Assembly: GCF_003334255.1 (NCBI RefSeq)
Contig: NZ_QOWU01000027.1
Source: Escherichia coli
GTDB lineage: Bacteria > Pseudomonadota > Gammaproteobacteria > Enterobacterales > Enterobacteriaceae
Reading direction: 5' to 3' (one strand)
Length of the DNA stretch: 60,537 nt
Shown piece by piece: positions 1 to 60,537 of this stretch. Numbering within the stretch: position 1 is the first letter of the stretch; each line of letters begins with the position of its first letter. The translations under genes were made by a program, and so were the position numbers. Under the pieces are notes generated by a model that worked only from the letters and a program-made list of their open reading frames with translations, did not search any database and had not been told where the DNA came from.

Positions 1-2351
1 AGTTATCGTGAGAGTAATTCATCGGCACGTTAAATCATATCAGGCGTAATACCACAACCCTTAAGTTAGCGCTTATGAGTAGTCTCCCCTCCCTGGCTTT
101 CGAAAAAGAAAAAATCGCCGATTCCGGTGCTGGATTTAGCGCCATTAGGCATTGAGCCAATCTGTTATCTGACAGAAGAAATCAGTAATCAACTTTTGGC
201 GAAATATATCTGGTATTCAAAACACATCACGGTTAGCCATGAAGAAAGTACTACCAACCTGTTGGCAAGGATGGGTTTTCAACGACGGATCGCTGGTACA
301 TATATTAAAGCTCCCGAAGCGGTAGTTGAGGCATGGCTAAATGAAGATTATTCAACCTTACTAAGTGAATTTAAGGTGTTTCATTCACCTACCGGGCATT
401 ATTGGCAGTTGGGGATTTTGACAACATTGCCGCTGGAGAAAGCAGTAAAAGCATGGAATGCCCTTACCCTATCTCCACATACCGATACCGAATACTCCAT
501 GTTACATTTTGGACTCAAAGGGTTACCTGGGTTAGTAAACTCACTTGCACGCTATCCACAAGAAGCCTTGCCCATCACGAATTACTTCGCAGCGAGTGAG
601 CTGGCACCTGCCGTCGCCCGCGCCTTCAACAAACTCAAAACCCTACGACAAGACGCCCGTAGCTGGCTGCTAAAATACCCGGAACATGCCATAACCGGCC
701 TGCTACCTGCGGCGCTCGGCAAAGCCGGTGAAGCCCAGGATAACGCCCGCGCTGCCTTGCGTATGCTTACCGAAAACGGTCATCAGCCATTACTGCAAGA
801 AATCGCCCGGCGTTATAACCAGCCGGAAGTAACAGACGCGGTGAACGCTCTGCTTGCGCTCGATCCCTTAGATAATCACCCGACAAAAATCCCCACTCTT
901 CCGGCCTTTTATCAGCCATCGCTCTGGACGCGCCCGGTATTAAAAGCAAACGCCCAATCACTGCCAGATAACGCCCTCCTCCACCTCGGTGAAATGCTCC
1001 GCTTCCCTCAGGAAGAGGCTCTATATCCGGGATTATTGCAGGTGAAAGATGCCTGTACCGCCGACTCACTGGCTGAATTTGCCTGGGATCTGTTTACCGC
1101 CTGGCAGACCGCTGGCGCGCCGTCGAAAGAAAGCTGGGCGTTCACTGCGTTAGGCGTTCTCGGTAACGATGACACCGCCCGCAAACTGACGCCATTAATC
1201 CGCGCCTGGCCTGGCGAATCTCAGCATAAACGTGCCACCGTTGGGTTGGATATTCTCGCTGCTATCGGTAGTGATATCGCCCTGATGCAGCTTAACGGCA
1301 TCGCCCAGAAACTGAAATTCAAAGCATTACAGGAGCGGGCAAAAGAAAAAATTGCCGACATTGCCGAAAGTCGCGAACTCACGGTGGCGGAGCTTGAAGA
1401 TCGGTTAGCACCGGATCTCGGTCTGGATGATAACGGTTCGCTGCTGCTGGATTTCGGCCCACGTCAGTTCACCGTCAGCTTTGATGAAACCTTAAAACCG
1501 TTTGTGCGCGATGCTTCCGGCAGCCGCCTGAAAGACCTGCCCAAACCAAACAAAAGCGATGATGAATCGCGGGCTGATGAGGCGGTTAACCGCTACAAAC
1601 TGCTGAAAAAAGATGCGCGTACCGTCGCCGCCCAGCAGGTGGCAAGGCTTGAATCCGCCATGTGCCTGCGCCGCCGCTGGTCACCAGAAAACTTCCAGCT
1701 CTTCCTGGTTGAGCACCCGATGGTTCGCCACTTAACCCGACGTCTGATTTGGGGCGTTTATAGCGCCGACAACCAGCTACAGGCGTGCTTTAGGGTAGCG
1801 GAAGATAACAGCTACAGCACCGCTGACGATGATCTTTTCACCCTGCCGGAAGGCGATATCTCTCTTGGTATTCCTCACGTTCTGGAAATATCACCGACGG
1901 ATGCTGCCGCCTTTGGTCAGCTTTTGCCGACTACGAACTGCTACCACCGTTCCGTCAGCTTGACCGTAACAGTTACGCCCTGACAGAAGCCGAGCGCAAT
2001 GCCAGCGAATTGATCCGCTGGGCAGGCAGAAAATGCCCGAGTGGTCGGGTAATGGGGCTGGCGAATAAAGGCTGGATAAAGGGCACCCCGCAGGATGCAG
2101 GCTGGATCGGCTGGATGATCAAACCTCTCGGTCGCTGGTCGTTAATCATGGAAATCGATGAAGGCTTTGCGGTAGGCATGTCGCCAGCCGAACTCAGCGC
2201 TGAGCAGCTCTTAAGCAAGCTGTGGCTATGGGAAGGCAAAGCAGAAAGATATGGCTGGGGGAGTAATTCAACACAGGAAGCGCAGTTCTCCGTAATCGAT
2301 GCCATCACCGCCAGCGAGCTAATTAACGATATTGAAGCCCTGTTTGAATAA
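1..2351 (+). pseudogene. molR: Decayed paralogue of yehI (large DUF4132-type protein; K-12 molR / yehG-yehH pseudogene). The window begins inside it.
   Basis: ORF 127-1983 aligns colinearly with the C-terminal two thirds of YehI (FAWDLFTAWQ.AGAP, DFGPRQFTV.FDE, RRWS..F). The frame breaks at T-run 1922-1925: gcttttgcc at 1920-1928 versus gctttttgcc at the equivalent yehI site 5618-5627. Homology (FADYELLPPFRQL...) then continues in the frame of ORF 2010-2351. There is an in-frame TGA at 76-78, and homologous residues upstream lie in another frame. Confidence 0.85.
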
Positions 2352-2360
2352 GGAAAGAGC

Positions 2361-5300
2361 ATGGACAAGGAATTACCGTGGCTGGCGGATAACGCCCAAC
2401 TGGAACTGAAATATAAAAAAGGCAAAACGCCGCTCAGTCATCGTCGCTGGCCGGGCGAACCAGTGTCCGTTATCACTGGAAGTCTCATCCAGACATTGGG
2501 TGATGAATTGCTACAAAAAGCTGAGAAGAAAAAAAACATTGTCTGGCGTTATGAGAATTTTTCACTGGAGTGGCAGTCCGCCATCACGCAGGCCATCAAC
2601 TTGATCGGCGAACACAAACCCTCAATCCCGGCCCGGACAATGGCGGCGCTAGCCTGTATCGCGCAAAATGACAGCCAACAGTTGCTCGACGAAATCGTCC
2701 AACAAGAGGGGCTGGAATATGCGACTGAGGTGGTGATTGCACGCCAGTTTATTGCGCGGTGTTATGAGAGTGATCCTCTGGTAGTGACATTGCAGTATCA
2801 GGACGAGGATTATGGCTATGGTTATCGCTCAGAAACCTATAACGAATTCGATCTCCGACTGCGTAAGCATCTCTCTCTGGCAGAGGAAAGCTGCTGGCAG
2901 CGTTGCGCCGACAAACTCATTGCCGCACTACCAGGAATAACCAAAGTTCGCCGCCCTTTTATTGCGCTGATCCTCCCGGAAAAACCAGAAATAGCCAATG
3001 AGTTGGTAGGCCTTGAATGCCCGCGAACTCATTTTCATTCTAAGGAGTGGTTAAAAGTTGTTGCTAATGACCCCACAGCGGTGAGAAAACTCGAACACTA
3101 CTGGAGCCAGGATATATTTAGCGATCGAGAAGCCAGCTACATGTCGCATGAAAACCACTTCGGCTACGCGGCCTGCGCCGCCCTTTTGCGCGAACAAGGA
3201 CTGGCAGCCATTCCGCGCCTCGCGATGTATGCCCATAAAGAAGATTGCGGCAGTCTGCTGGTACAAATTAACCATCCGCAAGTCATCCGCACCTTGCTAC
3301 TGGTGGCTGATAAAAACAAACCCAGCCTGCAACGTGTGGCTAAATACAGTAAAAACTTCCCCCATGCGACGCTCGCCGCACTGGCAGAACTGCTGGCGTT
3401 AACAGAACCACCAGCCCGCCCTGGTTATCCAATCATCGAAGACAAAAAGCTGCCTGCACAGCAAAAAGCACGCGATGAATACTGGCGTACGCTGTTACAA
3501 ACGCTGATGGCATCGCAGCCACAACTGGCAGCAGAAGTGATGCCGTGGTTAAGTACTCAACCCCAGTCAGTGCTGAAGAGTTATTTATCGGCACCGCCCA
3601 AACCGGTTATTGATGGCACCGATAACAGCAATCTGCCAGAAATCCTCGTTTCACCACCGTGGCGTAGTAAGAAAAAAATGACAGCTCCACGTCTTGATTT
3701 GGCACCGCTCGAATTAACTCCGCAAGTTTACTGGCAACCAGGCGAACAAGAGAGGCTTGCCGCCACTGAGCCTGCCCGTTATTTCAGCACGGAATCTCTT
3801 GCGCAACGCATGGAACAAAAAAGTGGACGAGTTGTATTACAGGAACTGGGTTTTGGGGATGATGTATGGCTGTTTCTGAATTATATACTCCCCGGAAAAC
3901 TGGATGCTGCACGCAATTCACTCATTGTTCAGTGGCATTACTACCAGGGGCGGGTTGAAGAGATCCTGAATGGCTGGAACTCCCCGGAAGCACAATTAGC
4001 AGAACAGGCGCTCCGCAGCGGTCACATAGAAGCGTTAATTAACATATGGGAAAATGACAACTACTCACGTTATCGTCCGGAAAAGAGTGTCTGGAACCTG
4101 TATTTATTGGCACAGTTGCCGCGTGAGATGGCTTTGACCTTCTGGCTGCGTATCAATGAGAAAAAGCATCTGTTCGCGGGTGAGGACTATTTTCTCAGTA
4201 TCCTCGGATTGGATGCGCTACCAGGTCTGCTGTTGGCTTTTTCACATCGTCCAAAAGAAACATTTCCGTTAATTTTAAATTTCGGCGCAACAGAACTGGC
4301 CCTGCCCGTTGCCCGCGTCTGGCACCGTTTTGCGGGCCAGCGTAATCTGGCTCGCCAGTGGATTTTACAATGGCCGGAACATACGGCTACTGCACTTATT
4401 CCACTCGTCTTTGTTAAACCCTGCGACAACAGCGAAGCGGCATTATTTGCCCTTCGTTTACTGTATGAACAAGGACATAGTGAATTACTGCAAACGGTTG
4501 CAAACCGCTGGGATCGCGCTGATATGTGGCCAGCCCTGGAAAAAATACTTACCCAGAACCCGATGGAAATTTACCCGGCACGCATTCCAAAAGCCCCTGA
4601 TTTCTGGCATCCGCAAATGTGGTCCAGGCCGCGCCTTATCACTAATAATCAAACTGTTACCAATGACGCTCTGGAAATTATCGGCGAAATGCTGCGCTTT
4701 ACCCAGGGGGGACGTTTTTATAGCGGGCTGGAACAACTGAAAACGTTCTGCCAGCCACAAACGCTGGCAGCTTTTGCCTGGGATCTCTTCACTGCGTGGC
4801 AACAAGCTGGTGCCCCCGCAAAAGACAACTGGGCATTTCTGGCGTTAAGTCTCTTTGGTGACGAAAGCACGGCACGGGATCTGACGACACAGATCCTCGC
4901 CTGGCCACAAGAAGGCAAATCTGCCCGTGCTGTCAGCGGCCTGAACATCCTTACCCTGATGAATAATGATATGGCGCTGATACAGCTGCATCATATATCG
5001 CAACGGGCTAAATCCCGCCCCTTACGTGATAACGCGGCGGAATTTCTTCAGGTGGTCGCAGAAAATCGCGGGCTAAGCCAGGAAGAGCTAGCGGACAGAT
5101 TAGTCCCAACCCTGGGCCTTGATGATCCGCAGGCGTTGAGTTTTGATTTTGGTCCCCGGCAGTTTACCGTTCGCTTCGATGAAAATCTCAACCCGGTTAT
5201 CTTTGATCAGCAAAACGTTCGCCAGAAAAGCGTTCCCCGTTTGCGCGCCGATGACGATCAACTGAAAGCGCCCGAGGCACTGGCCCGACTAAAAGGGCTA

Positions 5301-5993
5301 AAAAAAGATGCTACTCAGGTGAGCAAAAACCTGCTCCCGCGTCTTGAAACGGCCCTACGTACCACCCGACGCTGGTCGCTGGCAGATTTTCATTCTCTGT
5401 TTGTTAATCATCCCTTTACCCGTCTGGTTACCCAGCGATTAATATGGGGGGTTTATCCGGCAAATGAACCGCGTTGTTTACTCAAAGCCTTTCGTGTGGC
5501 CGCAGAGGGGGAGTTCTGCAATGCGCAAGATGAGCCAATTGACCTGCCTGCGGACGCTCTGATTGGCATTGCCCACCCGTTAGAAATGACAGCAGAAATG
5601 CGCAGTGAATTTGCACAGCTTTTTGCCGATTACGAAATTATGCCGCCTTTTCGCCAGTTGTCGCGCCGCACGGTGCTGCTCACACCTGACGAGTCAACCA
5701 GTAACAGCCTGACTCGCTGGGAAGGTAAATCCGCTACCGTTGGGCAACTTATGGGAATGCGATACAAAGGCTGGGAGTCAGGCTATGAGGACGCATTTGT
5801 CTATAACCTGGGTGAGTACCGGCTGGTCCTTAAGTTTTCACCCGGTTTTAACCACTACAATGTTGATAGCAAAGCGCTAATGAGCTTCCGTTCTCTTCGA
5901 GTGTACCGTGACAATAAATCCGTCACTTTTGCCGAACTTGATGTGTTTGATTTGAGTGAGGCGTTAAGCGCACCTGACGTCATTTTCCATTAA
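2361..5993 (+). CDS. yehI: Large (1210 aa) uncharacterised DUF4132-type protein YehI
   Basis: Single long ORF with AAGGA Shine-Dalgarno 8 nt upstream of the ATG. Length and sequence match my recollection of K-12 YehI. It is the intact paralogue of the upstream pseudogene. Confidence 0.93.
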   Translation: MDKELPWLADNAQLELKYKKGKTPLSHRRWPGEPVSVITGSLIQTLGDELLQKAEKKKNIVWRYENFSLEWQSAITQAINLIGEHKPSIPARTMAALACIAQNDSQQLLDEIVQQEGLEYATEVVIARQFIARCYESDPLVVTLQYQDEDYGYGYRSETYNEFDLRLRKHLSLAEESCWQRCADKLIAALPGITKVRRPFIALILPEKPEIANELVGLECPRTHFHSKEWLKVVANDPTAVRKLEHYWSQDIFSDREASYMSHENHFGYAACAALLREQGLAAIPRLAMYAHKEDCGSLLVQINHPQVIRTLLLVADKNKPSLQRVAKYSKNFPHATLAALAELLALTEPPARPGYPIIEDKKLPAQQKARDEYWRTLLQTLMASQPQLAAEVMPWLSTQPQSVLKSYLSAPPKPVIDGTDNSNLPEILVSPPWRSKKKMTAPRLDLAPLELTPQVYWQPGEQERLAATEPARYFSTESLAQRMEQKSGRVVLQELGFGDDVWLFLNYILPGKLDAARNSLIVQWHYYQGRVEEILNGWNSPEAQLAEQALRSGHIEALINIWENDNYSRYRPEKSVWNLYLLAQLPREMALTFWLRINEKKHLFAGEDYFLSILGLDALPGLLLAFSHRPKETFPLILNFGATELALPVARVWHRFAGQRNLARQWILQWPEHTATALIPLVFVKPCDNSEAALFALRLLYEQGHSELLQTVANRWDRADMWPALEKILTQNPMEIYPARIPKAPDFWHPQMWSRPRLITNNQTVTNDALEIIGEMLRFTQGGRFYSGLEQLKTFCQPQTLAAFAWDLFTAWQQAGAPAKDNWAFLALSLFGDESTARDLTTQILAWPQEGKSARAVSGLNILTLMNNDMALIQLHHISQRAKSRPLRDNAAEFLQVVAENRGLSQEELADRLVPTLGLDDPQALSFDFGPRQFTVRFDENLNPVIFDQQNVRQKSVPRLRADDDQLKAPEALARLKGLKKDATQVSKNLLPRLETALRTTRRWSLADFHSLFVNHPFTRLVTQRLIWGVYPANEPRCLLKAFRVAAEGEFCNAQDEPIDLPADALIGIAHPLEMTAEMRSEFAQLFADYEIMPPFRQLSRRTVLLTPDESTSNSLTRWEGKSATVGQLMGMRYKGWESGYEDAFVYNLGEYRLVLKFSPGFNHYNVDSKALMSFRSLRVYRDNKSVTFAELDVFDLSEALSAPDVIFH

Positions 5994-6000
5994 AACACAG

Positions 6001-6022
6001 CGGGCAGTGATGCAACTGCCCG
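6001..6022 (+). terminator. Hairpin just after the yehI stop (CGGGCAGT / ACTGCCCG, 6-nt loop); a weak terminator or attenuator
   Basis: Perfect 8-bp inverted repeat read directly from the sequence. The downstream tract is only weakly T-rich. Confidence 0.3.
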
Positions 6023-6053
6023 TTATCAACACGACTTACCAGCGGGGAAAGCG

Positions 6054-6371
6054 ATGATCGTGCAAAAAGAGCTGGTTGCTATTTACGATTATGAGGTCCC
6101 TGTACCTGAAGATCCGTTTTCCTTCAGACTTGAGATCCATAAATGCTCTGAATTATTTACAGGTTCCGTCTATCGACTGGAGCGATTCCGGCTACGTCCA
6201 ACATTTCATCAACGTGATCGAGAAGATGCTGACCCGCTAATAAATGATGCGTTGATTTATATAAGAGATGAGTGTATTGATGAGCGGAAATTACGAGGTG
6301 AATCACCTGAAACTGTAATAGCAATTTTTAATCGTGAACTACAGAATATATTCAACCAAGAAATAGAATAA
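6054..6371 (+). CDS. yehK: Small uncharacterised protein YehK (105 aa)
   Basis: ORF with GGGGAAAG upstream of the ATG. It is visibly more AT-rich than the flanking genes. Matches recalled K-12 YehK. Confidence 0.8.
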   Translation: MIVQKELVAIYDYEVPVPEDPFSFRLEIHKCSELFTGSVYRLERFRLRPTFHQRDREDADPLINDALIYIRDECIDERKLRGESPETVIAIFNRELQNIFNQEIE

Positions 6372-6448
6372 TATACTCTAAATAATTCAAATTGGTCCGA
6401 TCCGGCGCAACGTCCCAATGGCCTGGATTATAAATCTCATTATCTTAA

Positions 6449-6477
6449 TTGCAACGGGGTCCAGCCGTGGTTATAAT
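6449..6477 (+). promoter_or_regulatory. Near-consensus sigma70 promoter in the yehK-yehL intergenic region
   Basis: TTGCAA (6449-6454), a 17-bp spacer, then a perfect TATAAT (6472-6477). Confidence 0.5.
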
Positions 6478-6483
6478 TCGTTC

Positions 6484-6570
6484 GTTGGAACACGATGTTG
6501 CACAGGCTGTGGTGTTAGGCCTGAAAATAGTAAATAAAAGAACCTGCCTCACCAGCAGGTTTTTTTATTT
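6484..6570 (+). ncRNA. Candidate ~85-nt sRNA or terminated leader transcript upstream of yehL
   Basis: Predicted start ~7 nt after the TATAAT. Internal hairpin CAGGC/GCCTG (6503-6507 / 6519-6523), an A/U-rich linker (6524-6540), and an intrinsic terminator ACCTGC/GCAGGT (6542-6547 / 6555-6560) followed by a T-run (6560-6566). Confidence 0.35.
6542..6570 (+). terminator. Rho-independent terminator
   Basis: 6-bp GC-rich stem, 7-nt loop, then seven T residues; read directly from the sequence. Confidence 0.7.
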
Positions 6571-6677
6571 ACTGTGATCTGCTTTCCAGATATTTTTCGC
6601 TCAAACAACTAATGCGCCAAACATTTATTGCGCGTAAAATATCGTTTATTTCATTAATACATTTCAGGGATGAATAT

Positions 6678-7766
6678 ATGTCACCGCAGAATAATCATCT
6701 GCAGCGTCCGCCTGCTGCTGTGTTATACGCCGATGAACTGGCAAAATTAAAACAAAATGATAACGCACCTTGCCCGCCCGGTTGGCAGTTAAGTTTGCCT
6801 GCGGCCCGTGCTTTTATCCTTGGCGACGAAGCGCAAAATATCAGCCGTAAAGTGGTGATTAGCCCCTCCGCTGTCGAACGTATGTTAGTCACTCTTGCTA
6901 CCGGCCGCGGTTTGATGTTGGTGGGGGAACCGGGTACCGCAAAATCTCTTCTTTCTGAATTACTGGCAACCGCTATTAGCGGCGATGCCGGGTTAACCAT
7001 CCAGGGCGGGGCATCTACCACCGAAGATCAAATCAAGTATGGCTGGAACTACGCCCTGCTTATCAATCATGGTCCGTCAACGGAAGCGCTGGTCCCTGCC
7101 CCGCTTTATCAGGGAATGCGCGACGGCAAAATCGTCCGTTTCGAAGAGATAACGCGTACACCGCTGGAAGTGCAGGACTGTCTGTTAGGTATGCTTTCTG
7201 ACAGGGTGATGACGGTGCCGGAACTCACTGGTGAAGCCAGTCAGCTCTATGCGCGAGAAGGCTTTAATATTATTGCCACTGCCAATACCCGCGATCGCGG
7301 CGTCAATGAAATGAGTGCTGCGCTAAAGCGTCGCTTCGATTTTGAAACGGTTTTTCCGATTATGGATTTCGCCCAGGAGTTGGAACTGGTCGCCAGTGCT
7401 TCGGCGCGTTTGCTGGCCCATAGCGGTATTCCGCATAAAGTGCCTGACGCGGTACTGGAATTACTGGTCCGCACCTTCCGCGATCTGCGTGCCAACGGCG
7501 AAAAGAAAACGTCAATGGATACACTGACAGCGATTATGTCCACCGCTGAAGCCGTGAACGTGGCCCATGCTGTGGGCGTCCGCGCCTGGTTTTTAGCGAA
7601 TCGCGCGGGGGAGCCTGCCGACCTGGTGGAATGTATTGCCGGAACCATCGTCAAAGATAACGAAGAAGATCGCGCGCGTCTGCGCCGTTACTTCGAACAG
7701 CGTGTCGCCACACATAAAGAAGCTCACTGGCAGGCTTATTATCAAGCCCGCCACCGCCTGCCGTGA
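6678..7766 (+). CDS. yehL: MoxR-family AAA+ ATPase YehL (362 aa)
   Basis: Walker A GEPGTAKS (6924-6947), a RFEE Walker-B-like motif, ATANTRD sensor-1 and the AALKRRF MoxR/AAA_5 signature. The ATG at 6678 has AGGGA upstream. The longer ORF start at 6612 lacks support. Confidence 0.92.
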   Translation: MSPQNNHLQRPPAAVLYADELAKLKQNDNAPCPPGWQLSLPAARAFILGDEAQNISRKVVISPSAVERMLVTLATGRGLMLVGEPGTAKSLLSELLATAISGDAGLTIQGGASTTEDQIKYGWNYALLINHGPSTEALVPAPLYQGMRDGKIVRFEEITRTPLEVQDCLLGMLSDRVMTVPELTGEASQLYAREGFNIIATANTRDRGVNEMSAALKRRFDFETVFPIMDFAQELELVASASARLLAHSGIPHKVPDAVLELLVRTFRDLRANGEKKTSMDTLTAIMSTAEAVNVAHAVGVRAWFLANRAGEPADLVECIAGTIVKDNEEDRARLRRYFEQRVATHKEAHWQAYYQARHRLP

Positions 7767-7776
7767 GGAAAGATGC

Positions 7777-10056
7777 ATGAGCGAGCCGTTAATTGTCGGC
7801 ATCCGGCATCATAGTCCGGCCTGCGCCCGGCTGGTGAAATCGTTAATCGAAAGCCAGCGGCCACGATACGTGTTGATTGAAGGCCCGGCTGATTTTAATG
7901 ACCGGGTAGACGAACTGTTTTTAGCCCACCAGCTTCCGGTAGCTATTTACAGTTATTGCCAGTATCAGGACGGTGCAGCCCCCGGGCGTGGTGCCTGGAC
8001 GCCATTTGCTGAATTTTCGCCGGAGTGGCAGGCGCTACAAGCCGCACGTCGCATTCAGGCACAAACTTACTTCATCGATTTGCCTTGCTGGGCGCAGAGT
8101 GAAGAAGAGGACGATTCGCCTGATACGCAAGATGAAAGCCAGGCCTTACTGCTGCGTGCCACCCGCATGGATAACAGCGATACCCTGTGGGATCACTTGT
8201 TCGAAGATGAAAGCCAGCAAACTGCATTACCCTCTGCGCTGGCGCACTATTTTGCCCAACTGCGGGGCGACGCCTCCGGCGATGCGCTCAATCGTCAGCG
8301 CGAAGCCTTTATGGCCCGCTGGATTGGATGGGCGATGCAGCAAAATAATGGCGACGTGTTAGTTGTCTGCGGTGGCTGGCACGCTCCGGCACTGGCAAAG
8401 ATGTGGCGCGAATGCCCTCAGAAAATTAACAAGCCAGAATTGCCCTCGCTGGCAGATGCCGTTACAGGTTGTTATCTCACACCCTACAGTGAAAAGCGCC
8501 TTGATGTGCTGGCAGGATACCTTTCAGGAATGCCTGCCCCGGTATGGCAAAACTGGTGCTGGCAGTGGGGCTTGCAGAAGGCCGGTGAACAACTGCTAAA
8601 AACTATCCTTACCCGTTTGCGCCAGCACAAATTGCCCGCTTCTACCGCGGATATGGCTGCCGCTCATCTGCATGCGATGGCGCTGGCACAGTTGCGCGGT
8701 CATACACTACCGTTACGCACTGACTGGCTGGATGCCATAGCAGGCTCGCTGATTAAAGAAGCCCTGAACGCGCCGTTGCCGTGGAGCTATCGCGGCGTTA
8801 TTCATCCCGATACCGATCCGATTCTGCTAACGTTGATAGACACATTAGCGGGTGACGGATTCGGTAAACTTGCCCCTTCTACGCCACAACCGCCTCTGCC
8901 AAAAGATGTCACCTGCGAACTGGAACGTACCGCAATCTCCCTTCCGGCGGAGCTTACCTTAAATCGCTTTACCCCCGATGGGCTGGCGCAAAGTCAGGTG
9001 TTACATCGGCTGGCAATACTGGAGATCCCTGGGATTGTACGCCAGCAGGGAAGTACACTGACACTTGCAGGCAACGGTGAAGAACGCTGGAAATTAACCC
9101 ACCCGCTTAGCCAGCATGCGGCATTGATTGAGGCCGCCTGCTTTGGCGCCACGCTCCAGGAAGCCGCACGCAATAAATTAGAAGCCGATATGCTGGACGC
9201 GGGTGGAATCGGCTGCATCACCGCATGTCTTAGCCAGGCGGCGTTAGCGAGTCTGGCGTCCTTCAGTCAACAATTACTGAAGCAACTCACGTTATTAATC
9301 GCCCAGGAAAATCAATTTGCCGAAATGGGCCCGGCGCTGGAAGTGCTATATGCCTTATGGCGGCTGGATGAAATTAGCGGTATGCAAGGTGCGCAGATAT
9401 TACAAACGACGTTATGCGCGGCTATCGATCGCACGCTGTGGCTGTGTGAATCCAACGGCAGACCGGATGAAAAGGAGTTTCACGCTCACCTGCATAGCTG
9501 GCAAGCGTTGTGCCATATTCTGCGCGATCTGCATAGCGGCGTTAATTTACCCGGCGTTTCTCTTTCTGCGGCGGTAGCCTTACTGGAGCGACGCAGTCAG
9601 GCGATTCATGCCCCGGCGCTGGATCGCGGCGCGACTCTTGGTGCGCTGATGCGTCTGGAACATCCCAACGCCAGTGCCGAAGCGGCGCTGACAATGCTGG
9701 CGCAGTTATCCCCGGCACAATCCGGCGAGGCGCTGCACGGTTTGCTGGCATTAGCCCGTCATCAACTGGCCTGTCAGCCGGCATTTATCGCCGGTTTCAG
9801 CAGTCATTTAAATCAACTAAGTGATGCCGATTTTACCAATGCCCTGCCCGATTTACGCGCGGCAATGGCCTGGCTACCGCCACGAGAACGCGGGACGCTG
9901 GCGCATCAGGTGCTTGAGCATTATCAACTGGCGCAACTTCCCGTTTCGGCACTGCAAATGCCGTTGCATTGTCCACCGCAAGCCATTGCACATCATCAAC
10001 AACTCGAACAGCAGGCACTGGCATCGCTGCAACACTGGGGAGTTTTCCATGTCTGA
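7777..10056 (+). CDS. yehM: Uncharacterised 759-aa protein YehM
   Basis: ATG 10 nt after the yehL stop, with GAGGAA upstream. N-terminal motifs are VGIRHHSP and VVCGGWHAP. The C-terminal ~500 aa are Leu/Ala-rich and look helical. Confidence 0.9.
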   Translation: MSEPLIVGIRHHSPACARLVKSLIESQRPRYVLIEGPADFNDRVDELFLAHQLPVAIYSYCQYQDGAAPGRGAWTPFAEFSPEWQALQAARRIQAQTYFIDLPCWAQSEEEDDSPDTQDESQALLLRATRMDNSDTLWDHLFEDESQQTALPSALAHYFAQLRGDASGDALNRQREAFMARWIGWAMQQNNGDVLVVCGGWHAPALAKMWRECPQKINKPELPSLADAVTGCYLTPYSEKRLDVLAGYLSGMPAPVWQNWCWQWGLQKAGEQLLKTILTRLRQHKLPASTADMAAAHLHAMALAQLRGHTLPLRTDWLDAIAGSLIKEALNAPLPWSYRGVIHPDTDPILLTLIDTLAGDGFGKLAPSTPQPPLPKDVTCELERTAISLPAELTLNRFTPDGLAQSQVLHRLAILEIPGIVRQQGSTLTLAGNGEERWKLTHPLSQHAALIEAACFGATLQEAARNKLEADMLDAGGIGCITACLSQAALASLASFSQQLLKQLTLLIAQENQFAEMGPALEVLYALWRLDEISGMQGAQILQTTLCAAIDRTLWLCESNGRPDEKEFHAHLHSWQALCHILRDLHSGVNLPGVSLSAAVALLERRSQAIHAPALDRGATLGALMRLEHPNASAEAALTMLAQLSPAQSGEALHGLLALARHQLACQPAFIAGFSSHLNQLSDADFTNALPDLRAAMAWLPPRERGTLAHQVLEHYQLAQLPVSALQMPLHCPPQAIAHHQQLEQQALASLQHWGVFHV

Positions 10057-11185
10057 ACTGAACGATCTTCTGACCACCCGTGAGCTACAACGCTGGCGAT
10101 TAATTCTTGGCGAAGCGGCAGAAACGACGCTTTGTGGGCTGGATGACAACGCCCGGCAGATAGACCACGCGCTGGAGTGGCTGTATGGGCGCGATCCTGA
10201 ACGGCTCCAGCGTGGTGAACGCTCCGGTGGATTAGGTGGCTCAAATCTCACCACCCCTGAGTGGATCAACAGTATTCACACGCTGTTTCCGCAACAGGTG
10301 ATTGAGCGGCTGGAAAGCGATGCCGTACTGCGCTACGGCATTGAAGATGTGGTGACAAATCTCGACGTGCTGGAACGTATGCAGCCTTCCGAAAGCCTGC
10401 TACGCGCCGTTTTGCACACCAAACATCTGATGAATCCCGAAGTACTGGCTGCCGCCCGCCAGATAGTGCGCCAGGTTGTTGAAGAAATTATGGCGCGACT
10501 GGCAAAGGAAGTTCGCCAGGCTTTTTCTGGTGTCCGCGATCGCCGTCGCCGTTCATTTGTTCCACTGGCGCGAAACTTTGATTTCAAAAGTACTCTGCGC
10601 GCCAACCTGCAACACTGGCACCCGCAACACGGCAAGTTGTATATCGAATCCCCCCGCTTTAACAGCCGCATTAAACGCCAAAGCGAACAATGGCAACTGG
10701 TCTTACTGGTTGATCAAAGCGGCTCGATGGTCGATTCGGTGATCCACTCTGCGGTGATGGCGGCCTGTTTGTGGCAGTTACCCGGCATTCGTACCCATCT
10801 GGTGGCGTTTGACACAAGCGTCGTTGATCTCACGGCAGACGTTGCCGATCCGATAGAGTTATTAATGAAAGTGCAATTAGGCGGCGGAACCAATATCGCC
10901 AGTGCCATGGAGTATGGTCGGCAACTTATTGAACAACCTGAAAAAAGCGTCATTATCCTAGTGAGCGATTTTTATGAAGGGGGTTCATCATCATTGCTGA
11001 CGCATCAGGTGAAAAAGTGTGTCCAGAGCGGCATCAAAGTGCTGGGACTGGCAGCGCTCGATAGCACAGCAACGCCTTGCTATGACCGCGATACGGCCCA
11101 GGCGCTGGTTAATGTCGGCGCACAAATAGCCGCCATGACACCGGGCGAGCTGGCATCATGGCTTGCGGAGAATCTTCAGTCATGA
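10049..11185 (+). CDS. yehP: von Willebrand factor A (VWA) domain protein YehP (378 aa)
   Basis: MIDAS DQSGS (10712-10726), with downstream GGGTNI and VSDFYEGG. The start overlaps the yehM stop by 8 nt (ATGTCTGA). Confidence 0.92.
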   Translation: MSELNDLLTTRELQRWRLILGEAAETTLCGLDDNARQIDHALEWLYGRDPERLQRGERSGGLGGSNLTTPEWINSIHTLFPQQVIERLESDAVLRYGIEDVVTNLDVLERMQPSESLLRAVLHTKHLMNPEVLAAARQIVRQVVEEIMARLAKEVRQAFSGVRDRRRRSFVPLARNFDFKSTLRANLQHWHPQHGKLYIESPRFNSRIKRQSEQWQLVLLVDQSGSMVDSVIHSAVMAACLWQLPGIRTHLVAFDTSVVDLTADVADPIELLMKVQLGGGTNIASAMEYGRQLIEQPEKSVIILVSDFYEGGSSSLLTHQVKKCVQSGIKVLGLAALDSTATPCYDRDTAQALVNVGAQIAAMTPGELASWLAENLQS

Positions 11186-13182
11186 ATTCACTACGTCCGG
11201 AATTATTAGAACTGACACCGCAGGCACTGACGGCGTTAAGCAATGCCGGTTTTGTTAAGCGCAGTCTTAAGGAACTGGAAAATGGCAACGTCCCGGAAAT
11301 CAGCCATGAGAACGGCGCTTTAATCGCCACCTTCAGTGACGGTGTCCATACCCAGCTGGCGAACGGCCAGGCACTGAAAGAGGCTCAGTGCACCTGTGGG
11401 GCCAGCGGCATGTGCCGTCATCGCGTGATGCTGGTGTTAAGTTATCAACGACTTTGTGCTACCGCCCAGCCTACGGGAAAAGAAGAGGAATGGGATCCGG
11501 CAATCTGGCTGGAAGAACTGGCTACCCTTCCCGATGCCACCCGCAAACGCGCACAGGTATTGGTCGCTAAAGGCATCACCATTGAGTTGTTATGTGCGCC
11601 GGGTGAAATTCCCTCTGCCCGCTTACCGATGAGCGATGTGCGTTTTTATTCCCGCAGCAGTATTCGTTTCGCCCGTTGTGATTGTATTGAAGGCACACTT
11701 TGCGAACATGTCGTACTGGCTGTGCAGGCCTTCGTCGAGGCCAAAGCGCAGCAAGCGGAATTTACTCATTTAATCTGGCAGATGCGCAGCGAACACGTCA
11801 CATCATCTGACGATCCGTTTGCCAGCGAAGAGGGCAACGCGTGTCGTCAATATGTTCAGCAATTAAGCCAGACATTATGGCTTGGCGGCATCAGCCAGCC
11901 GCTTATTCACTACGAGGCAGCATTCAACCGCGCATTGCAGGCGGCAGAGACCTGCAACTGGCGCTGGGTGAGTGAATCGCTACGGCAACTGCGCGCCAGC
12001 GTTGATGCCTTCCACGCCCGCGCCAGCCACTATAATGCCGGAGAATGCTTACATCAGCTTGCGGCATTAAACAGTCGATTAAATTGCGCACAAGAGATGG
12101 CCCGGCGCGACAGTATTGGTGAAGTTCCTCCTGTGCCGTGGCGCACGGTCGTTGGCTCTGGCATTGCCGGAGAAGCAAAGCTTGATCATCTGCGGCTGGT
12201 GTCTTTAGGTATGCGTTGCTGGCAGGATATTGAGCATTATGGTTTACGCATCTGGTTTACCGATCCCGACACCGGCAGTATTTTGCACCTTTCGCGCAGT
12301 TGGCCGCGAAGTGAACAGGAAAACTCACCGGCAGCTACGCGTCGGCTGTTTAGTTTTCAGGCTGGCGCACTGGCGGGCGGGCAAATTGTTTCACAAGCAG
12401 CAAAACGCAGTGCCGATGGCGAGCTGCTGTTAGCTACCCGCAACCGCTTAAGCAGCGTTGTGCCGCTGTCGCCTGATGCCTGGCAAATGTTGAGCGCGCC
12501 GTTACGCCAGCCGGGCATTGTGGCTTTGCGGGAATATTTACGCCAGCGTCCCCCCGCCTGCATACGGCCTCTTAATCAGGTCGATAACTTATTTATTCTG
12601 CCGGTCGCTGAGTGTATTTCGCTCGGTTGGGATAGCAGCCGCCAGACGCTGGATGCGCAGGTAATCAGCGGCGAAGGTGAAGATAATCTGCTGACGTTAT
12701 CACTGCCAGCCTCAGCCAGCGCGCCTTATGCCGTTGAACGCATGGCGGCGCTTTTGCAACAAACAGACGACCCCGTGTGTCTGGTTTCTGGCTTTGTCAG
12801 TTTTGTTGATGGGCAATTGACACTGGAACCACAGGTAATTATGACAAAGACTCGTGCCTGGGCGCTGGACGCTGAAACTGCGCCTGTGGCACCACTACCT
12901 TCTGCCAGCGTTTTGCCTGTGCCGTCTACTGCTCATCAGTTGCTGATGCGCTGCCAGGCGTTACTTATTCAACTGCTCCATAACGGCTGGCGCTATCAGG
13001 AACAGAGCGCTATTAGTCAGGCAGAGTTGCTGGCGAATGACCTCACCGCGGTGGGTTTTTATCGGCTGGCACATGTGTTGGGGCAATTTCGTAATACAGA
13101 AAGCGAGGCACGGGTAGAAGCAATAAATAACGGTGTTTTGCTTTGCGAACAATTATTCCCCATGCTTCAGCAACAAGGATGA
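11182..13182 (+). CDS. yehQ: SWIM zinc-finger protein YehQ
   Basis: Two CxCx5CxH SWIM motifs: CTCGASGMCRH (11389-11421) and CDCIEGTLCEH (11677-11709). The ATG overlaps the yehP stop in an ATGA junction. The start choice (11182 versus 11158) is inferred from that coupling. Confidence 0.88.
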   Translation: MNSLRPELLELTPQALTALSNAGFVKRSLKELENGNVPEISHENGALIATFSDGVHTQLANGQALKEAQCTCGASGMCRHRVMLVLSYQRLCATAQPTGKEEEWDPAIWLEELATLPDATRKRAQVLVAKGITIELLCAPGEIPSARLPMSDVRFYSRSSIRFARCDCIEGTLCEHVVLAVQAFVEAKAQQAEFTHLIWQMRSEHVTSSDDPFASEEGNACRQYVQQLSQTLWLGGISQPLIHYEAAFNRALQAAETCNWRWVSESLRQLRASVDAFHARASHYNAGECLHQLAALNSRLNCAQEMARRDSIGEVPPVPWRTVVGSGIAGEAKLDHLRLVSLGMRCWQDIEHYGLRIWFTDPDTGSILHLSRSWPRSEQENSPAATRRLFSFQAGALAGGQIVSQAAKRSADGELLLATRNRLSSVVPLSPDAWQMLSAPLRQPGIVALREYLRQRPPACIRPLNQVDNLFILPVAECISLGWDSSRQTLDAQVISGEGEDNLLTLSLPASASAPYAVERMAALLQQTDDPVCLVSGFVSFVDGQLTLEPQVIMTKTRAWALDAETAPVAPLPSASVLPVPSTAHQLLMRCQALLIQLLHNGWRYQEQSAISQAELLANDLTAVGFYRLAHVLGQFRNTESEARVEAINNGVLLCEQLFPMLQQQG

Positions 13183-13260
13183 AATAGTGCTTTTTACTAA
13201 GAGCTCTACTCCAGTTCCGGACTGCTCACGCCACGGTATTAGGCATATCCTATATAGCCC

Positions 13261-13283
13261 CTGGTGAGAGTCACCAGTTTCTT
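13261..13283 (+). terminator. Intrinsic terminator after yehQ
   Basis: CTGGTGA-GAG-TCACCAG perfect hairpin followed by TTTCTT. Confidence 0.6.
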
Positions 13284-13306
13284 GATTAAATAAAATGGAG
13301 TTTTAC

Positions 13307-13768
13307 ATGAAGGCTTTCAATAAGCTGTTTTCCCTCGTTGTTGCATCTGTTCTGGTTTTCTCTCTTGCTGGCTGCGGTGACAAAGAAGAATCGAAGAAAT
13401 TCAGCGCCAATCTGAACGGCACTGAAATTGCCATTACCTATGTCTACAAAGGTGACAAGGTGCTTAAGCAATCTTCTGAAACCAAAATTCAATTTGCCTC
13501 CATTGGTGCAACCACCAAAGAAGATGCTGCCAGGGCACTTGAGCCGTTAAGCGCCAAATACAAAAACATCGCGGGTGTTGAAGAAAAATTAACCTATACC
13601 GATACCTACGCGCAGGAAAACGTGACTATCGATATGGAAAAAGTGGATTTTAAAGCCCTGCAGGGTATTTCAGGAATCAACGTTTCTGCTGAAGATGCCA
13701 AAAAAGGTATCACTATGGCGCAAATGGAACTGGTGATGAAAGCCGCTGGTTTTAAAGAAGTGAAATAA
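13307..13768 (+). CDS. yehR: Lipoprotein YehR (153 aa)
   Basis: Signal peptide ending in the lipobox SLAGC. GGAG lies 6 nt upstream of the ATG at 13307. Confidence 0.9.
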   Translation: MKAFNKLFSLVVASVLVFSLAGCGDKEESKKFSANLNGTEIAITYVYKGDKVLKQSSETKIQFASIGATTKEDAARALEPLSAKYKNIAGVEEKLTYTDTYAQENVTIDMEKVDFKALQGISGINVSAEDAKKGITMAQMELVMKAAGFKEVK

Positions 13769-13774
13769 TCTGTC

Positions 13775-13799
13775 GGCGGCCATGTTTCGCATGGCCGCC
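13775..13799. terminator. Bidirectional hairpin between the convergent genes yehR and yehS
   Basis: GGCGGCCATG-tttcg-CATGGCCGCC, a perfect 10-bp stem. Confidence 0.65.
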
Positions 13800-13808
13800 A
13801 TACCCGTC

Positions 13809-14279
13809 TTAGCTTTTCTTCACATGCTGGCGCGCTGCCAGTCCACGCAGAAAATAACGTAAAAATTGATCGCCGCATTCGCGGAAGTTTTTATGATCCG
13901 GTGCACGCATCATCGCCGTAATTTCCGGCATCGAAACGCGGAACTGCTGTTCGGTGAGGATCGCCAGAATGTCATCGGTTTTCAGCGAAAACGCGATGCG
14001 TAATTTTTTCAGCACGATGTTGTTATTAATGCGACGTTCCGGCTCCAGTGCCGGAGCAGACTCATCCTTGCCGCGTTTTTCATAAATCAGGCCATTGAGG
14101 AATGACGACAAAACAATGTCCGGACAACGCTGAAAACCCTCTTCGTCTTCTTTACGTAGCCAGACGGCGATCTGTTCCGCGGTGGCTTCGACATTACCCA
14201 GCGCCAGAATACGCACCAGGTCATTATTATTGGCTTTCAAAATGTAGCGCACGCTGCGCAGAATATCGTTACTTAGCAT
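13809..14279 (-). CDS. yehS: DUF1456-family protein YehS (156 aa)
   Basis: ORF starting MLSNDILRSVRYILK. Matches recalled K-12 YehS. The upstream 19-codon extension in the ORF track is unsupported. Confidence 0.88.
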   Translation of the reverse strand: MLSNDILRSVRYILKANNNDLVRILALGNVEATAEQIAVWLRKEDEEGFQRCPDIVLSSFLNGLIYEKRGKDESAPALEPERRINNNIVLKKLRIAFSLKTDDILAILTEQQFRVSMPEITAMMRAPDHKNFRECGDQFLRYFLRGLAARQHVKKS

Positions 14280-14325
14280 GAGGCCTTCAGGTGTTGATGA
14301 GGCAAAAAGCCATTTTAGCAGTCTT

Positions 14326-15045
14326 TTACAGGCCAATCGCCTCTTTTAAGCTTTTCAGATAACGGCGGCTGACCGGCACGGTTAAGCCATTACGCAAAAT
14401 CAACTCGGCCTGGCCGTTATCTTCCAGACGAATCTCCTGTAAATGCGCGAGGTTAACCAGATACTGACGATGGCAGCGCAGTAGTGGTGTACGACTTTCC
14501 AGGGTACGTAATGTCAATTCGGTAAAGCCCTCTTTCCCTTCGTGGCTGGTAACGTAGACACCGCTCATCCGACTGCTGACAAATGCCACATCTTTCATTT
14601 GCAGCAAATAAATCCGACTATGCCCAGTACAAGGGATAAATTTCAGCGCCTGTTGATTTTCTGGTAACAGCGAAACATCCTGCTTGCTGCGTTCCTGCCG
14701 CAAACGCGCCAGCGTTTTCTCCAGTCGCGCTTCATCAATTGGCTTCAGCAGATAATCAAAGGCGTGTTCTTCAAAGGCTTTAATGGCGTATTCGTCAAAC
14801 GCGGTGAGAAAAACAATATACGGACGATGTTCCGGGTCGAGCATCCCCACCATTTCCAGACCACTGATGCGCGGCATCTGGATATCGAGAAACAGCACAT
14901 CCGGGCGCAGTTTATGCACCGCGCCGATCCCTTCCACGGCGTTTGAACACTCACCAACGATTTCAATATCGCTCTGCTCCTGCAAAAATACGCGCAGGTT
15001 CTCCCGTGCTAACGGTTCATCATCGACAATTAAGACTTTAATCAT
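14326..15045 (-). CDS. btsR: LytTR-type response regulator BtsR (YehT)
   Basis: Receiver domain ([18 protein letters not shown]) plus a C-terminal LytTR domain. ATGA overlap with the btsS stop. Confidence 0.95.
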
Positions 15046-16727
15046 GCCTCGTCCCTCCATGGTAGTCGTAACGTTATTCGGGTGTAACTATCAGGCTCAC
15101 AGGCGACGCTTATCCCATAGTCATCGCCAAACCGTTCACGTAAACGCTTATCCACCAGATTCATCCCCAGCCCACTGGCATTGGTTACCGGTTGATACAA
15201 ACCGGCATTGTCTTCGATCTCCAGCATTAAATGTTGCCCCTCACGTCGGGCGCTGATTGCCACTCGCCCTGTATCCAGCAGTTGTGATGTCCCATGTTTA
15301 ATGGCGTTTTCCACTATCGGTTGCAGGGTAAACGCGGGCAATTGCTGCTGGGATAATTCTTGCGGAATAGCAATGTTGACCTGCAACCGCGACTGGAAGC
15401 GCGCCTTTTCAATTTGCAGATAAGCATTCACATGTTCAATTTCGTCGGCGAGAGTAACAAACTCCGAAGGCCGCTTTAAGTTTTTGCGGAAAAAAGTGGA
15501 AAGATACTGCACCAGCTGGCTGGCCTGTTCGCTGTCGCGACGGATCACCGCTTTAATGGTGTTAAGCGCATTAAACAAAAAATGGGGATTCACCTGGGCG
15601 TGAAGCAGTTTGATCTCTGACTGGGTGAGCATCGCTTTTTGCCGCTCATATTGCCCGGCAAGGATCTGCGCCGAAAGCAGTTGCGCAATCCCCTCGCCCA
15701 GCGTGCGGTTGATTGAACTGAATAAACGGTTTTTGGCTTCATACAATTTGATGGTGCCCATCACCCGCTGATTTTCACCACGCAACGGAATTACCAGCGT
15801 CGACCCCAGTTTGCATTGCGGATGCAAAGAGCAACGGTAAGGTACTTCGTTGCCATCAGCGTAGACCACTTCACCGGTTTCAATCGCTTTTAAGGTATAA
15901 GTCGAAGAAATCGGTTTGCCGGGTAAATGGTGGTCGTCACCAATTCCGGTAAAGGCCAGCAATTTCTCTCGATCGGTAATCGCGACTGCACCAATATCCA
16001 GCTCCTGATACAGCACCTGTGCCACTTTCATGCTGTTCACTTCGTTAAACCCCTGGCGCAAAATGCCTTCCGTCGAGGCCGCCACTTTCAGCGCAGTGGC
16101 AGAAAAAGCTGAAGTGTATTTTTCAAACATCGCGCGTTTATCGAGCAATATACGCATAAACAGCGCCGCGCCGACGGTATTGGTGACCATCATTGGCGCA
16201 GCAATATTACTCACCAGACGTACCGCATCTTCATAAGGTCGGGCGATCGCCAGGATGATCAACATTTGCACCATTTCAGCGACGAACGTGACGGCACCGG
16301 CGGTAATGGGGTTAAAGACTTTATCAGTGCGCCCGCGACGGATCAGGATGCTGTGTACCAGGCCGCCGAGCAATCCTTCAACGATGGTTGAGATCATGCA
16401 ACTTAGCGCGGTCATGCCCCCCATCGAATATCGATGTAAGCCGCCGGTCAGACCAACCAGCCCACCGACGACCGGACCGCCGAGTAAGCCGCCCATTACC
16501 GCGCCTATCGCACGGGTATTGGCAATAGAATCGTCAATGTGCAACCCAAACCAGGTGCCCATGATGCAGAAGATGGAAAAGACGATGTAGCAGAGAAATT
16601 TATGCGGCAGACGAACCGTGACCTGCATTAACGGTATGAATAATGGCGTTTTACTCATTAACCACGCAATGACTAAAAAAACGCACATCTGCTGAAGCAG
16701 CAGCAACACCAGATTAAAATCGTACAT
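15042..16727 (-). CDS. btsS: LytS-type sensor histidine kinase BtsS (YehU), pyruvate sensing
   Basis: N-terminal multi-TM 5TM-LytS region, a GAF-like segment, the [11 protein letters not shown]-box and an ATPase domain. Confidence 0.95.
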
Positions 16728-16948
16728 ACCCGCAAACCACACTTCCCTTTAAAACGCGTAACATACATTGCCTGCGTTTAACTTTCTTTGAACTCTTGCA
16801 GAAAAATGAGAATTCGTGAGTACGATCACTCAAAATCGCCTGGCAAAAATAAAATCACCCTATAGATGCACAAAAAACGGGCAAAACTACCTGGTTCGCA
16901 AAACTGCGTCTAAAGTTAAACCGGGACCTCGCGAGCAAGGGTGAGACG

Positions 16949-17680
16949 ATGGCGCTTTACACAATTGGTGAAGTGGCGTTGCTTTGTGATATTAATCCTG
17001 TCACGTTACGCGCGTGGCAGAGGCGTTACGGATTGCTGAAACCGCAACGGACAGACGGCGGTCATCGGCTGTTCAACGATGCCGATATTGACCGGATCCG
17101 CGAGATCAAACGCTGGATCGACAACGGCGTGCAGGTCAGCAAAGTTAAAATGCTGCTCAGTAATGAAAATGTTGATGTGCAGAACGGCTGGCGCGATCAG
17201 CAAGAAACATTACTGACTTACCTGCAAAGCGGCAATCTACATAGCCTGCGAACGTGGATCAAAGAGCGCGGTCAGGATTACCCCGCCCAGACACTCACCA
17301 CACATCTGTTTATTCCTCTGCGCCGACGGCTTCAGTGCCAACAACCGACTCTCCAGGCGCTGCTGGCGATCCTCGACGGCGTACTGATCAACTACATCGC
17401 CATTTGTCTGGCTTCGGCACGTAAAAAACAGGGTAAAGATGCGCTGGTGGTTGGCTGGAATATTCAGGATACCACCCGTCTGTGGCTGGAGGGCTGGATT
17501 GCCAGTCAACAAGGATGGCGCATTGATGTCCTCGCCCACTCGCTCAATCAACTACGCCCTGAACTATTCGAAGGCCGTACATTGCTGGTGTGGTGCGGTG
17601 AAAATCGAACCTCCGCCCAACAGCAGCAACTCACCAGTTGGCAAGAACAAGGCCATGATATTTTCCCACTCGGCATTTAA
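16949..17680 (+). CDS. mlrA: MerR-family transcriptional regulator MlrA (csgD activator)
   Basis: N-terminal MerR HTH (YTIGEVALLCDINPVTLRAWQRRYGLL); 243 aa. Confidence 0.95.
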   Translation: MALYTIGEVALLCDINPVTLRAWQRRYGLLKPQRTDGGHRLFNDADIDRIREIKRWIDNGVQVSKVKMLLSNENVDVQNGWRDQQETLLTYLQSGNLHSLRTWIKERGQDYPAQTLTTHLFIPLRRRLQCQQPTLQALLAILDGVLINYIAICLASARKKQGKDALVVGWNIQDTTRLWLEGWIASQQGWRIDVLAHSLNQLRPELFEGRTLLVWCGENRTSAQQQQLTSWQEQGHDIFPLGI

Positions 17681-17739
17681 TGATTCGTTAACAAATGCGC
17701 TTTACTGTACAATCCTTTCGTTAACATAAGGAGTGCATT

Positions 17740-17847
17740 ATGCGCATAGCTAAAATTGGGGTCATCGCCCTGTTCCTGTTTATGGCGTTAGGCGGAATTG
17801 GTGGCGTCATGCTCGCAGGTTATACCTTTATTTTGCGTGCTGGCTAA
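17740..17847 (+). CDS. yohO: Small hydrophobic protein YohO (35 aa)
   Basis: Not in the ORF track because it is shorter than 60 aa. Strong SD AAGGAG 7 nt upstream of the ATG. The product [35 protein letters not shown] is a single TM helix. The 3' end overlaps the convergent yehW stop by 20 nt. Confidence 0.75.
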
Positions 17848-18559
17848 GCGCCTGCACCAGCCTTTCAAACAGGCGGTCTGCGATGATCGCCGCCAGTGCC
17901 ACCAGTAACGCCCCCTGGATCACATACGCGGTATTAAATCCGCTAAGCCCGATGATGATGGGCGTACCCAGCGTGCTGGCCCCTACCGTTGAGGCGATCG
18001 TCGCCGTACCAATGTTGATAATCACCGAAGTTCGCACGCCCGCCAGAATCACCGGAGCCGCCAGCGGTAGCTCGACCTTACGCAGTCGCTGACCACGACT
18101 CATTCCCATACCTTTCGCAACTTCTGTCACGCTGGCATCAATCGCTCCCAGCCCGGCAAGTGTCGCCTGCAGGACGGGCAGCACACCGTAAAGGATCAAG
18201 GCGATAATCGCTGGTTGCAGACCAAAGCCGATCACCGGAACGGCGATCGCCAGCACTGCGACGGGCGGAAAAGTCTGTCCAACGGCGGCAATAGTTTCCA
18301 CCAGTGGGCGAAATTCCGCGCCCCACGGGCGAGTGACAGCAATTCCGGCACCAGTGCCAATGATCACCGCAAACAAACTCGAAATTCCCACCAGCCAGAA
18401 ATGAGCCAGTGCCAGAGCTGCAAAACTTTCTTGCTGATAAACGGGTCGTGGCAGTTGTGGGAACAAGGCAGCAAACAGCGGCTGGCTGTAAGGCAGCCAG
18501 AAAATCAGCGCCACAAACAGAGCAATGAGCCAGAACAGCGGATCGCGCAACATCTTCAT
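17828..18559 (-). CDS. yehW: Glycine betaine/osmoprotectant ABC transporter permease YehW
   Basis: Polytopic membrane ORF of the binding-protein-dependent permease family; 243 aa. Confidence 0.93.
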
Positions 18560-18563
18560 ACGC

Positions 18564-19490
18564 TTACGCCTCCTCCAGCAGATCCTGAAAATGCAGCGTG
18601 CCGCAAGGCTGGCCCTGCGTGTTCATCACCGGCAGCACCTCGCATCCCCGCGCGACAAACAGGGAGAGCGCATCGCGTAGCGTCATCTCTTCTGCCAGTG
18701 CCTCACCTTCTGCCCGTTCTTCGCGACGCACGTAATCCGCCACACTACGTAACGAAAGCAGGCGCACCCCCAGTTCACTACGTCCAAAAAACTGGCGGAC
18801 AAAATCATTCGCCGGACGAGTCAGCATCGTCAGCGGATTGCCCTGCTGCACTACTTCACCGTGATCCATCAATACCAGATGTTCTGCCAGCCGTAGCGCC
18901 TCATCAATATCATGAGTGACCAGCACAATGGTACGCCCCAGCAAACGGTGAATGCGCGTCATCTCTTGTTGCAACGCGCCGCGCGTTACCGGGTCCAGTG
19001 CGCCAAAAGGTTCATCCATCAGTAAGACTTGCGGATCGGCAGCCAGTGCACGCGCCACTCCCACACGTTGCTGCTGACCACCGGAAAGCTGATGCGGATA
19101 ACGCTCACGCAAATTTGACTCCAGCCCCAGTAGCGCCATTAATTCGTCGATACGATCGTCAATCCGTGCCCGCGACCATTTTTGTAATTGCGGCACGGTA
19201 GCGATGTTTTGCGCCACGCTCCAGTGGGGGAACAGGCCAATAGATTGAATGGCATAGCCCATCCGGCGGCGCAACTCCAGTACTGGCAGCGAGCGAATTT
19301 CTTCTCCGGCAAAGCGGATCTCTCCGCTGTCATGCTCCACCAGGCGGTTAATCATTTTCAGGGTGGTGGATTTGCCGGAGCCAGATGTGCCAATCAGCAC
19401 CGAAAAACTCCCTTCCTGAAAATTGAGATTGAGATCGTTAACGGCTTTTTGTGCGCCGAACAGTTTGCTGACATGGCTAAATTCAATCAT
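18564..19490 (-). CDS. yehX: ABC transporter ATP-binding protein YehX
   Basis: Walker [10 protein letters not shown], signature LSGGQQQRV, Walker B LLMDEP and a C-terminal CBS-like tail. Confidence 0.95.
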
Positions 19491-20640
19491 TACGTTTCAC
19501 CTTCAGCAGTGCGATAAGCAAATCGAACAGCGCGTCGGTAAGCACCGCCAGAACAATTACCGGGATCACCCCCAGCAACACTAAATCAATGGCGCTGCTT
19601 AGCAGCCCCTGGAAAACCAGCGCACCAAAACCGCCTGCGCCGATTAACGCCGCAATCACCGCCATACCTACAGTTTGCACCATCACCACCCGCAGGCTGC
19701 GCAGAAATACCGGTAACGCCAGTGGTAACTGAACATGCAGGAATCGCTGCGCCCCGCTCATGCCCATCGCTCTGGCGCTCTCCAGCACATCGCGCGGGAT
19801 CTGGTTCAAACCGACTACCACGCCGCGCACCAGCGGCAGCAAGGCATAGAGCACCAGCGCAATCAGTGCGGGTGTCATTCCGGTTCCTGCTATGCCGAGC
19901 GTCCCCAGCCACGGAAAGGCCGTAACCAGCGCGGCAAGCGGCGCAATCAACAGGCCAAAGAGCGCCACCGAAGGCACGGTCTGAATCACATTGAGCAGAG
20001 AAAAAATTGCCCCCTGCCGAGCAGTGGAAAAGTAGCACCAGATGCCCAACGGCACACCAATCACTAACGCAGGCAGCACCGCACCAAACAGCAACGTCAG
20101 ATGTTGTGCCAGCGCGTCGTCAAACACATCCTGACGGTTGGCGTATTCTTTCATTAGTGAGAGATCGTTAAGCGTGCCGGAGTACAGCAACCACAGCGGA
20201 ATAATGGCAATCTGCATATGCAACAACCAGCGCCACAGCGGATGCGTGGAGATTCGGCGGATGGCATCGCTACAGGCCAGCAATGCCAGCGCCGCAGCCA
20301 GCCAGAAACCACTGCCGAGGCTGGTACGCGCCAGCGCACTGCCATTTTGCGCCAGTTGGGTCGCCGCCTTTCCAGCTCCCCACACCAGCAATACGAAGAC
20401 GAATTGCGCCAGAATGAGTGCACAAATGCTGCCTTTTTTACCGGGAATAAAACAGGCCGTCAGCCAGGCGCAACCAACGCCCACCAGCATCCAGATCGTT
20501 TGCGGCCACAGCTGCCAGAGATGACGCCCCTCACCCGAAACTAAACGATTAGGCGCGTAACTGATAAACGGCAGCGCCGCTGCGATTGCCGTCAGCAACA
20601 GCAGCAGCGCCAGAACAGGATTAATACGGAAATAAGTCAC
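19483..20640 (-). CDS. yehY: ABC transporter permease YehY
   Basis: 385-aa polytopic membrane ORF; 8-nt overlap with the yehX start. Confidence 0.93.
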
Positions 20641-20646
20641 GGGAAA

Positions 20647-21564
20647 TTACTTCGTCCACCCTTTTTGTTTCAGGTAGTCGGCAGCCACTTTTTTGGCATC
20701 CAGTCCTTCCACAGCAATGCTGGCATTCAGTTGCTGCAATGTTTTTGCATCGAGGCTGGCGAAGACTGGCTGTAGCCACTGTGCCATTTGCGGATACTCC
20801 CTCAACACCGACTCACGCACCACTGGTGCAGGCGCGTAGATAGGTTGCACACCTTGCGGATCGCTTAAGGTTTGCAGCCCCAGCGCCGCTACCGGGCCGT
20901 CAGTGCCGTAAGCCATTGCAGCATTAACGCCAGAGGTTTGCTGGGCAGCGGCTTTGATCGTCACCGCCGTGTCGCCACCAGCCAGTGACAGCAACTGATC
21001 CTGACCGAGCTTAAAGCCATAGGCTTTTTCAAACGCGGGTAACGCATCGGCGCGTTCGATAAACTCTGCCGAGGCTGCCAGTTTGAAGGTGCCGCCCTCT
21101 TGCAGATAACGACCCAGGTCGGCAAGCGAAGTGAGTTTATTTTTCTCTGCCACATCCTGACGCACGGCGATAGTCCAGGTGTTATTTGCAGGCGCGGGCG
21201 TCAGCCAGATTAACTTGTTGTGCTCCGAATCGAGCTTTTTGACTTTCTCGTAACCTTGCTGCGCGTTTTTCCACGCTGCATCGTTTTCATCTTTAAAGAA
21301 GAAAGCGCCATTGCCGGTATATTCCGGATAGATATCCAGTTCACCGGAAGTAATCGCCCCGCGCACCACAGGAGTCGTTCCGAGTTGCACTTTATTCACC
21401 GTCGGTACGCCGTGGCTTTCCAGCACCTGCAAAATGATATTGCCGAGTAGCGCACCTTCGGTATCGATTTTTGAACCGACTTTAACGGGGGAAGCCGCCT
21501 GTAGCGGCAGGCTCACGGCTGCCAACATAACCAGTGAACCTGCCCAGAGCTTTAAGAGTGGCAT
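20647..21564 (-). CDS. osmF: Periplasmic glycine betaine-binding protein OsmF (YehZ)
   Basis: Signal peptide (LPLQA-AS) plus a substrate-binding-protein fold sequence; 305 aa. Confidence 0.93.
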   Translation of the reverse strand: MPLLKLWAGSLVMLAAVSLPLQAASPVKVGSKIDTEGALLGNIILQVLESHGVPTVNKVQLGTTPVVRGAITSGELDIYPEYTGNGAFFFKDENDAAWKNAQQGYEKVKKLDSEHNKLIWLTPAPANNTWTIAVRQDVAEKNKLTSLADLGRYLQEGGTFKLAASAEFIERADALPAFEKAYGFKLGQDQLLSLAGGDTAVTIKAAAQQTSGVNAAMAYGTDGPVAALGLQTLSDPQGVQPIYAPAPVVRESVLREYPQMAQWLQPVFASLDAKTLQQLNASIAVEGLDAKKVAADYLKQKGWTK

Positions 21565-21707
21565 GATGCTTTCCTCATTCTTTTACTGTTGTTTTCAGCG
21601 AATTAAGAGAAAAGCATAGTTGATAATGGCGGGGTTAGCTTGAGCGGAAGGATTCAGTTGCAGAATCAGATAAATACTTAAGAGGCATATTCGGTCCGGC
21701 GTTTCCT

Positions 21708-21741
21708 GCCGGATGCGGCGCGAGCGCCTTATCCGGCCTAC
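21708..21741. repeat. REP element
   Basis: GCCGGATGCGGCGCGAGCGCCTTATCCGGCCTAC matches the REP consensus. Confidence 0.85.
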
Positions 21742-21742
21742 A

Positions 21743-21765
21743 AAGGGCGCAAACGTCGCGCCCTT
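21743..21765 (-). terminator. GC hairpin downstream of bglX
   Basis: AAGGGCGC / GCGCCCTT 8-bp stem with a 7-nt loop, 10 nt after the bglX stop. There is no clear T-run. Confidence 0.45.
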
Positions 21766-21774
21766 ACTAAAGCA

Positions 21775-24072
21775 TTACAGCAACTCAAACTCGCCTTTCT
21801 TAACGCGTGCGGAATCAGTGCCGATAAAGACATTGAACTTGCCAGGCTCGGCGTCATATTTCATCTGTTGATTCCAGAACTTCAGCGCCTCAATATCGAT
21901 CGGGAAGCTGACAGTCTGAGTTTCGCCCGGTTTCAGGGTGATTTTCTCAAAGCCTTTCAGCTGTTTCACAGGGCGACTCATGGAAGCCGTCACATCCTGC
22001 AAGTACATCTGCACTACCGTGGCACCCTCGCGCTTACCGGTGTTCGTCACCTGCACGCTGGCAGTCACTTTGCCGTCACGCTTCATGGTCGGCGCAGAAA
22101 GTTTCACATCAGAGACGGTGAAAGTGGTGTAGCTCAGCCCATAGCCGAACGGATACAACGCCCCGTTAGCTTCATCAAAATAACGCGAAGTGTATTTGTT
22201 CGGCTTGTCGGCATTATACGGGCGACCGGTATTCAGATGGCTGTAGTACACCGGGATCTGCCCGACAGAACGCGGGAAGGACATTGGCAGCTTGCCGGAC
22301 GGGTTGTAATCGCCAAACAATACATCGGCAATTGCATTACCGCCTTCAGTCCCCGCAAACCAGGTTTCCAGAATCGCATCAGCCTGCTGATCTTCTTTCA
22401 CCAGCGCCAGCGGACGCCCGTTCATCAGCACCAGCACCAGCGGTTTACCGGTGGCTTTCAGCGCCGCAATCAAGTCACGTTGGCTTTGCGGAATAGTGAT
22501 ATCGGTCCGGCTGGAGGCTTCGTGCGCCATCCCCTGTGCTTCACCGACTACAGCCACCACCACATCAGATTGTTTCGCCGTCTGCACCGCTTCATCAATC
22601 ATCTCTTGCGGCGAACGCGGATCGACTTTGACCGCTTCTTCATACTGATTCAGGAAATCGATAATGCCTTTGTCACTGGTAACGTTCGCCCCTTTGGCAT
22701 ACAGCACTTTACCGTTTTCACCGACGGCATTTTTAATCCCGGTCAGTACGGTCACGGATTGATCGGCAACACCGGCTGCGGACCAGCTGCCCATCACGTC
22801 ACGTTTACTGTCCGCCAGTGGCCCAACCACCGCAATGGTGGCCGATTTTTTCAGCGGTAACGTTTCGAGACGGTTTTTCAGCAACACCAAGCTTTCGCGC
22901 GCCACTTCACGCGCTTCTTTACGGTGCAGGCGGCTTTCGGCATTGGTATCCACCGGGTCAGACTCTTTCGGCCCCAAATGGCTGTATGGGTCGTTAAACA
23001 ACCCCATATCATATTTAACGTTCAGTACATGGCGGGCAGCATCGTCCAGCTCTGCCATCGTCACTTTGCCGGATTTAATCAACCCAGGCAGATACTTCGA
23101 GTAGTACTCGTCGCTCATGCTCATGTTGATTCCGGATTTCAGCGCCACGCGCACCGCATCTTCCGGGTCTGCCGCCGTGCCATGTTTAATCAGCTCTTTG
23201 ATTGCACCGTGATCGGAAACGGTGATGCCTTTAAAGCCCCACTGGTCGCGCAGAACATCTTTCAGCAGCCAGGAATCGGAGGTGGCTGGCGTGCCGTTCA
23301 GCGAGTTCAGCGCCACCATCACCGCGCCGCTGCCTGCGTCCAGCCCCGCTTTGTACGGCGGCATATAATCATTAAACAGGCGCTGCGGACTCATATCGAC
23401 GGTGTTGTACTCTTTACCGCCTTCTACCGCGCCGTATGCGGCAAAGTGTTTGACGCTGGTCATCACCGAGTAGCGATCTGCCGGGCTTTTACCCTGCATC
23501 GCTTCCACCATGGTTTTACCCATTGTTGAGGTGAGATACGTATCTTCGCCAAAACCTTCGGAAGCACGTCCCCAGCGCGGATCGCGCGAGACATCGACCA
23601 TCGGTGCCCAGGTCATATTCAGGCCATCATCTGCCGCTTCATAAGCAGAGACACGTCCGACCGTTTTCACTGCATCGAGGTTAAAAGACGAGGCCAGACC
23701 GAGGCTAATCGGGAACACCGTGCGCTGACCGTGCAGCACGTCGTAAGCAAAGAAAAGAGGAATTTTCAGGCGGCTTAATTCCATCACCTGATCCTGCATG
23801 GCGCGGATATCCTGACGGGTTACGGTGTTGAAAATCGCCCCAACCTGACCGTCTTTGATCATCTCGCGGATCGCCTCTTTCGGGTTATCCGGGCCGACGC
23901 TGATTAAGCGCAGCTGACCAATTTTCTCATCAACTGTCATTTTCTTAAGCAGTTCGGTGACGAACGCATCCCGCGCTTCGGGCGTTAATGGATGGTTGCC
24001 GAATAAATCATCCGCCAGTGCTGGCTGCAGGGCCAGACTCACCGCGATTCCTACTGAACATAGCCATTTCAT
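21775..24072 (-). CDS. bglX: Periplasmic beta-glucosidase BglX (GH3)
   Basis: Signal peptide MKWLCSVGIAVSLALQPALA plus GH3 sequence; 765 aa from the ATG at 24072. Confidence 0.95.
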   Translation of the reverse strand: MKWLCSVGIAVSLALQPALADDLFGNHPLTPEARDAFVTELLKKMTVDEKIGQLRLISVGPDNPKEAIREMIKDGQVGAIFNTVTRQDIRAMQDQVMELSRLKIPLFFAYDVLHGQRTVFPISLGLASSFNLDAVKTVGRVSAYEAADDGLNMTWAPMVDVSRDPRWGRASEGFGEDTYLTSTMGKTMVEAMQGKSPADRYSVMTSVKHFAAYGAVEGGKEYNTVDMSPQRLFNDYMPPYKAGLDAGSGAVMVALNSLNGTPATSDSWLLKDVLRDQWGFKGITVSDHGAIKELIKHGTAADPEDAVRVALKSGINMSMSDEYYSKYLPGLIKSGKVTMAELDDAARHVLNVKYDMGLFNDPYSHLGPKESDPVDTNAESRLHRKEAREVARESLVLLKNRLETLPLKKSATIAVVGPLADSKRDVMGSWSAAGVADQSVTVLTGIKNAVGENGKVLYAKGANVTSDKGIIDFLNQYEEAVKVDPRSPQEMIDEAVQTAKQSDVVVAVVGEAQGMAHEASSRTDITIPQSQRDLIAALKATGKPLVLVLMNGRPLALVKEDQQADAILETWFAGTEGGNAIADVLFGDYNPSGKLPMSFPRSVGQIPVYYSHLNTGRPYNADKPNKYTSRYFDEANGALYPFGYGLSYTTFTVSDVKLSAPTMKRDGKVTASVQVTNTGKREGATVVQMYLQDVTASMSRPVKQLKGFEKITLKPGETQTVSFPIDIEALKFWNQQMKYDAEPGKFNVFIGTDSARVKKGEFELL

Positions 24073-24267
24073 ATGGATTTTTCTTCCTTTGTTGCCCGAC
24101 GTGGCAGCGAAAATGGTGCAAAAACCGTAGTTTGCCATAAGCATGATGGAGAGAGAAAAAGAATGCTCAGTTTATTGTCTGAATTTTCAAAATATTCACT
24201 CGCTGAATTGTTATACAAGGCGCTATTCTAGTTTGTGATATTTTTTCGCCACCACAAGGAGTGGAAA

Positions 24268-25983
24268 ATGTCTTCCATGACAACAACTGATAATAAAGCC
24301 TTTTTGAATGAACTTGCTCGTCTGGTGGGTTCTTCACACCTGCTCACCGATCCCGCAAAAACGGCCCGCTATCGCAAGGGCTTCCGTTCTGGTCAGGGCG
24401 ACGCGCTGGCTGTCGTTTTCCCTGGCTCACTACTAGAATTGTGGCGGGTGCTGAAAGCCTGCGTCACCGCCGACAAAATTATTCTGATGCAGGCCGCCAA
24501 TACAGGCCTGACCGAAGGATCGACGCCAAACGGTAACGATTATGATCGCGATGTCGTTATCATCAGCACCCTGCGTCTCGACAAGCTGCACGTTCTTGGC
24601 AAGGGCGAACAGGTGCTGGCCTATCCGGGCACCACGCTCTATTCGCTGGAAAAAGCCCTCAAACCGCTGGGACGCGAACCGCACTCAGTGATTGGATCAT
24701 CGTGTATAGGCGCATCGGTCATCGGCGGTATTTGTAACAACTCCGGCGGCTCGCTGGTGCAACGTGGCCCGGCGTATACCGAAATGTCGTTATTCGCGCG
24801 TATAAATGAAGACGGCAAACTGACGCTGGTGAACCATCTGGGGATTGATCTGGGCGAAACGCCGGAGCAGATCCTTAGCAAGCTGGATGATGATCGCATC
24901 AAAGATGACGATGTGCGTCACGATGGTCGTCACGCCCACGATTATGACTATGTCCACCGCGTTCGTGATATTGAAGCCGACACGCCCGCACGTTATAACG
25001 CCGATCCTGATCGGTTATTTGAATCTTCTGGTTGCGCCGGGAAGCTGGCGGTCTTTGCAGTACGTCTTGATACCTTCGAAGCGGAAAAAAATCAGCAGGT
25101 GTTTTATATCGGCACCAACCAGCCGGAAGTGCTGACCGAAATCCGCCGTCATATTCTGGCTAACTTCGAAAATCTGCCGGTTGCCGGGGAATATATGCAC
25201 CGGGATATCTACGATATTGCGGAAAAATACGGCAAAGACACCTTCCTGATGATTGATAAGTTAGGCACCGACAAGATGCCGTTCTTCTTTAATCTCAAGG
25301 GACGCACCGATGCGATGCTGGAGAAAGTGAAATTCTTCCGTCCGCATTTTACTGACCGTGCGATGCAAAAATTCGGTCACCTGTTCCCCAGCCATTTACC
25401 GCCGCGCATGAAAAACTGGCGCGATAAATACGAGCATCATCTGCTGTTAAAAATGGCGGGCGATGGCGTGGGCGAAGCCAAATCGTGGCTGGTGGATTAT
25501 TTCAAACAGGCCGAAGGCGATTTCTTTGTCTGTACGCCGGAGGAAGGCAGCAAAGCGTTTTTACACCGTTTCGCCGCTGCGGGCGCAGCAATTCGTTATC
25601 AGGCGGTGCATTCCGATGAAGTCGAAGACATTCTGGCGTTGGATATCGCTCTGCGGCGTAACGACACCGAGTGGTATGAGCATTTACCGCCGGAGATCGA
25701 CAGCCAGCTGGTGCACAAGCTCTATTACGGCCATTTTATGTGCTATGTCTTCCATCAGGATTACATAGTGAAAAAAGGCGTGGATGTGCATGCGTTAAAA
25801 GAACAGATGCTGGAACTGCTACAGCAGCGCGGCGCGCAGTACCCTGCCGAGCATAACGTCGGTCATTTGTATAAAGCACCGGAGACGTTGCAGAAGTTCT
25901 ATCGCGAGAACGATCCGACCAACAGCATGAATCCGGGGATCGGTAAAACCAGTAAACGGAAAAACTGGCAGGAAGTGGAGTAA
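24268..25983 (+). CDS. dld: FAD-dependent quinone-linked D-lactate dehydrogenase Dld
   Basis: AAGGAG SD before the ATG at 24268; the 571-aa product matches recalled Dld. Confidence 0.95.
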   Translation: MSSMTTTDNKAFLNELARLVGSSHLLTDPAKTARYRKGFRSGQGDALAVVFPGSLLELWRVLKACVTADKIILMQAANTGLTEGSTPNGNDYDRDVVIISTLRLDKLHVLGKGEQVLAYPGTTLYSLEKALKPLGREPHSVIGSSCIGASVIGGICNNSGGSLVQRGPAYTEMSLFARINEDGKLTLVNHLGIDLGETPEQILSKLDDDRIKDDDVRHDGRHAHDYDYVHRVRDIEADTPARYNADPDRLFESSGCAGKLAVFAVRLDTFEAEKNQQVFYIGTNQPEVLTEIRRHILANFENLPVAGEYMHRDIYDIAEKYGKDTFLMIDKLGTDKMPFFFNLKGRTDAMLEKVKFFRPHFTDRAMQKFGHLFPSHLPPRMKNWRDKYEHHLLLKMAGDGVGEAKSWLVDYFKQAEGDFFVCTPEEGSKAFLHRFAAAGAAIRYQAVHSDEVEDILALDIALRRNDTEWYEHLPPEIDSQLVHKLYYGHFMCYVFHQDYIVKKGVDVHALKEQMLELLQQRGAQYPAEHNVGHLYKAPETLQKFYRENDPTNSMNPGIGKTSKRKNWQEVE

Positions 25984-25989
25984 AAATTA

Positions 25990-26013
25990 CGGATGGCAGA
26001 GTATCGCCATCCG
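25990..26013. terminator. Bidirectional hairpin between the convergent genes dld and pbpG
   Basis: CGGATGGC / GCCATCCG 8-bp stem with an 8-nt loop. Confidence 0.5.
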
Positions 26014-26020
26014 AATTCAC

Positions 26021-26953
26021 TTAATCGTTCTGTGCCGTCTGCCCCGCCGCCGCCATTTGGGCGGCTTTTTGTTTTTTATAGCTCAACGCTGCTGCCGGCA
26101 CAGGCATCACTTTACCGGTTTCAATCCAGGTACGCAGGCGGCTGGCATCGGCAAAATGGGTATATTTGCCAAACGCGTCCATCACTACCAGCGCCACCGG
26201 TTTATTATTGATAACCGTACGCATCACCAGACAATGGCCCGCCGCATTGGTAAAGCCGGTTTTGGTTAACTGAATATTCCAGTTATCGCGATACACCAGA
26301 TGATTAGTATTGCGGAACGGCAGCGTATACGTCGGATTAGAGAAGGTTGCCATATCTTCCCGGGTAGTACTTAACTGCCCGATCAACGGATATTGTTTGC
26401 TGGCAATGAGCAGTTTGGTTAAGTCACGGGCAGTTGAAACGTTATGCACCGACAATCCGGTAGGTTCAACAAAGCGCGTGTTGTTCATTCCGAGCGATTT
26501 CGCTTTCGCATTCATTGCCTTAATAAAGGCTTTGTAACCACCGGGATAATGGTGCGCAAGGCTTGCCGCCGCGCGGTTTTCTGAAGACATCAGCGCCAGC
26601 AACAGCATATCTTTACGGCTGATTTCGCTATTCAGTCGTACGCGCGAATAGACCCCTTTCATCTCCGGCGTCTGGCTGATATCCACTTTTAGTTTTTCAT
26701 CCAGCGGCAGTCGTGCATCCAGCACAACCATCGCGGTCATTAATTTGCTGATAGACGCAATCGGACGCACCAGATCCGGGTGGTTCGAATAGATCACTTT
26801 GTTGGTATTCAGATCAACAATCATCGCGCTACCGGAGGCAATTTCCGGTTGTGAAGCGGTGGTAGCGGCTGCCGTTTTCGCAACGGCCTGCGGTGCAAAA
26901 GGCACAGCCAGCATCAGGGCCAGGCTAAATAAAGAAACTCGAAATTTCGGCAT
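26021..26953 (-). CDS. pbpG: D-alanyl-D-alanine endopeptidase PBP7 (PbpG)
   Basis: Signal peptide plus the SxxK (SISK), SxN (SEN) and KTG motifs. Confidence 0.95.
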
Positions 26954-27126
26954 GATGAGCATTCAGATAGTGGTTCACGCGCACGGGTTGCGCACCGCCG
27001 GAGTAAGGATTTACTGAGGCTAGCGACGCCATCATAACGAGCAAAAAGTGCGATCGTCAAAGGAGAATCGTGAGGAAATGCTGCATTGCTGACATTTACG
27101 CCAGCAATGCAACGTCAAAGAACTTT

Positions 27127-27714
27127 CTAGAACAAACGATAACCGTAGCCCCATAGTATAACGGTTAGGGCGAGCAGCACTTCCAGTACCAGCACGCCAA
27201 TCGCCAGCGTCGAACTAGAGAAGCTAAGGCCTTCCTCTTTGTTGATATTCAGGAAGCTCGGAATACCAAGGTAAAGCAGGTAGCCGGTGTAAAACAGCGC
27301 CACCGTGCCGACCAGCGCACACAACCAGACCAGTGGATAAAGCGCCACCAGACCGCTTAAAAACAGCGGAGTTGCAACGTAGCCCGCGAAGACCATGCAG
27401 TGCGCAAGTGACGGACGCTGCGGATAATTACGCGCCATCCACCAGATGACCCGCCCCATCACCGCGACCCCAGCCAGCATAACGCCGTAAAACAAGACAG
27501 CCAGCGCCAGTCCGGTAAACCAGGATAACTTCAGGATAGTGCCATCGCCAAAATTCCAGCCAATCTGTGTAGTGCCAATGAAGGCGCAAATCACCGGAAT
27601 CGCCGCCATCAGCAAAACGTGGTGGGTGTAATGGTGAGAAATCGTTTCGTTTTCGCGATTAATCACCTGCATTTCACGATCGGGATGGGAAAACAGTCCC
27701 CAGACATGGCTCAT
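27127..27714 (-). CDS. yohC: Yip1-family inner membrane protein YohC
   Basis: 195-aa polytopic membrane ORF starting MSHVWGLF. Confidence 0.88.
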   Translation of the reverse strand: MSHVWGLFSHPDREMQVINRENETISHHYTHHVLLMAAIPVICAFIGTTQIGWNFGDGTILKLSWFTGLALAVLFYGVMLAGVAVMGRVIWWMARNYPQRPSLAHCMVFAGYVATPLFLSGLVALYPLVWLCALVGTVALFYTGYLLYLGIPSFLNINKEEGLSFSSSTLAIGVLVLEVLLALTVILWGYGYRLF

Positions 27715-27883
27715 ACCGCCCCCTTGTTGTGAGTTCATGAACCTGACAGTTCAAGTATAAGTCAGCTTGTGATTATTTTTTGTTCGCCCATGTAATTTTC
27801 ACTGTCTGATGAACGTCCTTTTTCAGCGTGAATGATTCACAGGGTGTATGCTTACTGGCAACCAAAGGGAGACAGACTGGCCT

Positions 27884-28462
27884 ATGGATCTCAATACACT
27901 TATCTCACAATATGGTTATGCCGCGCTGGTGATCGGTAGCCTGGCGGAAGGTGAAACCGTGACTTTGCTGGGAGGCGTTGCGGCGCATCAGGGGCTATTA
28001 AAGTTCCCGCTGGTGGTACTTTCTGTGGCGCTTGGCGGCATGATTGGCGACCAGGTGCTCTATCTGTGCGGGCGGCGGTTTGGCGGCAAGCTGTTACGCC
28101 GTTTCTCGAAACATCAGGATAAAATTGAGCGGGCGCAGAAACTTATCCAACGCCATCCGTATCTGTTTGTCATTGGTACGCGCTTTATGTATGGCTTTCG
28201 GGTGATTGGCCCGACGCTGATTGGTGCCAGCCAGCTGCCGCCGAAAATCTTTCTGCCGCTGAATATTCTCGGCGCATTTGCCTGGGCGTTGATTTTTACC
28301 ACTATTGGTTACGCTGGTGGTCAGGTGATTGCGCCGTGGTTGCACAATCTCGACCAGCATTTGAAGCACTGGGTCTGGTTGATTCTGGTCGTGGTTCTGG
28401 TGGTGGGCGTGCGCTGGTGGCTGAAACGACGCGGGAAGAAAAAGCCGGATCATCAGGCGTAA
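27884..28462 (+). CDS. yohD: DedA-family inner membrane protein YohD
   Basis: 192-aa ORF with a DedA-like sequence (GRRFGGKLL, FMYGFRVIGP). Confidence 0.9.
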   Translation: MDLNTLISQYGYAALVIGSLAEGETVTLLGGVAAHQGLLKFPLVVLSVALGGMIGDQVLYLCGRRFGGKLLRRFSKHQDKIERAQKLIQRHPYLFVIGTRFMYGFRVIGPTLIGASQLPPKIFLPLNILGAFAWALIFTTIGYAGGQVIAPWLHNLDQHLKHWVWLILVVVLVVGVRWWLKRRGKKKPDHQA

Positions 28463-28472
28463 AACCATTGCC

Positions 28473-28507
28473 CTGGATAAGGCGTTCGCGCCGCATCCGA
28501 CATCCGG
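28473..28507. repeat. REP element (inverted orientation)
   Basis: CTGGATAAGGCGTTCGCGCCGCATCCGACATCCGG resembles the complement of the REP consensus. Confidence 0.75.
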
Positions 28508-28591
28508 AGTACCATGCCTGATACGACGCTTGTGCGTCTTTTCATGCCGACCAAAATATTACCCAATGAAATATCCACGCACCTCACTGCG

Positions 28592-29353
28592 CTATTCTGG
28601 GTTGAACTGTGGATTCGCCAACATAAAGCCGCCATCCACTATCAACGACTGCCCGGTGGTGTAATTTGCGCCCTCCGAACAAAGCCACACCACCAGGCTG
28701 GCAATCTCATGCGTTGCGCCAAAACGCCGCAAGGGAATCGAAGGCTCCGCGTCGGGCTTCACGTCGCTGTCATCCATGCCATTCATTGGCGTGGCGATCG
28801 CCCCAGGCGCGACTGCGTTCACCAAAATCTTATGCCTGACCAGCTCCAGCGCCATCGCTTTGGTTAACCCACCGAGCGCATGTTTAGCGGCTGTGTAGGC
28901 GCTGGCATCCGGCAGCGGCGTATGTTCATGTACCGACGTAATGTTGATGATGCGACCGCCCTGCCCTTGTTTCACCATCTGACGAGCCGCAATTTGCGAG
29001 CATAAGAATGCACCATCGACATCAACGGTAAAAATCTTGCGCCACTCATCAAAAGCCATATCAAGAAACGGCGCTTTGGTCATTGCACCCGCATTATTCA
29101 CCAGCACATCAATGCGCCCCAGCCGTTGAATGAGTTTCTCCAGCGCCAGTGCCCCTTCTGGTAGATTGCCGAGATCCAGCTGCACGATCTCCGCACGTAC
29201 GCCGTGGCTAACTACCTCACGCGCGGTATCTTTTGCCCCTTCTTCATCTGAGTGCCAGGTAATACCAATATCAAACCCCTGCTGCGCCAGTAATAACGCG
29301 CACTCTTTGCCGATCCCCGAATCGGAGGCGGTAATAATCGCAACCTGTGCCAT
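28592..29353 (-). CDS. yohF: Short-chain dehydrogenase/reductase YohF
   Basis: TASDSGIG cofactor motif and the YTAAK catalytic YxxxK; 253 aa. Confidence 0.93.
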   Translation of the reverse strand: MAQVAIITASDSGIGKECALLLAQQGFDIGITWHSDEEGAKDTAREVVSHGVRAEIVQLDLGNLPEGALALEKLIQRLGRIDVLVNNAGAMTKAPFLDMAFDEWRKIFTVDVDGAFLCSQIAARQMVKQGQGGRIINITSVHEHTPLPDASAYTAAKHALGGLTKAMALELVRHKILVNAVAPGAIATPMNGMDDSDVKPDAEPSIPLRRFGATHEIASLVVWLCSEGANYTTGQSLIVDGGFMLANPQFNPE

Positions 29354-29405
29354 CGAGTTCTCCACTTAACGCTGAATAAACGTTAAGTATAGAAGGCGCA
29401 TATCA

Positions 29406-30842
29406 TCAGCGTTTGTAACCCCCGCCCAACGCACCAGTGAGTTGAATGGAGGCATCCAGCCACTGCCCTTGCAATAACAGGCCATTGGCCCGCTCACGCA
29501 GCGCGGGGATTCTGGCTTCGCTGACGCGGGAACCAGCAATGATGCCCGCGTTAAAGCGCGCCTGCGCAAGACCTACCACACGCAAGGCATCGCGCTCAAT
29601 TTGCGCCTGATGCTGGTTTTTCTCCGCCAGTGTCTGAACCTGACTGGCTGCCCGCGCCACGTCATTCACCGCTTCAACCACCGCTTTGTTGTAGCTGGCG
29701 ATAGACAAGTTGCTTTCGGCTTTTGCGATATCGAGATTGGCGTTAAGACGACCACTATCGAAAATGGGTAGCGTCAGGCCTGCCGTAACGCCCATTTGCT
29801 GCGCGGAATGACGGAACAGATCGCTTAAGTGCAACGCATCCTGTTGCAGGAAGGCCATCAGGTTGATGTCAGGATAAAATGCCGCTTTTGCCGCATCAAT
29901 GGTGCTTAGCGATGACTCAACGTACCAGTGCGCCGCCTGCAAATCTGCCCGCCGGGCCAGTAAGGAGTACCCCAGTTCATCAGGAAGCTGGCTTGCCACT
30001 TTCGGCAACGCGACCGGTTTAAGCTTCAATGACTTTGTCTGGTTATTTGTAAGTGCGCTTAACCGTGCCTCAATAATTTTCATTTTCCCCGCGACATCGT
30101 TGAGCTGCTGCCGGGTTTTGCTGGCATTAATATCGGTTTCCACACCTTCAACTGAAGAAGTAATCCCGTTCTGATATAGCTGGCGATCGGTCGCGATAAT
30201 GGTGTTCTGCTCTTTTTCTATTTGCTGCAAGACCGTGTTTAACGCCGCCTGGGTTTGCCACTCCCAGTACAGGCGGGCTACGCTGCCAGCCAGCAATTGG
30301 CGGGTTTGCTCGCGTTCCGCCGCCCGTGCTTTAACCGTACCCAGGCGGGCAGTAACCTCCGCCCGATTCTTTCCCCAGATATCGAGATGCCAGCCCGCCG
30401 TTAAGCCAAAAGTACCGTTGGTGTACCACGGGCCGGTCGTACCTGCGGCCGGATCGTTCAGAGCAAACGGCCCCATTAAGCCTTCTGCCGACATTTTTTG
30501 CCGCTCCATATCCGCCGAAAAGTCGATCTGCGGACCATCCTGAGTGGCAACTGCCTTCGCCTGGGCTTCAGCTAGCTGAATGCGCTGTTCAGCCACCTGC
30601 ATATCCGGTGCGTTCTGTAGTGCATTGTTAATTAAGGAAGTGAGTTGATTATCGTGATACTCCAGCCACCATTGGCTGTCTGGCCAACCATTTTTCAGCG
30701 CCGTGGGTAATGCGGTGTCAACTTGTGCAGCGGGCGTTTGCTGGCTTAACGCCTGGCGGGTTTCATGCATAGGCGCACACCCGGCCAGCATCAGTAACAG
30801 CGGAAAACAGGCGATGGCTGGATAAAAGGAATCACGATTCAT
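29406..30842 (-). CDS. mdtQ: Outer-membrane-factor (OMF) lipoprotein of the multidrug efflux family, MdtQ (YohG); the reading frame is intact here
   Basis: Lipobox LLMLAGC after MNRDSFYPAIACFP. OMF-family sequence runs through to the C-terminal ALGGGY. 478 aa from the ATG at 30842. The 30-codon upstream extension in the ORF track is unsupported. Confidence 0.82.
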   Translation of the reverse strand: MNRDSFYPAIACFPLLLMLAGCAPMHETRQALSQQTPAAQVDTALPTALKNGWPDSQWWLEYHDNQLTSLINNALQNAPDMQVAEQRIQLAEAQAKAVATQDGPQIDFSADMERQKMSAEGLMGPFALNDPAAGTTGPWYTNGTFGLTAGWHLDIWGKNRAEVTARLGTVKARAAEREQTRQLLAGSVARLYWEWQTQAALNTVLQQIEKEQNTIIATDRQLYQNGITSSVEGVETDINASKTRQQLNDVAGKMKIIEARLSALTNNQTKSLKLKPVALPKVASQLPDELGYSLLARRADLQAAHWYVESSLSTIDAAKAAFYPDINLMAFLQQDALHLSDLFRHSAQQMGVTAGLTLPIFDSGRLNANLDIAKAESNLSIASYNKAVVEAVNDVARAASQVQTLAEKNQHQAQIERDALRVVGLAQARFNAGIIAGSRVSEARIPALRERANGLLLQGQWLDASIQLTGALGGGYKR

Positions 30843-31065
30843 GGGGGAATAATCAGGTAAGAAAAGGTGCGCGGAGATTACCGTGTGTTGCGATATATTT
30901 TTTAGTTTCGCGTGGCAATACATCAGTGGCAATAAAACGACATATCCAGAAAAATATACACTAAGTGAATGATATCTTCCGATTTATCTTAATCGTTTAT
31001 GGATAACGGCAAAGGGCTTCGTTTTTTCCTATACTTATTCAGCACTCACAAATAAAGGAACGCCA

Positions 31066-31149
31066 ATGAAAATTATACTCTGGGCTGTATTGATTATTTT
31101 CCTGATTGGGCTACTGGTGGTGACTGGCGTATTTAAGATGATATTTTAA
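31066..31149 (+). CDS. yohP: Small membrane protein YohP (27 aa)
   Basis: Not in the ORF track. AAGGA lies 7 nt upstream of the ATG. The product MKIILWAVLIIFLIGLLVVTGVFKMIF is a single TM helix. Confidence 0.7.
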   Translation: MKIILWAVLIIFLIGLLVVTGVFKMIF

Positions 31150-31208
31150 AATTAATTAATGTCATCAGGTCCGAAAATAACGAGAATATTTCAGTCTCTC
31201 ATCCTGTT

Positions 31209-31470
31209 GCGCTCCTGTCATGTGCATTGCTTCATATAATCACTGGCGCAAGGAGCGCGCAGGGGGCGGCCAATCGCCGCCGCCCCCTGCACCCCCGGGC
31301 TCTGGCGAACAAAATCGCCGCTGCGCGGTGCCCTCGGCTTATCCCTTACGGCTACCGGGTCGGGCGCGAGGTAACATCCCTGTAAAACGCGCCCTCAGCC
31401 CACATCCATGTGGGCTGCCCCGGCCTTCAGGGAACGCCTCGGCAATTTTGACGCCACCAAACAACCGTGC
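31209..31470. other. GC-rich, multi-hairpin intergenic island between the convergent genes yohP and dusC
   Basis: Inverted repeats GCGCTCCT/AGGAGCGC (31209-31216 / 31251-31258). Hairpins at 31259-31290 (12-bp stem), 31362-31394 (7-bp stem) and 31396-31417 (10-bp perfect palindrome). The flanks are AT-rich. Confidence 0.5.
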
Positions 31471-31521
31471 GGCCTATTGATAAAGAGCTAACACATTGTC
31501 AAAAAACATCACTATGGTTTT

Positions 31522-32469
31522 TTAGAGTTTCTCGATATCAATTGCCTGAATAGCCCTTGCAATATCAGGGGAATTATTCAACACCCGAACATGCTGAAAT
31601 AATTCCGTTGCTTCATCGTATTCTTTACGCAAATAACTCAACCACTGTTTAATCCGCGCAACGTGATATAACCCGGTATCGCCCTGCTTTTCCAGACGGG
31701 TATATTTTTGCAGCAAAGCAACCACCTCCGGCCACGGCATTCGCGGTTCGTTATATTTTACCACCCGGCTCAGGTTGGGAATATTGAGCGCCCCGCGACC
31801 AATCATCACTGCGTCGCAGCCGCTGATCGCCATGCATTGTTGCGCGCTCTGCCAGTCCCAGATTTCACCGTTGGCAATCACCGGAATATTCAGCCGCTGG
31901 CGAATATCGCCAATCGCCTGCCAGTCAATATGCTCCGCGCGGTAACCCTGCTCTTTCGTCCGCCCATGCACCACCAGCTCCGTAGCGCCAGCCTGTTGAA
32001 CCGCATCGGCGATTTCAAATTTCTTCTCACCGCTGTCCCAGCCCAGACGCACTTTCACGCTGACGGGCAAATGCGCCGGTACAGCTTCACGCATCGCTTT
32101 TGCACCCTGGTAGATGAGTTCAGGATCTTTGAGTAACGTCGCCCCGCCGCCGCTACCGTTAACCGTTTTCGACGGGCAGCCGCAATTGAGATCCACGCCC
32201 CAGGAACCTAACTCCACCGCACGGGCGGCGTTCTCTGCCAGCCATTGTGGGAACTGACCTAACAACTGCACGCGCACCAGCGTACCAGATGGTGTCCGGC
32301 TGGCGTTTTGTAGCTCAGGGCAAATGCGATGAAAGACTTTTACCGGCAGCAGTTGATCCACCACGCGGACAAACTCGGTGATGCACAGATCGTAGTCGTT
32401 AACTTCGGTCAGCAATTCACGCACCAGAGAGTCAAGCACTCCCTCCATCGGTGCCAGTAACACACGCAT
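31522..32469 (-). CDS. dusC: tRNA-dihydrouridine(16) synthase DusC
   Basis: DUS-family sequence ([13 protein letters not shown]); 315 aa from the ATG at 32469. Confidence 0.95.
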
Positions 32470-32671
32470 ATCATCACCCGCAAAAAAATGAGGCGCTATG
32501 TTAGCGCCTATGGTCAGCGGATTAAAGGTCTGCAAAGAGGGATTGCTGCAAACTGCAATCCCTCTCTATGCTTGATGTATGCCTGAGTTCGCTGCGCATT
32601 GCGTAATGCCGGGGAGCGAAAAAATAAGCGCTGATTTCTTAATGTGATCGGTAGCACGTTTTACGAATTAA

Positions 32672-33798
<1,127 letters not shown>

Positions 33799-33802
33799 AA
33801 TT

Positions 33803-33868
33803 TGCGATGCGTCGCGCATTTTTGATGTATGTTTCACGCGTTGCATAATTAATGAGATTCAGATCACA
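33803..33868 (+). promoter_or_regulatory. cdd promoter control region: two CRP sites flanking a CytR motif
   Basis: TGAGAttcagaTCACA (33853-33868) and TGCGAtgcgtcGCGCA (33803-33818) have centres 50 bp apart, as described for the CRP-1 and CRP-2 sites of cddP. GTTGCATA (33839-33846) lies between them and resembles the CytR recognition motif. Confidence 0.7.
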
Positions 33869-33927
33869 TATAAAGCCACAACGGGTTCGTAAACTGTTAT
33901 CCCATTACATGATTATGAGGCAACGCC

Positions 33928-35923
<1,996 letters not shown>

Positions 35924-36007
35924 TATTCCCCTCTCCAGTTAATTATTGAGAATAATTATTACTTCACCTGATAAGCTGCGGATATCACATTCCTAACCGC
36001 AGCTATT

Positions 36008-36023
36008 TGTGAATCTTTTCACA
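36008..36023. promoter_or_regulatory. Predicted CRP site upstream of preT
   Basis: TGTGAatctttTCACA has perfect consensus half-sites. Its centre is ~100 nt upstream of the preT ATG. Confidence 0.5.
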
Positions 36024-36116
36024 GTTTAAATTCCCCCGCACGCTTAGCCTTAATATCAGTACATTATTATTTACTAAACGCTCGCCTTAATTACCTATAG
36101 CATTAAGGAAGATCAC

Positions 36117-37355
36117 ATGCCGCAACAAAATTATCTGGATGAACTCACTCCGGCTTTTACGTCTTTACTGGCGATTAAAGAAGCCTCTCGCTGTTTATTA
36201 TGTCACGACGCTCCCTGTAGTCAGGCTTGCCCGGCACAGACCGATCCGGGGAAATTTATTCGCTCAATCTACTTTCGTAATTTTAAAGGCGCTGCCGAGA
36301 CAATTCGCGAAAATAATGCCCTCGGTGCCGTTTGTGCCAGAGTGTGCCCGACGGAGAAATTATGCCAAAGCGGTTGTACCCGTGCCGGTGTTGATGCTCC
36401 CATTGATATCGGCCGCTTACAGCGTTTTGTTACTGATTTTGAACAACAAACCGGAATGGAAATTTATCAGCCCGGTACTAAAACGCTCGGCAAAGTCGCG
36501 ATTATTGGCGCAGGTCCTGCCGGATTGCAGGCCAGTGTGACACTGACAAACCAGGGTTATGACGTCACGATTTATGAGAAAGAAGCGCACCCCGGTGGCT
36601 GGTTGCGTAACGGTATTCCGCAATTCCGGTTACCGCAATCAGTGCTGGATGCAGAGATCGCCCGTATTGAAAAAATGGGCGTGACCATTAAGTGCAACAA
36701 CGAAGTCGGTAACACACTCACCCTTGAGCAGCTGAAAGCAGAAAACCGCGCGGTACTGGTCACCGTGGGGTTATCAAGCGGTTCCGGGCTACCGCTGTTT
36801 GAGCATAGTGACGTTGAGATTGCCGTCGACTTCTTGCAACGTGCACGACAGGCGCAAGGCGATATCAGCATTCCACAAAGCGCATTAATTATCGGCGGCG
36901 GTGATGTCGCGATGGACGTAGCCAGCACGCTGAAAGTTCTCGGCTGTCAGGCGGTAACTTGCGTAGCGCGTGAAGAGTTAGATGAGTTTCCGGCAAGCGA
37001 AAAAGAGTTTACCAGCGCCCGGGAGCTGGGCGTTTCGATCATCGATGGATTCACGCCAGTAGCCGTGGAAGGCAATAAAGTCACGTTTAAGCATGTACGG
37101 TTATCGGGCGAACTGACGATGGCGGCAGATAAAATTATTCTCGCCGTCGGTCAGCATGCCAGACTAGATGCCTTTGCGGAGTTAGAGCCGCAGCGTAACA
37201 CCATCAAAACACAAAATTACCAGACCCGCGACCCGCAAGTCTTTGCTGCTGGCGATATTGTTGAGGGTGACAAAACCGTGGTCTATGCCGTGAAAACCGG
37301 GAAAGAAGCCGCCGAGGCGATTCATCACTATTTAGAGGGAGCTTGCTCATGTTAA
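36117..37355 (+). CDS. preT: NAD-dependent dihydropyrimidine dehydrogenase subunit PreT
   Basis: N-terminal Cys clusters ([29 protein letters not shown]) and a GAGPAG dinucleotide fold. Confidence 0.95.
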
Positions 37356-38584
37356 CGAAAGATCTTTCGATTACTTTTTGCGGCGTGAAGTTTCCCAACC
37401 CGTTCTGCCTCTCTTCTTCGCCGGTAGGCAACTGCTATGAGATGTGTGCCAAAGCCTACGACACAGGTTGGGGCGGTGTGGTGTTTAAAACGATCGGCTT
37501 TTTTATCGCCAACGAAGTCTCGCCGCGTTTTGATCATCTGGTGAAAGAAGATACCGGTTTTATCGGCTTCAAAAATATGGAGCAGATTGCTGAACATCCG
37601 TTGGAAGAGAATCTGGCCGCCCTGCGTCGGCTGAAGGAAGATTACCCGGACAAAGTATTGATCGCTTCGATCATGGGGGAAAATGAGCAGCAATGGGAGG
37701 AGCTGGCGCGCCTGGTGCAAGAAGCTGGCGCGGATATGATCGAGTGTAACTTCTCCTGTCCGCAAATGACTTCTCATGCGATGGGTAGCGATGTCGGGCA
37801 AAGCCCGGAGCTGGTAGAAAAATATTGTCGGGCAGTGAAACGGGGTTCCACGCTGCCAATGCTGGCGAAGATGACGCCGAATATCGGTGATATGTGCGAA
37901 GTGGCGCTGGCGGCGAAGCGCGGCGGCGCAGATGGCATTGCGGCGATTAACACCGTTAAATCCATCACCAATATCGATCTTAATCAGAAAATCGGTATGC
38001 CGATCGTTAACGGAAAATCGAGTATTTCCGGATATTCCGGTAAAGCGGTAAAACCGATCGCCCTGCGCTTCATTCAGCAAATGCGCACCCATCCAGAACT
38101 GCGCGATTTCCCAATCAGCGGTATCGGCGGCATTGAAACCTGGGAGGATGCGGCTGAGTTTTTATTGCTCGGCGCAGCAACGTTACAGGTGACCACCGGC
38201 ATCATGCAGTACGGGTATCGGATAGTGGAAGATATGGCAAGCGGGTTGTCGCATTATCTCGCCGATCAGGGATTTGATTCGCTGCAGGAGATGGTAGGTC
38301 TGGCGAATAACAATATTGTCCCGGCGGAAGATTTAGACCGCAGTTATATTGTCTATCCCCGTATCAATCTTGATAAATGTGTTGGCTGTGGACGCTGTTA
38401 TATTTCCTGTTACGACGGCGGTCACCAGGCGATGGAATGGAGCGAGAAAACCCGCACACCGCATTGTAATACCGAGAAATGTGTGGGTTGTCTGCTTTGT
38501 GGTCACGTCTGCCCGGTGGGTTGTATTGAGCTCGGGGAAGTGAAGTTTAAGAAAGGCGAGAAAGAACACCCGGTAACGTTGTAA
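37349..38584 (+). CDS. preA: NAD-dependent dihydropyrimidine dehydrogenase subunit PreA
   Basis: Dihydroorotate-dehydrogenase-like core plus two C-terminal ferredoxin motifs ([23 protein letters not shown]). The ATG at 37349 overlaps the end of preT, with GAGGGA upstream. Confidence 0.95.
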
Positions 38585-38594
38585 AACCAGAGAC

Positions 38595-38770
38595 GCATCC
38601 GGCATTTGGTTCCTGTCGCCGGATGCGGCTTGAACGCCTTATCCGGCCTACAAAACCATACAAATCAGTATGTTGAGCTTATTGTAGGCCGGATAAAACG
38701 CGCCAGCGTTGCATCCGGCATTTGGCTCCTGTTGCCGGATGCGGCGTGAACGCCTTATCCGGCCTACAAA
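38595..38770. repeat. BIME: a cluster of REP elements in alternating orientation
   Basis: GCCGGATGCGGC(T/G)TGAACGCCTTATCCGGCCTAC occurs at 38618-38651 and 38733-38768. An inverted copy, GTAGGCCGGATAAAACGCGCC..., starts at 38683. The GCATCCGGC...GCCGGATGC hairpin occurs twice. Confidence 0.9.
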
Positions 38771-38826
38771 ACCACACAGATCATGATGTTATGTGCGTTT
38801 ATGACCGAATGCGGACCACATTCACA

Positions 38827-39837
38827 TCATTTCTTACGCGCGTATTTCAGTGAATCCAGCGCTACGGCGAAGATAATAATCGCCCCTTTGATGATGTACT
38901 GCCAGTATGGGTTTACGCCGATATACGTCAGGCCATAGTTGATGACGGTAAAAATAATTACCCCGGTCACCACGCCAATCACCGTCCCCACACCGCCGCT
39001 GAACGATACACCGCCTACCACGCACGCCGCGATAGCATCCAGCTCATACATAAAGCCGAGGTTGTTGGTGGCAGAGCCGATACGTCCGGCTTCTAACATC
39101 CCGCCAAAGGCATAGAACACGCCAGACAACGCGTAGATCATCAGCAGGTTCAGGCCGACGTTGACACCAGATACTTTTGCCGCTTCCGGGTTACCGCCAA
39201 TGGCAAAAATGTTCTTACCGAAGCGGGTTTTGTTCCACAACACCCAGACGAACGCCACCGCAATCAACGCGTAGAAGGTGATGTAAGAGAGACGGAAACT
39301 CCCCAGCGCGACAAAGCCCTGAGCAAAGGTAGAGAAGCCACTGTCAAAACCAGAAATTGGCGACGCCCCGACAAAGTCGTAATAGAGCGAGTTGATGCCA
39401 TAGACGATGATCATCGTGCCGAGCGTGGTAATGAACGGCGTCACGTTGAGATAAGCGATAATCAGACCGTTGATCAAACCGATCACCGCACCAATGGCAC
39501 AGACAATCAGAATAACCAGCGCAATCGGCATCGTCGCCATTTCCGGGAACACTTTGTTGGCGTTATCCATGGACTGCAATAATGTCGCAGCCACCACTGC
39601 CGCCAGCCCTACCTGACGACCAGCAGAAAGATCGGTCCCCTGGGTGACAATTAACCCTGCCACACCGAGCGCGATAATAATACGCACCGATGACTGGGTG
39701 AGAATATTACTTAAGTTCAACAGACTTAAAAATGTTGGGTCCTGGAAAATAATAATCGCCAGCAAAACTAAAAGAACGACGTAAATACCGCCCTCTTTCA
39801 GGTAAGTAAGAAAACTTTTCTTATTTAACGCACTCAT
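38827..39837 (-). CDS. mglC: Galactose/methyl-galactoside ABC transporter permease MglC
   Basis: 336-aa polytopic membrane ORF. Confidence 0.96.
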   Translation of the reverse strand: MSALNKKSFLTYLKEGGIYVVLLVLLAIIIFQDPTFLSLLNLSNILTQSSVRIIIALGVAGLIVTQGTDLSAGRQVGLAAVVAATLLQSMDNANKVFPEMATMPIALVILIVCAIGAVIGLINGLIIAYLNVTPFITTLGTMIIVYGINSLYYDFVGASPISGFDSGFSTFAQGFVALGSFRLSYITFYALIAVAFVWVLWNKTRFGKNIFAIGGNPEAAKVSGVNVGLNLLMIYALSGVFYAFGGMLEAGRIGSATNNLGFMYELDAIAACVVGGVSFSGGVGTVIGVVTGVIIFTVINYGLTYIGVNPYWQYIIKGAIIIFAVALDSLKYARKK

Positions 39838-39852
39838 GGGAAGCCCCTAATC

Positions 39853-41373
39853 TTAAAGGTGCAAAGACGCAAGACGCAGAATTTCGTTTTGCGTTGTTGT
39901 TTTTGTATCGACAATTCCGGAAACGAGACCATTGCTCATGACCAGAATACGGTCTGTTATCCCTAACAACTCAGGCATTTCAGAGGAGATAATAATAATC
40001 CCCTTGCCTTTCTTCGCCAGTTCGGCAATTAACTGATAAATTTCAAACTTCGCCCCGACATCAATACCGCGCGTCGGTTCATCGAGCATTAATATTTCTG
40101 GTTGCGTTAGTAGCCAGCGACCAATAATCACCTTTTGCTGATTACCACCGGAGAGCGAACCAATTTGCGTCCGATGACCCGGCGTTTTTACCCGCATCGA
40201 ATCAATCACCCACTGGGTATCGCTTTTCATCCGCGAGTTATCCAGTAAACCAACTTTATTTTTGTAGTTGCGAATATTGGAAATTAACGAGTTAAAACCA
40301 ATATCCAGATAGGCATAAATTCCCGTTGAGCGGCGCTCCTCAGTTACCAGTGCAAATCCATGGTTTATGGCTTCGTTGGCATTATGGTTATTGATCTGTT
40401 TGCCGTGCAACGTTATGGTGCCAGCCGATTTCTCGCGAATACCAAATAACGTCTCAACAATATCGGTACGTTTCGCCCCCACCAGACCGGCAATACCGAG
40501 GATCTCCCCTTTATGCAGATCAAACGAGACATCGCGAATCGACGGCTGGCGCAGTGACGTCAGGTTACGTACCTCGAGGATGACTTCGCCCGGTTTGTTT
40601 TCTTTGTCAGGGAAACGCTGGTTAAGAGAACGCCCAACCATCATGGCGATGATCTTGTCCATCGTCAGTCCTGCCAGCGGTTCGGTGGCGATCCACTGAC
40701 CGTCGCGCAATACGGTAACTTCATCACATAACTGGAAGATTTCTTCCATTTTATGCGAGATATAAACAATACCGCAGCCGCGCTCTTTTAATTTACGAAT
40801 AATAGTGAACAGATGATTGACCTCTTTTTCGGTTAACGAAGAAGTCGGTTCATCCATAATCACAATTTTCGCGTTATAGGAAAACGCTTTGGCGATTTCG
40901 ATCATCTGCATTTGCGAAACGGATAATGTGCCGACGCGCGCACGCGGATCGATATCAATATCCAGTTCGTCAAAAATCGCTTTGGTTTCGCGGTACATTT
41001 TGTCCTGATCGACAAACATGCCTTTGGTGGGATATCGCCCCAGCCACATGTTATCCATCACCGAACGTTGTAATACCAGGTTTAACTCCTGGTGTACCAT
41101 CGAAATACCATTTTCCAGGGCTTCTTTTGCAGAATGGAAATCGATCTCTTTACCCTGGAATAAAATGGTGCCGGAGTCTTTTTGATAAATACCAAACAGG
41201 CATTTTAATAATGTCGATTTTCCTGCACCGTTTTCCCCCATTAATGCATGGATAGAATGTGGCCGGACTTTTAAATTAACGTTATCAAGTGCCTTAACAC
41301 CAGGAAAGGACTTGTTGATACCGCTCATTTCCAACAAGTATTCCCCGGAGGACGGAGTCGTTGAGCTGACCAT
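39853..41373 (-). CDS. mglA: Galactose/methyl-galactoside ABC transporter ATPase MglA
   Basis: Duplicated ABC cassette: GENGAGKST and LSGGNQQKV; 506 aa. Confidence 0.97.
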
Positions 41374-41402
41374 ATAATTTTACCTTGTTGGCCATACAAT
41401 AA

Positions 41403-41425
41403 GGGCGCAGTAATAGACTGCGCCC
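41403..41425 (-). promoter_or_regulatory. Intercistronic GC hairpin between mglB and mglA
   Basis: GGGCGCAGT-aatag-ACTGCGCCC, a 9-bp stem. It may act as an mRNA-stabilising or attenuating structure, which would fit the usual expression excess of binding protein over ATPase. Confidence 0.5.
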
Positions 41426-41433
41426 AATCAGTC

Positions 41434-42432
41434 TTATTTCTTGCTGAATTCAGCCAGGTTGTCTTTATCTACGCCAACATAAGGTACGCGGACCACTTTG
41501 TTGTCGATTTTCCAGTTGGTGCCATCAGCCGCACCTTTACCATCGGCCAGGTTTTTCGCCAGATCAAAGGTCGCTTTCGCCTGGTTGTTAGCATCGTTCA
41601 GTACGGTGCCCGCCAGTGCACCGGATTTCACCAGCGCCAGCGCTTCTGGCAGCGCATCGACGCCAAACACCGGAATGCTGGACTTGTTGTGTGCTTTCAG
41701 CGCTTCAACCGCGCCCATTGCCATCGCATCGTTGTTGGCGATAACCACTTCGATTTTGTTGGCGTTCGGGCCAGACAGCCAGGCGTCCATCTTATCTTTC
41801 GCCTGAGCGGTGTCCCACATTGCGGTATCTAACTGTAACTGTTCAGTTTTGATGCCTTTATCGTTCAATTCTTTAATCACGTAAGTGGTACGTGCTTCTG
41901 CATCCGGATGGCCCGGTTCACCTTTCAGCAGTACGAACTGAATCTGACCGTCTTTGTTCAGATCCCAACCCTGATTCGCCGCCCAGTGTTTAGCAATCAA
42001 ATCGCCTTGAATAATGCCGGACTCTTTGGAGTCAGTGCCAACGTAGTAGGCTTTGTCGTAGCTATCCAGCGCCTTACGAGACGGTTCTTTGTTGAAGAAA
42101 ACCACCGGCACGTTTTGCCCACGCGCTTTCTCAATCACCGTACCCGCAGCTGCCGGGTCAACCAGGTTGATTGCCAGTGCCTTCACCCCTTTCGCCAGCA
42201 ATACGTCGATCTGATCGTTCTGCTTGGACTGGTCATTCTGAGAATCATTCATCAGCAGCTGAACATCTGGCGCGGCTTTCGCATCTTGCTCAATAGCCTT
42301 GCGCACTACAGACATAAAGTTATCGTCGTACTTATAGATTGTTACACCAATGCGAGTATCAGCAGCGTGTGCAGCGGCACCGAATAACATGCTGGCCATC
42401 ACAGCAGACAGGGTTAACACCTTCTTATTCAT
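41434..42432 (-). CDS. mglB: Periplasmic D-galactose/D-glucose-binding protein MglB
   Basis: Signal peptide (FGAAAHA-AD) plus a periplasmic binding protein sequence; 332 aa. Confidence 0.97.
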
Positions 42433-42683
42433 GGTATCTCCGGTTTTTCTTATGCAGGGTAGTGCTTGAGATAAATGCTCGGCGGGGCAGTAGAGTTAAT
42501 GAAGTGTTACTGAACGCCGAAGCTCACTTTTTAAAATTCGTTCTTCCATGCCCGGTAACGCTCCAGAAAACGGCTTTAATTGTTGTTATGACGCTGTTAC
42601 CTCGGCAAAAGTGATTATTCACTGTTACATACGGGTTACAACGTTAAAACGGTGCAATCATAGCTATCACATTGTTAAGATAC

Positions 42684-42717
42684 TGTGAAATCACTCACAG
42701 ATTGAAAGCGGTTACAT
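42684..42717 (-). promoter_or_regulatory. mgl promoter control region: CRP site plus GalS/GalR operator
   Basis: TGTGAaatcacTCACA (42684-42699), with perfect half-sites. Adjacent is the operator ATGTAACCGCTTTCAA, read on the minus strand (42702-42717). It resembles the gal operator consensus and overlaps the galS stop codon. Confidence 0.75.
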
Positions 42718-43752
42718 CGCCTGATTTGTTGAGTTAGTGATCGCCGCCGCATTCTGGCGTGTTGCGACAGAATGGCGACGCACTAACGTCGGCATAAAAC
42801 AGTGGCTGGCACGAGGATCAATATTGCCTGCTGCCCCCTGCAAGGCCAGTTCGGTGGCTAATTTCGCCATTGAAGCAATGGGATAACGCACGGTCGTTAA
42901 TTGCGGGTCGGTGTAACGGGCGATGGGAATATCATCGAAACCGATGATTGAGAGATGTAACGGAATCGCAATGCCATTATCTTTTAATGCTGTCAGTGCG
43001 CCAGCGGCCATATTGTCGTTATAAGCAAATACAGCGGTAAGTTGTAGATTGCGCCCCAGCAGTTCAACCATCGCCGCCTCACCGCCCGGCATGTCCGGCG
43101 TACCAGCGCCAATCCAGCTTTCCGGCGGAATAATATCCTGCTCTTTCAACGCACTCATCCAGCCTGCTTTACGCATGGCGTCATCTTCAATGCCGTGGCT
43201 GGAAGAAAGATAACCAATACGTTGATGACCGTTATTCAGCAACATGCGCGTCGCCATTCGGGCACCGCTGAGATTATCCAGGCAAACGCAACGATGGGCG
43301 TACCCCGGCACAACGCGGTTGATTAACACCATACCGGGAATGTTATCCATAAATTGCGCCAGTTCATCGTCACTCAATGCTTTTGAGTGAACAATCAACG
43401 CATTACAACGCTGGCGAATTAACACCTCAATGGCGTGACGCTCTTTTTCCGCTTCATGATAGCTATTGCCGATTAGCACGTATTTCTGATGCTGCTGAGC
43501 GACCAGATCCACCGCTTTTACCAGCGCGCCGAAAAACGCATCAGAAACGTCCATCACCACCACGCCAATGGTGTCGCTAACCTGAGTTGCCAGCGCCTGG
43601 GCATTGGCGTTTGGCCGATAATCCAGCTCACTCACGGCTTTCATTACTGCTTCACGCGTGTCGGCACTGACCAGCGTGCTGTTATTGAGCACCCGGGAAA
43701 CCGTTGCCACAGAGACGCCAGCCTGACGCGCTACATCACGAATGGTGATCAT
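42712..43752 (-). CDS. galS: LacI-family galactose isorepressor GalS
   Basis: [25 protein letters not shown]; 346 aa from the ATG at 43752. Confidence 0.96.
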
Positions 43753-43828
43753 ATTCACTACCTGTTATGAGATTGCAGTAAATGACTGCTTGCTGGCGGC
43801 TATTTTGTCAGCACTGAATACAGGACTT

Positions 43829-43863
43829 CGTGAATCGAGTCACAGCAATGGAAACGGTTACAG
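43829..43863 (-). promoter_or_regulatory. galS promoter control region: CRP site plus gal-type operator
   Basis: CGTGAatcgagTCACA (43829-43844) and CTGTAACCGTTTCCAT on the minus strand (43848-43863). The arrangement is the same as at mgl. Confidence 0.65.
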
Positions 43864-43893
43864 CCGTTTTGTTAACGAATGTGATCCAGATCG

Positions 43894-45051
43894 TTATCTT
43901 GATGTTTTAGATATTGCCGGTCCGGCAGCACGCAAAGTTAACTGACGCCAGAGCCATTCCACCGGCCCCTGGCGGAAGTAACGCAGCCAGATAACAGAGA
44001 AGAGGATATTCGCCAGCCATACCGGAATAACAAACGCCAGCAGCTCCAGGCGGTCAAAATGCATAAACAAACCGAGGTGGTAAAAAAGCGTGGTACAAAT
44101 CAGCGTTTGCAATAGATAGTTGGTCAGCGCCATCCGTCCGACGCAGGCGATCGCAAGCACCAGCTTAAAGCGGCTCAATTGCGGCCAGAAGCCATAAAAC
44201 AGCGACGCATAGCCAATCGCCTGAAACGGCGCACTCAGTTCCCGCGGCATTTGAAGTAAGAAGGCACACCAGCGATACGCCCAGTCCAGCTGCCATTGCA
44301 GGGCGATGGCAGGAAGGTTAATGGTCACCCCAATCGCCACCAGCACAAAACCAGTACGACGATAGTGACGTAAGCTGAACTGCCCTTTCAGCCAGCCGCT
44401 GCGCATCAGCGCCGCACCAATGAGCATCATCCCTGCCAGTTGCCAGCCATACTGTGCGCCCAGTGCCAGTAAACTGTTGCCAACACCATCGGCACGATTA
44501 CTGATCGCTTCAACGCCGCCGTGAAGCTTCCAGTATTTTTCATACAAAATAGCCGATGCATCCGGCGTCCAGGCGCGGCTGGTCTGGCTGTCGGAAATCA
44601 GCCCCAATAACAGCAAAACGCCAAGCCCCACCAGATAAAGCATGACGCCTGTATTAAACAGGCTTTTTACCGATGGCGCATCGCGCACCAGCCGCCAGCA
44701 GATTAAGCCCACCAGCCCGTAAGCCAGCAAAATATCGCCGTCCCAGAACAATAAACCGTGAATAAAGCCCAACAAGACTAACAGCGTTAACCGCGACTGG
44801 ATCCAGCGTCTGCCACGGGGCAGCAACATTTGCAGGCCCGCACCAAACAGTAGCGCAAAAAGCGTGAGGAATTTCACCTGGCCGATGAGATCAAGAAATG
44901 CCCAAGTCCATGCATCCCGCGGCGTAATAGCACCGTACCAGGCGGGATTGAGATAAGCCGCCTTTGGTAGCCCAAAGGCGCTGATGTTTAATAGCAGGAT
45001 CCCCAGAATGGCGACGCCGCGAACAAAATCGAGCGTGACGTTGCGCTCCAT
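43894..45051 (-). CDS. yeiB: DUF418-family inner membrane protein YeiB
   Basis: 385-aa polytopic membrane ORF. Confidence 0.9.
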   Translation of the reverse strand: MERNVTLDFVRGVAILGILLLNISAFGLPKAAYLNPAWYGAITPRDAWTWAFLDLIGQVKFLTLFALLFGAGLQMLLPRGRRWIQSRLTLLVLLGFIHGLLFWDGDILLAYGLVGLICWRLVRDAPSVKSLFNTGVMLYLVGLGVLLLLGLISDSQTSRAWTPDASAILYEKYWKLHGGVEAISNRADGVGNSLLALGAQYGWQLAGMMLIGAALMRSGWLKGQFSLRHYRRTGFVLVAIGVTINLPAIALQWQLDWAYRWCAFLLQMPRELSAPFQAIGYASLFYGFWPQLSRFKLVLAIACVGRMALTNYLLQTLICTTLFYHLGLFMHFDRLELLAFVIPVWLANILFSVIWLRYFRQGPVEWLWRQLTLRAAGPAISKTSR

Positions 45052-45067
45052 GGTTCCTGCCTTTTAA

Positions 45068-45736
45068 TCAGTTGTGATGACGCACAGCGCGCAGAAACTC
45101 GTGGCGCGTATTCTGACTGGATTTGAACAATCCACCAAGAGAGGTCGTTGTCGTGGCACTGGTTGCATCGCGGATGCCACGCGCCTTCACGCAGTAATGC
45201 ACCGCGTCGATCGAGACAGCCACGTTATTGGTGCCCAGCAGCGTTTGTAGCGCAATAAGAATTTGCTGCGTCAGACGTTCCTGCACCTGCGGACGCTGGG
45301 CAAAGAACTGCACAATGCGGTTAATTTTTGACAGACCGATCACCGAATCTTTCGGGATATAGGCCACCGTCGCTTTGCCATCGATGGTAACAAAATGGTG
45401 TTCACAGGTGCTGGTCAGAGTGATATCGCGCACGGTGACCATTTCATCGACCTTCATTTTGTTTTCAATGAGGGTGATTTTCGGGAAATTGGCGTAATCC
45501 AGACCGGAGAAAATTTCATCGACATACATTTTAGCGATGCGATGCGGCGTTTCCATCAAACTGTCATCAGCCAGGTCGAGATTCAGCAGCTGCATGATTT
45601 CGGTCATATGACCAGCAATAAGGCTTTTGCGCGTTTCGTTATCCATTTCATGCACGGGCGGGCGCAGCGGTGTTTCCAGTCCTCGCGCAACTAACGCTTC
45701 ATGAACCAGGGCCGCTTCTTTACTGAGTGATGGCAT
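45068..45736 (-). CDS. folE: GTP cyclohydrolase I
   Basis: The 222-aa product matches recalled FolE ([13 protein letters not shown]..., TSTCEHHFV). Confidence 0.97.

Positions 45737-60537: not shown

What the first reader, a model, noticed from the sequence alone, without database searches (positions are those of the whole stretch)
1..6371. Tandem giant DUF4132-type paralogues (dead molR/yehH, intact yehI) and AT-rich orphan yehK directly upstream of the MoxR cassette
The ORFs at 127-1983 and 2010-2351 align colinearly with the C-terminal two thirds of the 1210-aa YehI that follows 10 nt later, so this is a tandem duplication. One copy carries at least two lesions. The first is a -1 slip in a T-run at 1922-1925, where the paralogue has five T at 5621-5625. 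The second is an in-frame TGA at 76-78, with homology continuing upstream in another frame. The historical 'molybdate regulator' label rests on no feature I can see: there is no HTH and no molybdate-binding motif. All these genes share the strand of yehLMPQ, which suggests a larger functional neighbourhood. Duplication followed by decay is a pattern often seen for rapidly evolving specificity or sensor components. yehK is visibly more AT-rich than its neighbours and may be a later insertion.
Basis: partly seen in the sequence, partly recalled or inferred. Interest (0 to 1): 0.6.

Follow-up and report, generated by a model that had tools for sequence, protein, structure and literature searches.

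The report
Decayed sensor-gene array beside MoxR cassette
This is the annotated E. coli molR–yehI–yehK region, where one of two giant paralogous genes was killed by an IS421 insertion and a later frameshift. Comparison with other bacteria shows that these giant genes belong to one conserved, still uncharacterised multi-gene module with the neighbouring yehLMPQ ATPase cassette.

Summary
Window 78-2351 is the 3' 60% of molR/yehH, 2361-5993 is an intact yehI, and 6054-6371 is an AT-rich yehK (38.7% GC). The T-run frameshift at 1922-1925 is real.

One lesion was misread. The "in-frame TGA at 76-78" is not a nonsense mutation. It is the junction of an IS421 insertion: window 1-77 is the IS end, with an 11-bp target duplication. 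The N-terminal WGR half of molR lies beyond the IS, outside the window.

The functional-neighbourhood idea is strongly supported. Among loci with enough flanking DNA, most relatives of YehI from at least four phyla sit directly upstream of a colinear YehL-M-P-Q cassette, with a median gap of 43 nt. In the reverse test, 26 of 28 non-E. coli YehM loci carry a DUF4132 gene upstream. Arrays hold 1 to at least 7 tandem paralogues.

E. coli itself has two or three copies. It shows many independent inactivations and mosaic alleles, but dN/dS stays below 1. yehK plus the known orphan OrzP sRNA form an Escherichia-specific AT-rich insert that splits an ancestrally tight operon.

The function is still unknown. 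My best inference is that the solenoid proteins are interchangeable sensor or adaptor subunits of a MoxR-VWA remodelling machine, SOS-linked in E. coli.

The parts
1..77 (-). Right end of an IS421 (IS4-family) element inserted into molR. The transposase gene lies upstream, outside the window.
   Evidence: Matches IS421 copies on unrelated plasmids at 100% over 1-77. RefSeq annotates an IS421 transposase at L001 7913-9022, which ends at window 22. The terminal inverted repeat is CATAAGCGCTAACTTAAGGGTTG.
78..88 (.). 11-bp target-site duplication AGTAGTCTCCC (molR nt 1521-1531).
   Evidence: The same 11 nt flank the other IS end at L001 7732-7742. The BLAST segments for molR 1-1531 and 1521-3795 overlap by 11 nt.
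78..2351 (+). 3' remnant of molR/yehH, codons 507-1264 of a WGR, alpha-solenoid and DUF4132 gene. It is a pseudogene.
   Evidence: 95.7% identical to nt 1521-3795 of the intact allele in EC01307. 41% amino-acid identity to YehI. RefSeq note: 'frameshifted; incomplete; missing N-terminus'.
1922..1925 (+). -1 frameshift in a T5 run (T4 here), which splits the remnant into ORFs 127-1983 and 2010-2351.
2361..5993 (+). yehI, intact, 1210 aa. It has an alpha-solenoid (about residues 1-900) and a conserved alpha/beta C-terminal domain that contains Pfam DUF4132 (residues 954-1138, nt 5220-5774). It has no WGR domain.
   Evidence: Pfam DUF4132 E 2e-47. AlphaFold2 model with mean pLDDT 85.8. Foldseek matches only HEAT/ARM solenoids. 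The conserved module is residues about 530-1135 across 5720 cluster representatives.
6054..6371 (+). yehK, a 105-aa orphan restricted to Escherichia and Shigella; AT-rich.
   Evidence: GC 38.7%, GC3 28%. No Pfam, NCBIfam or PADLOC family. 74 homologues, all of the named ones from Escherichia or Shigella. Absent from the Klebsiella, Serratia and all other loci examined.
6372..6677 (.). AT-rich yehK-yehL spacer (38.6% GC). It is a remnant of the zor-orz type I toxin-antitoxin locus.
   Evidence: Alignment with a zorO-orzO-zorP-orzP strain shows that both toxin genes and one orz copy are absent here. An H-NS 'intergenic' binding region lies in the vicinity of yehL and yehM (PMC3686432).
6491..6566 (+). 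Orphan OrzP antitoxin sRNA (OrzPmg type). It has a promoter-like site at 6449-6477 and a terminator hairpin at 6541-6561.
   Evidence: Rfam RF02083, 99.9 bits against a gathering score of 60. Promoter and terminator scan. Described in MG1655 in PMC11264685.
6678..7766 (+). yehL, a MoxR-type AAA+ ATPase (Walker A GEPGTAKS).
   Evidence: Pfam AAA_5 E 1.6e-34. The nearest solved relatives are midasin AAA modules. Motifs.
7777..10056 (+). yehM, DUF5682, with invariant RHHSPACA and VVCGGYHAP motifs.
   Evidence: Pfam DUF5682 E 6e-98. Alignment A4.
10049..11185 (+). yehP, a VWA protein with a MIDAS motif DQSGS.
   Evidence: Pfam VWA_CoxE E 8e-71. The motif is present in 7 of 8 diverse homologues checked.
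11182..13182 (+). yehQ, a SWIM zinc-finger protein with two CxCxnCxH motifs.
   Evidence: Pfam SWIM E 3.7e-7. Motifs at residues 70-80 and 166-176.

Best explanation
The region is the upstream half of one conserved multi-gene module. A tandem array of giant proteins (WGR domain, HEAT-like alpha-solenoid, conserved DUF4132-containing C-terminal domain) is followed by a MoxR AAA+ ATPase (YehL), a DUF5682 protein (YehM), a VWA/MIDAS protein (YehP) and a SWIM zinc-finger protein (YehQ).

Shown for this strain:
- The molR paralogue was first interrupted by IS421 and later acquired a -1 slip in a T run.
- The WGR-less paralogue yehI is intact, but the IS now separates it from the array's promoter upstream of molR.
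- An Escherichia-specific AT-rich insert (yehK plus a zor-orz remnant carrying the orphan OrzP sRNA) separates the array from yehLMPQ. In other genera that junction is only a few dozen nucleotides.

Inferred mechanism:
- The solenoid paralogues are interchangeable specificity subunits. Their variable solenoid, and the WGR domain where present, bind a ligand that is possibly a nucleic-acid structure. Their conserved C-terminal domain docks onto the invariant machine.
- YehP's MIDAS site grips a partner, and the YehL ring uses ATP to remodel or release it. This is how midasin, CbbQ-CbbO and RavA-ViaA work.
- YehM and YehQ supply the output, which is still unknown.
- In E. coli the array is SOS- and BglJ-RcsB-controlled, and the cassette is H-NS-silenced. 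The module is dispensable and is decaying repeatedly. That pattern fits a stress- or conflict-response accessory system better than a housekeeping one.
For: Anatomy and lesions.

Order of events:
- The IS421 junction is shared by 61 genomes, including pig ETEC strains.
- The T4 allele occurs only in G1/2, G6/7 and G8 among them, plus three other genomes.

Linkage:
- Of 79 genome loci holding relatives of YehI, 44 have YehL-M-P-Q colinear, on the same strand and directly downstream.
- 4 have the cassette upstream and 6 are partial, mostly at contig ends. 9 lie on contigs too short to judge. Several of the 16 without a cassette are long tandem arrays that fill the flank.
- In the reverse direction, 26 of 28 non-E. 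coli YehM loci with upstream room have a DUF4132 gene there.
- The median gap from the last DUF4132 stop to the YehL start is 43 nt in 76 non-E. coli loci, against 684 nt in the window.
- The same queries give no hits in the rest of the window.

Arrays hold 1-7 copies per 23-kb locus. About 30% of E. coli genomes (1630 of 5426) carry a third paralogue.

Independent inactivations:
- K-12: a stop at codon 275 plus a +1 insertion at nt 2845. EJN001: the stop only.
- O157:H7: two dead copies.
- AMSCJX02: yehI has an internal stop.
- An IS3 insertion and an IS5 insertion.
- A yehI-to-yehM deletion in strain 405.
- TnMB1860 in ST131 sublineage L1a (PMC9334617).

Alleles are mosaic, with blocks of dS above 1 in residues 1-700 and a conserved C-terminus.

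Protein features:
- The fold is a solenoid plus an alpha/beta domain.
- The MIDAS motif is present in 7 of 8 diverse YehP homologues checked, and YehL has a MoxR-type Walker A motif.

Regulation:
- A LexA-type box, AACTGGATAAAATTACAGGG, lies 27 nt upstream of the first array gene in E. coli. A near-identical box is found in Klebsiella.
- molR is listed among genes with a known SOS box (PMC6590174).
- BglJ-RcsB activates the molR promoter (PMC3950696).
- yehL and yehM are derepressed in hns/stpA mutants (PMC3686432).
Against: - No biochemical or genetic function is known for any component.
- No recognisable effector domain (nuclease, protease, TIR and so on) was found, and there are no PADLOC hits.
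- The flanks of 16 diverse loci are mostly housekeeping genes. Defence genes appear in only about 3 of them.
- dN/dS is 0.16-0.30, which means purifying selection rather than diversifying selection.
- 16 loci with room show no cassette within 10 kb, so some DUF4132 genes are solo or are served in trans.
- The 80 loci kept per scan are the best-scoring ones, so the association may be weaker in remote branches of the family.
- The sensor and client roles of the solenoid proteins cannot be told apart from sequence.
Confidence: 0.45

Rival explanations
1. The module is a housekeeping-type maturation chaperone. The giant solenoid proteins are the clients (or scaffolds) that YehL-YehP assemble or load with a cofactor, as CoxD-CoxE, NorQ-NorD and CbbQ-CbbO do for their enzymes. 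The paralogue variation in E. coli is neutral decay of a function the species no longer needs.
For: - YehP's best Pfam match is VWA_CoxE (E 8e-71).
- Characterised MoxR-VWA pairs mostly act as maturation factors (PMC3893208).
- Flanking genes are mostly metabolic or transport genes.
- dN/dS is below 1 everywhere.
- The family is almost absent from viral contigs.
Against: - No enzyme or cofactor-binding domain is found in any of the proteins.
- Tandem arrays of up to 7 or more divergent paralogues per single cassette and deeply mosaic alleles within one species are unusual for a client of a dedicated chaperone.
- LexA and H-NS control does not suggest routine metabolism.
Confidence: 0.25
2. The DUF4132 genes and yehLMPQ are functionally independent neighbours. 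Synteny in E. coli is a historical accident, and molR/yehI act alone, for example as DNA-damage-responsive DNA-binding proteins.
For: - In E. coli the two parts are separated by 684 nt holding a terminator-like hairpin and an sRNA gene, and they have different regulators.
- 16 of 79 loci show no cassette within 10 kb.
Against: - Conserved order and strand, and a 43-nt median spacing across Pseudomonadota, Myxococcota, Actinomycetota and Acidobacteriota.
- 26 of 28 loci pass the reverse test.
- No other conserved neighbour exists.
Confidence: 0.05
3. The lesions are assembly artefacts, and molR is intact in this strain.
Against: - The IS421 junction with a perfect 11-bp target duplication is found in 61 complete genomes. 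It cannot be a base-calling error.
- The T4 allele recurs in three sibling assemblies: G1/2, G6/7 and G8.
- Even if the T run were T5, the gene would still be split by the IS.
Confidence: 0.03
4. MolR is a molybdate-metabolism regulator, as its historical name says.
For: Only the legacy name, which some records still carry.
Against: - Pfam finds only WGR and DUF4132. There is no HTH and no Mop/TOBE or other molybdate-binding domain.
- The gene is broken in K-12.
- Its conserved partners are a MoxR, DUF5682, VWA and SWIM cassette, not molybdenum genes.
Confidence: 0.02

Closest known systems
MoxR AAA+ / VWA pairs (RavA-ViaA, CbbQ-CbbO, NorQ-NorD, CoxD-CoxE; eukaryotic midasin/Rea1)
   Same: - YehL is a dynein/midasin-related AAA_5 ATPase of the named YehL subfamily of MoxR.
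- YehP is a VWA protein with an intact MIDAS motif, encoded two genes downstream of yehL.
- The expected mode of action is MIDAS-mediated grip plus ATP-driven remodelling. This rests on established knowledge of these families, not on tests made here.
   Different: - The partners are different: DUF5682, a SWIM protein and an array of WGR-solenoid-DUF4132 proteins.
- No enzyme client is evident.
- No member of the YehL subfamily has been characterised in the papers found.
MoxR-vWA 'ternary' conflict systems with variable sensor proteins (Kaur, Burroughs, Iyer and Aravind 2020, PMC7159879; the Esr pathway, PMC13622651)
   Same: - An invariant MoxR and vWA core is coupled to a variable component rich in superstructure-forming repeats.
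- The module is found in Actinomycetota and Myxococcota with large genomes.
- Paralogues are expanded.
   Different: - The third components defined in that paper (beta-propeller, FtsH and so on) and its effector domains are absent here.
- The bpMoxR Pfam model scores 18.4 bits against a cut-off of 27.
- The paper does not mention SWIM, WGR, YehL or DUF4132.
- Defence-island context is weak.
PARP-type WGR domains and bacterial WGR fusion proteins (PDB 2ra8, PARP3 WGR 2eoc)
   Same: The N-terminus of intact MolR and of most family members is a WGR domain (Pfam E 1.9e-17). A profile of the family hits 2ra8 at E 6e-22 and the PARP3 WGR at E 0.002.
   Different: - No PARP catalytic domain is present.
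- YehI lacks WGR altogether.
- In this window the WGR-coding part of molR lies beyond the IS and outside the sequence.
zor-orz type I toxin-antitoxin locus and the orphan OrzPmg sRNA
   Same: - Window 6491-6566 matches Rfam OrzO-P at 99.9 bits and has its own promoter and terminator.
- It sits in the same position, between yehK and yehL, as in MG1655 (PMC2887945, PMC11264685).
   Different: - It is not part of the DUF4132 module. It is an Escherichia-specific insert.
- Both 29-aa toxin genes present in other strains are missing here.

Membership tests
Pfam DUF4132 (PF13569) proteins | Match to the DUF4132 model above the gathering score (27 bits). | tested here: met
   YehI scores 161.8 bits over residues 954-1138. 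The intact MolR allele scores 171.8 bits. The window's molR remnant aligns through this region up to the frameshift.
WGR-domain proteins (PF05406) | N-terminal WGR domain. | tested here: not met
   YehI has no WGR hit. The intact MolR allele has one (63.6 bits, residues 6-69), but that part of the gene lies outside the window, beyond the IS421.
MoxR AAA+ ATPases, YehL subfamily | AAA_5-type AAA+ domain with Walker A and B motifs, encoded beside a VWA protein. | tested here: met
   AAA_5 at 119.4 bits. Motifs GEPGTAKS and VRFEEI. The VWA gene yehP lies two genes downstream. YehL is the name-giving member of the subfamily (PMC3893208).
VWA/MIDAS co-factors of MoxR ATPases | VWA fold with the DxSxS MIDAS motif. 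| tested here: met
   VWA_CoxE at 238 bits. DQSGS at YehP residue 222, present in 7 of 8 diverse homologues checked.
MoxR-vWA ternary conflict systems (Kaur et al. 2020) | bpMoxR-type or related MoxR clade, a defined third component (beta-propeller, FtsH and so on), and effector domains on the vWA protein. | tested here: not met
   bpMoxR scores 18.4 bits against a cut-off of 27. Pfam finds no beta-propeller, FtsH or effector domain. The paper does not list this architecture.
Known or candidate anti-phage defence systems (PADLOC-DB 2.0) | Any component matching a PADLOC model. | tested here: not met
   No hits for MolR, YehI, YehK, YehL, YehM, YehP or YehQ at E <= 0.01.
Known or candidate anti-phage defence systems (PADLOC-DB 2.0) | Enrichment in defence islands. 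| tested here: inconclusive
   Only about 3 of 16 diverse loci have a defence gene within 10 kb (JetC, MADS, a weak AriA hit). No background rate was computed.
Molybdate-responsive regulators (ModE-like) | DNA-binding HTH plus a Mop/TOBE molybdate-binding domain. | tested here: not met
   Pfam reports only WGR and DUF4132 for the intact MolR allele at E <= 0.01.
IS4-family insertion (IS421) | Terminal inverted repeats and a direct target-site duplication of about 11-13 bp flanking the element. | tested here: met
   Inverted repeats CATAAGCGCTAACTTAAGGGTTG / CAACCCTTAAGTTAGCGCTTATG and an 11-bp duplication AGTAGTCTCCC. RefSeq annotates an IS421 transposase.
OrzO-P antitoxin sRNA (Rfam RF02083) | Covariance-model match above the gathering score. 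| tested here: met
   99.9 bits against 60, with the full model matched (1-76).
OrzO-P antitoxin sRNA (Rfam RF02083) | A cognate divergent zor toxin gene. | tested here: not met
   No 29-aa Zor ORF is present in the window. Both toxin genes are present in L010, and the alignment shows the deletion.
TraB/PrgY/GumN-like enzymes (considered for YehM) | Significant profile similarity to the TraB family. | tested here: not met
   One of 12 YehM homologues gives a Pfam hit, at E 4.1. hhalign against E. coli YbaP gives a probability of 0.2%.

The most novel reading that the evidence does not exclude
The WGR-solenoid-DUF4132 arrays together with the YehL, YehM, YehP and YehQ genes form a widespread, undescribed MoxR-VWA-based sensing system. 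It is found in at least four phyla, and YehI has 5720 relatives at the 50%-identity cluster level. In this reading, tandemly diversified solenoid paralogues recognise different (possibly nucleic-acid) signals of DNA damage or invading elements and trigger a common ATP-driven output. The cryptic, SOS-linked, H-NS-silenced yeh locus of E. coli K-12 would be a decayed copy.
Probability: 0.3. Interest if true: 0.75.

Novelty: new variant of a known kind. Interest (0 to 1): 0.5.

Why it matters
The individual genes are annotated and their decay in K-12 is on record, so the locus itself is ordinary. What emerges from the comparison is that five or more 'y-genes' of E. coli form a single conserved module found in many bacterial phyla. 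It has an unusual layout: a variable array of giant paralogues feeding one MoxR-VWA machine.

- That gives the uncharacterised YehL subfamily of MoxR ATPases a concrete set of candidate partners.
- It explains why K-12 is a poor model for the system: molR is dead and the cassette is silenced.
- It identifies natural strains with fully intact three-paralogue loci, such as M00057, in which function can be tested.
- It corrects a legacy annotation ('molybdate metabolism regulator').
- It shows that yehK and zor-orz are a later insertion that split the operon.

Tried and rejected
- PADLOC scan of all seven proteins: no hits.
- NCBIfam: only a WGR-level match to an unrelated family, far below its cut-off.
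- Sequence search of the PDB with YehI, YehM and YehQ: nothing. The family profile hit only WGR domains.
- Fold search with the full YehI model gave only generic HEAT/ARM solenoids with low TM-scores.
- The afdb50 library was not available.
- The idea that YehM is a TraB/TIKI-like enzyme, prompted by its RHHSP and GGYH motifs, was not supported.
- Defence-island test of the flanks: weak.
- Gene-wide positive selection: not seen.
- First attempt at a genome scan with a 27-sequence alignment failed for lack of a conserved stretch. A 13-sequence subset worked.
- Viral contigs: two loci, one 95% identical to YehI and one a 24-residue fragment.
- YehK in plasmids: only E. coli records, several of chromosome size.
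- A strict LexA pattern CTGT-N8-ACAG finds nothing in the source locus. The annotated SOS box has one mismatch.

Full report
**Where the window comes from.** Bases 1-6600 are 100% identical to the chromosome of E. coli G1/2 (NZ_CP060083.1). They are 92-99% identical to the metG-yehR region of nearly all 5426 complete E. coli genomes. RefSeq annotates the region in this order: metG, a WGR pseudogene fragment, an IS421 transposase, a 'DUF4132 domain-containing protein' pseudogene, yehI, yehK, yehL, yehM, yehP, yehQ and yehR.

**Checking the observation.** The four ORFs exist as stated.
- ORF 127-1983 aligns with YehI residues 557-1108 at 41% identity (E 8e-137). ORF 2010-2351 continues the alignment at YehI 1117-1163.
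- An intact allele of the upstream gene (1264 aa, strain EC01307) is 37% identical to YehI over 1186 residues. It carries about 108 extra N-terminal residues.
- Pfam finds WGR (residues 6-69) and DUF4132 (988-1173) in that intact allele, and only DUF4132 (954-1138) in YehI. Neither has an HTH or a molybdate-binding domain.
- A global alignment of window 78-2351 with the intact allele shows one indel: a missing T in a T5 run, at window 1922-1925. YehI keeps T5 at 5620-5624.

**The second lesion was misread.** Bases 1-77 match IS421 copies on unrelated plasmids at 100%. Genomes without the insertion match only from base 78.
- In the source genome, molR nt 1-1531 lie left of the IS and nt 1521-3795 lie right of it.
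- The 11 shared bases (AGTAGTCTCCC) form a target-site duplication flanking perfect terminal inverted repeats.
- The 'TGA at 76-78' is the IS/target junction. Nothing upstream of it is molR.
- The 5' fragment beyond the IS has no further stop or indel.

**Order and frequency of the lesions.** The IS junction is present in 61 complete genomes, including pig ETEC strains. The T4 allele occurs in only six genomes: the sibling isolates G1/2, G6/7 and G8, plus three other genomes. So the IS came first, and the slip is secondary decay. Its recurrence in three sibling assemblies argues against a random sequencing error.

**The locus across E. coli.** molR is intact in several strains. K-12 carries different lesions: a stop at codon 275 plus a 1-nt insertion at nt 2845. 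EJN001 has only the stop.

About 30% of genomes (1630 of 5426) hold a third paralogue, 'A', upstream of molR. All three copies are intact in strain M00057. Other states seen:
- O157:H7: A has a stop, the middle gene is frameshifted, and yehI is intact.
- AMSCJX02: yehI has an internal stop.
- Combat13F7: the middle gene and yehI are both frameshifted.
- IS3 and IS5 insertions.
- A deletion running from yehI into yehM in strain 405.
- The TnMB1860 resistance transposon in ST131 sublineage L1a (PMC9334617).

molR is the orthologue of the middle gene of three-copy strains, but the alleles are mosaic. The C-terminal 450 residues or so are 90-99% identical, while residues about 100-700 are only 32-76% identical. 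In the divergent blocks dS exceeds 1.

Pairwise dN/dS is 0.17-0.27 for yehI and 0.16-0.30 for molR. It is 0.03-0.04 for metG and yehL, and 0.10-0.11 for yehM, yehP and yehQ. Constraint is therefore weaker on the paralogues, but this is not gene-wide positive selection.

**Is the array linked to yehLMPQ?** YehI has 5720 relatives at the 50%-identity cluster level (E <= 1e-3). The conserved part is residues about 530-1135, and most relatives start with WGR.

*Forward test.* A scan of one genome per GTDB species returned 79 loci from Pseudomonadota (Gamma-, Beta- and one Alphaproteobacteria MAG), Myxococcota, Actinomycetota and Acidobacteriota. tblastn with the window's YehL, YehM, YehP and YehQ gave these results:

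| Outcome | Loci |
|---|---|
| All four genes colinear, same strand, directly downstream | 44 |
| Cassette upstream | 4 |
| Partial cassette, mostly at contig ends | 6 |
| Contig too short to judge | 9 |
| No cassette within 10 kb | 16 |

Several of the 16 without a cassette are long arrays that fill the flank. One example is Massilia mucilaginosa, with seven and five tandem copies in two overlapping loci.

*Reverse test.* A metagenome scan with a YehM alignment was examined the same way. Of 28 non-E. coli loci with at least 1.5 kb upstream of YehL, 26 had a DUF4132 gene there.

*Spacing and controls.*
- The median distance from the last DUF4132 stop to the inferred YehL start is 43 nt (interquartile range 20-114) in 76 non-E. 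coli loci.
- The same queries hit nothing in the remaining 47 kb of the window.
- Flanking genes are not conserved and are mostly housekeeping.
- The family is almost absent from viral contigs.

I conclude that the array and the cassette are one module. One caveat applies: each scan keeps only its 80 best-scoring loci.

**yehK and the spacer.** In the window the array-to-cassette distance is 684 nt, and in strains carrying zor-orz it is about 1.5 kb.
- yehK is 38.7% GC, with GC3 of 28%.
- It matches no Pfam, NCBIfam or PADLOC family.
- All of its named homologues come from Escherichia or Shigella, including E. albertii, E. marmotae and E. fergusonii.
- It is absent from the Klebsiella, Serratia and all other loci.

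The spacer holds a complete OrzO-P sRNA gene at 6491-6566 (Rfam 99.9 bits), with a promoter-like site and a terminator. Other strains carry two orz genes and two 29-aa zor toxin genes there. Alignment shows the window keeps only the orzP unit and a short piece of the zor 5' region.

This matches the published zor-orz locus 'between yehI and yehL' (PMC2887945) and the orphan OrzPmg sRNA of MG1655 (PMC11264685). The AT-rich tract lies next to yehL and yehM. A published H-NS 'intergenic' binding region lies in their vicinity, and both genes are derepressed in hns/stpA mutants (PMC3686432). So yehK plus zor-orz is an insertion as old as the genus. It split an ancestrally tight operon.

**Regulation.**
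- molR is listed among genes with a known SOS box (PMC6590174).
- Its promoter is activated by BglJ-RcsB and is not H-NS-repressed (PMC3950696).
- The box AACTGGATAAAATTACAGGG lies 27 nt before the first array gene in two- and three-copy E. coli. A near-identical box occupies the same place in Klebsiella, but not in Serratia or more distant taxa.
- This promoter lies outside the window, upstream of the IS. In this strain yehI is therefore cut off from it. Whether IS421 is polar on yehI was not tested.

**What the proteins look like.**
- The AlphaFold2 model of YehI (mean pLDDT 85.8) is an alpha-solenoid of about 900 residues followed by an alpha/beta domain.
- Foldseek finds only HEAT/ARM solenoids such as CAND1, importins, the PP2A A subunit and condensin HEAT subunits. 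Significance is weak.
- YehL is closest to midasin AAA modules.
- YehP has an intact MIDAS motif, and YehQ has two SWIM-type motifs.
- YehM has invariant RHHSPACA and VVCGGYHAP motifs. A suspected TraB-like relationship was not supported.
- None of the proteins matches a PADLOC model.

**Interpretation.**

*Shown:* the anatomy, the two lesions and their order, paralogy, copy-number variation, repeated independent inactivation, mosaic alleles, the tight and reciprocal linkage to YehLMPQ, and the lineage-specific origin of yehK and orzP.

*Inferred from what is established for MoxR-VWA pairs and midasin:* YehP's MIDAS site holds a partner, and the YehL ring remodels it. The solenoid paralogues have conserved C-termini and variable bodies, and they occur several per single cassette. 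They are best read as interchangeable specificity subunits of that machine.

*Speculative:* the ligand is a nucleic-acid structure (suggested by WGR, SWIM and SOS control), and the module serves stress or conflict sensing.

*Main rival:* the solenoids are clients of a maturation chaperone. The closest published concept is the MoxR-vWA 'ternary' conflict system. This architecture fails that group's defining features and is not mentioned in the paper that defined it.

**Verdict.** It defines an uncharacterised, widely distributed module that deserves experimental work in strains where it is intact.

Noticed in passing
window 6491-6566 (+); promoter-like site 6449-6477; terminator 6541-6561: A complete orphan OrzP-type antitoxin sRNA gene (Rfam RF02083, 99.9 bits) with no zor toxin gene. 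Other E. coli strains carry two toxin-antitoxin pairs at this spot. Already published as OrzPmg in MG1655 (PMC11264685).
   Followed up: yes
window 6427-6454 (-): A promoter-like site (TTGCAA-16-TATAAT) on the minus strand. It is probably the leftover zorP promoter and points antisense into the 3' end of yehK. A sigma-S run-off study lists an antisense signal in the yehI-yehK intergenic region (PMC3141248).
   Followed up: partly
L010 4866-16079 (E. coli M00057, NZ_CP061339.1): Three intact tandem paralogues (1265, 1253 and 1210 aa). The extra upstream copy 'A' is present in about 30% of complete E. coli genomes (1630 of 5426).
   Followed up: yes
L019 and L034 (Massilia mucilaginosa NZ_WHJH01000004.1, overlapping ranges 183875-223962): A very long tandem array of WGR-DUF4132 genes: seven and five core copies in two overlapping 23-25-kb loci, all on one strand. 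No YehLMPQ cassette lies within reach of the flanks.
   Followed up: partly
L091 7285-10977 (E. coli strain 405, NZ_CM132945.1): A deletion joins truncated yehI to truncated yehM. It removes the yehI 3' end, yehK, the spacer, yehL and the yehM 5' end.
   Followed up: partly
proteins P0020, P0050 and P0120: E. coli proteins of 869-1124 aa carry WGR and DUF4132 but are 92-96% identical to YehI over 46-69% of the query. They look like MolR-YehI hybrids made by recombination between the paralogues.
   Followed up: no
window 6612-6677: The longest ORF for yehL starts at an ATG at 6612 (384 aa). RefSeq starts the gene at 6678 (362 aa). The extra 22 codons lie in the AT-rich spacer.
   Followed up: no
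window 3561-3860 (YehI residues about 401-500): This is the only 100-codon block where pairwise dN is at least as high as dS between E. coli yehI alleles (0.07/0.06 and 0.05/0.04). The numbers are small. It may be a locally relaxed or positively selected surface of the solenoid.
   Followed up: no
L001 6185-6204, outside the window (27 nt upstream of the molR start): A LexA-type box, AACTGGATAAAATTACAGGG, is conserved before the first gene of the array in E. coli. A near-identical box is present in Klebsiella but not in Serratia or beyond.
   Followed up: partly
window 7777-10056 (YehM): Invariant N-terminal RHHSPACA and VVCGGYHAP motifs across phyla suggest an enzyme active site in DUF5682. 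No family assignment could be made.
   Followed up: partly

What the first reader, a model, noticed from the sequence alone, without database searches (positions are those of the whole stretch)
6449..6570. Self-contained promoter, hairpin, AU-rich tract and terminator unit between yehK and yehL: a candidate sRNA or transcription-attenuating leader
A TTGCAA-17 bp-TATAAT promoter (6449-6477) is followed within ~85 nt by three elements. These are a 5-bp hairpin (6503-6523), an A/U-rich single-stranded stretch (AAAATAGTAAATAAAAGAA) and a canonical intrinsic terminator with a seven-T tail (6542-6566). This is the classic layout of an Hfq-dependent sRNA. It sits ~110 nt upstream of the yehL start, so it could instead be a terminated leader controlling entry into the yehLMPQ cassette. 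A 7-codon mini-ORF (ATG 6495, MLHRLWC) lies inside it but has no convincing SD. I do not recall any annotated RNA at this position.
Basis: seen in the sequence. Interest (0 to 1): 0.55.

Follow-up and report, generated by a model that had tools for sequence, protein, structure and literature searches.

The report
Orphan OrzP antitoxin small RNA gene
The promoter-hairpin-terminator unit between yehK and yehL is the already described small RNA gene orzP, the antitoxin half of the E. coli zorP-orzP toxin-antitoxin pair, left behind here after the toxin gene was deleted; it is a real small RNA but not a new one.

Summary
The unit is not new. Window 6491-6566(+) matches Rfam RF02083 (OrzO-P antitoxin RNA) over the full model at 99.9 bits (gathering score 60, E 7.5e-17). 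It is base-for-base identical to the yehL-proximal orz copy (orzP) of E. coli O157:H7. In O157:H7 the yehK-yehL gap is 1240 nt and holds two divergent zor (29-aa toxin)/orz pairs. Here it is 306 nt. The toxin gene, most of its 5' UTR and the Orz pairing site are deleted. Only the shared divergent promoter and about 30 nt of the zorP leader remain. About 34% of 5426 complete E. coli genomes are orz-only by my count. Published work (Fozo laboratory, mSystems 2024) describes this state, names the identical MG1655 copy OrzPmg and shows it by northern blot. Published Term-seq places a 3' end at the base corresponding to window 6567. The sRNA reading is therefore correct. The "Hfq-dependent" and "yehL attenuator" readings are not supported. 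What an expressed antitoxin does without its toxin remains open. Verdict: already known, low interest.

The parts
6449..6454 (+). -35 hexamer TTGCAA of orzP. It is palindromic, so the same six bases read as the -35 of the remnant zorP promoter on the minus strand.
   Evidence: One search finds both strands. It is identical in the O157:H7 orzP copy. The hexamer is conserved in 99.7% of 656 orz-only loci according to PMC11264685.
6472..6477 (+). -10 hexamer TATAAT of orzP
   Evidence: Conserved in 98.9% of orz-only loci according to PMC11264685.
6484..6567 (+). OrzP small RNA, 84 nt (orz-only allele, equal to OrzPmg)
   Evidence: Rfam RF02083 hit at 6491-6566, 99.9 bits, E 7.5e-17. Identical to O157:H7 L002 2596-2679. 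The 5' end is inferred from the pairing arithmetic in Wen 2014. The 3' end comes from Term-seq at MG1655 2204485, which equals window 6567.
6484..6503 (+). 5' target-recognition region GUUGGAACACGAUGUUGCAC. The specificity triplet V1 (ACG) lies at 6492-6494.
   Evidence: It pairs at 19 of 20 positions with the zorP 5' UTR of O157:H7 (alignment; duplex -34.8 kcal/mol). The V1 definition is from Wen 2014.
6503..6523 (+). P-type internal hairpin (CAGGCU / GGCCUG)
   Evidence: It is kept, with U-A changing to U-G, in other P-type copies but is absent from O- and Q-type Orz.
6524..6540 (+). A/U-rich linker. A second Term-seq 3' end falls at 6528, giving a species of about 45 nt that is probably a processing product.
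   Evidence: The intrinsic-terminator score at that end is 1.24, below the 3.0 cut-off.
6541..6566 (+). Intrinsic terminator with a U7 tail. Invariant in all Orz copies examined and bidirectional by sequence.
6427..6454 (-). Remnant zorP promoter (TTGCAA, 16-nt spacer, TATAAT). It now points into the 3' end of yehK.
   Evidence: It aligns to the zorP promoter of O157:H7.
6390..6420 (-). Remnant of the zorP 5' UTR, about 30 nt. It carries no Orz pairing site and no toxin ORF.
   Evidence: Alignment A1. PMC11264685 reports 27-29 nt retained in more than 99% of orz-only assemblies.
6381..6392 (.). Deletion junction. Sequence flanking yehK (TATACTCTA.ATAATTCAA) is joined to the zor leader (ATTGGTCC) across a short A-rich microhomology.
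   Evidence: Alignment A1. All 10 orz-only rows sampled align across it in a single piece.

Best explanation
This is orzP, the small-RNA antitoxin gene of the type I toxin-antitoxin module zorP-orzP, in the toxin-deleted ("orz-only") state.

A near-consensus sigma-70 promoter (6449-6477) starts transcription at about 6484. An invariant intrinsic terminator ends it at 6567, giving an RNA of about 84 nt.

In intact modules the first 18-20 nt of Orz pair with a site in the long 5' UTR of the divergently transcribed zor mRNA. That site is the region exposed after 5' processing, which is needed for efficient translation. Repression needs RNase III and does not need Hfq. These points were shown for the paralogue OrzO.

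In this window a deletion has removed the zorP ORF, its terminator and the pairing site, so the RNA has no cognate target here. I infer that it is an expressed relic that still has full antitoxin capacity. It would neutralise any incoming zorP and costs nothing to keep. No toxin-independent role has been demonstrated.
For: - Full-length Rfam RF02083 hit, 99.9 bits against a gathering score of 60.
- 100% identity of promoter and RNA to the yehL-proximal orz of O157:H7, which sits divergent to a 29-aa ZorP ORF, MDSLTQKLTVLIAVLELLVALLRLIDLLK.
- The alignment shows a clean deletion relative to O157:H7, UTI89 and E. whittamii.
- The specificity triplet co-varies between the Orz 5' end and the zor 5' UTR in three paralogues: ACG/ACG, GAA/GAA and GCC/GCC.
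- The OrzP seed gives -34.8 kcal/mol with the zorP leader against -20.2 with zorO.
- The orz region is present in 5235 of 5426 E. coli genomes and the zor region in 3398, so about 34% are orz-only.
- Literature: about 85-nt northern bands and primer-extension starts in EDL933 (PMC2887945); Hfq-independent, RNase III-dependent repression by OrzO (PMC3919570); orz-only strains at about 30%, the name OrzPmg and a northern blot in MG1655 (PMC11264685).
- Term-seq 3' ends at MG1655 2204485 and 2204446 (PMC7815308). The yehK-yehL gap of the window is identical to MG1655.
Against: - Nothing contradicts the identity.
- Expression was measured in MG1655 and EDL933, not in the strain of this window. The window is 98% identical to MG1655 overall, although the locus itself is identical.
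- Direct repression of zorP by OrzP is inferred from the OrzO work and from complementarity. I did not find it tested in the papers read.
- The "relic" reading is a default. High conservation of the promoter in orz-only loci could also reflect selection for another role, or simply a recent shared origin.
Confidence: 0.95

Rival explanations
1. The orphan OrzP has acquired, or always had, a toxin-independent job. One form is base-pairing control of one or more chromosomal mRNAs. Another is standing immunity against zorP genes arriving by horizontal transfer. This adds to the best explanation rather than replacing it.
For: - The RNA is still made in an orz-only strain (northern blot and Term-seq).
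- Promoter hexamers are kept in at least 98.9% of 656 orz-only loci.
- About a third of E. coli genomes carry the orphan.
- The authors of PMC11264685 raise this possibility themselves.
Against: - No target was found. The best non-self duplex in the 60-kb window (-30.2 kcal/mol, interrupted) lies in the background tail.
- The dinQ leader, said to resemble the zor leader, gives only background energies.
- Orz-only loci share one junction and differ by at most about 1.3%. The conservation may therefore just reflect a recent common origin spread by recombination; a block of about 4 kb is near-identical to K-12.
- No phenotype has been reported.
Confidence: 0.2
2. The unit is a transcription-attenuating leader. 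Transcription from the 6449-6477 promoter is mostly stopped at the terminator, and regulated read-through feeds the yehLMPQ genes.
For: - It has the same orientation as yehL and lies 111 nt upstream of it.
- No other promoter of at least 9 of 12 matches was found between the terminator and yehL.
- Adams et al. list the two 3' ends as "upstream ORF" ends for yehL.
Against: - The same unit exists as orzO, where it is followed by the 3' end of zorP and not by yehL.
- There is no competing anti-terminator fold; the minimum-free-energy and centroid structures are the same.
- There is no conserved leader peptide; the ORF runs to 5, 7, 9, 36 or 39 codons and has no Shine-Dalgarno sequence.
- The terminator is strong and invariant.
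- Its 5' end co-varies with the zor leader, which explains the sequence without any reference to yehL.
Confidence: 0.04
3. The mini-ORF (ATG 6495, MLHRLWC) encodes a functional micropeptide or leader peptide.
For: An ATG-initiated ORF exists inside the RNA.
Against: - It has no Shine-Dalgarno sequence.
- The ORF length and sequence are not conserved among Orz variants: 5 codons in UTI89, 7 here, 9 in E. whittamii P-type, and 36 and 39 in O-type copies.
- The ATG lies inside the nucleotides that pair with the zor mRNA.
Confidence: 0.01

Closest known systems
OrzP / OrzPmg (Rfam RF02083, OrzO-P antitoxin family) of E. coli O157:H7 EDL933 and K-12 MG1655
   Same: The promoter and transcribed sequence are identical. 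The genomic position (yehK-yehL), length (about 84-85 nt) and terminator are the same. The orz-only architecture with about 30 nt of zorP leader retained is also the same.
   Different: Nothing at the locus itself differs. The host strain is neither MG1655 nor O157:H7, since flanking blocks diverge by 3-7% from MG1655.
OrzO, antitoxin of ZorO (the characterised paralogue)
   Same: Same family, promoter hexamers, terminator and A/U-rich linker, and same pairing logic through the 5' end.
   Different: The V1 triplet differs (ACG here, GAA in OrzO), as do position 6 and the internal hairpin. OrzP does not repress zorO. Here the cognate toxin is also absent.
IstR-1/tisB and OhsC/shoB (divergently encoded type I antitoxins of E. 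coli)
   Same: In each case the sRNA is encoded divergent to, and not overlapping, the toxin gene. A short (about 18-20 nt) region at the sRNA 5' end pairs with a site far upstream in a long toxin 5' UTR. This comparison is made in PMC2887945 and PMC3919570.
   Different: They are unrelated in sequence. In K-12 those systems keep their toxins, whereas here only the antitoxin survives.
Hfq-dependent trans-acting sRNAs
   Same: Seed region at the 5' end, A/U-rich stretch, and a Rho-independent terminator with a long U tail.
   Different: The characterised family member works without Hfq and needs RNase III. No Hfq binding or trans targets are known for OrzP.

Membership tests
Rfam RF02083 OrzO-P antitoxin RNA | Covariance-model score at or above the curated gathering score, over the full model | tested here: met
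   99.9 bits against 60, model positions 1-76 of 76, E 7.5e-17
Rfam RF02083 OrzO-P antitoxin RNA | Located in the yehK-yehL intergenic region of Escherichia, with its own TTGCAA/TATAAT promoter and an intrinsic terminator | tested here: met
   Genuine orz hits in the scan of species-representative genomes came only from Escherichia.
Rfam RF02083 OrzO-P antitoxin RNA | Made as a discrete RNA of about 85 nt | not testable with these tools
   Literature only: northern blots in EDL933 and MG1655 and Term-seq 3' ends in MG1655, whose locus is identical to the window.
Complete type I toxin-antitoxin module (zor-orz) | A small hydrophobic toxin ORF (29-aa Zor) encoded divergently next to the sRNA | tested here: not met
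   There is no Zor ORF between yehK and orzP. The gap is 306 nt against 1240 nt in O157:H7.
Complete type I toxin-antitoxin module (zor-orz) | A site in the toxin mRNA complementary to the sRNA 5' end (at least 15 continuous or at least 17 discontinuous pairs, following Wen 2014) | tested here: not met
   The only match in the window to the 13-nt core (up to 2 mismatches) is the orzP gene itself. The duplex scan of the whole window finds nothing like the cognate site. The pairing site lies inside the deleted segment.
Complete type I toxin-antitoxin module (zor-orz) | The sRNA rescues cells from toxin over-expression | not testable with these tools
   Shown for OrzO with zorO. For OrzP with zorP it is inferred from 19 of 20 complementarity.
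Hfq-dependent trans-acting sRNA | Requires or binds Hfq and regulates distant mRNAs through a short seed | not testable with these tools
   The layout is compatible. However, OrzO acts without Hfq. The RIL-seq supplements were not available.
Transcription attenuator / terminated leader of yehL | An alternative anti-terminator structure, or a conserved leader peptide coupled to the terminator | tested here: not met
   The fold has a single dominant structure. The mini-ORF is not conserved, at 5, 7, 9, 36 or 39 codons.
Transcription attenuator / terminated leader of yehL | Constant linkage of the element to the regulated downstream gene | tested here: not met
   The orzO copies in O157:H7 and E. 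whittamii are followed by zorP, not yehL.

The most novel reading that the evidence does not exclude
The toxin-less OrzP, kept and expressed in about a third of E. coli strains, may have a function of its own. It could regulate a chromosomal mRNA through its 5' end, or act as pre-installed immunity that disarms zorP modules arriving on mobile DNA (an anti-addiction role).
Probability: 0.2. Interest if true: 0.5.

Novelty: already known. Interest (0 to 1): 0.12.

Why it matters
As a discovery it matters little. The RNA family was found in 2010, dissected in 2014-2017, and the orphan K-12 copy was named and detected in 2024. The locus remains a convenient natural case of an expressed type I antitoxin without its toxin, so it can be used to ask whether such antitoxins do anything besides toxin repression. 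It also flags an annotation gap: the RefSeq MG1655 record searched here carries no feature at this position.

Tried and rejected
1. Structural covariation. Eight distinct Orz variants (alignment A2) give no compensatory pairs. The terminator is invariant, and the internal hairpin is not shared between P-type and O/Q-type copies. Structure conservation therefore neither supports nor contradicts the family. The informative covariation is intermolecular, between V1 and the zor leader.

2. Cross-talk with dinQ. This was prompted by the reported similarity between the zor and dinQ leaders. The OrzP seed against the MG1655 dinQ-agrAB region gives only background energies, -16.6 on the dinQ strand. 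Rejected.

3. Target search inside the 60-kb window. Nothing was found beyond the background tail. A genome-wide search was not possible with the data held.

4. Selection test from SNPs in other orz-only strains. There were 0, 0 and 2 changes in the 84-nt RNA, and the gap differs by at most about 1.3% among the orz-only rows sampled. That is too few to separate selection from recent shared ancestry.

5. Antisense product of the remnant zorP promoter. There are no minus-strand Term-seq 3' ends in MG1655 2203900-2204499. Unresolved.

6. PADLOC scan of YehI, K, L, M, P and Q for a defence-system context. No hits.

7. Papers and files not held. Thomason 2015 dRNA-seq could not be read, and no RIL-seq supplements are held for Melamed 2016. 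I could not read the transcription start or any Hfq chimeras directly.

8. The weak minus-strand OrzO-P hit at 6536-6646 (25 bits) is an artefact of the palindromic terminator.

Full report
**Observation**

- A TTGCAA, 17-nt spacer, TATAAT promoter lies at 6449-6477 (10 of 12 matches).
- A hairpin pairs 6503-6508 with 6518-6523.
- An A/U-rich linker follows.
- An intrinsic terminator at 6541-6566 ends in seven T.

As RNA, 6484-6568 folds into exactly these two hairpins (-27.4 kcal/mol, z = -2.8). The seven-codon ORF at 6495 is also there.

The consensus matches alone are not above chance. The 2-kb scan found 3 promoter-like sites against 2.9 expected from shuffles.

**Identity**

A scan against Rfam gives a full-length hit of 6491-6566(+) to RF02083, the OrzO-P RNA antitoxin family. 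The score is 99.9 bits against a gathering score of 60, with E 7.5e-17.

The yehK-yehL gap is 1240 nt in E. coli O157:H7 strain Z1767, 780 nt in UTI89 and 306 nt here.

In O157:H7 the gap holds two tandem modules. Each has a 29-aa hydrophobic ORF on the minus strand: MDTLTQKL... for ZorO and MDSLTQKL... for ZorP. Each also has a divergent plus-strand Orz RNA.

The window's promoter and RNA are base-for-base identical to the yehL-proximal copy, orzP.

**The deletion**

The alignment (A1) shows a clean deletion in the window. It runs from just after yehK to a point about 30 nt into the zorP 5' UTR.

The deletion removes the toxin ORF, its terminator and the Orz pairing site. It leaves the shared divergent promoter region. 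The TTGCAA hexamer is palindromic and serves both strands.

The window has no other copy of the pairing site and no Zor ORF next to orzP.

E. whittamii carries two complete modules at the same place. I therefore infer that the two-module state is ancestral and the orz-only state derived.

**Distribution**

The orz region matches 5235 of 5426 complete E. coli genomes, and the zor region matches 3398. About 1837 genomes (34%) are therefore orz-only and about 3.5% have neither.

All ten orz-only rows in an even sample align across the junction in one piece, which suggests one deletion event.

An exact-pattern scan for the Orz terminator in one genome per prokaryotic species found genuine orz only in Escherichia. 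The other eight hits were unrelated terminators.

**Literature**

- Fozo et al. 2010 found the z3289/z3290 repeat between yehI and yehL. They detected two sRNAs of about 85 nt, abundant in exponential phase, and mapped their starts by primer extension (PMC2887945).
- Wen et al. 2014 renamed them zorO-orzO and zorP-orzP. They showed that OrzO rescues cells from ZorO through 18 nt at its 5' end, that RNase III is required and Hfq is not, and that the triplet V1 (GAA in OrzO, ACG in OrzP) sets specificity, so OrzP does not repress zorO (PMC3919570).
- Their "5(1)12" description of the OrzP V1 mutant fixes the +1 position at the G of GTTGGAAC. That is window 6484, 7 nt after the -10 hexamer.
- The Fozo laboratory's 2024 mSystems paper reports that about 30% of 2212 E. 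coli assemblies are orz-only, with 27-29 nt of the zor leader retained. In 96% of these the copy is closest to orzP. The MG1655 copy is 100% identical to EDL933 OrzP and is detected by northern blot, and they named it OrzPmg (PMC11264685).
- orzP already appears in a 2025 list of 87 K-12 sRNAs (PMC12306157). The RefSeq MG1655 record has no feature at this position.
- The window's yehK-yehL gap is identical to MG1655. Published Term-seq 3' ends can therefore be transferred: MG1655 2204485(+) equals window 6567, directly after the U tract, and 2204446(+) equals window 6528, in the A/U linker (PMC7815308).
- The end at 6528 has an intrinsic-terminator score of 1.24 and is not flagged as Rho-dependent. 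I infer that it is a processing product.

**Mechanism**

Shown for the paralogue: the Orz 5' end pairs with the region of the zor 5' UTR that becomes exposed after processing. That region is needed for efficient translation, and RNase III is required for repression.

Shown here by sequence:
- The OrzP 5' end pairs at 19 of 20 positions with the zorP leader of O157:H7.
- The predicted duplex is -34.8 kcal/mol, against -20.2 for the non-cognate zorO leader.
- The V1 triplet co-varies between sRNA and leader in three paralogues.

Inferred: in this window the RNA is made but has no cognate target. It is an orphan antitoxin.

**Rivals**

*Attenuator of yehL.* This idea fails for three reasons.
- The same unit, as orzO, is followed by zorP and not yehL.
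- No alternative anti-terminator fold competes with the terminator.
- The internal ORF is 5, 7, 9, 36 or 39 codons long in different variants and has no Shine-Dalgarno sequence.

Some read-through into yehL cannot be excluded, because no other promoter-like site was found before yehL.

*Hfq-dependent sRNA.* This label rests on layout alone and is contradicted for OrzO.

*A toxin-independent role.* This remains possible, but I found no support for it.
- No site in the 60-kb window approaches the cognate pairing.
- The dinQ leader gives only background energies.
- SNPs in other orz-only strains are too few to test selection.

**Context**

The window is not MG1655. It is 97.98% identical over 12 kb. 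Window 5000-9000, which carries the orz-only locus, differs from MG1655 at a single base, while neighbouring blocks differ by 3-7%. This is the usual mosaic left by recombination in E. coli, and it fits spread of one orz-only haplotype.

**Verdict**

The sRNA interpretation is correct, but the RNA is already known (OrzP/OrzPmg, Rfam RF02083). The Hfq and attenuator readings are not supported. Interest is low. The only open question is what, if anything, the orphan antitoxin does.

Noticed in passing
window 6390-6454, minus strand: The intact zorP promoter (TTGCAA, 16-nt spacer, TATAAT) and about 30 nt of its leader survive the deletion and now point antisense into yehK. The next minus-strand terminator-like site is at 6022-6001, so an antisense yehK RNA of about 400 nt is conceivable. 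Published Term-seq lists no minus-strand 3' end in the corresponding MG1655 interval.
   Followed up: partly
window 6528 (+): Term-seq in MG1655 (LB, OD 0.4) records a second 3' end inside the A/U-rich linker. That implies an OrzP 5' fragment of about 45 nt consisting of the seed plus the first hairpin. The intrinsic-terminator score there is 1.24, so it is probably a cleavage product.
   Followed up: partly
window 5000-9000 compared with 500-5000 and 9000-12000: Compared with MG1655, the window has 1 mismatch in the 4 kb around the orz-only locus but 3-7% divergence in the flanking blocks of yehH/yehI and yehM/yehP. This mosaic suggests the orz-only haplotype is shared through recombination.
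   Followed up: partly
L003 (UTI89) about 1530-1680, between yehK and zor: UTI89 carries an extra insert of about 150 nt with long imperfect palindromes between yehK and its single zor-orz module. The insert is absent from O157:H7 and from the window (alignment columns 51-200). From memory it resembles an ERIC/IRU repeat; this was not tested.
   Followed up: no
L001, L002, L003 (yehI, yehK, yehM): Genes of the yeh cassette are annotated as broken in several lineages. yehI is frameshifted in O145 RM8988, yehM has an internal stop in O157:H7 Z1767, and yehK and yehM are frameshifted in UTI89. The cassette (MoxR-type AAA+ ATPase YehL, VWA protein YehP, SWIM protein YehQ, DUF4132 protein YehI) gave no PADLOC hits.
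   Followed up: partly
L021 (strain B-3008) positions equal to window 6510 and 6517: One orz-only strain carries T>C in the hairpin loop and A>G just 5' of the stem's closing U-G wobble. The same two bases are seen in the P-type Orz of E. whittamii. Orz-only loci are therefore not strictly a single allele.
   Followed up: no
window 6536-6646, minus strand: There is a weak (25-bit) OrzO-P hit on the opposite strand that shares the terminator. It is explained by the near-palindromic terminator flanked by A-rich and T-rich tracts, which could also stop transcription coming from the yehL side.
   Followed up: yes

Follow-up and report, generated by a model that had tools for sequence, protein, structure and literature searches.

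The yehLMPQ genes of Escherichia coli were found to be part of a conserved unit of five proteins, the fifth being a DUF4132 giant (YehI/MolR in E. coli). The composition, order and tight coupling of this module are kept across at least five bacterial phyla. Its predicted parts suggest an uncharacterised DNA-sensing machine over an ordinary enzyme-maturation chaperone. Tentatively, and with less than even confidence, we propose that the five proteins form an ATP-driven MoxR-VWA machine that senses DNA and gates a TIKI-type hydrolase. No assignment of a function to yehLMPQ was found in the literature searched. The analysis started from a window of 60,537 nucleotides of E. coli DNA; coordinates refer to this whole stretch, and all genes, domains and motifs located below lie on the plus strand.

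Gene layout

The original prediction described four genes. They are yehL (6678-7766; 362 aa, a MoxR-type AAA+ ATPase of the AAA_5 family), yehM (7777-10056; 759 aa, DUF5682), yehP (10049-11185; 378 aa, a VWA protein whose MIDAS site is complete) and yehQ (11182-13182; 666 aa, two SWIM zinc fingers). These open reading frames were confirmed together with their junctions, namely a 10-nt gap between yehL and yehM (7767-7776), the overlap ATGTCTGA of yehM and yehP (10049-10056) and the overlap ATGA of yehP and yehQ (11182-11185). Every motif quoted for the four proteins was also found, and these motifs show little or no variation across about 80 homologous loci.

The four genes had been described as bracketed by terminators. 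Both hairpins exist: a pattern scan and the sequence itself gave a terminator-like hairpin with a T-tract 3' of yehQ (13261-13283, plus strand), and the scan found the upstream one as well (6542-6570). The upstream hairpin, however, is the 3' end of the OrzO-P antitoxin sRNA (6491-6566; Rfam RF02083, 99.9 bits; gathering score 60). Therefore, it provides no evidence of an operon boundary specific to yehLMPQ.

Upstream of this sRNA lies yehI (2361-5993; 1210 aa, with DUF4132 at residues 954-1138, Pfam E 2.2e-47), preceded by a disrupted, molR-like DUF4132 paralogue (127-2351; ORFs 127-1983 and 2010-2351). The 5' part of the paralogue was replaced by an IS4-family end (bases 1-77, matching the IS4-like IS421; other E. 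coli genomes align only from base 78), and a frameshift is present near its 3' end. Intact loci have two WGR+DUF4132 genes at this site. The interval between yehI and yehL holds a zor/orz toxin-antitoxin remnant, with the zorO toxin gene deleted in the window, and yehK (6054-6371), a 105-aa ORF with no Pfam, NCBIfam or PADLOC match. Homologues of yehK are limited to four Escherichia/Shigella loci, and it is probably no core part of the module.

Conservation and genomic neighbourhood

A neighbourhood census bore out the fixed, translationally coupled L-M-P-Q cassette: in all 65 complete loci YehM has homologues of YehL and YehP as neighbours, and at least 62 of the 65 have YehQ there as well. 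Four genes, however, were too few for the unit, as 60 of the 65 loci also hold a DUF4132 gene (Proteobacteria, Myxococcota, Actinobacteria, Acidobacteria and a Bacillus). Almost every taxon has this gene as part of the operon, among them Iodobacter, Serratia, Bacillus, Streptomyces and Proteus. For Iodobacter, Serratia, Bacillus mycoides, Streptomyces and Proteus, independent gene calls or annotations agree on the five-gene set. The order is permuted in Sinorhizobium (AAA-DUF5682-DUF4132-VWA-SWIM), with the DUF4132 gene again inside the operon. Tight gene coupling is common beyond E. coli; the median estimated spacings over about 75 loci were +11 nt (L-M), -16 nt (M-P) and -4 nt (P-Q), and those of the five-gene set were about +59, +11, -16 and -4 nt. 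The DUF4132 partners are 1,100-1,400 aa long, occur as one to four tandem paralogues per locus and carry an N-terminal WGR domain in 23 of the 37 sampled, with matches to the WGR domains of PARP3/PARP1.

Of 5426 complete E. coli genomes, 5363 carry a single copy of the cassette, at one shared site, and 5203 of the 5426 retain at least 80% of it. Comparison of two E. coli lineages gave dN/dS values of 0.03-0.21 for all five genes, which indicates purifying selection within E. coli. In the window yehLMPQ and yehI are all full length, with every catalytic residue intact. Such retention argues against a silenced, slowly decaying, horizontally acquired island without current function in this strain. 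We regard that explanation as very unlikely, even though it would agree with the reported silencing of yehL and yehM by H-NS/StpA (PMC3686432), the destruction of the upstream paralogue by the IS element and frameshift, the loss of zorO, the yehL and yehM pseudogenes in strain AR_0150, and a locus that is broken up in Shigella flexneri and lost from S. sonnei lineages.

The same neighbourhoods bear on the defence-system reading of the original prediction. A dedicated immune system against phages or mobile elements, of the 'counter-invader' MoxR-vWA type, would use the DUF4132 paralogues and YehQ to sense the invader, the MoxR-VWA pair to transduce the signal and the YehM TIKI-type peptidase as a toxic or abortive effector. 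The layout parallels the scheme of MoxR, vWA, peptidase effector and sensor summarised in PMC12839542, and the paralogues, up to four per locus, are often decayed, as in the window and in pseudogenes of other strains. The spread is patchy and resembles horizontal transfer, E. coli YehM being roughly as near to homologues from Massilia (47%) or an Aeromicrobium (43%) as to those from Serratia (48%). The GC content is 55-56% compared to 44-50% in directly adjoining sequence, and synonymous divergence is raised in the five genes (0.15-0.24) compared to four adjacent genes (0.03-0.09). Silencing by H-NS/StpA and a type I toxin-antitoxin locus within the E. coli cluster point the same way. On the other hand, PADLOC matched 0 of 6 proteins. 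Of 120 flanking ORFs, drawn from about 30 genera, few matched defence models, with no island pattern. The neighbours are housekeeping genes that vary by genus, and the single E. coli site is unlike that of accessory defence cargo. Mobile carriage amounted to one doubtful phage record, one IMG/VR contig and 39 of 72,556 plasmid records, mostly megaplasmids or mislabelled chromosomes; a phage phenotype was not found in the literature searched. The defence reading was neither supported nor refuted by this survey, and we consider an immune system rather improbable.

The absence of an adjoining client enzyme, also part of the original prediction, held across the 65 loci, where no enzyme family recurs beside the cassette. 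The commonest flanking Pfam families appeared three times among 120 ORFs and reflect genus-level synteny or generic SDRs.

Predicted functions of the proteins

YehL matches AAA_5 (Pfam E 1.6e-34). Its Walker A motif GEPGTAKS (residues 83-90; 6924-6947) is invariant in 78 of 78 aligned homologues, and the ATANTRD and AALKRRF motifs were seen as well, the YehL motifs being invariant across 78-80 homologues. The Walker B equivalent is R-F-E-E (154-157), with E-E instead of D-E; its F-E-E aligns with L-D-E / I-E-D of Midasin. Among proteins of solved structure, its best matches are the AAA modules of Midasin (E 6.7e-10) and MoxR 2r44. In line with the original prediction, one of the seven MoxR subfamilies has YehL as its named type (Snider and Houry; PMC3893208).

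YehP matches VWA_CoxE over its full length (Pfam E 7.9e-71) and contains the MIDAS motifs DQSGS, GGGT and SDFYEGG. The residues of the site (DQSGS at 10712-10726, T281 and D307) are invariant in 79-80 homologues, and both the YehL ATPase and YehP MIDAS sites are strictly conserved. A +1 frameshift-prone cassette in yehP, GGAGTATGGTCGGC (10909-10922), is an exact match to the published one; frameshifting in yehP was demonstrated by reporters and mass spectrometry (PMC2790909).

YehM matches DUF5682 (Pfam E 5.9e-98). Fold searches placed its N-terminal alpha/beta domain (about residues 1-245; 7777-8511) in the TIKI/TraB/ChaN/erythromycin-esterase superfamily, in line with the earlier suggestion of a TraB/ChaN/GumN-like domain, and the rest of the protein, anticipated to be helical, came out as a HEAT/ARM-like alpha-solenoid and probable scaffold (8512-10056). 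The structural matches were exactly the structures given as the TIKI superfamily in PMC6254334. The domain carries the motifs G-x-R-H (8-11) and G-G-x-H (199-202); H11, E35 and H202 are conserved among homologues, and the H11-E35 spacing resembles the His85-Glu113 pair of Bcr135. Of the 2His/2Glu motif of RRSP, the first Glu is missing, and none of the Pfam TIKI-clan families matched above threshold, the best being ChaN (E 0.07, in one homologue). With its TIKI-superfamily fold and conserved His-Glu pair, the domain is a predicted hydrolase.

YehQ had been proposed as a zinc-finger sensor. Its two CxCx5CxH SWIM fingers were found (Pfam SWIM, E 3.7e-07), at C70/C72/C78/H80 (11389-11421) and C166/C168/C174/H176 (11677-11709), but the protein holds more than these. 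A helical bundle follows the fingers, then a beta-rich region (about residues 330-561; 12169-12864) predicted to form tandem OB folds, and last a C-terminal helical bundle. The OB-fold matches were Teb1, POT1, LEF-3, RPA32, Stn1 and SSBs; by these fold searches YehQ likely carries a tandem OB fold resembling single-stranded DNA binders.

Regulation and proposed mechanism

The gene molR is listed as LexA-regulated, with an SOS box that is known (PMC6590174). In an intact E. coli locus a LexA-like box, CTGGATAAAATTACAG, precedes the first WGR-DUF4132 gene by 25 nt, and Intestinirhabdus has a similar box at -21. In Deinococcus radiodurans, mitomycin C induces a DUF4132 protein and a WGR protein through IrrE/DdrO (PMC8533742).

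These boxes and the mitomycin C response are in line with DNA sensing, as are the three DNA-binding-type domains of the module (WGR, SWIM and the OB-fold matches). The WGR-HEAT-DUF4132 protein(s) and YehQ would recognise abnormal DNA, such as ends, nicks or single-stranded DNA, arising from damage or brought in from outside. The YehL AAA+ ring, coupled through the YehP MIDAS site as in CbbQ-CbbO, NorQ-NorD, RavA-ViaA and, in cis, Midasin, would spend ATP on remodelling a complex built on the YehM solenoid. The catalytic output would be the YehM TIKI-type domain, a peptidase or esterase switched on or repositioned by the remodelling. According to the literature, H-NS silences the module in E. 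coli in the laboratory. The reading of a self-contained five-protein module, with putative DNA binding, complex formation and hydrolase activity, also draws on the conserved five-gene set, the invariant YehL and YehP motifs, the dN/dS values, natural DUF5682+VWA fusion proteins and the lack of a recurrent neighbour enzyme. Several observations count against this reading: a Pfam search found no WGR domain in YehI, the DUF4132 paralogue of the window; YehM stays below the Pfam TIKI-family thresholds and lacks the first RRSP-type Glu; the LexA-like box, confined to Enterobacteriaceae among the loci where it was seen, precedes molR, not yehL; and between yehI and yehL of E. coli lie a terminator and an sRNA gene.

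A rival reading is an ordinary maturation chaperone of the MoxR-VWA type, as in NorQ-NorD, CoxD-CoxE, CbbQ-CbbO or CobS-CobT, with YehM and YehQ as adaptors. Its client would be the DUF4132 protein itself or a metalloenzyme whose gene lies elsewhere. Characterised MoxR operons typically have the client gene upstream, the position occupied here by the DUF4132 gene. The CoxE-type match of YehP, its weak NCBIfam match to a cobaltochelatase subunit, and the haem binding of ChaN, the top structural match of YehM, are consistent with such a role, and the characterised MoxR-VWA pairs are all client-specific remodellers (PMC3893208). MolR's old name, 'molybdate metabolism regulator', would then hint at molybdoenzyme maturation; however, in D. 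radiodurans the WGR and DUF4132 genes showed no co-variation with molybdate-metabolism genes (PMC8533742). WGR, SWIM, OB-like and TIKI hydrolase domains are also foreign to known metal-insertion systems, and no enzyme family recurs beside the cassette in the 65 loci. We consider a maturation chaperone unlikely.

Comparison with known systems

With the MoxR-VWA pairs (RavA-ViaA, CbbQ-CbbO, NorQ-NorD, CoxD-CoxE) the yeh module shares an AAA_5/MoxR ATPase whose gene adjoins, and is translationally coupled to, that of a VWA protein with a full MIDAS site. It differs in having no nearby client enzyme in the 65 loci, and the pairs have no counterparts of its obligatory DUF5682/TIKI-solenoid, SWIM-OB and WGR-DUF4132 partners.

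The MoxR-vWA 'ternary' conflict systems (Kaur, Burroughs, Iyer, Aravind 2020, as summarised in PMC12839542) also combine MoxR, vWA and a putative peptidase with further large, fast-evolving components; the TIKI-like DUF5682 of the yeh module is sometimes fused to VWA. Their described beta-propeller, iSTAND and VMAP third components are missing from the yeh module, the bpMoxR Pfam model stays below threshold (18.4 bits compared to 27), and neither a PADLOC match nor a defence-island setting was seen. In the literature searched, MoxR and vWA with both SWIM and WGR were not found, and DUF5682 was not mentioned.

The TIKI superfamily comprises Tiki, TraB/PrgY, ChaN, GumN, erythromycin esterases, HopBA1, RRSP and PMT C1-C2. 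YehM differs in its lack of a significant sequence-profile match to the Pfam TIKI-clan families and in the fusion of the domain to a 500-residue solenoid within a MoxR-VWA operon, an arrangement found for no other member in the literature searched.

Midasin/Rea1, the eukaryotic ribosome-assembly AAA+ protein, likewise combines an AAA_5 ring, a long helical element and a MIDAS domain. Its AAA modules are the best solved sequence relatives of YehL, and natural YehM-YehP fusions repeat its order of helical element, then MIDAS. Midasin differs in having six AAA modules per chain and in lacking TIKI, SWIM, OB and WGR parts. The two resemble each other in working principle, not by membership.

Organization of the Cassette and the Five-Gene Module

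The four genes of the cassette, yehL (6678-7766, +), yehM (7777-10056, +), yehP (10049-11185, +) and yehQ (11182-13182, +), were assigned by Pfam to AAA_5, DUF5682, VWA_CoxE and SWIM, respectively. Reading frames and junctions were exactly those of the original prediction, with a 10-nt gap after yehL, an overlap of yehP with the yehM end through ATGTCTGA and an ATGA overlap between yehP and yehQ; every motif quoted for the four proteins was found in the sequence. We also observed that 13.3 kb of the window is 100% identical to the chromosome of E. coli strain G1/2.

From an alignment of 20 YehM homologues, 80 genomic loci were fetched, and their ORFs were searched with profiles made from the E. 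coli proteins. The loci came from Gamma- and Betaproteobacteria, Myxococcota, Actinobacteria, Acidobacteria and one Desulfuromonadaceae MAG. Counts of gene presence refer to the 65 loci whose flanks were complete, and for YehL and YehP they were taken from domain-level matches (over-long shadow ORFs mask both genes in high-GC genomes). Homologues of YehL and YehP were present in all 65 complete loci and those of YehQ in at least 62; thus YehL was paired with a VWA gene throughout, as is characteristic of MoxR-VWA systems. Genes of the DUF4132 family, coding for 1,100-1,400 aa and standing singly or up to four in tandem, were found in 60 of the 65, nearly always directly upstream and on the same strand. 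The median spacing, estimated from BLAST offsets, was small throughout: about +59 nt between the DUF4132 gene and yehL, +11 between yehL and yehM, -16 between yehM and yehP and -4 between yehP and yehQ.

Independent gene calls with precomputed Pfam matches gave the order WGR+DUF4132, AAA_5, DUF5682, VWA_CoxE, YehQ-like in Iodobacter and Serratia. The same five genes appear in the deposited annotations of Bacillus mycoides and Streptomyces, and all five are present in a distant version from Proteus with a YehM only 29% identical. For Sinorhizobium sp. RAC02 plasmid pBSY16_2 (locus L086, 7872-18360) the order was AAA, DUF5682, DUF4132, VWA, SWIM; the DUF4132 gene is in mid-operon here, between the DUF5682 and VWA genes, and the carrier is a conjugative plasmid.

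The expectation that yehLMPQ travels together was borne out in the 65 complete loci, but the real unit has five genes, the DUF4132 gene included, and not four. The conserved unit is a five-gene module, found from Bacillus through Streptomyces to myxobacteria, and this redefines the gene set to be cloned and deleted together.

Some loci deviated from the full set. Three from Myxococcota MAGs (L061, L068 and L072) have homologues of YehL, YehM and YehP, together with partial or weak matches to the YehQ profile, while in L057, L066, L068, L072 and L073 a DUF4132 gene was not found within 10 kb. All these loci may be reduced variants or ORF-calling artefacts in high-GC DNA.

Fusions of DUF5682 with VWA occur naturally in at least four clusters at 50% identity, and these speak for YehM and YehP functioning in contact with each other. 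The proteins P0301, P0350, P0363 and P0367, from metagenomic or genomic clusters, are single chains of 1122-1222 aa with both DUF5682 and VWA_CoxE.

DUF4132 Partners and the Upstream Intergenic Region

The fifth component in E. coli is YehI (yehI, 2361-5993, DUF4132) together with at most two "molR" genes, which are WGR+DUF4132 paralogues lying upstream. Intact E. coli loci have two full WGR+DUF4132 genes between metG and yehI. In the window, the paralogue preceding yehI (127-2351) is truncated at the 5' end and frameshifted near the 3' end, and the end of an IS4-family (IS421-like) element at 1-77 abuts it. An N-terminal WGR domain was detected by Pfam in 23 of 37 sampled cassette-linked DUF4132 proteins (best E 8.9e-20); the window's YehI lacks it. 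The profile of cassette-linked DUF4132 proteins matched 2ra8 (E 1e-20), the WGR domain of PARP3 (E 1.1e-3) and also that of PARP1. This WGR domain was the only match in PDB sequence searches made with YehM, YehQ, YehI and YehP and with profiles of YehM, YehQ and YehI.

The cassette had also been described as bracketed by two terminators. Both hairpins exist, and the one 3' of yehQ (13261-13283) is terminator-like. The hairpin at 6542-6570, however, was rejected as an operon insulator or boundary, since the Rfam match identifies it as the terminator of the OrzO-P type I antitoxin sRNA (6491-6566, +; RF02083, 99.9 bits vs the gathering score of 60; promoter-like site at 6449-6477). In E. coli AR_0150 the same intergenic region carries a 29-aa ORF of the ZorO toxin (MDTLTQKLTVLIAVLELLVALLRLIDLLK) on the minus strand (locus L001, 12352-12441). 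The window has lost this ORF, and its yehK-yehL spacer measures 306 nt compared to 575 nt in AR_0150. OrzO-P in the window is an orphan and, with the hairpin assigned to OrzO and the ZorO ORF missing, what looked like an upstream "bracket" is a type I toxin-antitoxin remnant unrelated to the cassette. An ORF of 39 codons at 6418-6537 (+), whose first residues are hydrophobic (MAWIINLIILIATG...), extends over the OrzO promoter and the 5' half of the sRNA; it may be a chance occurrence.

The gene yehK was considered as a conserved member of the module and rejected, being confined to Escherichia/Shigella. Both yehK and the zor/orz locus are insertions between yehI and yehL.

Conserved Features of the Cassette Proteins

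YehL is a MoxR-type AAA+ ATPase (Pfam AAA_5, E 1.6e-34) with GEPGTAKS (Walker A), R-F-E-E, A-T-A-N (sensor) and A-L-K-R-R-F (arginine) invariant in 78-80 homologues. The usual Walker B of AAA+ proteins is Asp-Glu. At this position YehL (residues 154-157, window 7137-7148) has an invariant Glu-Glu, within R-F-E-E, in 78 of 78 homologues. As had been stated, YehL does name a MoxR subfamily, one of seven listed, and it is the second, uncharacterised MoxR protein of E. coli K-12 (PMC3893208).

The YehP protein matched all 222 positions of Pfam VWA_CoxE (E 7.9e-71), and its MIDAS is complete, with D222, S224, S226, T281 and D307 invariant in 79-80 homologues. In K-12, yehP is reported to contain a +1 ribosomal frameshift cassette, a frameshift-prone site with experimental support (PMC2790909); its core recurs unchanged at 10909-10922 (+) of the window, inside yehP. 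A +1 shift at this site would truncate YehP just after the GGGT MIDAS motif.

The N-terminal domain of YehM had been likened to TraB/ChaN/GumN domains. With respect to the fold the likeness held: we found a TIKI-type architecture, with a parallel beta-sheet core and flanking helices, superposable on known members. It did not extend to a significant sequence-profile match to any family of the TIKI clan; the E. coli protein gave no match at all, and the one sub-threshold match was that of a Sinorhizobium homologue to Cofac_haem_bdg (ChaN), with E 0.07 and 13.6 bits vs the cut-off of 27.7. In the TIKI superfamily, active members rely on a His-Glu pair. Among 78 YehM homologues, conservation is at least 95% for H11, E35 and H202 (within G-x-R-H and G-G-x-H), and R175-E176 and several other acidic residues are conserved as well. 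The H11-E35 spacing resembles that of the H85-E113 pair of Bcr135, whereas the Glu located in RRSP two residues before the first His is absent from YehM. Since the clan profiles did not reach significance, our claim for YehM is limited to a TIKI fold with a plausible, putative active site and does not include family membership by sequence.

YehQ has two SWIM zinc fingers (CxCxnCxH), the first of which is detected by the Pfam SWIM model; none of the eight ligand residues varies among 18 homologues. The predicted structure (mean pLDDT 75.6, pTM 0.41) contains helical bundles and, from about residue 330 to 561, a beta-rich region. The best Foldseek matches of this region were tandem-OB binders of ssDNA, with the top figure for Teb1-AB (E 1.1e-3, prob 1.00); others were baculovirus LEF-3, POT1, CTC1, Stn1, RPA32 and bacterial and mitochondrial SSBs. 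We regard the region as a candidate tandem OB fold, a lead given by the structural model. The fold assignments suggest specific point mutants (YehM H11A, E35A and H202A) as well as binding assays.

By analogy with what is established for MoxR-VWA pairs and for Midasin, we infer that YehL and YehP would make an ATP-driven remodeller, that YehM would be scaffold and catalytic output in one, and that YehQ and the WGR-DUF4132 proteins would be the recognition parts, probably for abnormal DNA structure. We put this forward as a tentative reading of the module, somewhat likelier to be wrong than right.

Neighbours and Distribution

The absence of a client enzyme next to the cassette, proposed earlier, was confirmed by a check of the flanking ORFs for a recurrent client. 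All-against-all clustering of 2515 flanking ORFs yielded genus-level synteny or generic families only. Flanking clusters that crossed phyla were rejected as clients, being short-chain dehydrogenases and regulators chained by single linkage. In a set of 120 flanking ORFs, drawn from about 30 genera, no single Pfam family turned up more than three times, and the neighbours were generic housekeeping genes; metG, btsSR, metE, efflux pumps and similar genes adjoin the cassette. A conventional maturation chaperone would be in keeping with the MoxR-VWA pairing, with a client encoded at a distance or with the DUF4132 protein itself as client. Still, adjacency to a client, the hallmark of NorQD, CoxDE, CbbQO and CobST, was not seen in these surveys, and we consider this explanation unlikely.

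Another rival weighed was a system of the same mechanics dedicated to defence. Across genera the distribution of the cassette is patchy, with identities out of step with taxonomy, and the GC content of the region is 55-56% vs 44-50% in adjacent sequence. On the other hand, the defence-island context raised in the original prediction was not detectable with PADLOC-DB 2.0, in the flanking ORFs or in phage and plasmid collections. For YehI, YehK, YehL, YehM, YehP and YehQ there was no PADLOC-DB 2.0 match at E 0.01 or better, and few of the 120 flanking ORFs matched defence models, with at most two members per family. Of 5426 complete E. coli genomes, 5363 (~99%) carry one chromosomal copy of the cassette; it is nearly absent from phages (one phage record and one IMG/VR contig) and rare on plasmids (39 of 72,556 records). 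We think a defence role rather improbable, if slightly less so than the chaperone role.

In the cassette flanks of two of the ~30 genera (alignment A4), two ORFs matched MADS models strongly (mad3, E 8e-58), and two others matched the ATPase models MzaA and AriA.

Allele Divergence and Regulation

In a comparison of the window with the ST131 locus L087, a single strain pair, dS of yehI, yehL, yehM, yehP and yehQ (2361-13182) was 0.15-0.24, compared to 0.03-0.09 for the adjacent yehR, yehS, btsR and btsS (13295-16742). For this pair, the alleles of the cluster thus appear to be much older than those of its neighbours. The dN/dS of the five genes was 0.03-0.21 in the same comparison; the low dN/dS along with the high dS indicates purifying selection with unusually deep allelic divergence. 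These values bear on the possibility that the module is a silenced relic in E. coli. Silencing itself agrees with published data, in that hns/stpA mutants de-repress yehL and yehM and H-NS is bound at the intergenic region (PMC3686432). Given the selection on all five genes, a relic seems very unlikely.

With respect to the preferred reading, in which YehQ and the WGR-DUF4132 proteins would recognise abnormal DNA, links to DNA damage are of interest. A published list of genes under LexA control, each having a known SOS box, includes molR (PMC6590174). A perfect LexA box, CTGT-N8-ACAG, was found neither in the window nor in one intact E. coli locus; the latter has a LexA-like box, CTGGATAAAATTACAG, at 25 nt in front of the first WGR-DUF4132 gene. 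This box (L001 of E. coli AR_0150, 644-663, AACTGGATAAAATTACAGGG) has one mismatch to the consensus and agrees with the published place of molR in the SOS regulon. Intestinirhabdus alba has a comparable box, CTGGATGTATGCACAG, at -21 (locus L008, 4035). The region of AR_0150 with the LexA-like box is absent from the window. Among the 80 loci scanned for LexA and Cheo boxes near cassette gene starts, convincing boxes were seen only in two Enterobacteriaceae; therefore this evidence does not establish an SOS link general across taxa. In D. radiodurans, mitomycin C induces the DUF4132 protein DRA0166 and the WGR protein DR2173, and this response depends on IrrE/DdrO (PMC8533742). It is suggestive that two unrelated DNA-damage regulons control WGR and DUF4132 genes, the tie of the Deinococcus genes to the MoxR cassette being hypothetical.

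Significance and Comparison with Known Systems

The annotation of the cassette and the named YehL subfamily are already known. Searches of the literature for yehL, yehM, yehP, yehQ, DUF5682, DUF4132 and MoxR with TIKI yielded little beyond noise; DUF5682 was not mentioned in the searchable literature and DUF4132 a few times in passing. Two mentions of yehQ were discounted, one as an entrapment-database decoy and the other as part of a strain list. The five-component make-up, the TIKI and OB-fold assignments and the DNA-related reading are absent from the searchable literature. These y-genes of the best-studied bacterium, carried by ~99% of its complete genomes, have no assigned function in that literature. 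The importance of the module is real but moderate until a phenotype exists.

A bolder version of the DNA-related reading is a new surveillance machine shared across phyla, a "split midasin", in which PARP-like WGR and RPA/POT1-like OB domains would detect DNA ends or ssDNA and the AAA+ ring, via the MIDAS, would mechanically gate the TIKI protease. We give it only a small chance. If true, the DNA-damage response would gain a new branch, or chromosomal immunity a new class. DNA sensing by the module would likewise mean a new output for an SOS/RDR-type response or a new architecture of bacterial immunity, and would offer a tractable bacterial model for force transmission by an AAA+ ring and a MIDAS, as in Midasin.

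Compared to known systems, the module differs from the MoxR-vWA ternary conflict systems, which pair with a beta-propeller, iSTAND or VMAP; the yeh module has DUF5682, SWIM and DUF4132 instead, and YehL scored 18.4 bits against their bpMoxR model, below the cut-off of 27. The best solved relatives of YehL are the AAA modules of Midasin (E 6.7e-10), with whose Walker B the Glu-Glu of YehL aligns.

Follow-up and report, generated by a model that had tools for sequence, protein, structure and literature searches.

In Escherichia coli, the repeat TRIP1 was catalogued by Rudd (1999) and re-surveyed by Li et al. (2024), who described it at five loci with lengths of 146–273 bp and a GC content of 62–65%, TRIP1c measuring 273 bp (PMC10888264). 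In that survey, both orientations were present at the aqpZ and dusC loci, large inversions had taken place between TRIP1 copies, and the TRIP1b-type copies were defined by a 125-bp internal deletion (PMC10888264). RRS-lysO and RRS-dusC were found independently by the Cox and Goodman laboratories as "replication risk sequences" and were explicitly equated with TRIP1 by their authors (PMC10287960, PMC11194060); the naming and study of the RRS are due to Pham 2023, Pham 2024 and Kusi-Appauh 2026. On the lagging strand, RecA/SSB peaks of single-stranded DNA start at each RRS and vanish when the RRS is deleted (PMC10287960). In vitro, Pol I, II and IV are blocked by the G-rich (G4) strand, and an RRS moved to ectopic sites generates new gaps there (PMC11194060). 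An engineered inverted RRS produces no RecA peak in vivo, but it still complements the loss of the other copy; a double RRS deletion survives only with an amplified 200-kb insH7-8 region or extra RRS copies, and the loss or inversion of both RRS changes global supercoiling (PMC11194060). In a single-molecule preprint of 2026, almost every replisome passage left a gap if the G strand was the lagging-strand template, compared with ~66% of passages for the C strand (Kusi-Appauh 2026). Polymerase block, gap formation, ectopic activity, the orientation effect and conditional essentiality have thus been demonstrated by the RRS authors, whose hypothesis is that the gaps serve as swivels that ease topological stress at the borders of the Ter domain. 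The pilE G4 of Neisseria gonorrhoeae is, for these authors, the sole further example (PMC11194060). A further system of relevance is the TwoAYGGAY motif, proposed to bind CsrA by Gardner & Eldai (2014).

The window, which is the whole stretch of E. coli DNA analysed here (60,537 nucleotides), contains a GC-rich island between yohP and dusC. This island is TRIP1c, that is, RRS-dusC; it is an already known repeat of E. coli and not a new one. A profile built from seven copies matches 31206–31478 at 289 bits, and the element is 100% identical to, and collinear with, MG1655 2,229,122–2,229,394 in the same orientation, while its identity to the copies at aqpZ-lysO and alx-sstT is 88–94%. Its position, 43–44 bp past dusC (yohI) and between dusC and yohP/mdtQ, is the published position of TRIP1c. 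The G4-forming 20-mer occurs on the minus strand only and is absent from the plus strand (Table 1). In K-12, the full copies lie at 915,010–915,281 (G strand on +) and 2,229,122–2,229,394 (G strand on −), inverted relative to each other and 1.31 Mb apart; given the dif position of PMC11194060, the two RRS would lie symmetrically about dif, ~650 kb on each side. From the MG1655 coordinates and the replication geometry, we infer that the minus strand of the window is the lagging-strand template in the left replichore, in agreement with the RRS publications. It is highly probable that the island, as RRS-dusC (TRIP1c) and one of the two full-length RRS in the K-12 chromosome, acts as DNA.

Table 1. 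Positions of the features of the island and its neighbouring genes in the window.
Feature	Position	Strand	Remarks
yohP	31066–31149	+	converges on the island; stop 56 nt from the element
Whole repeat unit, TRIP1c = RRS-dusC	31206–31478	−	sense strand G-rich, on the window minus strand; same direction as dusC
Inverted repeat 1	31209–31216/31251–31258		8 bp, perfect
Inverted repeat 2	31259–31270/31279–31290		12 bp, perfect
Inverted repeat 3	31362–31368/31388–31394		7 bp, perfect
Inverted repeat 4	31396–31405/31408–31417		10 bp, perfect
Helix 13, terminal 8-bp stem	31209–31258	−	encloses a variable AT-rich 34-nt loop
Helix 12, 12-bp G/C hairpin	31259–31290	−	overlaps the G4 motif; 4 compensatory pairs; 99.8% of cells paired
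G4-forming motif GGGGGTGCAGGGGGCGGCGG	31277–31296	−	exact 20-mer quoted for RRS (PMC11194060)
Direct repeat pair, 18 nt	31293–31310 and 31418–31435		125 bp from start to start
Core multi-branch domain	31303–31456	−	H1–H6 (31303–31359 with 31419–31456) enclose hairpins A and B; site of the sub-threshold TwoAYGGAY match
Hairpin B	31362–31394	−	loop ACAGGGAUGU; plus-strand ACATCCCTGT at 31374–31383
Hairpin A	31396–31417	−	loop CAUGGAUG; plus-strand CATCCATG at 31403–31410
dusC stop codon	31522–31524	−	element starts 43 nt past the stop

The GC content across 31200–31450 is 0.64–0.72 per 100-nt window and falls to 0.35–0.40 in both flanks, and the GC-rich block of ~270 bp coincides with 31206–31478. 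A preliminary description of this DNA had reported a GC-rich island in AT-rich surroundings, downstream of two convergent genes and holding four strong inverted repeats. All of this was borne out: the contrast is 64–72% against 35–40% GC, yohP and dusC converge on the island, and the four repeats are perfect and situated where they had been placed (Table 1). The two longest inverted repeats had no chance matches in 100 shuffles, and either strand folds better than 200 of 200 dinucleotide shuffles with RNA or DNA parameters (z −4.4 to −5.9). The 86-aa ORF at 31220–31480 is present, and its dismissal as a non-coding artefact stands: single-base indels among the copies of a 40-copy alignment destroy the frame, ruling out a coding role. 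Rfam returned no REP-type match on the island; the REP-derived naRNA models gave nothing on the island even at E up to 10, and the only naRNA4 match of the window lies at 38687–38764. The suggestion of a less common GC-rich intergenic repeat family proved correct, the family being dispersed in E. coli and its member here named TRIP1c or RRS-dusC. It had been added that membership in a known dispersed family would leave the island uninteresting; that statement applies in part, as the family is indeed known, but its function is unusual and has been shown experimentally. The pair of 18-nt direct repeats is likely to mark the end points of the 125-bp internal deletion typical of TRIP1b-type copies, because their spacing exactly equals the size of that deletion and a deleted copy joins there.

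The conserved fold was derived from 40 distinct full-length copies aligned from Escherichia, Klebsiella, Pseudocitrobacter and unclassified Enterobacteriaceae. RNAalifold assigns 71 pairs in 13 helices to this alignment, of which helix 11 (3 pairs) is without covariation support, leaving 12 supported helices. Over the 71 pairs, 99.3% of the cells are paired, and 17 pairs carry compensatory changes at both positions; 500 shuffles never attained such values, and no more than two compensatory pairs arose in slid controls. The fold consists of a terminal 8-bp stem, a 12-bp G/C hairpin, long-range helices and two hairpins held in a closed domain. Hairpin A has the same loop in all 40 copies, and three of its stem pairs covary. 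In hairpin B, the GGA is invariant, the preceding base is G, A, C or U, and both the outer and the inner stems covary. The invariant GGA of the two loops is outside the reach of any folding-only model. Two features go beyond the preliminary description, namely the long-range helices pairing 31303–31359 with 31419–31456 and the dispersed-repeat nature of the island.

Around the G4 site, two structures compete for the same nucleotides. G-runs persist in 38 of 40 copies and also in the type II relatives described below, and helix 12 shows compensation in which, for example, GGGGGAGGAGG is matched by CCTCCTCCCCC. Such compensatory changes mean that the C-rich arm of the hairpin is constrained, and a pure G4 model has no need of this arm; with the G-runs kept and the hairpin conserved, both features appear to be under selection. 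Since the hairpin of helix 12 and the G4 are mutually exclusive structures, the one that blocks the polymerase may be either the hairpin or the G4.

The two strands of the element differ in their stability. In all 40 copies, the more stable fold is that of the G-rich strand (mean −145.7 vs −132.4 kcal/mol), and the consensus fold reaches −106.3 on the minus strand vs −82.0 on the plus strand. With DNA parameters, the window copy gives −79.9 kcal/mol for the G-rich strand vs −73.7 kcal/mol for the other strand. Wobble pairs on the G-rich strand occupy 78 cells at 14 pairs, compared with 14 cells at 6 pairs on the other strand; an impression from the wobbles at a few pairs, by which the plus strand was the favoured folding strand, was ruled out by this full count and by the folding energies. 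The greater stability of the G-rich strand matches the published asymmetry, in which both strands block the polymerase and the G strand does so better. The asymmetry fits a folded DNA strand and an RNA alike and does not tell them apart. From these results, we infer selection for the whole single-strand fold and not only for the G-run, with the G-rich strand under the stronger selection.

The copy-number check proposed in the preliminary description showed the element to be multi-copy. Blastn with 31190–31500 found it in every complete E. coli genome examined (5,426 of 5,426), at a median of 3 places per genome and a range of 1–10, with other copies between aqpZ and lysO and between alx and sstT. 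Its wider spread was surveyed by one pattern scan over one genome per species (185,579 species) together with a plasmid collection. In Escherichia, the carriers are E. coli, E. albertii, E. ruysiae and one unnamed Escherichia species. In Klebsiella, they are K. aerogenes and K. pneumoniae, the latter with nine loci in ATCC 13883, 13 places in another chromosome and a tandem pair of copies. Further carriers are Pseudocitrobacter and two unclassified Enterobacteriaceae. Bacillus and actinomycete assemblies also gave copies, on tiny contigs, which most likely reflect contamination, and two matches in metagenome-assembled genomes were set aside as chance.

The orientation of the element at dusC varies among strains. 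In junction-specific searches, the K-12 arrangement (yohP, then the C strand) is present in 3,326 of 5,426 complete genomes, and the opposite orientation relative to yohP and dusC in 2,003 (37%), in agreement with Li et al. (PMC10888264). The short stretches separating the element from the genes differ between the two alleles, which points to the replacement of a cassette (~380 bp) instead of a simple flip. Where the allele is inverted, as in Ecol_743 (NZ_CP015069.1), the lagging-strand template at dusC is the weaker C strand; with this arrangement in 37% of the genomes, the strong-block orientation is not under strict selection. At the alx-sstT spot, K-12 has a different, BoxC-like repeat, and there is no clean empty-site junction. 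Local GC skew of the 5–8 kb flanks was too noisy as an indicator of the template strand, a known case giving the wrong sign. Along the K. pneumoniae scaffold, the strand order changes sign four times, but it would suit a replication rule with one or two exceptions. In most copies, the element starts 16–100 nt past a co-directional gene, and by crude ORF calls the upstream gene is co-directional at 24 of 34 loci and at ~13 of 15 in Klebsiella. For the K-12 copies, the G-rich strand is co-directional with dusC at one full copy, but lies antisense to aqpZ/lysO at the second and to putP at TRIP1b.

An apparent relationship with TwoAYGGAY emerges from the covariance models. The Rfam check came out empty on the island at curated thresholds, but at loose ones it returned TwoAYGGAY (RF01731) as a full-model match at 31313–31464 (−) (30.9 bits, E 0.012 in a 1-kb search), which falls short of the gathering score of 43. 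Two other RRS copies score 31–32 bits, also below 43. At the loose thresholds only this match is credible: an AgvB match of 22.9 bits vs 56 and the microRNA and snoRNA matches are chance fits to GC hairpins. In Pseudocitrobacter and two unclassified Enterobacteriaceae, each RRS copy stands head to head with a second, "type II" element, such neighbours being present in four enterobacterial genomes, and three type II elements score 49.2, 45.4 and 37.8 bits in the TwoAYGGAY scan vs the threshold of 43. The RRS sequence profile also finds the two Pseudocitrobacter type II elements (E 2.7e-6 and 7e-4). Four type II elements align collinearly with RRS over ~270 nt, yet each of their helices is built from other sequence; the counterpart of helix 13, the terminal stem, is completely rebuilt as CCGTTCAC/GTGAACGG. 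The two loops and the G-run region (G4Hunter 1.96) persist. All 40 copies of RRS have AUGGAU as loop A. In the window, loop B reads AGGGAU, so that position 2 is not Y, and some Klebsiella and other copies have C or U there. On these sequence comparisons, RRS looks like a diverged relative of TwoAYGGAY that itself falls below the family threshold, because it is collinear with neighbouring elements that pass it.

The apparent kinship raises the possibility of an RNA in place of, or beside, the folded DNA. According to this reading, the element is also, or mainly, a structured RNA of the TwoAYGGAY type, whose two GGA loops bind a CsrA dimer and which serves as a sponge or as a regulatory or stabilising element of a 3'-UTR; at this locus, read-through from dusC would transcribe the G-rich strand. 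The minus strand of the island carries two hairpin loops with invariant GGA, 28 nt apart, and a third GGGA buried in helix 4. The CsrA SELEX consensus is RUACARGGAUGU, which the RRS loops resemble, and a spacing of 28 nt is within the range bridged by a CsrA dimer. Along with the sub-threshold match on the minus strand, the collinear type II neighbours scoring up to 49.2 bits, the invariant loop A, a loop B of the form A-N-GGA-Y with N free, the wobble G-U pairs favouring the G-rich strand and the co-directional upstream gene at most loci all agree with such an RNA. However, the RRS copies do not reach the gathering score of Rfam, the element has neither a promoter-like nor a terminator-like site, and at the K-12 lysO copy and at TRIP1b the G-rich strand is antisense to the neighbouring genes. 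The covariation and the wobble asymmetry are equally expected of a folded DNA strand. In the accessible parts of the CsrA CLIP-seq tables of Potts et al. (2017), there is no peak for dusC or ybjE, a weak negative as expression may be low, and the accessible supplements hold no peak coordinates at either RRS; the half-life of the dusC mRNA drops from 3.25 to 1.74 min in a csrA mutant, a difference scored not significant. The RNA reading is unsupported, and we regard it as quite unlikely. As to the structured ncRNA raised in the preliminary description, the strongly conserved fold would suit one, but a folded DNA strand accounts for this conservation equally well.

Two further explanations were weighed. 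A selfish or neutral dispersed repeat, either MITE-like or a hitch-hiker of recombination, would spread to intergenic hot spots and affect replication only as a by-product of its GC-rich palindromes. It would suit the presence/absence polymorphism and variable copy number, the tandem duplication in K. pneumoniae, the chromosomal inversions mediated by copies (PMC10888264), and the sharing of sites with other repeats, such as the BoxC-like repeat at the TRIP1d site in K-12 and REP-like sequences adjoining Klebsiella copies. Both orientations at one site with unrelated short flanks suggest replacement or independent acquisition, and one Pseudocitrobacter pair is flanked by 18-bp inverted and 12-bp direct repeats, a possible transposon signature. 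The window copy, however, has no terminal inverted repeats, no target-site duplication and no flanking direct repeats, and no transposase or recombinase gene was seen beside the copies; as no inverted repeat joins its ends, a MITE or other non-autonomous transposon was rejected. The 17 compensatory pairs and the rebuilding of every helix in distant relatives speak for long-term structural selection, and the published conditional essentiality (PMC11194060) runs counter to a neutral repeat, which is very improbable in our view. The idea of a relic of foreign DNA fared no better: no match to a phage came up, the plasmid matches examined turned out to be chromosomal DNA deposited under plasmid records, and the element is conserved across enterobacterial genera. 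Finally, the island could halt transcription or shield the mRNA 3' ends of the convergent yohP and dusC, as REP stabilises upstream mRNA. Its place shortly past both stop codons (43 nt for dusC, 56 nt for yohP), its very stable hairpins and the 16–100 nt that separate most copies from a co-directional gene would accord with this. Still, neither strand has a hairpin followed by a T-run or any other intrinsic-terminator-like site within 30850–31700, which leaves the previously suggested bidirectional barrier without support. Moreover, the orientation flips between strains with the flanking genes unchanged, and a barrier leaves the conserved loops, the long-range helices and the published replication phenotype without explanation. 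Such a role is extremely unlikely.

The preferred reading is that of RRS-dusC as a DNA element that programs gaps during replication. The replication fork would unwind the element, and the G-rich lagging-strand template would remain single-stranded for long enough to adopt a highly stable fold, composed of the G4-capable G-run, the 12-bp GC hairpin and the closed multi-hairpin domain. The lagging-strand polymerase would then halt at the fold and restart at the next primer, so that a transient gap of ~0.3–2 kb would be left for SSB and RecA to occupy. The varying copy numbers and sites (1–10 per E. coli genome and 13 in one K. pneumoniae chromosome) fit poorly with a two-site role flanking Ter. 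As a discovery, the island adds nothing, since the repeat was catalogued in 1999 and the replication phenotype was published in 2023–2026. RRS-dusC is nevertheless one of only two described elements that program post-replication gaps. Three results bear on its mode of action: selection preserves the multi-helix fold as a whole and two GGA loops, and not just the G-run; compensatory selection also acts on the hairpin in competition with the G4; and in more than one third of E. coli genomes the dusC copy has the weaker orientation.

A broader link between the two families is conceivable. RRS/TRIP1 may be a diverged enterobacterial branch of TwoAYGGAY, in which case either the G strand forms an RNA with protein-binding GGA loops or the TwoAYGGAY "RNAs" are really gap-programming DNA; we consider this proposal rather unlikely. 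The first case would give the G-rich strand of RRS an additional function as an RNA, with CsrA or another protein binding its two invariant GGA loops; in the second, the TwoAYGGAY motifs of gut Clostridia and gammaproteobacteria would be DNA elements that program replication gaps. A literature search found no paper with both the TwoAYGGAY and RRS terms, so the connection has apparently not been made before. The apparent kinship offers a direct way to ask whether DNA or RNA is the functional form.

Compared with known systems, the element shares individual features with several of them. In the case of the pilE-associated G4, the sequence is likewise G-rich, and its folding in replication sets off a gap or nick whose outcome is programmed. 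The Neisseria pilE element is, however, a short canonical G4 that needs small-RNA transcription and drives pilin recombination, whereas RRS is ~270 bp long and multi-hairpin, with a non-canonical G-run and without a known recombination target. REP and BIME are also GC-rich palindromic intergenic repeats, often just past genes, and some of them are transcribed; unlike RRS, REP units are ~35 bp long and exist in hundreds of copies. RNAs of the CsrB/CsrC/McaS type present GGA motifs in hairpin loops as RRS does, but RRS differs from CsrB/CsrC in having only two exposed sites and in being without sequence homology, a known promoter or terminator, or a CLIP-seq signal. Relative to the published RRS, a 222-bp G4 element, the conserved unit here extends over ~270 bp with 12 supported helices and conserved loops, features that lie outside the G4 description. 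RRS also resembles TwoAYGGAY in architecture, with two adjacent hairpins bearing A-N-GGA-Y loops inside a long outer stem, and the match falls on the same strand as the G-run of RRS. In contrast to the TwoAYGGAY model, RRS adds a G-rich hairpin and a terminal stem. TwoAYGGAY has been described as an RNA of unknown function (Weinberg et al. 2010), whereas the function of RRS has been demonstrated as DNA.

In Pseudocitrobacter and two unclassified Enterobacteriaceae, the RRS copies (TRIP1 repeats) are each accompanied by a diverged type II partner in a head-to-head arrangement, with an AT-rich spacer between the two elements from which both G-rich strands diverge. Two of the three type II elements scanned passed the Rfam threshold for the TwoAYGGAY RNA motif. 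A different arrangement exists downstream of pcaC in K. pneumoniae strain 176, where two RRS copies are repeated in tandem in the same orientation, separated by 167 bp.

RRS and type II loci outside the window, and RNA motif matches within it (L-numbers denote the other loci and contigs compared)
Feature	Location	Strand	Score (bits)
Type II element pair locus	L016:1335-1612	+	
Type II element pair locus	L030:4858-5135	-	
Type II element pair locus	L015:6318-6590	-	
Type II element pair locus	L023:6480-6760	+	
Tandem RRS copies, K. pneumoniae strain 176	L007:2463-2732 and 2900-3169		
Tiny contigs with RRS, 393-684 bp	L013, L019, L027, L036, L044, L045		
OrzO-P antitoxin RNA (zor-orz type I toxin-antitoxin system)	window 6491-6566	+	99.9
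naRNA4 (REP/BIME-derived nucleoid-associated RNA)	window 38687-38764	-	88.3
Peptidase-S11 RNA motif	window 26958-27038	-	72.8

In P. vendiensis (L016:980-1650), the RRS and type II pair is flanked by 18-bp inverted repeats, TAATGCTGGTCAGTTAAG and CTTAACTGACCAGCATTA, external to which lie 12-bp direct repeats, CCCTTACGGGGG. Such flanking repeats resemble the marks left by a transposon or, alternatively, by insertion of the pair into a palindromic site. No bracketing repeats of this type were seen at the L030 pair locus.

RRS copies of the E. coli or Klebsiella type were also observed on tiny low-coverage contigs of Bacillus, Streptomyces and Catenulispora assemblies, and some metagenome-assembled genomes carry a copy at a contig end (L017, L040 and L042). 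Both sets of occurrences most likely reflect enterobacterial contamination of the assemblies.

For CsrA, the dusC mRNA had a half-life of 3.25 min in the wild type, and mutation of csrA shortened this to 1.74 min (log2 -0.90), a change that was not significant by the authors' scoring (PMC5694010, Supplementary Data 2).

Within the window, mdtQ (29406-30932, minus strand) is an uninterrupted reading frame of 508 codons, unlike the frameshifted pseudogene in the record of a K-12 derivative. The window may thus derive from a strain other than K-12, even though its RRS region is 100% identical to that of K-12. Meanwhile, the naRNA4 match corresponds to the REP-type repeat that the preliminary description had mentioned elsewhere in the window.

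In the gap between alx and sstT, the spot that TRIP1d, a copy of the RRS family, occupies in some strains holds a GC-rich palindrome of another kind in MG1655, the repeat GGGGTGAGGG...CCCTCACCC (L011:3547-3944, compared with L005). The K-12 repeat differs from TRIP1d, and therefore one intergenic spot hosts alternative repeats, the K-12 form of which we take to be BoxC-like.
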